64,000 bases of DNA from Adineta vaga. Lineage: Eukaryota > Animalia > Rotifera. Under the pieces are notes generated by a model. It was not told the DNA's origin and did not search any database. It saw only the letters and a list, made by a program, of their open reading frames with translations. Of the stretch, positions 1-64,000 are shown in pieces. Every line of letters starts with the position of its first letter. Positions within the stretch are counted from its first letter, which is position 1. The translations under genes were made by a program, and so were the position numbers. Where the stretch lies: the NCBI GenBank assembly GCA_021613535.1, contig CP075495.1:12710001-12774000 (forward strand). Reading direction: 5' to 3'.

Positions 1-237
1 ATTGTTGTTATTATTATTATTATTATTATTGTTATTGTTGGCAGTAATTTTTAATTTCGTTTCACAATGTCGATGTTGCATATGAGTCTTATTTTCTGGA
101 CTACTACATTCAGCTTCTTTTGATGAATAGCCAGATGATTCATGATGATGATAATGAGATTTTAATAATGATGATGTAGATGATGAAATAGGTTCATCTA
201 TTTTCAATTCCAACACATCATCACTTGAAGTGATCAT
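1..237 (-). CDS. 5' coding exon of a gene that continues beyond the window; Ser/His-rich with poly-Asn, possibly a developmental regulator
   Basis: The minus strand reads tttctatttcag|ATG then MITSSDDVLELKIDEPISSSTSSLLKSHYHHHESSGYSSKEAECSSPENKTHMQHRHCETKLKITANNNNN, open to the window edge. It is preceded by about 3.7 kb without a convincing gene. Confidence 0.6.
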   Translation of the reverse strand, partial: MITSSDDVLELKIDEPISSSTSSLLKSHYHHHESSGYSSKEAECSSPENKTHMQHRHCETKLKITANNNNNNNNNNNNN

Positions 238-482
238 CTGAAATAGAAAAGATCTATCATGTGAATCGATTACTCGTTTTTCTTCTCAGCATTCTTCCTC
301 ATTCACAACAACATATATACAGAACACTATTTTTGTATAGTGGTCGTCGGCGCAAAATTAGTTCAACAATCTTCTTCTTCTTCTTTTTCTTCTTCTTCCC
401 TCTCGCACAGGGTATATGCTTATGTGTATGCACACACGCGGCGCGCTTTTCTTTTTTTTCTTTATCCGTTTGCCTTTACGCT

Positions 483-530
483 TGTGTGTGTGTGTCTGTG
501 TGTGTGCGTGTATACGCATACACACACATA
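483..530. repeat. (TG)n/(CA)n microsatellite
   Basis: tgtgtgtgtgtgtctgtgtgtgtgcgtgtatacgcatacacacacata; explains the spurious ORFs at 261-597. Confidence 0.85.
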
Positions 531-3500
531 CGCCCGCATACAAAAACGAGGTCACCACTACAGCATTATACTGAATAGTATATGACAATTGTAACAATGA
601 TGAGGAAGAACAATGAGGACGAACGACTACGACGACATTCGATTATTTATAGATTGAAGCTGCGAACATCTTACATAAATTTTCTTCTTTATCCATTCAC
701 TAGGCACTGTATTTTATCAAGAATGATGACACTGAATAAAACACATGCGATCAAGGACAACTCATGCATGCTTCTTCACCAATATGCGCATCAAAGCTCA
801 TCTCAATCGACTCGTTTTTCTTCGGCATTTTCTTTCCATAAAATGGCAGCGACTAGTACTGATCATAATACTAAATTGAATGTTGTATGAGACGAGAAGC
901 GTGGGTGGTATTTCTTATTTATGTTTTACTTTCTTCTTTCAAAGACGCCGATGATGATGGTGAAGATGATGATCGTAAGCATAGCAGAAGAAAAAAAAAC
1001 AGAGCAAAACAGGAATTGGGACGACGATGACAACTCTAACTAAACTCAAACTCAAACTCATATCGGAAGATCGATAAATCACTTAGTAGTAGTGCACATC
1101 TCGGCCTTCCTTCGATCTATATACATGCAAATAGAGTTGGTAAGAACGACAATATAGAGGACTAGTAGTACACGACGAAAAAAAATAATGAAGTGGCCAC
1201 TTAAATCAACCCCTAGAGCTGCTGTTTAGTTGGACTCTAACCAATATACTTTGTCTCAACTGTCCAAACATGAGAACACTCACCTATATTTTGTTTTCAA
1301 TATACGATTTCTCGGATGATTCCTGCTTTTTGACTGTCTCTCGATCTATTCATCTAGTAGGAAGAGGGTGGATACAAGAATAGAATAGGAACCGATAGTC
1401 AAAGAAGAAAAAAAAAAGAGAGAAAGAAAGATTAACGCATGAACACATGTGTGGCGTAATATGCAATTATTGTTATTTATCGATATACATATACTCATAC
1501 ATAGGTTCATCGATGATAATGACAACGACAGAGACGTCGTGACGACGAAGGATTATATAAAAGACACAAATTCATATATATATATATATATATATATACG
1601 TTTATGTATATATAGAGAGCAAAAAAGGAATACTTCGAGCGAACTAGTTGTAGTATATTGTGCAATCAATACTATTCGAACATTATATGTTGTCTAATAC
1701 TAAGTATATATGGAGAATCAATCATCATATGCGTAGGTATATACGCATTTTACTCATCTTGTCATTGATGTTACTTATATGTCGATGAATATATTTGATC
1801 CATTGTTTTTGTCTATGAGGAAGAGAATTGACACATGTAAAGGAAAAGAATAGGTTGGTGTGTCTTACTTACCTACGGAAACTACTTTTTCCATCTCCGT
1901 TTCTTTTCCTATTTTACAGATAGGTGTGCTTTTGTCGTGTAAATGCGAATGTGCGCATGTTGAATAACAACAGCGAATCAATGTAAAAAAAGAAGAAAAA
2001 ATATTGTAAAGATAAGCAAGTAAAAGAAGAGAAGAGAAGAAAAAACGTGCTTGAGGTGTAATATAACGATTACAAGCCGAGCAGTAGAATTGCTGAATCA
2101 TACATGAAGAAGAAAAAAAATTGAAATAGAGAGAAAGAGGGAGGGAGGGCGAATGACTTCAACGATGGGAGGAGAAGGAACAAGAAGAGAATGTGTCGAG
2201 TATTTGAAAAAGAAAATGCACAAGTTTATCGTCTATTACCGAGTCAAATTACAAACAAAAAAAATGAATATTATTCACCAATATACATTACATACCAAGG
2301 ATGTCTCATTCCTTTTTTTTTCTCTTCTCTATATTATTAATTTTTTCCTAATTACTTTTCAATGATAGACGGAGATACTCATAACTGATCTAACTTTATA
2401 TATATATATATATATATATATGCATAAAAGAACAGCTGGGTATTTTACCCTATATTCAATTGATTGACTGAAATAGGGTACACCTGTTGTTTCGTTCGTG
2501 ATAAGATATATTTACCGTGATAAGAAAAAATAACTTCCTTTCTATGATTGCTGACTAATCTTCAATAAAACTATAGCAACTATCAACAATTATTATTGAT
2601 AAAAGATCGTTTATTCCATTAATATAAATGATTATTTGATTGACAGATTTTACTTTGATTTCTTCAGTTAAAAATATTTAACGTTCACTAAATTGTTTCT
2701 AAAGTTCAATTATAAAAGGTCATTTAATATATGATAAACATTAAAGGTCCAAAGCGATTTAATTGCTATCTTTTAATCAAATGTCGAACGCATCGATCGA
2801 ACATAAGTATGGCTTGACTTGAAAAGATTCATATCTAAAAATAAAGAAAAATTTAATCGTTTTTAAGTCGCTCTTTTTTCTCTCTTTTACTTTTGATCTT
2901 GAACAATGATATGATTTGTATGGCGAACTAATCATTAGTTTTATACAAAGGTTATAATAAATATTACTGATTATGTCAGTATTGTGTACAAATATTCGTC
3001 AAAATATTGAATTATATCATCAATTTCTTACACAATATTTCGTTGAGAGCAAAAAAAGAAAACCTTATCAAAATCGATATAAAATGGTCAATGAAGTTGA
3101 TAGTATTCTTACTTAACACGAATAAGATCAGTTTGTTCGATTAACGTCAAGTAAAACGAAATGTAACCTTTCATTTTCTTTTTCTCTTCCAATTCTTTCG
3201 TCTTTTTCTCTTTCGCTCTCTTCTTGTTCAAGTGAATATGCAAATAAATGCAATTATCATCGAACTTCTGAAATAATAAACATCAACTTGAATCATATTT
3301 TTCAAGTGTTACATCATCTGTCTCTATGATCTCTTGTTATTTACACAATCTTCTCTCTTTTTCTTTCTATTCTCGATTGATAATGATAGAACAATAGATA
3401 AAACAAAAACGTACTAAACCTATCTTGACTAGCGGCAATTTTATAGACAAAGAATAGTTTCTTATATCTAAATGGATAACCATCTATCTTTGCAGTTATA

Positions 3501-4003
3501 TATAACACTTCATTATTTGTTCGATGCATCTAATATATAATACATATGGTCTGGTTTGATTGTTCATTGGATAGAAATAATATTGGTTACATAAACAAGG
3601 CATTATGTAAAATCAGATGGTCAATCTCATAAACTTTTTTTTCTTCTTTTTCTATATCATTGTTTATATTTCTTTGTCATAACACTGTCAGTCATTATAT
3701 ATATAATGGTGATTGTCTTCTTCTACATTTCAATATAGTGTCAACAAGTTTTATTGCTTATTGGATAACAGCGATTTTCTTCTTCTCAGTTGATACCCCA
3801 ACCATATCATATTACTTTCAGTCTTGTCTAGACAATTGTTCTCTCAATAGGATACATATAAACATACTCAAGTAGTTTTATATCGAATTTAATTAATTAT
3901 TCTCTTTTATTATTACAAAAAAATAAACATAACAAAAACTTATTCTTTGAACGGTTCTCTATTTTTATTTGTGAATTATCTAACAAGATAAAAGTAGAGA
4001 CTA

Positions 4004-4788
4004 TTAGATTTGTTCGAGTTTTAACCAAGATAGATCTAGAGCTTTCATATAAGGATATGCCCAATGAAGGAATGATTTTAACCATGATCGATTGAGATAA
4101 GAAAGTGAATTTAATGTTGAATAATTTGTTTGAATTATCATTTGAATATATTGTAGAAGACATTTTTCAATAAGAATTAATTTACGCAATTTTTTTGTTG
4201 ATATCGAATGAATAAGATGTTCTAGAAGTAAATGTTGTTCAAATGGTGTAAGAACCGGTTGACCATTGTCGAATTGTTGTTGAATAAGATTTTCATGTTT
4301 CGATGGAATTGTGTTGATTTTTTTCGGATTGAAATCGTCAAGAAAACGATTGTATGCATTCGTTATATCTTGTTCAGTGATAGCTTGTTCAATATAAACA
4401 AATGGTATATGATTTGCGATAGCCGCTAAAAAATTAGATTGAACAAAGTTTATAGACGTTTTACTTTTAAGAAAAACTATTCTAAGATTTTACCGAGAGT
4501 AGGTTGAATGTTATCTTCTTCAATTTCTTTCATTATTTTTAAAAATCTCTTTCGAATATCTTTTTGATTATTAAAATTTAATTTTGTTTGTAAATAATTC
4601 ATATTTCCTTTCCAATCTTGTAAAATAATGGATTCAGATAAACGATGTATGTGACAAATTGTTTCAATATCATGGCAATCAATACTCATATCATAAACAG
4701 CTGCAGCACGATTCTGAAATCGTCGATGAGAAAGTGGAATATGTAACGACAGAGTTGGTAATTTACGTATATTCGTTTTTAACGACAT
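4004..4788 (-). CDS. hypothetical protein, 2 exons, about 240 aa, no recognisable domain
   Basis: ORF 4477-4788 (MSLKTNIRK...QPTL) joins through a GT-AG intron (about 4426-4493) to an open frame AAIANHIPFVYIEQ...LSWLKLEQI* ending at 4004. The ATG is preceded by ttttag. Confidence 0.65.
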
Positions 4789-5342
4789 ATCTAAAATATT
4801 TCTACAAGATTCACATTATTGTTATTGATATTCAAATTCAGAACTTTGAATATTTATTGATACAACATAAGATCCTATCGATAATTGTCAAAGAAAAATG
4901 ATGAATCTGGCCATTTGATTTAATTACTCACTACAAGTAAATAGATGATAAAATTGAAATAATAATTATGTTATAAATGAAACCAAGGTAAAAGGCATGC
5001 CTTGTGGGTATAAGGGAAATTGTCATTCATCATATTTTATCTGTACATCTTTCTCCTTTATGCACCATCTTTGACTGTTTTTCCCTCCTCTATTTAAAAC
5101 GACCAGCTGAATGTGATTTGATGATCGATGATAATCATATTCAGTCGTTCGTCATGTGGATATTCTTTTTCTTTTCTTTCGTTCGCTTTTCTTCATGTCA
5201 TCTATATATATATATATATATATAGTTGAAAATTATAAATAGTGTATCACTTTCTGTGTAAAACTAGGCGATATATACATAGCCTAAGAACATTAACCTA
5301 GTTAAATTCGACGTGTGAGTCATAATTCATTTCATTAGTTAA

Positions 5343-7423
5343 ATGGTGCGACAGAAATTTGTGATAAATCCTCTTGAAAAGCAAACAACTGGTTCATGTA
5401 ATGGTCGGGGATTTGATCATTTCAAAACATTTTTGATACGACTTACGAAACGTAAAACAATTACACAATTACAGACCGAAGCTGATAATCAAAATGAATT
5501 GAAGCGTACATTAGGTTCATTTCAATTATTAGCATTAGGTGTTGGTGGTATTATAGGTATGCAAAAATTAAAATAGAAAGTATTTGAAACATATAACTTT
5601 TTATGATAGGTACGGGTATATTTGTATTGAGTGGTGAAGCAGCTGCGAAATATGCAGGTCCTGCTGTTATTCTTTCGTTTATTCTTGCTGCTATTGTTGC
5701 TGGACTTGCAGCATTTTCTTATGCTGAAATGGCTTCGATGGTTCCGATTTCTGGCTCTGCTTATTCATATACTTATGCCAGTATGTTAAAACATTCGTTC
5801 AAAATGTAATTTCAAATATTTTCTTTCATTTTTTTCTACAGCTATGGGTGGTAAGTAATTCTATCTATATCGTAGTTCAATTGAAAATAAAGATTATCTT
5901 TCTTATTTTTCTCTATTGATAGAATATTTAGCATGGATTATTGGATGGGATTTAGTATTAGAATATTTATTAGCTGCTGCTACTGTTGCTGTTGGTTGGA
6001 GTGGTTATGTTGTTCATTTCATTGAAACAATATCGAAACATAATGCAACAGAATGGATTGTTGACGCACCAGTTGCTTGGAGTGAAGAATCGAGCATGTT
6101 CTTCACTACTGGAAAAGTTATTAATTTGCCCGCAGTCGTTATTGTTCTTGCTTTGACGATGTTACTTTTAGTTGGAATTGGTGAATCAGCAAAAGTTAAT
6201 CTTATTATTGTAATCATCAAAGTTACAGTAGTCTTATTATTTATTTTTGCATGTTGTGGCTATACTCATCGTAATAACTATACGCCTTTTTTTCCTCCAA
6301 ACGAAGGTAGTGAAATATTCGAAAAAAAGTGATATTTTATGGTTATCATTTGATTAATCTAGGTGCTTTCAATAAATATGGTGTGACGGGTATGTTACAT
6401 GGTGCAACAGTCGTGTTTTTTGCGTATATTGGTTTTGATTCGGTGACAACAACAGCACAAGAAACAAAAAATCCACAACGTGCATTACCAATTGGTATCA
6501 TTGGTTCACTGGTTATTTCTACAGTACTCTATATAGCTGTATGTACTGTTATGGTTGGTATCGTACCTTATAGAACACTTGATTCACCGAATCCTATTTC
6601 TGAAGCAATGTAACTATACCATTATATTTGATATATATATATATATCTGTATTGATACTCATTCATATATTCTAGTAAAGGTACTCCATATGGCATTTGG
6701 TTACCAATTATAATCGATTTAGGAGCAATTGCAGGTTTAACAAGTGTAGCTCTTGTAAGTCTTCTTGGTCAATCACGTATCTTTTATTCAATGGCTCACG
6801 ATGGACTTTTACCACCGATATTTGCAAAAGTTCATTCTCGTACAAAAACACCTTGGGTATCAACAATTATTATTGGTAACATTGAGTTTTCTTCCGTTTT
6901 TATAAATAATATTTTCATTTATCATACCATCTCGTTTAGGTGTTGCTTGCGCAATATTTGCAGCTATCTTTCCTCTAGGTATTCTTGGTGAAATGACATC
7001 CATTGGAACATTAGTTGCCTTCTTTCTTGTACATCTTGCTGTAATTATTGTAAGTTAATACAGATGATTAGTTGAATTTTTTCATTGACTCTATTTTAGA
7101 TGCGTTTTACACATAAAGAAGTTCCACGTGGTTTTCGAGTACCTTTTGGACCGTGGATTATTCCTCCTCTTGGAGCTTTACTTTGTCTTTTACTTATGAT
7201 AACATCTTCGAAAGAAACAGGCATTCGACTTGCAGTTTGGATGGGTATTGGTCAGGTTATATATTTTACTTATGGCTATTGGCATTCAAAGTTACGACAC
7301 TCAAACCGAATTAACGAAGATACAGCTATGGATAATCTTGGTATACAATCCGATGAAAAAGTATCTTCAAATGAATATGTAGAGGAACAATCTGATGTTA
7401 AAGTTGAACAAGTAGTTGGATAA
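5343..7423 (+). CDS. APC-superfamily amino acid permease (CAT/GkApcT/YfnA-like), 8 exons
   Basis: Motifs GVGGIIGTGIFV, GPAVILSF, YAEMASMVPISGSAYSYTYATMGE, WIIGWDLVLEY, FFAYIGFD, QETKNPQRALP, SRIFYSMAHDGLLP, FRVPFGP. Exons approx. 5343-5556, 5610-5780, 5842-5850, 5923-6306, 6363-6609, 6676-6875, 6940-7049, 7100-7423. Confidence 0.95.
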
Positions 7424-7998
7424 TAACTTCTATAAATATTTTACTCAATTTGTTAATTTTTAACTCTTTCTTTTTCGAATCTTTTTCAAAGTTTTATATA
7501 AATAATATCTATGAACCGATATATGAAAATATATGATTCAATTCTAATCTTCTTATTATTATTTCTTTATAAAAGAAAACTAAAAATGAATATATTACAT
7601 TGATTTTAAAAAAACGAAGAAGAATAAAAAGAAGAAGCAAATAAAACTGCATTAAAGATTGAATTTTATTAAGATAACCAGAATAGAAAAATAAGTTGAT
7701 CATTCTATATTTCATTCGATAAAGATCATTTTCTGATAAAGATAATGATGCATAAAAAAGAAAAGAAGAAATTTGCTTCTAGCACCTATCTCATGTCAAT
7801 AAAAATCGATACGAACAAAAGATAAAATGTACTGTAAAAATGATTGTCTCATGACAAACGCAAGAAAAGAAAATAATTTGAAACAAGAAAGACAAGATAT
7901 ACATAGAAAATCATTCGAGGAATTATTGTAAAGTTTAAATTTCATTTTTCTATTGCTTTGGAATGAGATGTCACCGGTAGAAGAAAATAGTGCAACTC

Positions 7999-10815
7999 TT
8001 AAAGACGTTTATGTTGAATAAAATTAGATGAAGAATTTAATTGTTGAGTACGTTTATTAATATTTGTGACTGTTTTTGATGATGATAGAGTATAATCAAT
8101 AAGATTTAGATTAGTCGAATTCTTATCAGAACTTGATGATTGTTGACGTTTTAAAGATGATGAGATTAATTTCTGACTAGGAAGAGATTTATTTGAAATA
8201 TAATTAATCTGAGATTCAGGATAATGATATGGATCAGAAATCATTTCGTGATTAACATTCTAGAAATCAGACACATAAATACAGAATCGATGATTGACAA
8301 CAGAAAAAAGAAGAAATCAAATTACCCGTATAGAAGGTTGATTCAATTTTCGTTGCACATAATTAATATGAGTGGAAAATTGACCGTTTTCTATTGGTTG
8401 TGAATGTTCTGTATCATCAAGATCAGAATTCTTTGAAACCATACGAGTTAAAACTATCGATTTATTCGAAGAATTCATTGGTAATTTTTCATTTTTATCA
8501 GTAGAAATAACGTCTTGTTGATAACGATTGATGGATGATGGATAATGTTGATGATAGATGACAAGTTGAGGATTTGATAACGAAGTATCAATCCAATCTA
8601 AATAAAGAAAAACATCGATATGAATAAACAAAGTAATTTCTAAATTGAATACTTGAATGATGATTATTTTCATTTTCATTATTGATATGTTTTTGATTCT
8701 TTTCAAGATTGTATTCATGCATGCATGCATCAATATAATTTTTAATCATATTATCTGATGATTTAGGTTGTTTGGGTTGAAAATTTGTCACAATAATTGT
8801 AAGAATTTGTGTATGACGATTGAATAATGGTGATGGTTTACGTCGTTCATTGAGATTTTCATTGATAATCGATGAAGTTGATGTTTGACTGTGTTGATTT
8901 TTTAATGATGCTCGTTTAGCTGAAGAAAATGGATGAATAAATGTTCGACGAATAATTTTTGAAAATGAATTAAATGATGATCGAGATAATTTCTTATTTG
9001 GAATTGCTGATGTTGAATTGATTTCATTTGAAGAATCTAAATTCTCTCCTCCAACTAATGTTTGATCTTCATGTGTACTAAGCATTGTAGTTGTTGATGA
9101 TGATGATGAATTGAAATTATTCATTGGTGAATATTCTTTTGAAAGATTTAAATATTTTTCGAGAACATCCATTCGACTTTCTTCATAGTTTGGATATAGA
9201 TGAATTTTATCATCGGATAATTCTTCATCAATAGGCCATTGAAAATTTAAACCTGGATCAATTAAAAAATGAATAGGCAATACATCAAGTGTTTCAATAT
9301 CGATTAATGGTATTCGATATGTAACTAAAAATACAATGAAAAGAGAAATTAGAATGAATTGAAATCAAACTAAATGAAATACTTTTCGAGATTGATTTGA
9401 TATTTTGTTCCATTGGTACTAATGCTGAAAAATGAGCAGCATCAAATGCCAAGAATACCTGATTGAAATTGAAACAAAAATGTCATGAAAGAAACAAATA
9501 TTCTATAAACTTACTGGTTGTTTATGACATTTATCCGGTGGAATTTCTACATAGAATGAAGAAAAACAATGAAAAATTTATATTTATCAAGAAATTTTAC
9601 CTAATGGTAAATAGATACCACCGAATTCAATAGGTGATATAGCTTCACCATCATTCGTACGTAAGATTGTATCTGAATAGATAACAATAGGTCGACGAAT
9701 ATTATTTGCAAGAACATAAACATGAAATTCTTCTAAACTTTCATAATATTGTCGAGGAGATGATGAAGTAGGTTTTCTTGCGTCTACAATATTGATTTGA
9801 GTTGATTTAGAAGAATCAAGTCTATTTGAAAGAAACAATATGAATATATGTATCCAATTCTGTGAAAGAACCCACTCATCACTCGAAGGATTTGAATCCG
9901 ATGATTTTGTTTGTAATGTACGTGGTTCAGCTGATGATAATCGTAATAAACTTTTCCATTCTTCATTCCATTCTTGCTCCGAAAAAACTAGACCATACTA
10001 CAAAATCAATGATGATTTTTATTTACTCGAACATTTTTCTTTGTATACCTTTTTATTTTGTACTGATTGTGCCCAACGCCAACGTCGATAGAGAGAATTA
10101 TTTGGTTTTGAAGTTATCAATGTTTCATTCAATGCTTTACGCATCGATAATGAATGATCATGAAAACCCCACATAGCTACAAGAAATCATTGAAAAATGT
10201 TTATTCAATGAAGATTTTCTTTCTTACCAAGTGATGTAGCATGTAATAGACAATTTCCATCGCCCGTTGTTACTAATGGATACAATTTTGGACAAGGAAG
10301 TTTTTTATTAACCCACCAATTTAAACGTTCTAACAAAAATGAAATTATATAAAATAAAATCATCAACTTTCATACTTGTTTCTTCTAATGAAACCATTGT
10401 TGGTGTGTCAACAAGACTATCCATAACACGAATTCGAATATCCTCTGGTAATTCATATAAATTCGGTAGAATAAATGATGATTCAGCATCATTATGATCA
10501 ATCGTAACAATTTCATCATTGATTGATGTACGACGATAATTATTTGCTAAAACATCTCGTTGATTATTGACAAGTGTTTGATTTGCTGAAACAGTTGATA
10601 ATGCTCGATGTAAGATTGGATTTGTATTTGGATCAACATCTAAATGAAATGTACTTAGAAATAAATAAAAAAAGAATCTCTTTTATTTTACTTGATCGTC
10701 GTAATTTTACATCTTCAGATAAACCATTTAGATGTTCATTTGCATTCGTAAGATGATTGTTATTAAATGTATCTTCATTTCTATCATTATTATGATATGA
10801 AGAATAAGGTTGCAT
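7999..10815 (-). CDS. OTUD7: A20/Cezanne-family OTU deubiquitinase (OTUD7-like), multi-exon
   Basis: Spliced [26 protein letters not shown] (catalytic Cys), [46 protein letters not shown] (catalytic His), followed by a long Ser-rich tail. Confidence 0.88.
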
Positions 10816-11261
10816 TCTCTATTATTTATTTGACATAATTTTAAAAATTGATGCTAAATTTCTATGAATGAAATTTTCGCATAGATATATTATTGATGGA
10901 AATTTAATATGACGGTATTGACAACTTTCAACTACTAATAAAAAAACATATTGACAATGATGTTTTGTTCTGATTTTACGACAAATTATTTTGTTTATTT
11001 ATCTATAAAATCATAGATCTTAATATTTCTTTTAGGAATATAGGTTGAAATAAATTTGTTTTTATAATTATTGATTAAGATTAAGAATAATATTCAAAGT
11101 TTTGAACGATAATATTTTATTACAAATAAATGAACAGATGTCACTTTCATTTGATTGTAGAAATCGCCATTGATTGGTTGGTTTGTGGTTTTGTCATAGT
11201 TCGATCGTTTTTTGTTGCACTAAAAAGATTTTGATATTTAAATGAATTTAATATAAACATA
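10816..11261. promoter_or_regulatory. divergent promoter region OTUD7/XPO5
   Basis: Head-to-head starts about 450 bp apart; inverted CCAAT (tgattgg, about 11171-11177) and cagatgtcact at 11135-11145. Confidence 0.55.
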
Positions 11262-14200
11262 ATGAACGATTTATCCAAAACAAATCAGTTTTTTCATGAA
11301 TCTGTAAGAAGAAAAAAACAAATTATCAATTGAAAAAAATTCGACTAAATTTCAAATTTGTTTCTGTTAAGATCGAAAAGAAAATTGAACGAGAAACAAT
11401 GCTCTTCACTCCTGAATTGTATGAAAAAGTGATTGCTGCTATTCTTTGTTCATTCAATCCAACAACAACGAATTTTGAAAAACAAAATGCATTAAAATTT
11501 CTTGAAGATTTAAAAGATAATCATTCTATCATATGTTTAACGATTGCATTTGAATTATTGAAACAATTAAATAATCAACCAATTCTTCATCATTATAGTT
11601 TACATCTATTAGAATCAATTATAAAACATAAATGGAATCTATTGAAAAATGATGATAGAAATCTTGTGAAGAAACAATTATTTTCACTTGTAAAAAGTAC
11701 TTATTTAAATCAGATATTTCTTGAAGCAATTTATATAAGAAATTCACTAGCAAAATGTCTAGTAGAATTAATCAAACGAGATTGTTTTGAAAAAGTTAAT
11801 ACAACATTAGATGAAATCGTTACGATGATACAAGAAATCAATCAAATTCAAGGTTTTGTTATTTTATTATTTAAGGAATATCGAAATTCAATTTGTTTTC
11901 TTTAGATAACAATTCCACTCAATTAGAATTAATCTTACTTGTGTTTCGTTTTCTTAACGAAGAATTAACACTCTATGCACAAACAATTCAAGCTCAACGT
12001 CGTCGACAAATTTTCAATCAAATACAAAAACGTTTAAATGATATTTTACCTTGTTTAATTCGTATATCCAATGATCTTTCGATCATTCCTGATCAACATG
12101 AACGTTTAACTCAAACATGTCTATTAACGATGAATAGTTTTCTTACATGGGTTGAATACAATCATTTTGAACAATATGAATTATTTCTTTGTGAATTATT
12201 TTTGAAATTTTTTCAATTAAATTCAGTTAAATTACGTCATGCATCATTTGAATGTTTATTAACTTTAGTTAATAAACGTTTAGCAAGAAAACAATTACAA
12301 CAACAACAACAACAAAGAAATAAACGTATTGCAACATTACCTTCAGCAGCATTGAATTGTCAACAAGAGAAACTTTTTCTTAATTATCTACTCGGTGATA
12401 ATACATTGGAAATGTTCTATCGACTTTTAATTAGTCCAACTGTAAGTTTAAACATACTCTATTCTTCTATATAGTTCAATAATATCAAATGAATTTTTTT
12501 CAATTTTAGGATTCACTTGAACAATTACGTTCAATCGTTTCTAATGATCATATTAATTGTTTGAAAATGCTTGGACAACTTCTTGTTAAATTATCAAATA
12601 ATTTATTACAATTATATCAACAACTAGCAACAAAATCCATTGATGATAATGAATTTTTAACATTTGTTAATGAACGAACACGTTCATTTTTACAATTTCT
12701 TCTTCTACTAAATCAACATCCATTTCATTTATTATCATTAAATTCTTATCAAGCATTGAATTTATTTCTTACAAGACAACCAACTTTATTATCTAATGAA
12801 CAATTTTGTTTAAAATTAATCTTTAATCTCAAACAATCATTACATCGTATTCATTTTCCATCATCAACCGAAACAATTCAAAGTTCACCAATGGAAAATG
12901 ATGATGAAATCTTAAAAAAACAATTCCTACATAATCAACAATGTTTTATTTATGCTCTATTCGAATATGATAGTGAAGAACAATTTTTCTGGAAATTTTT
13001 TTCACAATATCGAAGTGAATTACAAAAATTGATTAAATCATTCATTGGTTTATTCTTTATAGAAATTCTTCCCGGTAAATTTACTTCGATATTTTGTTTT
13101 TGTTCCATTGAAATCTTTTCATTTTGTATTAGATCGTTCGAATGAAATTGAAACAAATATTTTATGTTTAAAATCGATTTTGGAAAATCTTTTCATCTAT
13201 CTCGAATCACTTGTTCAACGTACACCAATGACAACAACAAATTCACTGTTATCTATCTATTTAATTATCGAATGGGAAGCATTCTATCTTCTTCTCGATC
13301 ATGTTCTCTTTCTTATACGAAAAGAATTATTTTCTTCAACAAATTTATCGATAAATTCCCAAGAAAAATTTCAATCATTACTAATGACATCAACAATGAC
13401 TGAACAATTCTTGCGAACATTGAAATTTCTTTTACAATTTACACCGAATTTAAGTGAACATATTCATGGACATGTTTTAAATCTTCTATCATGTATGTTT
13501 TTTATAACACAACATGAACAAACATTAGCCATACAAATTATTCAACGATTATTATCAACATTTCAATTGTATCAACAACAAGCATTGAGTAAGAATATCA
13601 ATCTTTCTTTTTTGTCTAGTTTGAATATCTGTTTTTTTGAAATTCAATAGATGGAATTAATTTAAATGAATGTGATGTTATGCAAACTCAATCATCAAAT
13701 GCATTTTTATATTTATGTAAAAATTTTCCATCGAAAATGATTGAATATTATTCAGAATTATTTCCATTTCTTTGTCAATTATATAAAAATGAATTTCAAT
13801 TCACAAAAACTTGTTTATCTGTTACAATTGATGAATTATCAAGTTCAACATTGAAATTACTTGATTCAATACAAATTCTATTTCATTGTAAATTACAAAA
13901 GAATCAAAATCAATTCGAAGATTTTTATGAACTTATTCGACCTATCTATGAAGTTTTAAATCTTTCGTTAACATCAGAAACAATAACTGAATTTATAGAT
14001 TATTTAGATTTATGTTCCAATCAAACCAATCAAATGAATATGACACGTTATCGACGACGAAATCTTATGCTTGCTTTACATTGTTTATGTTTACTATTAC
14101 GTTATTCCAAACAACAAAGTGATACAAACATACGTTCAAGAATATCCGTTTGTCTTCGACCTATTCTATCCGATTACATTATCAAAGTGACACAATTTTG

Positions 14201-15786
14201 TAATCAATTATATGATCGACAAATGAATCCATTTTATGATATTCTTAAAGCAAATTTAACATATAGTGAAACAGAAAAACAATTGTATTTAGGTACCTAT
14301 GAAAGTAATAATATGGCAAAAGCAACAATTACTTCAACGTAAGAACAAAAATTGACTTGTATATGATTTATATCTTTAGATTATTTAGTGTGACACCATC
14401 AAGTTTTCCAGTAAGTTTTATTCGTTTTCAATCCACATCAAATCCAATCATTGATGATCAACGTCTTCGTGATTATCTTCATCGATTGTTTGATATTTGT
14501 TATCAAATCAATGGCATTTATTTCGCACATGATATCGAACTTTATTCAATAAAATTAAATGATGAGAACTATTTTTTAACAACATTTCTACAAAAAATTC
14601 TCTTTCAAAATTTCAATACTCTTCCATCATTTCGTCTTCGAATTGTTTTACGACATTTCTGTCGTTTATTTGTGGAAAATTATTGTTCATCACCGACAAT
14701 AGATAAAGATGTCATCAATGAATTATTTTTAACTTTTCTCGATATTTTCTTGCCATATATACAACAACGTTTAACACTTATGTGGAATAATTTACTAGCA
14801 ACAACATCGACAGCAACGACATATCAACAAGGTGAATGTTCCGAAGAGGTTATTGAAGAATGTGTTTGTGTTTTAATTACACGAGATTTTATTGATATTA
14901 TTCGTTATTTTATATTTAAAATAATTCCCGGACAAACAAATTCAAATTTGAATAAAAAGAAGAATAAAATATTCAATGGACGTAATAATAGTGAAAGTAT
15001 GTGTGAAGATGGAAATGGTGATTTAGATCAAATCGATGAATGGGATGAACAAGCTGCTAATAATAGTATTAGTAATAAATTATTGAACAATTCACAAGAT
15101 AAAATGGATTATAGTGATATATTTATGTATATGATGAAAATGTCTCGACAAAGTAAGTTTTATTCATTTGTTCGGGGGGGAGTATCTGTATGATATGTTT
15201 TGTTTTAGATTCGCCGTTGGCATTACGTCTGTTCAGTTATGTTATTCAAACTTTATTTGAATGTTTAACATTTCCCGATGCTTATTGTATCAATCGTTTT
15301 CTTCCGATAATTCTTCCAATAACAAAACTTTACACAGATATTATTGATAAACATATAAATTCATCTTCATTAATTGATATTAAATCATTATTTCAATGTT
15401 TATTGAAAGCACTCGAAAGACATAATGAAAATGAAGGTGTAAATACCAATTTAATCTCATTAATAGGTCATATCTATGAATTATGGTATAATCAGTATGG
15501 TCAACAATTGGATACGATTTTACATCAAACAATTCCACAATTGAATATTGAATTATTGAATACATATAAAACACGATTAGTAACAAATAGTAGTAATAAA
15601 AAACAAATACCCATTACAGAACGTGAACGCCGTGATACAATCAAAAACTTATTAAATCCACTTTTATTATCACCGGTATCATCAACTAAAAAAGAAGAAA
15701 AGAATTCAGTGAATCCATTTATAGTATAACATTTATATATCCAGAAAAGATCTTTCTAGTCGACTCAGGCAACAGTACTTCTATAA
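11262..15786 (+). CDS. XPO5: Exportin-5 (importin-beta/karyopherin family)
   Basis: IBN_N-like N-terminus (ALKFLEDLK...HYSLHLLESIIKHKWN), YIRNSLAKCLVELIKRD, LRHFCRLFVENYC, EEVIEECVCVLITRDFID; about 1200 aa across ORFs 11330-15729. Short first exon 11262-11303 splices in frame at 11372. The stop is at 15729 if unspliced, or at 15786 with a final 51-nt intron. Confidence 0.85.
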
Positions 15787-15922
15787 TCTTTCGTTTTCTT
15801 TTTCTTTTCAAACGATGATTGATTATTTTGTTTAACTTTATTTTAAACAAGAAGACGAAAAAGAAGAAGAATTGTTTTGTTTTTTGTTTTGAGATAAGTA
15901 TAAAAAACGAAGTTTTATAATA

Positions 15923-18635
15923 ATGAATCAATTATCAATGTCATTCGATGAACAACGTGATGTTAATTATCTTCAATTTGATCCAAAAACAGTAGTTAAT
16001 GATCTACAAAAAGCTATACCAGAATTAGATCTGGTTGGTCTTGTTCACAGTAGAAAATGGTAAAGAATGTCATTTTTCGAAAAGAAAATGCTTCTAAACC
16101 TTTTTCTCTAGGTGTTGTGAAATGCTTCATTGTATTACATTAGGATCTAGTACAACTGATGGTGAAAGTAATGCAGATGAAGTGGAAGATGGAATTAATT
16201 TGAATATCACTGCACGAGTAAGGCATAATTAAATAAATCTATTTCTTTCGTTTTTGAAACTAAAAGAAATCATCTCATAAGTATTCAATATAAGAAGAGA
16301 TATAAAAGAAAATGAATATATATATATTAAAATGCACGTTGCTTTTCAGGAATTAGGTACATCATCAAGTTTATATTTAATGGCTAAAAGTTATTTTGAT
16401 CTTCGTGAATATACTCGTTGTGCACATCATCTAAGAAATTGTACAAGTGGTTATGGTTTTTTTCTTCGACTTTATGCATTATATCTCGTATAATTATATT
16501 CCATTCTTTTTCTATGTATTTATTCGATTAATCATTTTTTGCTTAGGATGGTCTTAAACATCGTTGTGATGATTTTGTTGATGTATTTCGTAAGTTCGTT
16601 TGCTTTCTTCTGTACTATGAAAATGATATTTGTTTTTCATCTTATTTTTAGCCGATACAGCAAGTAATCAACGTCAAGCAACGAGTAAGTTTGTTTAATC
16701 AAATGAATAGAAAGCATTCTTACTTACTCTTGTCTTATACTATAGCAAAAGCATCACTTGATAATGCATGGTTAATACGTCTTCGTACAGAATTAACTAC
16801 TAGTGAAAAAAATCAACAATTAAATGGATATAGTTGTTATGTGTAAGTTTAGTTTGTCTCTGTTCTGAAAGATATATCTATATTCTTATTCGTTTAGATA
16901 CGCTTTAGTACTGAAACGATTAGGTTTACTTCATGAAGCATTGCCTTATTTTGTGCGTACTATAAAAGCAGTACCACATCTTTGGTCAGCATGGGAAGAT
17001 CTTGCTATGCTTATTGATAGTGAACAAAAGGTTGTTTTGTAAAAAAAAAACAATACAATTGATTGGAATTTCTTTTCTCTCTTCGTTGCATTTTAGCTTC
17101 ATAGTCTTGATTTACCAAAACATTGGATACGAAATGTTTTTTATGCTCGGTGTTATGTTGAATTACATAAGCCTGAATTATGTGTATATATTTGTAAAGA
17201 ATTAACACAAATTGGTTTTCAAAATTCGACATGTATTCTTTTATTACAAGCGAAAGCTTATGAAACAGGAGCTGGTGAATGAATAAATAGAAAATGAATA
17301 TTTTGTTATTAATGATACATTCTTTTTTAATTTTTAGAATTACAATTAGCACGAACATGCTGTGAAGAAGCTCGAACAATCGATCCATATAATCTCGATT
17401 CAATGGATATCTTTTCCAATATTCTTTTCGTTCTTGTACGTATAGAAAATGATTTCATTATCGACTTTCAGAATATATACAATCCCTATCTTTTTCTTTA
17501 AAGGAAGATTATCATGCATTGGCTGGCTTAGCACAAAAATGTATTGAAACAGAAAAATATCGCTTTGAAACATGTATTGTTGTTGGTAAGATAATTAAAA
17601 TTAGTGATTGTATCATCAAATTGATTTCTGTTTTTCAGCGAATTTCTATAGTATACGTAATGATCATGCTCGTGCTATTCAATATCTAACTCGTGCTCTA
17701 CGTATGAATCCTGATTATCCAGCTGCATGGATTCTCTTAGGTCATGAATTTGTCGAAGGAAAAAATCATGCAGCAGCTATTAATGCTTATCGAGAAGCGT
17801 TAGGTTAGGAAAACTTCTATGTAAACAATTTCTATCGATAGATTTATTTAGATCTTAATCGTAGAGATCATCGTGCTTGGTATGGTCTTGGTGAAACATA
17901 TGAAATTATCAAAATGTACAATTATGCTTTATATTATTTTAAAGAAGCTTTTGCTCTTAAGTAAATAGAATGATCTTTATTCAGATTTTGAATCATGCAT
18001 TTCTTTCTATCCCCGTATAGACCAAATGATTCACGTTATTCCAATGCACTTGGTGAAATCTATGAAAGAACTCAGAAATTACATGAAGCAAAAAAATGCT
18101 ATTGGCGTTCGTATTGTGTCGGTGATATTGAAGGCAATGCTCTGGCCAAATATGCACAGTAATGATTTGAAATTTATTGTATTTCATTTAAATGAAACAA
18201 ATTTTCTTCTTTTTTTTAGTGTTTGCGATCATTTGAAAGATGAAGAAACAGCTGCTCGAGCTTACATGGAATTTATTCGTACACAAGAATTGCGACAAGT
18301 ATAGAAGAGAAAATTATTTATCAAAAAGCACTTGTTTGATTCTAATTTAGGTCAAAAATTTTACTGAATTTTCTCATGCTGCTGAATTTCTTGCTAATTA
18401 TCATGTGAAAAAACGTCAATATGATCAAGCATGTTCATACGCTCGAAAATGTTTAGAATTTCCTGAAGTCAAAAATGCAGCTAAAGATATTTTAAATAAA
18501 ATCACTGGATTACGTGAAGGTCAGCAACAGCTTAAAGATAAAGAAATAACACAACAACAAACATCAGGACCAATACCAACAGCTCAATCAACAATCCATG
18601 AATTTGATTCATCATCGACAACAACAATTGATTAA
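15923..18635 (+). CDS. CDC23: Anaphase-promoting complex subunit 8 / CDC23 (TPR protein), many short exons
   Basis: [116 protein letters not shown]. Confidence 0.95.
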
Positions 18636-19214
18636 AAACGATGAATTTTTCTTTCAATTTTCTACATATATTTTTTTCTCTTTCTAAAGTTGAATATATT
18701 TTGTCAGATATCATTTAAAAATAAGTCTGTTTATTCGAAAGATGATTGAACGTCAATAAAAATGCTTACGTAATTTAAAATTTGATTTGTAATGAAGGTT
18801 ATCGAGTTTACCAGTAGAAGTAACATACACCTTCAATTTTACTGATTCATTTCTGTAAAATCATTGTTGTTATGATTAATTCACCTTGAAAGAAAGAAAA
18901 GCAGACAATTGCGTACGAGCTTATATTTCTCGAAAGAAATTGTTAAAAAAAAAAGACTTCGAGTACGAGAGAATTCATTCATTCTTTTTTTCTTCTGCAT
19001 TATTTTTTACGAACAAACAGAGAATAAACATCACGTGTACGAGAACAACCCAGAAGAAATAATAGGAAATCTATATAAATCAGAGAAAGAAACATTGGTA
19101 CATTACATAAAATTCTTCTACTTTTCTTTTACGTAAACTCAATCATACTTATTCAAAAGTAAGTAAGAAAATCTATGAAGAATTCAAGTCATCTATATCA
19201 TACTTTCTATCTAG

Positions 19215-19430
19215 ATGGACGGTGCTGTTAGTCAACATTATAAAGAAGCAACTGACAACAAATTGACAAGCAAAGATAAAGAAATTCTTTCTGAAACAAA
19301 ATCACCAACGAAAGATTCAGATCTACAAGCTGAAAAATTTGGTGGAGATACACCAAGTCAACAAGGTAGTGGAACAGCTACTACACTTGATAATGCTACT
19401 GGACAAACCAATCCAAATGTGATCTACTAA
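19215..19430 (+). CDS. small hydrophilic 71-aa protein (hydrophilin-like, unknown function)
   Basis: MDGAVSQHYKEATDNKLTSKDKEILSETKSPTKDSDLQAEKFGGDTPSQQGSGTATTLDNATGQTNPNVIY. A 5'UTR intron (gtaagt at 19159 to tctag at 19214) ends directly before the ATG; AATAAA near 19497. Confidence 0.7.
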   Translation: MDGAVSQHYKEATDNKLTSKDKEILSETKSPTKDSDLQAEKFGGDTPSQQGSGTATTLDNATGQTNPNVIY

Positions 19431-19513
19431 TTACAAGAAAAGAAACTCTCTTTTTTTTAATGTATGCTTTGATTTTATTTTTTTGATCCTTTGTAAAATA
19501 AAACTTGAAAATA

Positions 19514-20017
19514 TTAATGCCAAACAATTGACATCTGACTATTAGCATCATGAGTATCGAATTTCAATTGAGAATTTTGTTTTGTTGTAAAGATCAACAC
19601 CGTATATCGAGCTTCTTGAATTTCAGCGAAATATTGACCATCATCAATAGAAGATCCAAAATGTTGATTATTACCAATAATAATATGAAAAAATTCATTG
19701 GGATATTGTTTAGCAAGTTCTTTACGTAAATATGAAGAGATATCACCATATGTTTTCATCATTGTTGGAAAATTTCGACTAGTTTCAAATGCAGTATTGA
19801 CAAGACGTTCACAATCATTTCCGAACGTAACATTACTCGATGAGATAAGTACAGCACGATTGTGTTGTGTTGGTACTTGTCGATTCTGTTTTTGAGCAGA
19901 TGAGATTGACTTCTTTTTACGCTTTTGTTCGAAATGTGCGCAAGTTGCATTAGTAATAATTGTGCCTACTAACTCGAGTACTACTCGAGCAAAAATTTCA
20001 ACGACAATTTCAGCCAT
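19514..20017 (-). CDS. divergent dynein light chain LC8-fold protein, paralog A, intronless
   Basis: YGDISSYLRKELAKQYPNEFFHIIIGNNQHFGSSI...YTVLIFTT resembles LC8 [28 protein letters not shown]...AILLFK. Confidence 0.7.
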   Translation of the reverse strand: MAEIVVEIFARVVLELVGTIITNATCAHFEQKRKKKSISSAQKQNRQVPTQHNRAVLISSSNVTFGNDCERLVNTAFETSRNFPTMMKTYGDISSYLRKELAKQYPNEFFHIIIGNNQHFGSSIDDGQYFAEIQEARYTVLIFTTKQNSQLKFDTHDANSQMSIVWH

Positions 20018-20549
20018 GGCTATGTTGTTTTACTATGTATTGAGTTGAGAAGAAGAAATTAGAGAATAGATTGAATAAAAACTCTCATATCGGTCACTTA
20101 TTTTATAGGTTGATACATGGTTTATTATCTTTTATTGTTTGAATGACACATATCTGAATGACGTTATCGTCTTCTTTTTTTTAAAGTAAGTATTATGAAG
20201 CGATATTTGACCAAGTAAAATATATTGACGTGTTACAAAAAAGAATATCTTCAATCATTACTCATCTACAGCCAAGCAACCATGCGTGGGTTATCTTCAC
20301 GTCTATCAATATACTTTTACAAAACATCATTTGTTGCCAGGTAAATTTCAATTCTAACAATAACAAATTGAATTCATATCATTATTTTGCGGTGGATATC
20401 TTGTATGTATAGATATAGATGAAGATGGTTGAGTACAAAATCGATCTTACGTTGTCACTGGTACTCTCAAAATTGGCAAAGGTGTGGATTTGCGACGATT
20501 TGAAATGTCCTTCTGAAGGAAATAAGTAGCATACCTAATAAACACCAAC

Positions 20550-20790
20550 ATGTGACATGTACTCTAGTAGTGTTGTCAAGAAGGCTTATTGTTTTCTTGA
20601 TAAATTTTATTTCCCTCATCATCTAACTAGAACCATATATGAATCATAAACTAAGTTTTCGTGTCTTCATTTACATACACAATGCTCTCTACGGTAGATT
20701 GTTTTTAGAGAAAAAGGTGAGAAGAATAAACGAAATTTATGATGAAAACAATGAATCTATTCTAGAACTCTATCTGAGTACATGTCACAT
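20550..20790. repeat. 15-bp perfect inverted repeat bounding about 240 bp (MITE-like remnant)
   Basis: atgtgacatgtactc (20550-20564) and gagtacatgtcacat (20776-20790); no ORF inside and no clear target-site duplication. Confidence 0.45.
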
Positions 20791-21075
20791 ATTTGTACTT
20801 TTCTCGACTGATTCTTAGCGAATGTGTGCTTGTATTATAGATAGGAGAAATAAATCCCAACTGTTCAGGTAGTTGAACACGTCGAAAATCAGATGTGTCA
20901 CATATTTTCAACAGGGTGCAAGATGGATTAAAGCGACGCTAAAGGACAGTATTGTATAAAGAAAAATGTTTTATTCTGTTTATCAAATCGAACAAAAGAA
21001 TGTTTTAGATCTATTTTTTAAAATTTATGTTCTTTTGGACAATATCAAAAATAGAGAATACAAATATGATTGTTT

Positions 21076-21651
21076 TTATTTTTTCAATGGTTTAATTGTT
21101 AATGGTTTCCATTCCAGAATCATCTGACTGTTGGCATCGTGAATTTCTAAATTAACCTTTCGTTCTCGTCGAGTGGTAAAAATCAGTACACGATATTGTT
21201 CTTGTTCTAGTTCAGCAAAATAATCTCCATCATCAATAGCAAAACCGAATGCATTGTTTTGACCAAGAATAATATGAAAATATTCATCAGGATATTTTTT
21301 AAATAATTCTTTTCGTAAATGTTGACTTATATTTCCACAAGTACCCATTATAGATGGAAATGTTTGACTGGTTTGAAAAACAATATTAATCAATCGAAGG
21401 CATTCATTTCCAAATGCTGATGAACTTGCTTCAACAAGTATAGCACGTTCATGTTCAATCGTAGGTGAATCGGAAAGTGTTGGCGTAGCGATATCAACTA
21501 TGATATGTGGTTGTTTTTCTCGACGATTATGACGGCCTGATGATATATGAGTGTTAAGATTTTGATGTTGAGCATCAGTATTAGAACTCATCGGCACACT
21601 AGATGCTTTCGATGAAGACTGATCAAATACACCACCAAATACTTTTTTCAT
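21076..21651 (-). CDS. divergent dynein light chain LC8-fold protein, paralog B, intronless
   Basis: FGNECLRLINIVFQTS...GNISQHLRKELFKKYPDEYFHIILGQNNAFGFAIDDGDYFAELEQEQYRVLIFTT...HDANSQM; clear paralog of 19514-20017. Confidence 0.75.
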   Translation of the reverse strand: MKKVFGGVFDQSSSKASSVPMSSNTDAQHQNLNTHISSGRHNRREKQPHIIVDIATPTLSDSPTIEHERAILVEASSSAFGNECLRLINIVFQTSQTFPSIMGTCGNISQHLRKELFKKYPDEYFHIILGQNNAFGFAIDDGDYFAELEQEQYRVLIFTTRRERKVNLEIHDANSQMILEWKPLTIKPLKK

Positions 21652-22310
21652 CTATATCGATATGAGGAACTGTTGTCGAAGTTGATACTTCCGTTTTTTT
21701 TTGTGTTCTTTATACGAACTGTGTGAAAACGTTTAGATATATCATATATATAGAGACGTCATTGCATTCGTTCTACCCCTAGTAATGCTGATATCTTCTC
21801 AACATATAAAGTGTATACACCTGTCTGTTAATATGATATTTTTCTGTGTTGTTGTTTAATTCATACGTTATACGGAAAAATAAAAATATATTAAATATTT
21901 GATTTCATCGAGAAAAAATATACCGATAGACTTATAAAAATAAAAATAATAAATTAGAAATATCTACAGTCAATTATATTCAGCTTTACTTTACAAGTTC
22001 TAAAAAGATCTTAAAGAAGATATGATGTTTAAAGTTTCACAAATAATAGAATGTATTACAAATATTTATTTCTACACAGTTTCTGATTATTTATAGAAAA
22101 TATTTGTATCATCATTGATCTACACACGCACGCATAATCAGCACTTAGATGTCGCTCAGTGACAGATGCGAATATAGATCGTCAAGTCAACGAAATACCT
22201 AAAGTCCTTCTTTCTAACCTAATGGCAAATCGATCCAATCCTCATAAACAAGATCGACCGTAATATTTTTTTTAAAAACACTCCAAAGATATTTTTGTCA
22301 TTTATAAACA

Positions 22311-22888
22311 ATGACCACGTTACTAAAACTAAATCTTTCAAGAAATGTTTGGCAACAAAATTGCTATCTATCAACTAGTCCAATTGTTCACAGTTGGTTT
22401 GTTAAATTAACAAATGTAACACAAGTAAATACAGAAGCAGCCGTACCCAAACATACACGAAAACGAAATTATCCATTGAGTTGTATGAATATTTCTTTTT
22501 CTATGGAATTTCTCTGCATTTGTCTCTTAGAAAAGATGAACAACGTCAATTTCCTAAACTAATTGGACATACAAAAACATGGAATACATTTAATACATCG
22601 AATCTACGTGATGGTAAACGTAAAGCCGAAACGGTTAGTGATGATCTTTTTCTTCGTCAATTTATTTATGGTACATGGCATTCGTTATTTGTTTCTGAAC
22701 TGATTATCAAACGACGTCATAATATGATCATTCTCAGTGGACTTGTTACAAGAAATATACATCCACGTCGAATGTATTTTCTTATAGGTTATACCGAAGA
22801 AATTCTTTCTGCTTTATTAAAAACTCCTGTGAAAATGGAAATTCAGACTGTTGAAAATAAAGAGGATGTCATTTTTACCCATTGGTAG
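22311..22888 (+). CDS. MRPS24: mitochondrial ribosomal protein S24 (uS3m), 2 exons
   Basis: Basic N-terminal presequence, intron about 22483-22530, then KTWNTFNTSNL...DDLFLRQFIYGTW...LIIKRRHN...YFLIGYTEEILSALLKTPVKMEIQTV. Confidence 0.9.
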
Positions 22889-22970
22889 AGAGAATAGACA
22901 AAAGAAAAACAACGTTTTTTTTTGTTATAATAGATTTGTTTATTTCTAGATAAAACGACTTTGTTTCCCT

Positions 22971-23276
22971 CTAGGAAATCATATTCTTTAGAATTTCAAG
23001 AAAAAGAAACAAATCAATTGAACGAATGATACTCGATAAGTAAAAATGAAAATCAATTATTCGACAATAACGTAAAATTTGATACCAATCATAAAATTTC
23101 CATAGAATATCGATGGGTTTCAAACCTAGATGCCATCGAAAATGAATGTGTTCATTGGAACATTTGATCAATGTTATATAGAAGGGTTCGAGATCGATTC
23201 GAGAATTATATAAAACAGTTAAACGATAGATTATTTCGATAGATATAAAGATAATTAAATAAAATTTCCAATTCAT
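22971..23276 (-). CDS. possible 101-aa orphan protein with hydrophobic N-terminus
   Basis: Uninterrupted 306-nt ATG-initiated ORF in very AT-rich DNA, filling most of the MRPS24-UQCRFS1 gap. No homology recognised. Confidence 0.4.
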   Translation of the reverse strand: MNWKFYLIIFISIEIIYRLTVLYNSRIDLEPFYITLIKCSNEHIHFRWHLGLKPIDILWKFYDWYQILRYCRIIDFHFYLSSIIRSIDLFLFLEILKNMIS

Positions 23277-23373
23277 TATTATTTTTAATATAATATATAT
23301 ATTGCAAAAGAAAAATGCCTGACTACATCGCGCATTTCAAAGTTATCTATTTCTATTCGTTTTTCTTTCAGAT

Positions 23374-24401
23374 ATGGCCATGCAATTATGTAACAGACGT
23401 GTCACACAAGTGACTACTAATCTTGTTCGACAAGTTGCTAAACCTATACCAATGAAAGTTGAAGATGATCATCATGACGATGAACATACTCATATTGCTG
23501 TACCAAAAACACCAACACCCAAAACATTTGTTTCAATGAGTAAACAATTATTACATGGAAATGCATCCATTACAACTGGACTTACTTGTATGTTATAATG
23601 AACTTTCATTTTTCTTCTTTATACTATTATCTGTTTTTATCTAGCTACGCTTAGTGTTCGTCATGCGCATACTGATATTCAAGTACCTAATTTTGATTAT
23701 TATCGACGCAAAGCACGTTTAGATGCATCAAAATCCTATCGTGATTCGGGCGATAATACTTCACCTTATTCTTATTTAACTCCACTCGGTAAGTATTATG
23801 AAGATAATCTCTAGTTGTTAAATTTATGCAAAGCTATAAATTGAATTATTCGTTTTTTTTTTCTTTTTGTAAAGGTATGGCTATAACATCAGCTTATATG
23901 ACAAAATATATTATTCGAGATATTGCTGCTTATGTCGGTCCAGCCAAAGATGTCATGTCACTTGCGAAAGTAGAAATTAGTCTTGACGCTGTACCTGAAG
24001 GGAAAAATGCCGTATTTGAATGGCGTAATAAACCAATCTTTGTTCGTCATCGTACACCAGAAGAAATTGCTCGAGAAGAAGGTGTTAATGTTAGTCAATT
24101 ACGTGATCCACAAAATGATTCTGAACGTGTAAAAAAACCCGAATGGTTGATTGTTGTTGGTATATGTACTCATCTTGGTATGTCTTTTCTTTAAACTTTA
24201 TTTATTCAAAGTACTATATTTAATCATTGACTTTTAGGTTGTATTCCAATTGCTAATGCCGGTGATTTTGGTGGATACTATTGTCCTTGTCATGGTTCTC
24301 ATTATGATGCATCCGGACGTGTACGAAAAGGTCCTGCACCACTCAATCTTGAAGTTCCTCAATATACGTTCAAAGACGAAAGTACCGTTATCATCGGTTA
24401 G
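23374..24401 (+). CDS. UQCRFS1: cytochrome b-c1 complex Rieske iron-sulfur subunit, 4 exons
   Basis: [35 protein letters not shown], Rieske boxes CTHLGC and [19 protein letters not shown]. Confidence 0.98.
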
Positions 24402-24726
24402 AATTAAATCATACAAGAAAAGAACACTTAACAAACCCGTTCCTCGTTTTTTGTCTTAAACTTTAGTTTATTATATTCTTTTTTGCTACATATATAGAGA
24501 ACTATATTGCTGTTACTCTATTCTATCAATTTGTTTCCTATATTCACTTCAAATCAATAAGAAGAATAACAGCAACAGGATCATAGAGAATTCAAAAGAG
24601 TAAAACTAAGTAAAATCATGTATAATTTTATGTATTCTTCCTTTTTCCATTTAAGACAATATTTAAAAGGAAAAAATCGAAAAAAGAAATTCTGCGTTAT
24701 TACATTGATCTCCAATTTTAGTTTGG

Positions 24727-25138
24727 TTAACCATAGTAAAGTATACCACTTAGATTTGGTTGAAGACTAAGAACAAGTCCTTCTTGATTGGCATCATATT
24801 TCCATAAGACATGTTCATTATTTTTATTCGCTGATTGTACATAATGATTAACAGCATTATATAGATCAAGAAGTTTCGGATCATGTATAAGATCAGCAAA
24901 TTGTTTTAATTTCTGTAATTTTTCATTGGTTATCAATGCAAATTTGTCATTTGGAAGAAATGTGTCATCAGAACGTTTTAATCTTTGAACATTGTCAGTC
25001 TTTAATGGCATACCCATCGATAACTGAATATGGATAGCAAATAGAATCGTAGTGAAGAAAATAATTAGACTCTGAATTAGAAAAGGAAAATAAGAAGAAT
25101 CTTTTTCTGTTTTTCTAACGAAAAATAGGTACCTGCAT
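24727..25138 (-). CDS. small secreted prohormone/neuropeptide-like precursor (about 118 aa, 2 exons)
   Basis: ATG CAG|intron (25072-25132)|SLIIFFTTILFAIHIQLSMG (signal peptide) MPLKTDNVQRLKR-SDDTF...SGILYYG*. Confidence 0.65.
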
Positions 25139-26743
25139 TATTGATCGTAGTGAATGTAGTTGATGATGAAATAACCAAGGAAAGGAATATGTAGATAATA
25201 ACTTACTAACGGAGTATATATATATATGTATGCGTATATGTAACTGAAGAATCTAGAATTTTAATGAAAATAAGTTTCAAATTTAGGTAATTACTCATAT
25301 TTGGAAGAAATTTATGAAGTAAAAATAGATGATCCTACCTTGTTTTACTTCGAAATAATCTGGATCAAGATCGAAAAAAAATGAGTTCCAGCTATAGATG
25401 ATCATCTTAGTGTAATATGAACTGTACAAAATATGATCTTATTTTTATCAAGTAGAAAAATGACGAAGAATTAAAGTTCAACTGTAAATGTTCTTTTGCT
25501 ACCGAAGTTTCTAGATAAATATTATTGATTTTACAAAGCAAAATGAATAAGAGATAATCTCATTCGCATGTCCTGTTCTCAAACATTAACTCCATACTAT
25601 GGAAAAATGTCTAGTTTTGAGGAAAGTCATAACATATATTTTTATCGAATAATATTCAACTAAATGATGACGAGAATACTCGGCGACAACGAGTGAAAAA
25701 AGTGACAACAATTTTTTATTATCAGGACATCTATAAATGAGCTGGTTGTTTCTGACAGAAACATGTTTGGAATATTAGATGAACGAAGATTAACAAGTGG
25801 TCTCTATGAATTAAAGCGCGATAACGTATTATCAATAGTTTAATAGAAGGAAATGATCTATATGACGTGTTAGCTAGAGATTTAAAGATGAAAATCATCA
25901 GTCGTTTTTCAGCATTATTCTATACGCACGATGTCCTTCCTATGCAGTTTTCATTCTAATTATCAATATATACGTATATATGTATATAGATGAAAATCGG
26001 AATAATTAATTGTATTATTTGATTACAAAAACAATTCAATATATTTCAAAGTGTGACTGATCTTTCTTCTGCATTTATTGAAGAATCAATCGCAGAAAAG
26101 ATTGCCAACGAAAAATCACAAGCATACGAATTTAACTAGACTAATTTAATCACCGTCTGAAATATTTTCTCAGCCAACTATATGAAAGAAATGCAGATGA
26201 GCAACCATGAAAGTTCATTGAATATAGTAAAACAATGGTGAAAAAGAACGTTCATATTTATGTATCTTGAAGAACTATTTTTAAAATAAAAATAAAAAAT
26301 AGTATATTCAAAAACAAAGAAAAGGAAATGACGCAAATAACTTCGAATTTAGTTCATTTGATATTCTTTGCCTATCGGATCAGACAAAGGTGGGCATATG
26401 TTGTCGATAGGTTCTGTTAACTTGCTTTTGTTTTATTTTATGACATCAGTAGACAAAAAAAAAGATTCTTATATGAATTTTTAAACATTTCACAAAACAA
26501 AACCATTCGTTAATAACAATTTTATATGTATATATCTTTGATAATTAAGTCTTTGTTTTTCTTTGCAAACAAATTCAAGAAAAAAGGAACAATAATAGGA
26601 ACAAAACAAAAAAAAGAAGATAAAGCAGAAGAAGACAAAGAAACGAAACGCGTGTTCATATATTGCAATAGACTAGAAGTCAAATGTCTTTTTTATATAG
26701 ATATAATATATATATATATACAAATAAATGTATATGATATTTT

Positions 26744-28188
26744 CTATTTATTATTTCCATTGGTACCATATGGATGAGGATGTTGATGGGAAAGATGAGG
26801 ATTATTTTCTTTTTTAACACTTGGCACCGATGGCCATGATGATGATGTTGCATCAGTTGTTGACATTGCATGAGGATGATGATTATGTCCACTACCACCA
26901 TGACTTGTTGCATTTGCTTCTAGTTTAACATTGGGATCATTGAGTGATTTGAAATTATTTTCTTTTTTCCATTTCATACGACTGAAAATAGATAAGGAAA
27001 GAAATAGAATCTTACGACAATTGAAAATATTATTATTTTTGAACTTACCGATTTTGAAACCAAATCTAAAACAAAATATTTTCAAAAAAATGCATAAATA
27101 ATTCGAATAGAAATTTAAGAGAAACCTTACTTTAATTTGACGTTCAGTTAATGCCAAACTATGTGCAATCTCAATACGTCGTCGACGTGTTAAATATCTA
27201 CTTTTAAATGGCATATTTATATGAAGAGAAGTTTTATCAAAAAATTTACTTTGTAAAATGAAATTCTTTTTCTAATTCTAATGTTTGATGACGTGTATAT
27301 GTTTGACGTGTACGTTTATGTTCGAAATTGAATTCTATTGAGACAAACAAAGAATAAGAAAAGATTCACACTAATCATTTCTTTCATTAATAGATAAACA
27401 AGATAGTCAAGGAAGTCAATCAATTCAATGGATTACATTTATGTCAAGTTTTTATGTTTCCTCCATACGTTATCTATAAATCATTATTCTCTTTTACTTT
27501 GTCTCATTGATTAACTTTCTTGATTTCCGTTTTTTTTTCTTTTCCTTTTCGCTATACCTGGTCGCATCCATGGATGTGCATAATAAAGCATGGGATTTGT
27601 AACTGCCATTGAAAAACTTGATAATTGATGATGTGGATGTGCTGTTGGTGGCATTGTTGGTGTTGGTATCATATCGTTACCTGCTGTTGCCGTTAAAGAT
27701 GATGATGAAATAGGTTCAGCTTGTTTCCATGATGATGTACCATTTGATGATGGTAAAAGATAATCATTGGCTGATGGATGTTGTTGAAGATGTACTTGTT
27801 GTTGTTGATGGTGATGTTGCTGTTGATGATGATGATGATGAAGAGAATGAGGATGATGAGAATTGGAACTCGACATTGATGCGGCTGCTGCAGCTTGCAT
27901 CATTGTAAAATTTGAATAAGTATTCATAAGTTGATCTTTATTTGATGTTGGAGTAGGAAATGTTAAACGATCGAATGTGGAAGGAAATCCACCACGGTTA
28001 TAATCAGTATCATAAGGAAATGATGTCGAACTATTAACATCATTATTTGTTGTTTGTTGATCACCATTTGACGATGTTCCTGCATTATTATTATTATTAT
28101 TATTAGTGGTTGTAGTCGTCGTTGTTGATCCATTGCTTGGAAAAAGATCATTTGTTGATGTTGAAGAAAGATTGAAATAGTTATTCAT
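26744..28188 (-). CDS. Hox6: central-class Hox gene Hox6/lox5, 5 exons
   Basis: N-terminal MNNYF (MSSYF-like), hexapeptide HPWMR, homeodomain [60 protein letters not shown] followed by NFKSLND. Exons 28188-27558, 27334-27250, 27197-27131, 27065-27049, 26981-26744. Confidence 0.95.
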
Positions 28189-31100
28189 TGTTTTGGGCAA
28201 TTGCAATTATCGTTATTTTTATATAATATGCAGAGAGAAGGAGAGAAAATTTTTTGTTGAATTATTTTTTTTTGTTATTGTTGTATTTGTCGTTGATGAG
28301 GTCAAATAATAATATTGCCCATAAAAAAGTTCACACACAATTCAGGTCAAAAGACGGATGATGGTAGTTAATGTTAAGAAATAAAAAAACTCAAAACAGC
28401 CACTAATACTCGCCCATAATAATAAAGCAAAAAAAATGAGAAGAAGAACGTGTTTAAACGACAATTGAAATGAATATGGAGGCAATGATCGCCAGCACTT
28501 TACAATGATTTGTTAGGAGGAAATAACTTCTTTCTATCGTTGGTTGGAGAGTAGAACGAGAGAGAGAGAGCAGAGAGAGAAAAGGAGAGAATAAAGAAAA
28601 AATGATATCTCTCCATTTCTCTCTCTCTCTTTCTCTTTTTTTCAATACTGGTTTTGTTGTTTTCGCTCCAGTAGCATTATCGTTAGATGAGATGATGATA
28701 TTTTCGAGCCAGTCGGAATGCACAATCGATGAAGAGAAAAGAGCAACTCAACGGAATTTCTTTCTCTCTCTCTCTTTTGTGCTTTTTTCAGTTCAACCAA
28801 TCAGTACATTTCTTTCCTTTGATAGGTCCAAATAGACATATATACTTATTCATTTTGTAATTTGTCCTTTCTTTTTCTCTTCTTCTTCTTCTTCTTTCGC
28901 TTTCTCGTTTTTTACAACCGTATTGCATTGATCATCAATATATGCATACGATGTCCCCGAAGAACGATTGCTCATTTTGTCATCACCCTGCGGAGGTGCA
29001 CGACAATATAGATAGAGAGCACATACGACTAATTTTGTGTCCCTCTCGTGCTATCATAAGAGAGGGAGAGAAAAACGAGACCAGGCATACATATACATAT
29101 AGATCAAATAGATGTATATATGCATATGTGATACGAGAACGGCGACGATGAAAAAAGAAGAGAGAAAAAAAGATGAATGCATATAGATAGACTACAAACC
29201 TTAAAAAGCAAAGGTGTGATTGCAAAATTTTCTTTTTATTCTTCACTTTTTTTCACCATATCTAGATTGCAATCACTATCATTTCAACTTGTAGGTTTTT
29301 TTCTCTCTTGCTCTAATGATCATTCTTACTTAGTATATGTTTTGATGAATATATATATATGTATACCTATGTGAAAGTAAAATGAATCGTTTGAACGAAT
29401 ACCGACTGTATTGTTATTCTCTTTAAAGAAAAACATAGTCACGATGACTAGAAAGACAAAAACAAAGAAATGTAGAATAATGCCTTATTGATTGAATTTT
29501 AAATCGATGGGAAAAGAGGTACCATGTCAAAACGATTAACCTTATTTCAATAGATGTAATGAAATCAAAGTTTTGAATAATTATTACATTGTGCATTCAA
29601 CTGAAATCATCGAAATACATTTCATATGATTTCTTTCGTAGAAAACGAACAATCATATCGAGACGATTCATGTTTGCCGATAGTATTCATGTCAGAACTT
29701 TTCAAGTTTCATATTGTCATATAAAGTATCATAAACGAACCATCATAGACTCGAAGTAGTTGTTCTTCTCTTTGACTTCTTTTTTTGCCTGAAATAACGA
29801 GAATGAAAAAAAAACTTTGTAAATCGAATCGTCGGCCACTTGGCCTTTCCGATCTGTATTCGAGTGAAGAAGATCGACCTTTTCTTTCACATAGATATGT
29901 GAAGATCAGACAGATTTTTTTCCTGTAAAAGAATATTGATGTGACAAGCATAAATATACGAAAGACAAAATAGGGAATGTCAAATCAAGAATATTCAAGT
30001 ATCGTACAAATAAAAACAAATGAAACATATTGAGGAAATAGACTATCAAGTTATGTTATTTCTATTCTTTTTAAAATTTTTAACACTTCGTTTTTATCTT
30101 AGAGATTAATTCAATTGAATCACATCAACACTAGAAGAGACATCTCTCTTGATCGTGTGTAATGTGTTCTATCTAATGGGAATTTGATGACGTCAATGAC
30201 AATGTCAGTGGAACCGACATTCGGTATTGCTTTCCTTTTCTTTTCTTTTTTTGATCATGTTGTCATCGTTTTGTTTCTACTTGCACTAGTCATTATACTT
30301 GTTTTGATCAATGAAGTGTTAGTAGTTTCATAAGAGAAGCTACTTAATTAATGAAGAGTGAGCAAGAGAAAATTTGTCATTTGAAAATATCTTGTCAACT
30401 ATGATCAATCATATATTTATTTAGTCAAATGATTCAAACGAATTCTAGAAAGATTACAGTGAGATATCTGTCGAAGAAAGATTTATACTTGTATAATCAC
30501 GATCATCTGTATGCTTATTGGTTAGCATATGTTTCCTATTTCTGTTGTACAATATAGTTTTCTTTTTTTTCCTGTGCAATACTATTCTATCCACTTTTAC
30601 TTCTTGGACACGTTTCAACCTATTCTTTCTCAATTATGAAACAATCTGCTATCAAATAGAAATGTACTAACTTAAATGTCTATTCTAGTTCAATGGACAA
30701 ATATGTATTTATTGTTGTTAACATGCATATACCGTCCGTAGTCAGTCATTTGAACAAAAAATAAAAACTGTTGAAAATAATTCAATCATAAGATCTATTT
30801 GTTTCGCATCGGATAATTCTCGTTTTTTTTTGTTATTTATTTATTACGTTTTATCGATCGTAATATTCCGACAAACAGTACAAACAAGATCTAATGAGGT
30901 GTGTTCTTACGTCAATCGATATCTGACCATTGTTCATATCATCTCATAACTAAGAAATAAAACTATTCACTTGGGAATACGTAGAGCTATGTTTGAATCC
31001 TCTGTTGAAGAATAATCTCAATGCAAAATACTACCTGAATATTGAATCAAGTACTTAGTATTGAAATAGTTGATTGTCATCGACGACGACGACAAAAAAA

Positions 31101-32900
31101 TGATGATGGACTATACGTAGACAAAGTATATTGTGCATGTATGTGTACGTATGTATGTATACAAAAAAAAACGAGAGAAAGTAGAAGGAGAGAAATGGCC
31201 TCCATAAAAATAAATATATCATATTATTGAGCAATATCAGTACCGCATTAAAGCCTCACTAATGGATTCGCGCCTATATATTGTTCTTTGCCAATCGTAT
31301 TCATTTATGAAGAGAGAGAAAATTGATGTACCATGATGAAAAAAGAAAGAAATTGAGAATCAAAGTAGAGGTACATTTTAACTTATGCAAAGTTTTTCAA
31401 TAAAAGTTTTCTTTCTAATTATTTAACTTGAAATTTCCACCACCACCACCACCCACTGTTGTTTGTTCATTTTGTGTTATTTTTTTTATCGTTTTTCTCA
31501 CACATATGCACAATCGATTGGTCTCTATGACATGCACCCGTTATCGGTCAAATGCAGACGATTCGACACTTTTCAACTGCTGTTGCCGTTCAATGGCCCT
31601 ATTAAACTTTTCTACTCACATCCGTTTGATCAATCAGATGCTACTGTACATATTCTCTTTTTCTCTTGATTTCTTTCTTTCTCCACAGGGAAGTGCTTAT
31701 CCATTAAAACTGGCAATATGTTCTTCAGATTGTATAGATGAACTGTATACATCTGTGATTAAACAATCAACAAATCAAAGTTATCTGATCGTTTTCTTTC
31801 TTTTTGTCTATCGGAATGTACTACGTGTAGAAAATAAAGACCAATTGTTGATCAACAAAAGTTGTGAAGACAATTTCATCATGACAATTATTATATAGCT
31901 CGAAGAAAATAGTAATAAAGCTACTTTTTCTTTTCGTTTGTTGTCCTCATATAATGTTCTTTGCGCTTGAGTGATAACACTATTCGTATGTTGTTTTATA
32001 GTTTATAGAGTTTGCCTGTCCAAATGATGTTATTGACGAAGGTTCTCTTTTTGGTGAGAGCTTCTAATTACCCTTGGCCTGTTTGTGTGTGTAAAGGCCA
32101 TAAAACAAGGTGAACTCACTGGATATATATATATATATATATGTATACGTGAGTATAGAGCCAAAAGGCTAAATAATTCGACAAATGTATGTGAGGTGTG
32201 ACACATGATTCGTTCCCTCGAGAATATGTCAATCGAGCGCGTCGTTTGCTACGTATGAGAAGCGAAAGAAAGAGAGTGAGAGAGAGAGTAAGGTAGACAA
32301 GATCAAGCAACAAAAAAAATGAAAAGAGAAGAAAAGCTTCCGTTCAATGAGCCTCAACTGAACATTAGATGATGTTTTAACGGCTAAATAGTTGCCTCAC
32401 ATACAAAACGAACATATTGTGACTATGCCAGTTGTTGACCATTTTAAAAATGATGAAATATGAAAGAGAAACATCGGGTCGTATAATGGTTGGTTAAAAT
32501 ATGTGACACATCTTTTTTTCTCTCTTCGAATATTTTTTCTCTCTATACATTAGATCGATTCCTCTCATGTACCTAGAAAAAGACTTCTGACAAGAAAAAA
32601 AAACGAATGCGAAAGTTCTGTTTTTATGCTATAAATACGAAATCGATCAGTTGGAAAGACATTGGTTATATATTAATATATTTCAAATATTTATTGACCC
32701 GATAAAGAGAATATTGATGCAAATTGTATTCATTGAAAATTCATATGAAACCAAGGAGAATCGTCAGTAATAACTGTCTACTACCATATGTATTAATAAT
32801 ATTGTACTTAAGTTTAAAAAAAAACGAGGCATATGAAGAAGAAAAACTGAAAAATGAAAGTACTCCCACTATATCTAAATAAGAAGAATGGATTAATTGA
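28189..32900. promoter_or_regulatory. about 4.7 kb gene-free 5' regulatory region of the Hox gene
   Basis: Longest gene-free stretch in an otherwise compact window. It has GA repeats, CCAAT near 28797, CCATAAA near 28319/31202/32098 and AGGTGTGA near 29212/32194. Confidence 0.5.
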
Positions 32901-32946
32901 ATGCTTGTTTTTGAGAATGTAGAATGTATTTCTAACTGAATCGTTT

Positions 32947-35174
32947 TTATACCAGATCTTGATAAAATTTGACCTTATCATAATTTTCCGAAATAATCTT
33001 TGTAACTTCGTCTGCATGATCACTATCACGTACTTCTAATACAACTTGAATCTAATAATTTAACAAAAAAAATGAAAATCAAAAGAAAGAATAGAACGAA
33101 AAAGGGATATGGATTTTTTACTTGAACAGAAAACATATCGGATTTAAGCCAAGCTCGTTCATGGTAAATATCTTTAACACTAGCTCCTGCTGAACTAAAC
33201 AATTTACACATTTGTGCTAATGATCCAGGACGATCACTAAAGAAAACTATATTTATTTCAATACATTCTCTAGAAAATCCTTCTTACCTAACAGTTAACC
33301 AAATTTTCAATAAACGTTTATCTGCAACAAGACCACGTTCAAGAACACGACCGAGTACAGTTGTATCAATATTACCACCACATAATGGAATGACCACTCT
33401 ACAAAAAAAAGTACAAACGTATATCAAAACGTATTCGATTTTTAATTATTTCGTATACTTTTTTCCTTTTAATTCTGGTAATAAACCTTGTAAAACGGCT
33501 GCAAGACCTGCAGCACCAGCTCCTAAAATACCAAGAAGATCATCAGCAAATAAAATTCGATTGAATAAATTTTACCTTCAACAACAGCTTTTTCCATTTC
33601 TACCAATCGTAAAATAGCTATAGCAATATATTCTTCACTAAAGATAACATTGATATTATAGTCTTTGTCTCTCTTTTTTTTCTCTACGAAATACCAACCT
33701 TACGCAAACAACTTTATCAATCAATGGTGATGCTGTAGCGAAGGCATTTCCACCAACGAGTGGAACAGCCAAACCATCGGCTAATGTTGATTTACACTCC
33801 GTATAAATAGGATGACCAGCTGAAATAAATGTTTGAGTGATCATGAAAATGAGCGAATCTTGAAAAAAGAACTTTCATACCTTCCGTTGATTTATAAAAA
33901 CCAGGTGCACGTTCAGATTCAACTGAAATAACTTTAACACGTGGATTGACCGATTTTACTGCCACAGCTAGATAAATATTATAGTTTTATTATATACATC
34001 GAAATCATTTATGAAAGTTTGTTAATCTTACCCACACCAGCAAGAAGACCGCCACCACCTAGAACCGATTAAAAAAAGAATATAATATTAATATAAAGTA
34101 ATCAAAATACCTGTAGGTACAATAATGGCATCAACTTCTGGAACTTGATCAAGAATTTCAAGACCTAAAGTTCCTTGACCAGCTAGAATATGTGGATGAT
34201 CAAAACTACAAGTTAAAACAAATATAGTATTCAGTAGCATATAATTCACTGTCTTTCGTACCCATTAATGTAACGTAAACCCAACATTCGAGCTAATTTT
34301 AATGCAAAGCGTTTTGACTAAAGAGCAAAAAAAGGAGTAATCATAGATTGTATCGATTTCTTAACTCAATAGTTATTTACTTCAGCTAGATCAATGCCTT
34401 TGATAATAACAACAGCTCCAAATGATTTACAATTATTCACTTTCATAATTGGTGCATGTCGAGGCATGACAACCACGACAGGAATACCCAATTGTTGACC
34501 ATGATAGGATATAGCTAATGCATGATTACCTGCACTAGCTGCAATTACTCCTCGAGCTTTTTCAAACTGATAATAATAATAATAATAACAACAAGAAGAA
34601 AATCATATCATAAAATCAAAACAAAACACTTACTGCTGATAATGTCATCAAGGTATTTCGTGCACCACGTTCCTTGAAACTACCAGTATGCAATAAGAAA
34701 TCCTTTTTAAAATACAATTCCATGCCGGTTATTTTCGACATATGTGAACTCTATGAATATTTTTTTTAAAAATGAATCGTTAGTGAAAATTTTAGAAGAT
34801 TAATTACATACTGTACATGGTGTTTTTTCCACTCCAAATTTAATACGATATGCAGCTGCTGAAATTTCTTCGAACGTTAAAATACGCGGCGCTTTCGGAT
34901 CACACCATTCATCATACAAATCTTCTTCGGTTATTTCGATTGTTAATAAACTAGAAAGACAAGAAATTTGAATGCATAGAAATAAAGAGAAAAAATATAT
35001 ATATACTCGATATCTTTTATCTGATTTTCAAGAGCTTGTTGTCGTTTTTGTAAATCAACATCGGACAAGAGTCGTTCATCTAACATTGTCATTCGTCCTA
35101 CGAATTATTAAAAACAGAAGATTAGTTCGAAGAAAATGTAAGTTCACATTACGTATTTCGTTTATTGCGCTCAT
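32947..35174 (-). CDS. L-threonine dehydratase / serine-threonine ammonia-lyase (PLP fold type II plus C-terminal ACT domain), about 14 exons
   Basis: WCDPKAPRILTFEEISAAAYRI, HTGSFKERG (PLP lysine), ASAGNHA, AGQGTLGLEI, GGGGL, TLADGLAVP, PLCGGNID, DRPGSLAQM (ACT). Confidence 0.95.
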
Positions 35175-35646
35175 GATTTTTTCTTTTGAAGACAGGTCTG
35201 TTTTTCTCGTATGAAATATACTTGATCAATTTCATTATTTTATATATACTCCGAAAAACAAAAATAAGCACTCATAATCAATGAAACGGGGGTGTGTTCG
35301 TAATACTTGGGAGAAGAAACTTGAATAGTTTTCAAGTCGAATTAAATGGTTAACTAAGCACATCATTTATTTACCAGTATATTTTTCTTCGAGCATTTTC
35401 TATCCGACTTACCATATTGATCAATATTGGATTGCATTTTTCTTGTTTTGTACTATTAGTAGTCCTATTTTAGAGCGAACATGTGTGAACATTATTTTAT
35501 ATGATTATTTAAAGGATTATATGAAATATGATACACAGTGCTTAACAACAAGAACAAAATCAAAAGGAAATAGAACAAAGGTGAATTAAGTTGACTTTAC
35601 AAATGTAATGAATGAGACAATGAGTGTACATATGTTTCATCGCCAT

Positions 35647-35666
35647 CGAACGAACGAACGAACGAA
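35647..35666. repeat. (CGAA)5 microsatellite
   Basis: cgaacgaacgaacgaacgaa. Confidence 0.85.
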
Positions 35667-36959
35667 TGCTATGCTTGTAACAAAAGTTACTTACTCGTAG
35701 ATCACTGATAATTTTGTGCTTGGTCGTATGTATTAACAAGTGTGAACTATTGAAAAGTATACTACCTCAGAGCAAGCAGTTGTTTGTTATAATCAAGAAA
35801 TAATAAGATCGTGATGTTGAGAAAGTTTTTTTTTGACAATGTAGTAGCAGAATAAAGCTGTGGTCTAGGAAGATATAGAGAATTTTAACTTTTTTTGCAG
35901 TGGTCAACAACGACTCAATTTCATGATCTTACTGACGCAGTGACTTCAGTATTAGCAAACGATAAATAATATATTACTACTGAAGAATGATTATTATGTT
36001 CGATCTGTTTCAATCATATTTGAAAAAATAAAACATCCCTATCTGTTCCTATTAGTTTTATTTTGATCGGGAAAAATACAATTATTGCGAACTCTTTGTT
36101 TTACTTAGAATTTTTATATGAAAATATGTCACGTTAATACTTCAGCAATATAACAAATTAAACGAATTATATTCGTTCCATAGGAAAATGTCGAATTGAA
36201 GTGTAGTCAAGGTCGATCCTGCCGGTCAGGAACAAGTAATCTGTTGATGCCTTTGAATTCAATATTTAACACTTTAAGATAGAATGTTTTTTCCGTTAAT
36301 CAGAAGTTTTATATATATTAGCAAATCTCTTGGATATTTCTTAGTGTAATTGAAGATGTGATGAGATACAATTTCACAGAATTTTCCAAATTTTATATTC
36401 ATTACAGGAACGATCGGATTTTACCATAGTGAAGTACAAAGGACCAAAATCGATATCGATTATCGATGGTAAGATAAAATAAATATATGCTTGGTACATT
36501 CCATTCCTTTCATCCATCCATCTACTGTTCTTCGTCTTTAATAGTGAAATTCTATTCGTTGAACTATCAATCAATCAAAAACTTTCTAAATATTCTCATC
36601 GATAAAAACGAATAAAATAGTTTCCTATTTTAAAATAAATAAAAACAATTTATTTTTTAAAATTAAATAAAAGTTTCATTATTTTTCTCCGACAACATTT
36701 ACCCACTACTGAATATAATACAACATTGAGTCATCATTATATAAAATCTGTTAATGTTTACTCGATAACTTCCATGCCCTATCGTATCATTCTAATCAGA
36801 AGTCCATCATCTGTCTTATCCATTTTATCTTGCGCCTATTTAATATATATAAGACATTAACTTCGATAATTTTTGTTCTATTACATAATTCGATAAGAAT
36901 CATTTTAAAATTCACATTTCAAAGTTCATATTATCTATTTTTAGATATACTAACAAATC

Positions 36960-38011
36960 ATGAGTTTTCAATGGACTTTTCTTGCGACATTTCTTTACTG
37001 CGAACTTATAGTCGTTATTATTCTACTTCTACCATTTATACCACCATCATGGTAAATATTCATTTTTTTGAGAAAGAAAAGATTTTCTTAATTGAATCGT
37101 TTCTTCTAGGTGGCAAGCATTTTTTAAGTCAAGATTAGCAAAAGCATTTCAAGCTGGAGCGAAATATTATTTTAATTTTATCATATGTATTTTTGCACTA
37201 TTATTCATGGGTAAATACGAACGAGTTAGATACATATCAACAAGAATCAAATCATATTTTGTTTTATTTATTTAGATTCAATTCGAGAATTACGAAAATA
37301 TTCCGGTGTTGAAGTAAAAGATTTAGCAACACCACAAGCTGAAGCACATGCACATATGAAACAATTTCGTTCGCAAAGAAATTTTTATATTGCCGGTTTT
37401 GCGCTTTTTCTTTGGTTGTAAGTAGAATAGAGATAGATTTTCTTTTCAATAGATAAACATTGTTTTTAGTGTTATCAAACGTTTAATTAATCTTTTATCG
37501 GCTGTTGCACGTGAAATGGCTGATTCAGCTGCTGCACGTAAACAAGCCGAAGGTGCTCATCGTCATTTAGAAAGTCTTCCAACCAATGATTCTGGCGTAA
37601 AAATTTCTAGTGTTTATACTTTCAAATTTTAAGAACTTGAATTCTATTTTTCAGAAAGTTGATCCTCGAGAAATTCCCCTTCCATCAGCTCCTCCATCAC
37701 GTTATATTGATCCAAAAGAACATGATGCTGAAATCACAAAAATGAAACAAGGTTTTTTTCCTAAAAAAAAACAGAATAATCATTGTAATAGAATTTTCTT
37801 TCTTTTCTCAGAAATACTCCAAGCACATGAAAATATCGAGACATTACGAGATCAATATGATAAATCAATTAAACAATATGATGAACTTAATGATGAACAT
37901 CACAAATTACAAGTAAACCAAATTTAATCTATAAACTATATAATTCCTTCTTTTCATTTATAGAATAAATTGGCTGTTTTATCAGAAACTGAAACTGACA
38001 AAGATAAATAA
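36960..38011 (+). CDS. BCAP31: B-cell receptor-associated protein 31/29 (ER membrane)
   Basis: MSFQWTFLATFLYCELIVVIILLLPFIPP, LLFMDSIRE, MKQFRSQRNFYIAGFALFL, ARKQAE, then a C-terminal coiled coil ending TDKDK*. Confidence 0.92.
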
Positions 38012-38327
38012 TTAAACAAATATGCCTACACATTAACTAATTTTTCCTTCATGCTGTGTGTGTACTTATATAACTGAACATCTTAGTTTTTATTTAGCTT
38101 ATCGGTATAAAATTCGATCGCTTCACACTCTTTGTATTTGCTTCTCTTCTTTCTCTCATTTATCCGAGCAAGTTTTCTTTTGTCATCATACATTTAAATA
38201 AGCAAAATAAACGATTCGAAACATATACTAATTCAACTTTTATTCACATTTATACATATTTATTTATTGGAAAATCTTCTAGAAGAGTTTTGTAAAAAAA
38301 AGAAACTACAGAAAAGAAGTTCTAATC

Positions 38328-39798
38328 ATGTCTCAAACAACGACTGACGCAGCAGCTGCAGAAATAACAGCAAAAAATGTGAATCCAATCAAGGATTTCA
38401 TTGCCGGTGGTGTTGGTGGTGCTTGTCTTGTTATTACAGGTCATCCGTTAGACACGATTAAAGTAAGTGTAGAGAAAGTATTTTTTCGTCGATATGATTT
38501 AGTAATAAAACATAATAAATAGATCGAGTGGATCAAAATCTGACTGTCCACTTTTGAATATGAAAGATTTCATTGTAATATTAAGGTTCGATTACAAACA
38601 CAAGCAAAACCTCAACCTGGTCAAATGGCATTTTACACAGGAACTTTCGATTGTGCAAAAAAGATTGTCGCAAAAGAAGTATAGATGATTGTGAAGAAAG
38701 TACCAAAAACGAAACATTTCTCTCGTTTTAATAGGGTTTCACTGGTTTATATAAAGGCATGAGTGCACCGCTTATCGGTATGTTGATTATTGAACTATTT
38801 AAATGTTCTAAAAATTAAGATTTTCTTTTCAAATCAAAAGGTGTTACACCAATGTTTGCTGTCTGTTTTTTTGGATTTGGTATTGGAAAGAAATTACAAA
38901 CACCAGCAGGTAAACATGGTGAATATACGTATGTACTAATTATTTTCAAATGATATGACATATAGAAATGTATTCACTTTTAGTTTATCACAACTGTTTG
39001 CTGCTGGTATGTTATCTGGTGTTTTTACAACTGTGATAATGGCACCTGGTGAACGAATCAAATGTTTATTACAGGTAGGAATATAAGTTTGTTGCAATTT
39101 GCAACGAAGTTTTTATTTTAAAACATCGACATAGATTCAAGATGCAGGCCACGAGAAGAAATATAAGGGCCCGATGGATTGTGCCAAACAATTATATAAA
39201 GAAGGTGGTATTCGCAGTATTTATCGAGGAACAGCTTTAACCTTAATGAGAGGTACAGTTGATGTTATGAACAGTATAATTAGGATTTAGAATAATAATC
39301 TCTCTACACATAGATGTACCTGCATCTGGTGTTTACTTTGCTTCATATGAATATTTGAAGAATGCATTAAGATCTGAAGGACAATCGTATGTAGAAATAA
39401 CATTCATGGATACATATCAATACCTTTATTTTTTTTAATAATATTAGTGAATTAGGTGCATTGAAGACATTATTTGCCGGTGGTATGGCTGGTGTTTGTA
39501 ATTGGATTGTTGCTATTCCACCTGATGTACTTAAATCAAGATTTCAAACAGGTTTGTTTTGATGATTGAACGTGTCTAAATCAATGATTATGTCTAATGT
39601 ATATATTTAATAGCGCCTGCTGGCAAATATTCTGGTGTTGGCGATGTTTTACGTGAGTTAATACGTACAGAAGGAATTCGATCACTTTACAAAGGTATTG
39701 TACCTGTGATGTTACGAGCATTTCCAGCCAATGCTGCATGCTTTCTCGGTTATGAAGTGACAATAAGATTTCTCAATACTCTATGGCCAAATTGGTGA
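38328..39798 (+). CDS. SLC25A20: mitochondrial carnitine/acylcarnitine carrier
   Basis: [93 protein letters not shown]. Confidence 0.95.
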
Positions 39799-40099
39799 AA
39801 ATAAGCAATTTTTTGATTTTCGTTTATTTTTATATCGCTAACAATTGGTTAAGATGAGTTGGTCTTTTTTTTTTAATGTACTAACTTTTTGTAGAATCAT
39901 TTTCATATTCTTCCAACCGATACTATAGATAAATCCGATATCGATTAATTAGCCTAATCTATTTCAAATAAAATTTCTTTTTTGAAGAAAGAAAGAACGG
40001 CAATAAACAATGTTTCTTTATTTCATTCTCATTATTATTAACAAAAAAACGTTTATCAAAAAAAAAAGAGACATTCATATATTGTTTTTTTTCATTCTT

Positions 40100-41714
40100 T
40101 TACAATTGATTATAAGATTTAATAACTTGTTCAATTTGTACAAAACCATTCAGAAATGCTTGCTCATCAATATCATATTTCATATAATGATGTAGATAAG
40201 CTTTTTGACCAAATAATTGCCAAGATTTATTTACTATTCTGTCAAGTGATGAGACAGGTGTTTGACAATTACTTATAAATGAAAGATATTTTTCATAATT
40301 CAGATAAGATTTATCACGATAACTCAATGACGTATAGTAATTTGCTGAAGAAAGAAAAGATGAATAGAAATTTGAATGATTAAAATATTGATTTAAATCA
40401 TTGCCAATATCTTCTTTATCATAGGAACGAGATAAAAAGAGATTTGCTAAAGATTTTGTTCGTGTTTGAAATGGTTTCAATGACCAATTTAATCCTTCAT
40501 CTAAATAAGAATTATTTATATACATTTGTGATAACGTTTTTACTAATGATGACCATTTATATGTACTAAAATCCATTGCTTGGTCACTTAATTGTGGAAC
40601 ACAACGAAGTGTTAATAATTTATAAAATGAATGTGGTAACAATTGTTCTAATAGATAATTAATTTCACAAATGGATTGATTTTTCTTTGCAATAGGTTGA
40701 AGAAAACTACATAAATGTCGAGTTAATATATTATTCATATCATGAATAGTTGTTGGACGATCAACACCTGAACATGAAACAAGTTTTTTTGCATATTGTT
40801 GAAGAATATCATTCTCAAAAACTAATAATGCATCAGTCGAATGATAAAGATGTGATAATGTTAATAAAGAATTGTAATTTTGTACTACAACTTCACCACT
40901 CGTGTACGGAACAACAATTGTTGTTAGAAGAAATGAACGTGGTAATTCATCACGAACACATTCAACGATATATGCACCGAGACCAGAACCTAAAGAGAAG
41001 ATTTTCTTCTTATAAAATTCGAAAATCATTTGTATTACCTGTTCCACCAGCAAGAGATAGAATTGGTAGAATAGTATCAACTCGATCAGCATGTTCCAGT
41101 TGCCATCGAAGTTTATTCAAGATACTTTCTTCTGCCAAGGAACCATTTCGATAACCACATGCCCAATTATTACCAGATCCGAGACGACCTTTTTCAAATT
41201 ATCGATAAACTATAAGAGTAGCATGAAAATTGAGACGATAGATAATTTAATGCATGCTTTCCTACGAAAAGTTGTTTTATAGATATTCAAACTCAATAAC
41301 TTTATTGAATCTCATGAAAACAAAATCTGACATTCAAGTGTATCAATAAACTAAAGATTACTTCTCCTATCTATGGGCAGGATTTTCTAGTTATTATCCA
41401 ATGCTAATAGTACCTTCAAAAACACATTTCTTTTCATACTGCCAATGTCGTTTTGCTTGAGCTTTTTCATCCATTAACTGTTCAATAACTTTAAGTTCCG
41501 TGTCGATAGCAAGTGCTCGTGCAATAAGTTTATTATCATATTGAATAAAAAATCGATCCAATGAATGACGAATATAATCATCAATAGAAGAACGATTATT
41601 AATTGTTAATTTTGTTGCATTGGAATGTGTCAGATTATCTTCAATTAATGTATCAAAAACACGTTGACCAACTTGATTTCCACATTGACCTAATTGTAAA
41701 ACAATACATGACAT
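40100..41714 (-). CDS. TUBD1: delta-tubulin, 3 exons
   Basis: MSCIVLQLGQCGNQVG, ARALAIDTELKVI, GSGNNWACGY, SLAGGTGSGLG, PYTSGEVVVQNYNSLLTLSHL, KAYLHHY...YNQL*. Confidence 0.93.
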
Positions 41715-41795
41715 CTAGAATGAACAATAACAATAAACAAAATTATTGTTTTCATCTTGTTTTATTTATTTATTTATTTCTTCTTCTTCCTCTTC

Positions 41796-42486
41796 TCAAT
41801 TATCCATCTGAAAATTTGCTAAAAAATCTTTTCCGGCAGCTTTTTCAGCTAGATAACGTTCATAAACTTTAGGAATATTTTGGAATTTTTCGATTTTTCT
41901 TTCCAATTGTCGAGCTGTTAATTGATAATCATTATGATGATCACGTGCCATGGCTTCATAGTTTGTTCCATGTTTTTCAATCATATAGATACAAAACCTA
42001 GATTTATATAAAACATAAATTTTCAGTCGATTCTCTTCGAAATAAAACATACAATCGATCTGGATCGGATATTCTCAATGATTTCACACGTTCTGTATTG
42101 GCATCTTTTTCAAGTTCATCTCGAATATGAACTTTAGTTGGTCGACGTCTTTTCGTTGTTTTCGTTGGTTCTACCGTAGGTAATATTGGTTGATTATCGT
42201 CGTCATCATCCGAATATGCTTCTTTTCGTTTATTATGTTTTTTGAGAATCTCCGGATTAATTAGATCTTTCGCATTTGGTATTGGAAATGCTTTTTTGAT
42301 ATCATGAGCAAGTGCAAATTCATGATAATTTGTTGGTACCGATAATTTTGTTTCCCAATTGGAACGTATCAATGGACAATGACGTACACGTACCTCACGT
42401 TTACGTTTTTCTTTTACCCATAATCTTTTTCGATTAATGTCATGTAGATAAACTTTACCACGTTTTCGGCGACGAGTTTGAACCAT
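41796..42486 (-). CDS. NOP16: nucleolar protein 16, 2 exons
   Basis: Basic N-terminus, CPLIRSNWETKLSVPTNYHEF, FCIYMIEKHGTNYEAMARDHHNDYQLTARQLERKI. Confidence 0.9.
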
Positions 42487-43416
42487 TTTTACTGATCTAT
42501 AATAGTAGAAAAAAAATTAGTCATAGGACAGATTCGATAACATTCACTCGAATTCGCGTGAACGTGAATGATCGTTTTATTCGGATCTGTTCTGTACCAT
42601 TATTTATATGTATGTATGTCTGTCTGTCCGTTTAGTTCTTTTCTGATTCGTTCGCATACGTATTAACAAAGTCAGTAGATGGCTCTGGCCAACGATAGAT
42701 AAGTTTGTTCACCTTCTGAAGAATGATTTCTACACAATTGGTGAATTATTTTTGTTTTTCTCAGAGTAATTGGTTCAATATAATGGAAAACAAAGGGAAT
42801 AATAGTATCCATTAAAGAATAAAGACAAACATACATCATTATATATATGTGATGCTATGCCTATAATTCGAGTTCGAATATACGAGTGATGATTTTGAAG
42901 TAGCTAACGATGTAATATTTGTAACCCATAGATATACTCGATGTTTAGCGTACAACAACTGTCTCCTTGAATCTATTTTCGCTATTATAGAATTAATATA
43001 TAAATTGACTGACTTATCGGCATTATCGTTTTTTTTGTATAGATAATGCAAAGTGAAACAAATCTATTCCTAAACAACAGCATACTTATTGATTATACGC
43101 AATGCACTAAAACGCAATTTTCCGAGAAAATAATAGATTGAAATTACTTGATAATTTCTATGATTTTTAAAATTGTACATTATACTTTTCTTTCCGTTGC
43201 AATACATCATATATTTAATTGTTGCATACATCATTGTCTACACTTTTATCAGCTGTACTATGTTATTTACGTCTTTGTGCATCGATTAAGCAGAACCGAA
43301 TTGGTTGTCGCCCATACAGTCCGATAGACATCAAAAGAAGAAAAAGATATATAAGAAAGTTGTTTTTCAGTATATGAATCTTATCATAAAATACAGAAAA
43401 ACAATCTAACTATCAC

Positions 43417-44013
43417 ATGATGTATACAATAATTTTGTTAGTCCTGATTCATCAAATCTATGGATCATCATATATTATAAAAATGAATGAAGTTGATGTA
43501 AATTGTCTTAAAGAACCAACAAAATTATCATCACTTCCAATTCAAGTTCTTGCATTTAATATTTGGAATAATCAATTATCCGTTCCTGGCACACTTGATC
43601 TTTCATTGTCAATAAATGTCACAAAAAAACTTAGCAATAATATACAATTTTCAACTAAAGTCGAAAGAAAAGTAGGACCTGCTTGGATTGATCTTCCATG
43701 TTTAGCTGGTATAGGTGCATGTGATAAACTATCATTCTGTGATCTTATTCAACAAGCATGTAAAACTAAGAGTTTTATTCGACAAAATAAACAAAATACA
43801 AAAGATCCATGTTCCTGTGATCTTGATATTGGCACATATACAATTGAACATGTTCCTATTAAGATTAAACGTAAGAAAAGTATTAAACTTATTAAACCTA
43901 TTACAACTGGACCATATCGATTTAAAATTAAACTCTTTGAACCAAAAACAAAAACAACTGTCGGCTGCGTTAATGCTTATCTTACATTATTCAAACCAAA
44001 CAAACTTACATGA
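43417..44013 (+). CDS. GM2A: secreted ML-domain lipid-binding protein, GM2-activator-like, intronless
   Basis: Signal peptide; VPGTLDLS, KVERKVGPAWIDLPCLAGIGAC...FCD, CSC, TGPYR, VGC with GM2AP-like Cys spacing. Confidence 0.8.
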   Translation: MMYTIILLVLIHQIYGSSYIIKMNEVDVNCLKEPTKLSSLPIQVLAFNIWNNQLSVPGTLDLSLSINVTKKLSNNIQFSTKVERKVGPAWIDLPCLAGIGACDKLSFCDLIQQACKTKSFIRQNKQNTKDPCSCDLDIGTYTIEHVPIKIKRKKSIKLIKPITTGPYRFKIKLFEPKTKTTVGCVNAYLTLFKPNKLT

Positions 44014-44317
44014 AAAATTTAAAGACAAAAACAAATTATATTTCATGTTTTTTTCTAAAACAGCTAATAATATTCTTCTTAAACATGTCTAATAAAATAA
44101 TTTAGTACACTAGTTTATCATTGTTCATATATTGATACTAAACAGACTTGTAATTTTCAAAACATCAAAAAGTATTATCGAGGACATGTACAGTTCGAAT
44201 TTTCATTATTATCATGGAAACATTTATTTCAAATTCGTTTTGATGAGATTATTTCAAATCAATTGATTTTATTCAGTTTACTTTCATGTGAATAGTTAAA
44301 ATGAATATAAAAAATAA

Positions 44318-45953
44318 TCAATATGCGGATCCTGAATACGGAAAGTTTTGTCGATGTGCTTGAGAAAGTAAATTAGAGATTGAAGTTGGAGCAGGAACAT
44401 TGCCAGGAGGTCGTGATGGAACACCATGCGGTGGAAAGGGAAATGTAGACTGTTGTTGAAAAGGTGCACGTGATGACATTCGATTCCATGCATTATTCAT
44501 AGGTGGCATCATTGGTGGTGATTGTGGAAGATTATGAGCTGCATAATCTGCTCTACTCCATACGTTTCCGACAGCTGGATTTGACTGATTAAAACTAGGT
44601 GGAAGATTGCGCGATGCAATGAAATTATTAACAGCTTCTCGGTTTGCCGGTGGCTGATTTATCCCTGGAGGCAGATTACGTAGAGCATAGAAATCGTTCA
44701 CGGCCTCACGATTTTGTTGGGGTTGATTGATACCAAACGGTATATGACGTGCAGCAAGAAAATTATTCGTAGCTTCTCGGTTCGATGGTGGCGGTGGCTG
44801 ATTGATGCCAGGTGGTAGATTACGTAAAGCATAGAAATCATTCACGGCTTCACGATTTTGTTGAGGTTGATTGATACCAGGTGGTAGATTACGTAAAGCG
44901 AGAAAATCATGAACTGCTTCTCGGTTTTGCATTGGTGGTGGACTGTGAACAATTCCACCAGTTGGCTGTCGCATTCTATTGAACATACTCGCAAGACGAT
45001 TCGAATTTGCATCATTCGAATTGGCTGCTCTATTCCAAGCATTGCTTACAGCATTTCTTTCCATCTGAGGAACTGGTGATGGTGAATTTCTCATTGCTTG
45101 CCAAACATTATTGACACTAGAACTATGTGGCGGTGATGGCGGTCGTCGTGGAGGAGATGGCGGTCTATTTTGTCCAGATTGCCAGTTCAGATTAGGTGCG
45201 GAAGATGATGGCGGTAAACGTTCTGAACTTGTTTTTACTTTATCCCATACTTTACCTAGTAAATTATGAATTGCTGGCGGAGCTTGTTGCGAATGACTAG
45301 GACCGGAATGATGACGAGGTCGATTATGATGATGTGATAATCGTCTATGAATGTTATCATCTTCTGAATCCGATACTTCTTGACAAATAAGTCGTCGTCG
45401 ACGACGATGTGGAGATGATTGAATTGTAACATCCATTGGTTGAGATACACCTTTTAACATAGCATGTAGAAATATACATCAATAATTTAATATAAAAATA
45501 TTCTATTACTTCTATAGTAATTATTCAAAGAATTAGACGATTGTAACGTCTTGACATCGATCCCAAACTGTTGTAGAACTGTTTCAATTGGTACATCTTC
45601 TGTTAATGCGCTCATAAATTCGTTTTTATACATTATAAATAAGAATAAAAGAACAGAAACAAACCTGGTACTTGATAGACAATTGCATTGTTACCGATAG
45701 TTGGACTTATTTGTGGAACACAGTTTAAAGTAAATGTTGGTGGTTGATAGATAACTGGATTACTAATCCCTGGTGTAATACTCTATGGAATATCAGTCTA
45801 TTTGTCATTAACCAAAAAATAGAGAAATGCAAACGTACATACCGCTAGTATAGCATCTATATCATTATTATAATATGGCGTTGCCTGTAATTGAGAACCT
45901 GAATAAGGAAATTCAAAAACTGGACCACTTGCTATCCCTGTCAGATAATTCAT
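44318..45953 (-). CDS. Pro/Asn/Gln/Ser-rich disordered protein with internal repeats, 4 exons, about 490 aa
   Basis: Exons MNYLTGIASGPVFEFPYSGSQ.../SITPGISNPV.../EDVPIETVLQQFGIDV... splice in frame into ORF 44318-45460. Confidence 0.8.
44585..44932 (-). repeat. five tandem coding repeats of about 69-75 nt (NREAVxxFxAxRNLPPGINQP)
   Basis: Visible in both the translation and the DNA. Confidence 0.9.
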
Positions 45954-46531
45954 GATGATACAAGTTACCCTTCACCTATCTGTTAAAAAAATTAACAAAT
46001 GATATTCGAATGTATGTATACTATAAGACCTTGTCTTCGTGTCTACTATAATTCGACCATGAATTGTGCAGCGTACAAGTAAGTTACCTTTTCGTTCTCA
46101 CAAGGTTATCTTTCAATAAGATAAATTGATGATAATCATATCTGTTCTAATCGATTAACTACTTCATAGCAACGAAGAAAAACTTCTACTTTCCACCAAT
46201 CATCAATTATCTGGTCGAAAGTATGATTAATAACTGTTCCATTGTTGAAGATTAAAGGAAACGATCAATTCATATGATTCATTATTTCAAAACTCGTTCC
46301 ACTTGAATAAATATTTGCAAAAGAAAAATGGCAATGAATCTTGTTCTTTAATTTATAACAAGAAGAAAAAAAGAATAACGTAGAACACAAAATAAAGAGA
46401 ATAGGAACAAAATTAAGAATGTAAATTAATTATAAAATCAGAAGAGAGGAATAAAAAAGAAAGAACTGTTTTTGTGTTATATTTTGATTTTTTTTTCTTA
46501 TGTACATACATCACTATGTAAAATAATAAAA

Positions 46532-49500
46532 TCAATTAAAAAGATCGTCGAGTTCAGAAGCAGCTGTTTTCGGACGTGTGACATTGGATGATGTAATGGA
46601 GCCTTTGATTACAGTCGAACCCGGTGGAGGCGGTGGTTGAAATAATGTTCCTGTATTAGACATCCCTGAATTAAAATATGTTGAAGACATTGATGAATTT
46701 GCGTTCATTGGTGTTGTTGATGGACTTGTTTGTGGTCGAGAAGATAATGAGTTAATATTATTTAAAAGACTTGATGTTAAATCAGTTGTTTTTGACGACG
46801 ATGTTGATGACGAAGAAAAATTCATCGGTGGTCGTATTGGTTGTTGTGCTACAGTTGGACGTATCAACGATGGCATTGTTTGTGAAGTAGTCATTCCATA
46901 GAACGGTTGAGACGGTGACGATTGTTGTGATAGATTTTGATCAAATAATGTACTTGTTAAATCTTTATAAAATGTTGATGATGATGATGTTGTTGAGGAT
47001 GCCATTGGTGTCATTGACATCAGTGGAACGTTCGAATTTGTAGTTGGTAATGATGCTAATGGTGTTTTTCGTTCAGGAACAAGTTCACCTTGCGATTTCA
47101 TACGTTGTGTTTGTTCACTTTCACGCATCATACGTTCTTTTTCTTCAAGCGTTAATGTCTGATAACAATGAATAGTTTATAAAAATAAAAAGATTAGAAA
47201 ACGATGAAAAATTTACTTTTTTGTTTATGGAAATTTCTGTTGAATTGGATTGATTTGTCGATGACGATGAAAATTGTTGTGAACGTTGTGATTTTGGACT
47301 ATCATTCGATAGATTTTGATCAAAATTATTTGATATAGGTTTGTTTTGTGAGATTTCGGAACTGAATCCATGGCCGATCATAAATTGATCCATCTTAATT
47401 AAATAAAATAGAGGAATAACAATTAGAAAAAATTAGTTTGGATTTTATTTACCAATGATGATGCATTTTGATCAAAACTAACATCGGTCGTTGTAGGTCC
47501 AATCGGAACAATTGGAGAACTAAGGAACACGCAAGAATAGAAAGAATTTGAGAAAATATGAATTTTTCTTACTTAGCTGCTTGTTGCGAAAGTTGATCCA
47601 ATTTCTTCCGTTGTTCAATTTCAACTGTTTGTAACATATCTTTAATTGTTGACATATAAGCATTAAACTACAGAATATCAAGGACATATTTCATTTTTAA
47701 GTATTAAATAGGATATGAGTGAAATAAAGTGAAGATAAAGTCTAGGAAAGACAGACACGTGTCTTAGGACTGTCAAATTATGATTAAAAATCTATGAATT
47801 TCTATTCCACAATACATTTGCAAAAGAAAAATTACCTGATTCAAATTAAGACTTGTTTCAATGGATATTGGCACTAAAAATGGTATAATCTTTGTTGCTA
47901 AGACTTCACGTGGTAGACCACCAGCTTTTGTTGATGACATAGCAACTTTAATAATACCCAAAATAGCCATAAGAACAGCAGGTTCACGTGATGGTATTGA
48001 TTGAAGTAATGGTAAAACTTCATCAATAATAATCCATTTATCTAATGATTCAACTAATTTTCCAAGACATATTAAACAATTAACACGAACCTGAAATAAG
48101 ATTATTTCAAGACGAAAATGAAACAGATTCTATTTCACTACTTACTTACACTCAATGTTATAGTTTCAAAACATATCTTTTTTATACGTGGTAAAATTGC
48201 ATATTTCATGGCTTGTAAATCAATTAAATGTGCAAAGGATGGAATGATTGATAGACAGAGTTCCTAGAAAGAATTCATCGATAGACATTCTAATCTTTTT
48301 ATATTTAAAAATTTTCATTTCATTTTACTTGAACTTGAGAGGATTCTGCATCTAATGCATTATACACAACAGGTAAAATATATTGTTTTATATCTTCTGG
48401 TGGAGTTTTTGTTAACATTAATTTCATATTGCGCATTAATATTAAAAGAGTCTACAAAACAAAATGTTCAGCATTCCAATTCTATTCTAAATAAATTTGA
48501 TTTACCTGCATAACAGCACCTGATGTACCACTTCCCTATAAAATATTAAACACTATTTGTAAAAAATCATTTCAATGATTTAAAATTTACCTGAGGAGGT
48601 TTTTGTATTTTAAATACTTGTTTCAATTTTGGAAATATATATTTTTGATATTCTTCATTACTTGCTTTTTCCTAAATAAATATCAATATAGGTGTATCTG
48701 TGATTCTTTCTTCTTCGTTCTAGGTATTAGTAGTAACATACAGCGATAAGAAACATATTTGGAAGAACAAATGGAACCATTTCAGGATTAATAAATTCCA
48801 ATTCCAAAGCTGAAGTAATACGTTGTAAGTTCACACGCTATGAAAAAGAGATTAACAACATTAAAAAATCTATCTAATCTTATTTACCATGGGTAATTTA
48901 TCAACCACTTGTGGAAGGCTTTTGTAAAACATTGATCGTTGAATATTATCGACTTGAAATAATGAATCAAGATATTCTAATGTTTTTGTGCCAACATCTT
49001 GAAAAAAAGGTATCTAAATAGATCGAGAGAAAAAAAGCAAGATGTTCAAATAGATTTCTTTTTTATTCAATCAATCTTTATTCTACCTTTGAAAATTGAC
49101 TAGCATCTGGTCTCAATTCTGGTTTTATACTAAGTAACATTTTGACATGATCACGAACTTCCATTGGTAAAGCAGATAATTTTGTTGTATTAAGTGTTTT
49201 GAGATCATCAGACATTTTCATAAATGAAGAATAACTGTCATGACATTCATATAATGTTCTACCATGGTTGTACAATGCATAGATAAGTACACCAAGAGAA
49301 AACATATCTGATTGAGTATCATAAGTTTTAAGTGTTCCATACTCTGGTGCCATGTAATCAAGTCGTGGATTGAGTATTGGTGGAATATTTCCATCATAAT
49401 CTCGAAATGGATAGGTTGTCTAGAAAAATACGAACGAAAATCAATCTTTTGTTTTTATCAATATAGCAAGAAAAGTATAAACTACGTTACCCCATCTGCT

Positions 49501-50376
49501 GAACCAGATAGAGACAATTCAAAACCAATTAATTTCCATGCACCATTCGAATTAATAATAATGGATTCAGGTGATATATTTCGATGGAATAATTTTACTT
49601 CATTATGTAAAAATGCTAGTCCTTCACAAAGCTATAGAAGAAAAGATGAGTAAATTATGAATGATATTGTCTTTTTCTCTCTTATAACAAATCGTACTTG
49701 AACAATACCATAACGCATTTCAACATCGAAAAGTTTATAATCTTCGAATTCTTTTGGTATCGGTTGAGCCATATTATCATAGGAACCAAGACAATTAGCA
49801 AGACTAGCAAAACAAGATTCAGTAGCAAATGCTAGACTATCACTAAACGTAAACGAATGATTATGTCTGAATGATTTACAATGTTTACAAACCGAGATTC
49901 TTCCAATGGATGTTGAAGACTTAATACACGTGGATGTTTGATTTTTGCTAGTTGTTGAACACCTTTTTTCATTGCTTCAAGAATTAATTCACGATCTTTT
50001 TTCGGATATTTATCTAATAGACGTTTTTCTAAAACGAATACTGCAGCTTCCTAAATCATCGAATTTCATCAATTCATAATAAATTATTTATTATCTCAAC
50101 GAACTTGTTTTGTAGTACGTTTAATAGCGCCATAGATCCTCCATAGAAGACCAGGACCAGCAGATCCAAGTGATCGAACAAGCTAGAAAATATAGAATCT
50201 TTGTTTCTTCATGATTTATTCGAACAATTATATACTTCAAATTCACGTGTCACTATATTTCCTGGTAAAACATCTTTAAACATTTTCTGACTTCCATGAG
50301 CTGTATCAACCATCGATTTAACAACGACATTTTTTACTTGATCACCATACGTTTTAAGCTTTTCCAAATACTCCAT
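46532..50376 (-). CDS. SCYL2: SCY1-like pseudokinase 2 (CVAK104), many exons
   Basis: LPGNSVTREFE, GSAGPGLLWRIY, HPRVLSLQHPLEESRDSLAFATE, LHRNISPESIIINSNGAWKLIGFE, YMAPEY, HEAT repeats, low-complexity tail ending DDLFN*. Confidence 0.95.
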
Positions 50377-51029
50377 AATCAATCAAGAATGACGTTTTGA
50401 TGATGATAATGTTTGAAAATAAAACTGACAAGAAAAAATGAATCAAATGAAATGAAGATGATACTTTCTGATTGGTAAAGACCAAGCGCCATCTATTAAT
50501 GATTAGTTTCTATCCTTGATCGGAAAAATGATTTTGAAGGACGAGATATACTTGATAAGTTAATGTTAAAAATAGTAAGTTTTTTCTTAGATTTTAACTA
50601 CTTCAAATCTCTACGAATAGTAGGAAAATGAAGTCAATTTTCTATTGGTTTATTCTCGTTTCGCGTCGTCGTTCGGTTGTTTGTTTGCTTGTTTACTAGA
50701 ACTTCTTATTTAGTTACTCAATCATTTATAAAATCGTTTTCGAAGCAAAAGTCTATTTCCTAATTTTTAATAATTAAATATTATCAAAAGAAAATGTTCA
50801 ATATTCAATTTATTAATTAGATTTTGGATTGTTCTAGAAATAGTTATTGAAATCTCTCATTTTAATTACATCATAAAAAAGAAATTCGTTGTCATATCAC
50901 GTGTTCTGATTTCCTTTTTCTATGGTTTTTTTCTTATAAATATAGAGGAAAAAACGAATATTAGTCATCTTCTATGTTTTTATTTTAGTCATGATTTTTT
51001 CTCTATAATAAATAATCAATAAATTAGAA
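50377..51029. promoter_or_regulatory. divergent promoter region SCYL2/YTHDF
   Basis: Head-to-head genes about 650 bp apart; ctgattgg near 50468, agcgccatcta at 50485-50495, ctattgg near 50642. Confidence 0.55.
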
Positions 51030-53372
51030 ATGATGAACGAACGTAGTTCTGCACAAGCGAATACTCCAACGCCAGCTAATATGCAGTATGGTTACCCACC
51101 TGGTAAGTATATTGATCTCATTTTATACAATTCTATAATTATTCTTTAAATTTAAAAGGCCATTTTGATCTTATGAATATGCCGCCTATACAAAATCCCA
51201 ATGATTTATATTCATATTATCCTCCAAGTCTTTATCAACCATTTCCTACATATGATGAACATAATCAATGGGGACAGACAGATACATCAGGCAATGTTCC
51301 TCCACCTCCACCTGGTTCCATGCAATATCATCCTCAAATGTATACACCATCACCACTTGATAACCACGTAGTCCATTCGATTACCCTCCTCTACCTCATC
51401 CTTATCCACATTATCATCCAGGCTTTACAACATCAACATTTCCTGGTCCACCTTCAACAGGTACATCAGCATTTGATATGTCATGGACACCACATAATCT
51501 ACCCATGCAACAAATGCAAATTCCTCAGCAACAAATGACACCAATCGGTGGTGGACCTGCATTGAATAAAAAACCATCAGTTTACGATGAATATCCAGCT
51601 AGTGGTGTTGGTGATATGCTTGCTCAACATATGAATTCAGTTGATCTAGGTAGTAACAATAATAATGATGATACACATAATTATGACAATGGAACAAATG
51701 ATAATGCACAAAATGTAAATGTTTTATCATCAAAAGATCAACAACAACATTATCAATCAAATAGTAGTAATATTTCATTATCAACACGTCCATCTCAAGC
51801 ATCTTCATCCAATGGCCCAAAATCATACGCATCCGTTGTTTCAGCCGACACTATTAATTTAAACAGCAATAAATCGACTTCAAACGTTCCAAATATGTCT
51901 GTTCGTTCCACAGTACAATCATCAACGACTGAACGTAATAATTCAACATCAAACTATTCTAATGACTCTATGAATTCACGTTCGAATACTAATCTACGAG
52001 GAAATAATAATAATAATAATAATACGAACAATTACTCTCAACAAACACGTAATGGTACAAGTGAATATAATCCTCGTAATCAACAACAACAACAACAACA
52101 ATCTTCCAGTAGTGGAACATTCTTGAATTGGACAGGTAATAATTTACCATCAAATTCTCGCGGCGGTGGTGGTGGTGGTGGTGGTAGTAATAATAATAAT
52201 ACTTCATCGAACTATTATAATAGTGGATCATCAGATTATTATGATCGTTCGTCCTATTCTCAACAGCAACAACAAACATCATCTTATAATAATAACCATA
52301 ACAATAATAAACGACAAAATTCGAATTATCAAAATTATTCTTCATCACGAACAACAAATAACATGAGTAATGGTGATACAGGAGCATCTGCTATTGGACA
52401 ACAACCAATATCTGCTGCAAATCAAGAAACTCTTGATACACTAAAAAGAAATCATCAATATAATCCAAGGGAATTCAATTTAAATCCTAAAGGAGCCAGA
52501 TTTTTTGTTATTAAATCTGTAAGTAACCGAAATTAATAGCCTATTTTAATAACTACACGCTTGTTTCAGTGACAGATCATAATTGAGACAATTTTTTTTC
52601 AGTATCTTGAAATGATATTGTCTTTAGATATAGGAAAAGAGTGTAAAAACTCAATACAGAGTATTGTCATCTATATTTATTTGAAAAGAAATGACCTTCA
52701 GAATTATATTCTTGTTTATTTTCTTTTATTTAGTATTCTGAAGATGATGTACATCGTTCGATCAAATACAATATTTGGTGTTCTACTGAACATGGAAATA
52801 AACGTTTAGATGATGCATTTCGTGAACGTGAAGGAAAAGGACCGATCTATTTATTTTATTCAGTTAATGCTTCAGGACATTTTTGTGGTATGGCTGAAAT
52901 GATGTCACCTCTTGATTATGAACATAAAACCGATGTTTGGCAAATGTCAAATAAATGGCAAGGTAAATTTGAAGTCAAATGGATTTATGTTAAAGATGTG
53001 CCTAATCAACAATTTCGTAATATACGTTTGGAAAATAATGATAATAAACCAGTAACTAATTCACGTGATACACAAGAAATACCTTATGAAAAAGGTAAAT
53101 TTATGTTGAAAACTATGCATATGTATCGTCATAAAACATCCATATTTGATGATTTTCAATATTATGAATCGAAACAAGCTGAAGAAGTTGTTAAAAAACC
53201 TTCGAATAATGAATTTAATAATAATAATAATAATAATACACGTGGTAACAATAACAATAAGCGACAATTTTCATCAAATAAACTATCATCGACGTCAGTT
53301 CCATTAGAACAGCAGCAGCATCAACAACAACAACAACAAAACGAAAATTCAAACAATGAAGACAATAATTAA
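51030..53372 (+). CDS. YTHDF: YTH-domain family m6A reader with long prion-like N-terminus
   Basis: ARFFVIKS|[26 protein letters not shown]...[14 protein letters not shown]...VWQMSNKW...[10 protein letters not shown]...[16 protein letters not shown], with the aromatic-cage tryptophans present. Frame discontinuity near 51340-51371. Confidence 0.95.
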
Positions 53373-54113
53373 ACATAAATATCAATATGCACGCGGATTT
53401 TTTTTGTTTTTTTTTAGGTTACACTAATTTATATTCTCTCGCTTTCTATACGGGGAAACTCTTCTGTTCCTTTACATGTGTGTGTGAGCTTTTTAGTAGA
53501 CATCATTCATCACTCTCTGTTTTGCGTGTGTGTGTGTGTGTGTGTTTGTGTGTATATTTGGGGACGAGGTTGTTTGTTTTCTTTTTGTTTCATTCTAACA
53601 AACTGTGCTAACACCATACTACAGTAGCAATTTGTTGCTGCTGTTGTTATCATTTCATGATTTTTCTTTGTTTATTTTCTTTTTTTTTTGTTGTTGTTTG
53701 TTTTCCTAATATCGAAACAAGCTTACTTATTCTCATTCATACGTTCTCTTTATTATTATTGTCTAAAACTATTTCATAACATTATCTTTCGTTTTGCTTA
53801 ACAGTTTTTTTTTCTTCTATTGTTCTTTTGAGAACACTTCACTTATATCCTTTATCCGCGTGCATGAAGATTATCTTCAGTGTTTTTTTTATTTAACGTC
53901 GTCATTCGATTGCACACATCGTTTTCATTTCTTTCTCTCTCTCTCTCTCTCTCTCCCTTCTCGTGTATGCATGTCGTCATGTTTTGTTGTTGGCTTGTTT
54001 TCTCTTTTTTTGCAAGAAAGATCTATTATATAAACTTTAAGAAAAGACAAAATTTGAAATACATGATGAAGTAAAAGAAAAAACAAACAAATCGCATTTG
54101 ATTGTTTCAGGCT

Positions 54114-54407
54114 ATGCATTTGACCCTTGAATTTGCCGGTGGTGCTGAATTATTATTTGGAAAACAAAAATCTCATCCAATTGATCTACCCGATAATCAA
54201 ACACCATGGACTATTCGAACATTATTAGTCTGGATACGTGAAAATCTTCTTCGTGAACGTCCAGAATTATTCATACAAGGTGATTCAGTTCGACCAGGAA
54301 TTTTAGTTCTCATAAACGATACTGATTGGGAATTATTAGATGGTTTAAATTATCAATTGAAAGAAAATGATAATATTTTGTTCGTTTCAACATTACATGG
54401 AGGTTAA
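54114..54407 (+). CDS. URM1: ubiquitin-related modifier 1
   Basis: [11 protein letters not shown]...LLRERPELF...[17 protein letters not shown]...FVSTLHGG*. Confidence 0.98.
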
Positions 54408-54524
54408 TCAAAACCAGAAAAAGAAATGTTTTCTTTTCCAAGTACATGTATATGTATATATATGTAAAAATTTTTTCATTTCACCAAGAGATACAGAAAA
54501 GAAAAGAAGAATAAGAACAAGAAT

Positions 54525-55912
54525 TTAACCAAGTAGCACCTTTTTAAATTTGCTAGACATATCTTTTGTCGGAGTACCATCTGAATTATCATCCGAGTCC
54601 GATGATGTCATTTGAAATGTAGGTGTCGATGTACATGCAGGTGAGCAAAGAAATTGAAGTAATGGTAAATAAAATTTACCACAAAAATCTACGAATTTGA
54701 TATTTTTATGACAACTTTCAAAATAAACACCTAAAGAACAAAAAAGAAATAACTTTTCGACAAACAAAAAGAATCAAATCTCTTACCTTTGCACTTTGGA
54801 TTCAAACATGATTTTGCAGCATTTAAATATTCAATAAGACTTTTCGGAATTGATTGATCATCATAAGAGACTTTATGAAGTTTTATTGTTCTACCTGCTA
54901 GTTCTTTTAATGTTGGTACATCATAGGTTAAATCACGAACGAAACGTACGACGAGTGGATTATTTCTTAAACTTAATTCTTGTAAATCAAGACGTATGAT
55001 ATCTGGAGGTAATGCACTGAATTGATTGTTATGTAAAGATAATGATTTCAAACGATTTAAACCTAACAGAAAAGACATCAACAATGCGAAATGAACTCAA
55101 AATAAGAAGATGACTTACGAGATATTGAACGCGGTAATGTTCGAAGACGATTTCCACTTAAATTTAAAACGACTAATGAACGCATATGACCAATGGAGTC
55201 AGGCACGTTACCAATTTGATTACCACCCAGATAAAGAACTTCAACTCTAGAAACGAAACGATCAGTAAATCTGTTCTACTTTGAATAAGACAATAATTGT
55301 TTACTTGATTAATGTATGGAATAAATCCGGTAAGAATGCAATTTGATTTGAACCAAGATAAATTTCTTTTAAATGAATCATTTGAAATAATTGATATGGA
55401 AATTGTTTAAGACGATTTCCACCTAAATTGATAACTTCTAATGATTTAAGTAATTCAAATTCTTTTGGTAAAGAAAAATCATCAAGAGAATTATTTTTGA
55501 GATATAAATTTTTTAAATTTTTTAGTAGAGATAATTCCATTGGTAGTTGAACTAATTGATTATTCGATAATTCCATGGTTACCAACGATTGAAATTGTTC
55601 AATTTGAGATGGAAGTGTTAATAACATATTTGAATTTAATTGAAAATTTTTTATACGATTGGGATTTTTAAATGTTGTTAATAATTCATCAGGATCAAGT
55701 GTGGAAAGATTTCGATGTGAATAATCAATTGTATCACCAAGAACTGTTTCCGAACTGAAATAAAATACAAGAAATAAATAAATAAATATGTTGTTATTGA
55801 ATATCTTTTTTTGGATATACCTGTAAGTACAATCGGCTTCTTCATCGTCGAAATCATCGTCAAGGTCATAATCGCCTTCGTAATCATCAGCTGTTGTTAT
55901 AGCTGCTGCCAT
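54525..55912 (-). CDS. LRRC58: leucine-rich repeat protein 58
   Basis: LRR array followed by LRNNPLVVRFVRDLTYDVPTLKELAGR and the Cys-rich CLNPKCKGVYFES...FVDFCGKFYLPLLQFLCSPAC. Confidence 0.92.
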
Positions 55913-57135
55913 ATTTTTACAAATAGTTGGTTAATCTGAAATATAAAATTGTTTATATTGACTCTATATAATAAATTTCATCATGTGATCGTCAAAAAAA
56001 GAGGAAAAATTGGCCCGACAAATGTAAAAACACATTATAGGGATCCAAGGTCACAGAAGCAGAACAATAATAACAACGATTCTTCCCATCCAGTAACTTT
56101 ATATATCAGATGTGTATGATGACGAGGGGATTTTTTTCATTTTATTACAAGGTTTGTAAGGACAAAAAAGAAGTAGAAATGTACCCTCAACAAATAAATG
56201 CATGATTTTATCATTCGAAACAAAGATAGTAGTCAAAAAAAATGCCGAGTCATATGTCAATGCAATTGTATAGGTCCAAACTCGATCTTTGTATTCATAT
56301 TTTTTTATTTACAATCAAAAGAGATTACCTAACCTAACAAACAGATCATATTCTCAACGGTGATCGAAAATTCATCCCATACAGTCAGTGAATGATGGTG
56401 GTGTAAAACATTGTTGACGACATACATACATATATATATATTCTCAACCAATGAATCTCATCTTCTCGAGGAAATTTGATGTGTTGTTTGCGTCTTTTTA
56501 CTACCCTCGTGATGGAGGAAAGAAAGAAGAACGAGGCAAATAATCAATTCGTAGTTTACAATTCTTACTGTTGATCATAGTTCTAGTAGAAAATGTCAGG
56601 TCAAAGTACAAAATAGTTCGAAATATCGTTGATTAAAACAATTTAATCTGAAAATAGAAACGAAAAGAAAGTGAGGGAGAGAGACAAAAAAAAATCGAAA
56701 TGAAATACAAAGAAAAGAAAAAAAGTAAAGATTTCATATCAAATAATTTATCGATTGATTGATCTTCGATGATGAAATATTTTCTCATTTTCTATTTTAT
56801 CTAGATACATTCCATATAAAGGTAATATTTGTGAAGAGCATTGAAAAAAACCAACGATGCACTTATCAATTCACCTTTAGACAACATATAGACATAGTTT
56901 TTCTTCATCGAATATGATCGCCTACATATAAACAAGTTGTAATTGCATTGAAAAGACGAAAATTACCTCAAGTACATCTTGTGTAGTTATTTGTACAAAA
57001 TATGTGGGTTATGGTTTTTTGTATGAAAATTATTTTAAATAAACAATCATATATTGAAATCAACAAATTGAAGAAGAAGCAGAAGAAAAAGATAATAATA
57101 GAAAAAAAAACATACATAATCATTTCTTTTTTTTT

Positions 57136-58579
57136 CTAAACAAAAGATTCTTTATCAAATGCACGACGATTCAATGCATCTAGTACATCTTGTACACTAG
57201 GATAATAATAAAGTCTATTATTATGTGCTGATCGATTGTTCGAATTATTCATATTTTGAGTATTGGTACTAGAGATTTGATCTGATGTAACTGATCTTGG
57301 TAGTGTATATGAATGTGTCGTTGAATCAAAATCCGATGGATTTATAGTTGAATTTCGTTTTGTTGTTACAACATATTGTTGTTGATGATATCGTTTTGGA
57401 CGTTCAATAATTGGATTTGAATGATAATTATTGATTGGTACTGGACGTTTAATCATTTGAGGATTATTTGTTTGATATGGTGTTGAAATAGCTGATGATG
57501 GCATTGTTCCAATATCAATTGAAGGAAAATCATGATCAATCGGTTCGAATTGATAATCATTATGTAAAATTGTACTTGCATTTTCATATAACATTCGATT
57601 ATTTGTATTCATTTGTTTCCAAAGTACATCTGTATCATTATCATTTTCTTCATGAAATGATGTATTCGTTGCTAGAAATGAAAGAAAACAAAACTTAACA
57701 AATTTTCTTATCAATTTAACTTAACATATGGAACGTGATGAGCTAAATTTTTTCGAATTACTGATGAATAATGCTGATTTCTTCTCGCCTGTCAGTTTTT
57801 CTCGTCGAGAAAATCTCTGGAGAAATGAAACACGCACATACTGTCAATAGCATAGGAAAAAGCCGAAGAGATAAAACTTTCATACAGTATGCTGATAGAC
57901 ATTTATTCAATATAATTATATTGAAGAATAAGATATTATTTCACTTCTGTTTCGTTGAAATTATTAAAGAATCTACTATACCAGCATCGGTTAACATTGT
58001 TTCTCTTGAATTCATCATCGATGATGATAATTGACAACGAGAACAGGAATTATGTAGTCGAGAAAAATGTGTTGAACGAAGTGCAGCTTGAGTTTGATGA
58101 TTACGAATAGCGATAGAATTTAAATTAGCAGAAAGGTTATTATTCGATGGAAGATAACCAAAATGAACGCCGTTACCAAGCTGAAAAGGAAACAAAGAAC
58201 TAATCAAACAAAAAAGAATGCAATTCTACTTAGAAATATTAGTAAGAAAAACTTTCCGGTCTATTCATTCGTGCCTCTCTTTTCTTTTATTTAATGCTGA
58301 GCAATCAACTCGCATAACTGACACTTCGTCTCTTTCTAGTTGCCGCCGCTCACTCTTTTTCACACGTATATTCATAGAAATATAAGCAGCTAGTCTTTTG
58401 TTAGATTCTAAACATTTAATTATATTCCGTATGTGTGTAAAATCGCATGTGAGAAGAGACCAAAGACATTGAAAATGCTACTATTCACTCAACAAGACAA
58501 TCAAGCGAGCATCAACTATCTTTTTTTCCCTATCAAGAACCAAAAGAGACAGCAGAAGTAGTAGTAGTTGAGGAAAAAA

Positions 58580-58610
<31 letters not shown>

Positions 58611-61600
58611 GGAAAGATGTCAATGAATTTCCGTCCTGGTTTTTCTTCATCATCTCTTTTTTTTTCTCTCGTTTCTTTTATCTCATATTTTTCCTTTTGT
58701 TCTCAATTAAATATCCAAAGCTCATATTTATAATTTGTTCTACTCTATGATCATTAACTTCTTCTTTCATTACTATTTTCATTAACAATATCACTGTGAA
58801 AGTCAAACAAACGATTGATTAATCGTACAATAAACATCGATATATATTAAATCTTAATCGAACTTTGTAATTGTCCTTCGTCAGATACTTTATTCTGTTT
58901 ACATACATATGCATACATATCTCGATCTATCGTCTCGATTGCTTCTTCTTTATTCAAATGGACATGAAAACAGGAAAATGGAAAGCAAATTGAAGGTCTC
59001 TTTTTCTTCGGTCTTCAACTTCCGCTCTTTGGCATTTGATAGATATATTGATTAATTTATGTTCTTTTTTTTCGGCAAACGGCAGAGAAAAAAGAAAAAG
59101 AAATCGAAGAAACTCACATATCGCCCATTGGAATCGTTCGCTGCACAACCAGATGTAAGAACGAAATTAGCATCAGTTATAATATGATCAGCATCATAAC
59201 TTGTATCTTCAATTTCATCATCATCATGTGTTAACGTTTCCTTTGCATGTTTAGGATGTGAATTGAGTGGAAAGGATGCTGATTTCGGTAGAATTGTCAA
59301 TGGTTGATTGATAATTTCATGCTGTCGAACTTGAATTTCAAATTGTTCTTGTTCTTGTCTATCTTCCTTTTTACGTCGGGCTAATCGACTATAACTATAA
59401 CAAGTCCATACAGCAATACAAACAAGTATGAACCAACTGACAATTAAAAGAATTAAAAAACGCCATTCAAATTTTTGCGAAAGAAGTTTTAAAAGAAGAT
59501 TCTTCTGACGAAGAAAGAAAGGAATCGAAGATGTTGGAGAAGTGAAATTTTCTTCACGTGTATCAGTAATGTCTTCAGAAATTAAACGATGTGTGACATT
59601 AAATCTTAATGTATATAATCGTTCACGTGATATAAATATACCATGATCACGTAAAACAAATGCAAGAGTATAAATACCATCAGGTACTGTTATATTCGGT
59701 CGAGTTATTAATATTGTTGAATTTGTTAGATTATTGATCATTAAATGAAAATAATATAATGATGTACAATTTAAACAATCGATCGAAATCATTCCATTAG
59801 GTCCATGATCAAGATCAATGGGTTGAAATTCATAAATAATCGTTTCTTCATTATTAATTTGTTCAATAGATAAATCAAATGGATTTGCTAGAAAGGGTTC
59901 AAATGGTAAATTATCATTTTCATCAAGAATTTGAATGATAATATATGTCGGAATAGAATAAGATTTCAATAGACGATCATAGATAAATATTGATAATGTA
60001 TAATTCGATTGTAATTCTCGATCAAGGATAATTAATGTATGAATAAAACCTTGAGAATCAATAGAAAATACATTGGATAAAGATTCATTTCGATTTGAAT
60101 CAACAAATAAAAAATCAATCGTTGAATAATTTATTGTTCTAAATAATAAAGATTCAATTTTTTTTCACTTTTAGTTATGAAAACAAAAGTCTATAATTTA
60201 TTCACATTAGTTCATCATCAAGAGGATTACTTCAGACTTTTTGCATGAATAATCATTTTGAAACCTTTTCAAATCAATCAGATGATTAAAATGAAATCTT
60301 TCAACAGTCATTTTTTCTTCCTTCCGGAATTTTACAGGGTAAAATTCAGATTAGTATTTTTTAATCTTTTCCTCACTGTTCATAACCAGACACTCAACGG
60401 GAAATATTTCATTTTTCTATTTCCAAACAGTTGGTTATGACAGAATTCAAAATTCTATTCTTTTACCTTGATGTTCTACTTGATAATGTTAAATTAAATA
60501 ATTCTAAATCAGCATCTTCAATTGTTGACAGATTAATAATCTTTTCAATTGGTTCTTGTTCATCTCGATCTGCAAAAGTTAATCTTCCAACAATAGTTCC
60601 AACTGGTAAATTTTCTTTTATTTCAAAATGATAAAGATCATGAGTAAAATATGGAACATGATCGTTCAAATTAATTATTTGTACATCAACAATGGCAATT
60701 GAGGAATATTTTCGAATTGGATAGCCAAGATCATATGCACGTATACCAAGACGATATAATTCACATTGTTCTCGATCAAGTATATGTTTCGTACGTAAGA
60801 TACCTGAACGACTATCTAACGAAAATTCTTGCCGTTCTTTAATCATTAATTCATAACGAACAGTTCCATTTTTTCCTTTATCAATATCATAGGCATGTAA
60901 TTGAGTAAGAACAGTGTTTTTCGGTTGATTTTCATCAATTTTTACATGAAAATAACTTTGACTGAAGACCGGAACATTATCATTAATATCTAGAAGTGTT
61001 ACATAGATAAATAATTCAGATTGTAATGAAACGATTGTTGGTTTCATTGCATTTATATTCAAATCTAAACGACGTTTGAGAAAATCTTCTATATTTAATG
61101 ATGTACTTTGACGTGATATCAAACGTTTTTGATCAGTTCGAATTGGACGATCGCCATTATCATTTGCAATAAAATGTAAAATATAATTTTCATGTTCATC
61201 ACGATCAAGTGTTCGAACAGTAAAGAGACCATATACATTTGGTCGAAATACAGATAAACGAAAGAAATCTGATATACGACATAGAGTAAAATTATCTAAA
61301 GCAAAATAAGAAGAAGCTTTTATTAGAAAATGGAAATCTATTCACTTTCTTTGTTACCTTTATGAAATCTTTCGCCTGAACATCGAACATAAGTTTGTAA
61401 GTCAAGTGTGAGAATACCATTTGATATTTGATCGTTATCACGAAGATGAAGTAAACCAAGAAGTGTATCAGCAGGTAATGGTTCTTCTTTAATGAAATGA
61501 ATTAATTCAGCATCATTTTCAAGAAGATTGATTTTTGAACGAAATGATTTCAAAAGACGACTTTGTTCTAAAAGAAATTTCAAAACAATATAAAGAATAG

Positions 61601-62572
61601 TTTAGTTTTAATGATTCGAAATCAACTCGATAGAAATAATTTGTTGATGACAAATTGAACTCACCATGATCTAGAGATGGTTTTGACATATTCATAAATT
61701 TTATGCTATCATCTTGTTTATCTTCATTAGGCATTGTAAAAACAATTTGTGGTTTATGATCATTAATATCTTCAATACTTATAATAATATCTGCATAGGA
61801 TGGGACTGATGGCCATTGAGTAGCTTCAATATCACCATGATCTTTTGCTTCAACCATTAATGTATATTCTTTTTTTAATTCATAATCCAAAGAATAATCC
61901 ATTAAAAATAATTCGCCAGTATCTTTATCAATTCTAAACATTGTTCGATTACCTTTTTGAATAAGATCATGGCCAAAAAGATTATAAGATATCTTTCCAT
62001 TAAGAAATATATCTGGATCATGGGCTTGTACTCGACCGATTAATGTTCCTGGTGGTGTATCTTCGGGTATTATAAAATGAAAATGTTCATTTTCAAATTG
62101 TGGCACATGATCATTAACATCAAGAATAACAATCGACAATTGAATAGTTATTATGTCATTTTCATCCATATCATTTTCTGTAACTAATTGTCTTCGTATT
62201 GTGAACATTGGTGTTTGTTCACGATCAAGTAAACGAATAACATGTAAATTTAATGTACAACTATCATTTGTTATTAATAAAACTTCAAATGGTACATCAT
62301 GACGATAAAAATTCGATTTCATAGAATACATGGAACAAAATGATGAATCAAATGTATCAATAATTTGTGTATGACCTATTGGTACATCCTCAGAAACAAA
62401 TAGCCTATTTAAAAAAATGTATATATAAAACTAAACAAAACTCGAAATGATTTCAAAATACTTACATATATGTTCGATTACGATCTGATTTAACTGCTGA
62501 AGAATCTTCATCATTTGTTTGTGTTAGTAAGATAACGGAGGAAAAAGTCAAAATACTAATTAATCTGAACAT
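57136..62572 (-). CDS. protocadherin (about 6 EC repeats, single TM, cytoplasmic tail)
   Basis: Signal peptide MFRLISILTFSSVILL; repeated DxNDxxP, LDRE/LDYE and xDxG motifs; TM FLILLIVSWFILVCIAVW; tail ends DKESFV* (PDZ-type). Confidence 0.9.
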
Positions 62573-64000
62573 TCTAGATCTATAGTAATGTTCAACTATG
62601 ATCGCATATGTTGGTATTTAGATGTATCAACGAATATATATATATATATATATTTGTATGAATAGGGGTGTCACATAACACTTAACATACGATTAAAGAA
62701 TAGTTCAACGAGTTCCAAATGACGACAATTGTTGTTTGATGACATTGATGTTTTATTCTTCGAACTACTGAACAATTTCTTTTTTTTTGTTACGTATAAA
62801 TGCCGATATATCGGTATACCAATTATCTAGTTTATTCTTTCATTCATTCGGATTTTTTTCTTCTTCTTCTTCTTCTATTGAATATACATATTTAAAAAAA
62901 AAGAAATGAAGAATATTGTGACCTGAAGGCTTTCGATTCCTTTATCAAACCAATTCACTCACTTGTACTATATTAAAATAAGAATAAGATAGGATGGTTG
63001 AGTGCATACGATTATTGAATTTGAAGTCGACAATCTCTTTTTCTCTCAAGATGATGAACTGAATAAATAGTCAAAAATGAAGACGTAAATCACATATGCA
63101 AGACATACATCCAATACGGATATACCGCCTATTGTAAGGCATTTACTTTCTTTTGCCTTCAGGTAATGAGCACTTGCGTGCTCATTGTACATATAGATAC
63201 ATGACAACGACTAATTCACTATGTATATAGACTTACTTGTTGTCTATCGGTCTGATTGTCTGTACAGGAAAAAAAGAGAGAAAAGAAGATGCTGTTTGTA
63301 TTAACAATAGATCATTAAATTAAAAGTTCGCTATTCTTCTACTATGTCTTCTGATCTTTGTAACAATGTCTTGGAATTTGAATTTAATTTTTTTTTCACA
63401 TCAATTATTTTGCCTAAAGGTAATCGTACCTTCTATTGTATAACTAGTAAAATACTTATATAATTTTAATAGGTTGAAAAGAGTAAAGAACTTGATTTTA
63501 TCCCTTGATGTATTATGAAATATTCATGTTCAATAAGAACGAAAGGTTATATATGAATAAAAGTAATATCTCATGTCAATCAAGAAAAAAAACGAATAAA
63601 ATCGAAATGACTTTTTCATTGATGATCAGATCGAATTAAACTATAATACTCATTTATTCATCCTTTCTCAATACTTTCAAATGGTTTATTTTGTTAAGGA
63701 ATATAAAACGAATAACTTGAATCATCAATCAGTTATGAAGACGTATATATATAGTGGAAAGATTTAACAAATGAATGAGTATTTCGCTTTTGAATACAAG
63801 AAAAAAAAGAACTAGAGTAACGATGAGAAAAGATGTATTTTTGTTTTCATCAAAAATCAATTGGAACATATAACATAATTAGATATATTGAGAGCAAAAC
63901 AAGATTTCTATTATTGTTCTTTTTCAAGAAATTGATAATTACTAAAAGACAGAAAAGAAAAGACGTTGTTCGGAAGAAATCTTTTTTGTAAACTGTACAA

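What the first reader, a model, noticed from the sequence alone, without database searches (positions are those of the whole stretch)
41700..41800. NOP16>TUBD1: 81-nt gap built like a trans-spliced operon junction
Seen: on the minus strand the NOP16 stop (41796) is followed by four overlapping AATAAA (41761-41778), then a GU/U-rich tract ttttgtttattgttattgttc, then attctag|ATG of delta-tubulin (41714). There is almost no room for a promoter and no GT donor far enough upstream within the gap to pair with this acceptor. Known: SL trans-splicing occurs in bdelloid rotifers, and nematode operons use the order poly(A) signal, U-rich element, trans-splice acceptor. Inference: a dicistronic pre-mRNA resolved by 3' cleavage plus SL addition. 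I am not aware of a detailed description of rotifer operons.
Basis: partly seen in the sequence, partly recalled or inferred. Interest (0 to 1): 0.8.

Follow-up and report, generated by a model that had tools for sequence, protein, structure and literature searches.

The report
Conserved NOP16–delta-tubulin operon-like junction, rotifer
In the bdelloid rotifer Adineta vaga the delta-tubulin gene starts 81 bases after the NOP16 gene, directly behind a splice acceptor that twelve bdelloid lineages keep. This makes it a good but not yet RNA-proven case of a spliced-leader operon, a layout that the papers I could search do not report for rotifers.

Summary
The genome is Adineta vaga.

For an operon:
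- It holds 59 spliced-leader (SL) RNA gene copies.
- Twelve bdelloid lineages (Adineta, Rotaria, unnamed) keep the layout: a 45-94 nt gap with AATAAA, a pyrimidine tract, and YAG touching the ATG.
- Against a close relative, the 36 nt before the ATG are 94% identical, like exons. The A-rich half is 78% and introns are 64-78%.
- In a related bdelloid, two RNA contigs have every intron removed yet run unbroken from NOP16 across the gap into TUBD1.
- Those contigs begin with the last letters of the SL on NOP16.
- A conserved two-part promoter-like element lies before NOP16 and nothing similar lies before TUBD1.

Not shown:
- No read joins the SL to TUBD1.
- No A. vaga RNA contig covers 41708-41883.
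- NOP16 contig depth is about 30 times that of TUBD1.

My reading, at about 0.6: a two-gene SL-resolved operon, compact and AAUAAA-bearing. Earlier notes of this scan report at least eight similar candidates elsewhere in this genome, so this is one more instance of a recurring feature.

The parts
42643..42685 (-). Candidate promoter module of the unit. GAGCCATCT lies at 42685-42677 and CGAATCAG at 42650-42643, 35 nt apart and 164-199 nt before the NOP16 ATG.
   Evidence: The two motifs are exact or one mismatch off, with 34-39 nt spacing, in A. vaga, A. ricciae, Rotaria sp. Silwood1 and Silwood2 and metagenome lineages. GAGCCATCT is also present in A. steineri. The promoter role is inferred.
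42497..42517 (-). Pyrimidine tract and acceptor (ttttttttctactattatAG) before the NOP16 5' UTR. This is the probable SL acceptor of the first gene.
   Evidence: YAG|ATC is kept in all genomic orthologs. The A. vaga RNA contig reaches 42498 plus one unmatched letter. In a relative, the RNA contig carries CAAGAG, the SL 3' end, at this spot, where genomes have ttttcag.
41796..42496 (-). NOP16 gene. Exon 1 is 42496-42053 (ATG at 42486), the intron is 42052-41998 (55 nt), and exon 2 is 41997-41796 (stop 41798-41796). The product is 211 aa.
   Evidence: Pfam Nop16. The intron is skipped in four RNA runs. The product is 100% identical over exon 1 to a 211-aa A. vaga protein.
41761..41778 (-). Four overlapping AATAAA, the poly(A) signal of NOP16.
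   Evidence: Read directly. One to four AATAAA are present in all 12 tight-junction lineages, 29-58 nt before the AG. The cleavage site was not observed.
41717..41750 (-). A branch-point-like CAATAAT followed by a T/GT-rich tract. I propose it serves as both the poly(A) downstream element and the polypyrimidine tract.
   Evidence: The gap's T-rich half (41750-41715) is 94% identical to the close relative L013, against 78% for the A-rich half and 64-78% for introns. The last 20 nt are at least 70% pyrimidine in all lineages. The double role is inferred.
41715..41716 (-). AG of the unpaired 3' splice site, directly touching the TUBD1 ATG. This is the proposed SL acceptor.
   Evidence: AG|ATG is invariant in 12 lineages. 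The only two changes against L013 (tctag to ttcag) keep YAG. No SL junction read was obtained.
40100..41714 (-). Delta-tubulin (TUBD1) gene. Exon 1 is 41714-41414, intron 1 is 41413-41189 (225 nt), exon 2 is 41188-41039, intron 2 is 41038-40990 (49 nt), and exon 3 is 40989-40100. The product is 446 aa.
   Evidence: Pfam Tubulin. Both introns are skipped in RNA contigs. Orthologs of 446 aa are named 'Tubulin delta chain'.

Best explanation
NOP16 and TUBD1 form a two-gene transcription unit.

1. RNA polymerase II starts about 100-200 nt before NOP16, near the conserved GAGCCATCT/CGAATCAG module. This step is inferred.
2. The NOP16 5' end is made by adding the SL at tattatag|ATC. This is shown in a relative and is consistent with the A. 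vaga data.
3. Transcription continues through the 81-nt gap into TUBD1. RNA continuity is shown in a relative.
4. The AAUAAA cluster and the U/GU-rich tract direct cleavage and polyadenylation of NOP16. This step is inferred.
5. The same U-rich tract, with a branch-like CAAUAAU and the AG at 41716-41715, accepts the 23-nt SL. The TUBD1 mRNA then starts SL|AUG with no 5' UTR of its own. This step is inferred from conservation.

Most transcripts probably end at the NOP16 poly(A) site. That would explain why TUBD1 is much rarer than NOP16.
For: - The anatomy is exact.
- SL RNA genes are present: 59 copies, none in the reversed control, each with a GTAAAT donor and a conserved 3' part.
- NOP16 lies directly upstream of TUBD1 in every bdelloid locus fetched: A. 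ricciae, A. steineri, Rotaria sp. Silwood1 and Silwood2, and seven unnamed lineages. The genes on either side differ between lineages.
- All 12 tight junctions share a 45-94 nt gap, 1-4 AATAAA, at least 70% pyrimidine in the last 20 nt, YAG touching the ATG, and no usable GT donor.
- The acceptor half of the gap is conserved like an exon: 94%, against 64-78% for introns.
- RNA contigs L025 and L026, from two runs of a related bdelloid, lack the NOP16 and TUBD1 introns yet keep the 57-nt gap.
- Those contigs stop at SL fragments (CAAGAG, CCAAGAG) next to adapters at the gene 5' ends. They do not run on into upstream DNA, which argues against genomic DNA as the bridge.
- A conserved promoter-like module lies before NOP16, and nothing similar lies before TUBD1.
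- In A. vaga no RNA contig lies on 42534-43268, so NOP16 is the first gene of the unit.
Against: - No read or contig joins the SL to TUBD1 in any species.
- In A. vaga, no RNA contig covers 41708-41883, so neither a precursor nor the NOP16 poly(A) site was seen.
- Contig depth is about 300 for NOP16 against about 10 for TUBD1. This fits separate regulation as well as attenuation, and contig depth is a poor measure in any case.
- A contig across two genes does not prove a single molecule.
- Didymodactylos carnosus keeps the gene order but has a 492-nt spacer with room for a promoter.
- A transcription start inside NOP16 cannot be excluded with these tools.
Confidence: 0.6

Rival explanations
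1. TUBD1 is SL trans-spliced but has its own promoter inside the NOP16 gene body (exon 2 or the intron). The RNA that crosses the gap is then the TUBD1 outron, overlapping the NOP16 3' UTR. The tight linkage would reflect genome compaction, not co-transcription.
For: Contig depth differs about 30-fold between the two genes. D. carnosus has a 492-nt spacer with an acceptor 17 nt before the ATG, so an independent promoter may be the older state. Contigs cannot tell an outron from a dicistronic precursor.
Against: No conserved non-coding element lies before TUBD1, while a clear one lies before NOP16. Such a promoter would have to sit in coding sequence in 12 lineages. The pair is never broken although both flanks change.
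Confidence: 0.22
2. No trans-splicing takes place at 41715. The T-rich tract is only the downstream element of the NOP16 poly(A) site. TUBD1 would be translated from read-through dicistronic RNA, or from a transcript that starts in the gap. The AG before the ATG would be kept for another reason, such as start-codon context.
For: The assembled RNA contigs of the relative show the unprocessed junction, not an SL junction. No SL-TUBD1 sequence was found anywhere.
Against: A YAG behind a pyrimidine tract and touching the ATG occurs at 5 of 2960 ATGs in the window, yet all 12 lineages keep it. The two changes against L013 preserve YAG. The NOP16 ATG context is not conserved in the same loci. A 23-nt SL branch would be trimmed by the assembler whenever the read-through path exists (my inference), and the metagenome collection holds no SL-bearing transcripts. 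The blanks therefore carry little weight.
Confidence: 0.1
3. The acceptor is used in cis. A 5' UTR exon further upstream, in or before NOP16, would be spliced to 41715.
For: Nothing beyond the existence of the acceptor. Coverage at the site in A. vaga is nil, so the absence of a joint is weak evidence.
Against: No joint ends at 41715 in four RNA runs. The relative's RNA contigs are colinear through the gap. No GT lies more than 40 nt before the AG within any gap. Splicing from the NOP16 exon 1 donor would break the reading frame, as the sequence shows.
Confidence: 0.05

Closest known systems
C. elegans SL1-type operons, a minor class with little or no intercistronic DNA (as described in PMC1488885)
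   Same: The genes lie head to tail. A canonical AAUAAA belongs to the upstream gene. The acceptor is so close that the poly(A) and trans-splice signals share sequence. The general SL would be used.
   Different: This is a different phylum with an unrelated 23-nt SL. Whether the poly(A) site touches the acceptor is unknown here. The junction is conserved across bdelloid families.
Ciona intestinalis operons (PMC1488885)
   Same: One SL serves both single genes and operons. The spacing is very tight. The genes in the unit are functionally unrelated. Expression of the two cistrons may be mutually exclusive per transcript.
   Different: Most Ciona operons (16 of 18) lack AATAAA within 40 nt of the upstream poly(A) site and have no intercistronic DNA. 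Here every lineage has AATAAA 29-58 nt before the AG.
Oikopleura dioica operons (23-30 nt intercistronic regions, cited in PMC1488885)
   Same: Short spacers of a few tens of nucleotides and a single SL.
   Different: Oikopleura upstream cistrons lack AATAAA. Its operons are often long, whereas this unit has two genes.
C. elegans SL2-type operons
   Different: The typical nematode intercistronic region is about 100 nt and uses a dedicated SL2. Here the whole stop-to-ATG gap is 45-94 nt. No dedicated leader is known, although SL sequence variants exist in the genome.
Chaetognath operons (Paraspadella gotoi, PMC12460157)
   Same: Chaetognaths belong to Gnathifera together with rotifers. Their operons are resolved by trans-splicing, have no operon-specific leader, and were defined by gaps under 250 bp.
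   Different: Those operons were documented genome-wide with RNA data. For rotifers that paper only names the phylum among trans-splicing lineages.

Membership tests
SL-resolved eukaryotic operon | Neighbouring genes on the same strand, separated by a very short spacer | tested here: met
   The gap is 81 nt in A. vaga and 45-94 nt in 12 lineages.
SL-resolved eukaryotic operon | The organism has SL RNA genes and uses SL trans-splicing | tested here: met
   59 SL copies with a GTAAAT donor. SL 3'-end letters sit on the NOP16 and carrier-gene 5' ends in a relative's RNA contigs. [quoted passage not shown]
SL-resolved eukaryotic operon | The downstream cistron's mRNA carries the SL at an acceptor in the spacer | tested here: inconclusive
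   The acceptor is invariant and under constraint, but no SL-TUBD1 junction was seen. A. vaga contigs stop at 41707. Assembled contigs would lose a short SL branch (my inference). The metagenome scan had no power.
SL-resolved eukaryotic operon | RNA that spans both cistrons (polycistronic precursor) | tested here: inconclusive
   Met in a related bdelloid: L025 and L026 are spliced in both genes and continuous across the gap, in two runs. Not seen in A. vaga, where 41708-41883 is uncovered. A contig is not a single molecule.
SL-resolved eukaryotic operon | No independent promoter for the downstream gene | not testable with these tools
   The only evidence is indirect: a conserved module before NOP16 and none before TUBD1. 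CAGE, PRO-cap or a deletion is needed.
C. elegans SL2-type operon | A dedicated SL2-like leader, and an intercistronic region of about 100 nt with a U-rich element after the poly(A) site | tested here: not met
   The spacer criterion fails: the whole gap is 45-94 nt and AATAAA lies 29-58 nt before the AG. Whether a dedicated leader exists could not be tested. SL variants exist in the genome, but their use is unknown.
Ciona/Oikopleura-type operon | The upstream cistron lacks AAUAAA (PMC1488885) | tested here: not met
   AATAAA is present in all 12 tight junctions.
Ciona/C. elegans SL1-type operon | The upstream poly(A) site directly touches the downstream acceptor | not testable with these tools
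   No 3'-end reads of NOP16 were obtained, and the tool masked 41753-41798 as a repeat.
Delta-tubulin (TUBD1) | Tubulin GTPase domain and orthology to named delta chains | tested here: met
   Pfam PF00091. The last exon is 85-91% identical to bdelloid proteins named 'Tubulin delta chain' and 36-38% identical to bird TUBD1.
Nop16 | Pfam PF09420 covering both ends of the profile | tested here: met
   Exon 1 matches profile positions 9-83 and exon 2 matches 170-209. The A. ricciae ortholog is named 'Nucleolar protein 16'.

The most novel reading that the evidence does not exclude
Bdelloid rotifers have true, evolutionarily conserved SL-resolved operons of a compact type of their own:
- An AAUAAA-bearing junction of 45-94 nt.
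- One U-rich tract that serves as both the poly(A) downstream element of the upstream gene and the polypyrimidine tract of the SL acceptor.
- A downstream mRNA whose whole 5' UTR is the SL.
- A junction that also works as an attenuator, setting a low fixed share of TUBD1 relative to NOP16.

The D. carnosus spacer of 492 nt would show that the tight form evolved from a looser linked pair.
Probability: 0.45. Interest if true: 0.65.

Novelty: new member of a known kind. Interest (0 to 1): 0.55.

Why it matters
SL-resolved operons are documented in nematodes, tunicates, flatworms, chaetognaths and some protists. For rotifers a 2021 methods paper states that none had been reported (PMC7986045), and I found no later description.

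A junction kept across Adineta and Rotaria would be a clean test case. Only two genes are involved, the acceptor touches the start codon, and an outgroup has a loose spacer. It would allow three questions to be asked:
- How do operons arise after trans-splicing exists?
- How do one poly(A) site and one acceptor share 40 nt?
- Can such junctions set expression ratios?

It also bears on annotation, because TUBD1 has no promoter region or 5' UTR of its own to look for. The value of this single locus is limited, since this scan has already flagged at least eight similar candidates in the same genome.

Tried and rejected
- **Reads on the window.** The one read-laying run used four RNA runs from four studies. 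It confirmed all introns but left 41708-41883 empty, so it gave no SL, no poly(A) site and no precursor in A. vaga.
- **SL-encoded N-terminal extensions.** I looked for them (the in-frame reading would be ...YQEMSC) among 160 fetched proteins and cluster members, and found none.
- **P0151 / L033.** It looked like a spliced RNA contig but is genomic DNA with short in-frame introns.
- **Metagenome scan for the SL 3' end joined to the TUBD1 start.** No hits. The control scan for SL|ATG gave one chance hit inside a bacterial-type gene, so that collection holds no SL-bearing transcripts and the blank means nothing.
- **A second copy in the genome.** Both genes are single-copy in the 6-contig assembly.
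- **Genomic DNA as the bridge in L025 and L026.** Rejected as the main source, because the contigs end at SL and adapter instead of running into upstream DNA.
- **Exon handling.** Spliced gene models were searched exon by exon, by reference.

Full report
**Observation.** On the minus strand, NOP16 ends ATG GAT AAT TGA, with the stop at 41798-41796. Four overlapping AATAAA lie at 41778-41761. They are followed by acaagatgaaaacaataattttgtttattgttattgttcattctag, and the next base, 41714, is the A of the delta-tubulin ATG. The gap is 81 nt. Every GT in it lies within about 22 nt of the AG, so no intron can be drawn inside the gap. In the 64-kb window, 5 of 2960 ATGs follow YAG plus a tract of at least 75% pyrimidine. 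Only this one also has AATAAA upstream.

**Genes and organism.** Pfam gives Nop16 for both NOP16 exons and Tubulin for two TUBD1 exons. RNA contigs of four public runs skip introns at 42052-41998, 41413-41189 and 41038-40990. This fixes gene models of 211 aa (NOP16) and 446 aa (TUBD1). The NOP16 exon 1 product is 100% identical to a 211-aa protein of Adineta vaga on a 16.27-Mb contig. The genome has 100.8 Mb in 6 contigs. The TUBD1 last exon is 85-91% identical to 'Tubulin delta chain' of A. ricciae, A. steineri, Rotaria species and Philodina roseola, and 36-38% identical to bird TUBD1. Both genes are single-copy in this assembly. All protein searches were made exon by exon, by reference.

[quoted passage not shown] Its last 22 nt occur 59 times in this genome at up to two mismatches, and never in the reversed control. 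Each copy I inspected is followed by a GTAAAT donor and about 75 nt of conserved sequence, and has a conserved upstream box. Many copies are head-to-head pairs 154 bp apart.

**Comparative evidence.**
- A search with TUBD1 exon 1 found 34 bdelloid proteins. Twelve look-ups of their contigs followed.
- NOP16 lies directly upstream on the same strand in every case: A. ricciae, A. steineri, Rotaria sp. Silwood1 and Silwood2, a close Adineta relative (L013), and six unnamed lineages from metagenomes or sequencing runs.
- The outer neighbours change. Upstream there is a kinase, an ML-domain gene or others. Downstream there is a convergent mitochondrial-carrier gene in most lineages and a Rieske gene in Rotaria sp. 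Silwood1.
- All twelve tight junctions share one plan: a 45-94 nt gap, an A-rich first part with 1-4 AATAAA, the last AATAAA 29-58 nt before the AG, at least 70% pyrimidine in the last 20 nt, YAG touching the ATG, and no GT more than 40 nt before the AG.
- Between A. vaga and L013, introns are 64-78% identical, exons are 92-97%, the A-rich half of the gap is 78% and the 36 nt before the ATG are 94%. The only two changes there turn tctag into ttcag, which keeps YAG.
- A TRAT-like motif (CAATAAT, CTAAT, CTGAT, ATGAT) sits 22-32 nt before the AG, where a branch point would be. This comes from reading the sequences and is an inference.
- Didymodactylos carnosus keeps the gene order but has a 492-nt spacer, with tttcag 17 nt before the ATG.

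**RNA evidence.**
- In A. vaga the contigs are uninformative at the junction. NOP16 contigs of three studies end at 41884 and the TUBD1 contig ends at 41707. Nothing lies on 41708-41883, and the tool masks 41753-41798 as a repeat.
- At the NOP16 5' end, the best contig reaches 42498, the AG of the acceptor or of the SL, plus one letter that does not match the genome.
- Nothing lies on 42534-43268 either, so no expressed gene lies just upstream of NOP16.
- Contig depth is about 300 (NOP16) against about 10 (TUBD1) in X1, 406 against 10-25 in X5, and 12 against 2-3 in X7. This is a poor measure of expression.
- In a related bdelloid, about 88-91% identical to locus L020, two Logan contigs from two runs (L025 of 3238 nt and L026 of 2110 nt) carry a continuous NOP16 frame and a continuous 445-aa TUBD1 frame. 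All introns are therefore removed, yet the 57-nt gap is kept.
- L026 starts with adapter sequence, then CAAGAG, then the NOP16 5' UTR. The genomic relatives have ttttcag or ttttag at that place.
- The far end of L025 is the reverse complement of CCAAGAG plus adapter, at the 5' end of the convergent carrier gene. Both strings are the 3' end of the SL.
- The contigs stop at these processed 5' ends and do not run into upstream DNA. Genomic DNA is therefore an unlikely source of the bridge across the gap. The gap is present in RNA at a higher level than the NOP16 outron.
- This shows RNA crossing AG|ATG unspliced. It does not show one molecule carrying both genes, and it does not show the SL on TUBD1. 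A 23-nt SL branch would be trimmed by the assembler whenever the read-through path exists. That last point is my inference.

**Promoter side.** Upstream of NOP16, GAGCCATCT (42685-42677) and CGAATCAG (42650-42643) recur at 34-39 nt spacing, 110-200 nt before the ATG. They are exact or one mismatch off in Adineta, Rotaria and metagenome lineages, within DNA that is otherwise unalignable. Nothing comparable precedes TUBD1.

**Mechanism proposed.**
1. Transcription starts after the conserved module (inferred).
2. The SL is added to NOP16 at 42497|42496 (shown in a relative).
3. Transcription reads through the gap (shown as RNA continuity in a relative).
4. Some transcripts are cleaved and polyadenylated under the AAUAAA cluster and the U/GU tract, giving NOP16 mRNA (inferred).
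5. Others receive the SL at 41715|41714, giving an mRNA that begins SL|AUG (inferred from conservation).

The depth ratio suggests that the poly(A) outcome dominates.

**Rivals.**
- An internal TUBD1 promoter inside NOP16, with trans-splicing of its own outron (0.22).
- No trans-splicing, with translation from read-through RNA (0.10).
- A cis-spliced upstream 5' exon (0.05).

**Comparison with known systems.**
- The order of elements is that of nematode operons, but the gap is shorter than the usual C. elegans intercistronic region of about 100 nt, and no dedicated SL2 is known here.
- Ciona operons lack intercistronic DNA and mostly lack AATAAA. Oikopleura has 23-30 nt spacers, also without AATAAA. 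The rare C. elegans SL1-type operons keep AAUAAA with no spacer (all from PMC1488885).
- The rotifer junction is nearest to the SL1 type, or to an Oikopleura-like spacer that carries AAUAAA. Which of the two depends on the unmeasured poly(A) site.
- Chaetognaths, also gnathiferans, have RNA-documented operons (PMC12460157).

[quoted passage not shown] Five full-text searches found no paper describing them. PMC12460157 only lists rotifers among lineages with trans-splicing and operonic transcription.

**Earlier notes of this scan.** They list at least eight other candidate SL operons in this same genome. Some are said to have SL junctions, and poly(A) tails that begin at the next acceptor. These are unchecked AI notes. 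In the stretch I fetched around one of them (s1-489515), I checked only that a junction with the same sequence plan exists, with AATAAA 24 nt before a ttttag acceptor. The present locus is therefore one more instance of a recurring feature, not a first sighting.

**Verdict.** This is a well-conserved, probable two-gene SL operon that lacks the decisive junction read.

Noticed in passing
window 42643-42685 (minus strand): GAGCCATCT and CGAATCAG lie 35 nt apart, 164-199 nt before the NOP16 ATG. They are kept with the same spacing in Adineta, Rotaria and metagenome bdelloids, in DNA that is otherwise unalignable. This is a candidate promoter module.
   Followed up: partly
window 41708-41883: No RNA contig from four runs lies here. 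NOP16 contigs of three studies all stop at 41884, 88 nt before the stop codon. Heterozygous repeats that break the assembly graph are my guess. It remains unexplained.
   Followed up: partly
G000 C5:9.88-9.93 Mb and 10.91-10.93 Mb, C2:8.68-8.69 Mb; loci L001-L012: There are 59 SL RNA gene copies, many as head-to-head pairs 154 bp apart in clusters. A recurrent variant leader (TTATTAAAACTT in place of TTATTACAACTT) is often the partner in a pair. Whether the variant has a separate use is unknown.
   Followed up: partly
window 42252 and 42271: All four RNA runs read T where the assembly has C on the + strand, inside NOP16 exon 1. This could be the other haplotype, a strain difference or an assembly error.
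   Followed up: no
L027 1620-2115 and L028 (Didymodactylos carnosus): The gene order NOP16 then TUBD1 is the same, but the spacer is 492 nt with no canonical AATAAA. An acceptor-like tttcag sits 17 nt before the ATG. This looks like a looser form of the linkage.
   Followed up: partly
window 39300-40100 and L025 2230-3237: A convergent mitochondrial-carrier gene ends close to the TUBD1 3' end. RNA contigs chain the two genes through overlapping 3' ends. In the relative, the carrier's 5' end carries CCAAGAG, the SL 3' end.
   Followed up: partly
L035, exon start at 1355 (+) (G000 C2, about 13.79 Mb): Another junction with AATAAA 24 nt before a ttttag acceptor and an ATG 12 nt after it. It lies in the stretch fetched around an earlier scan note on a three-gene operon.
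   Followed up: partly
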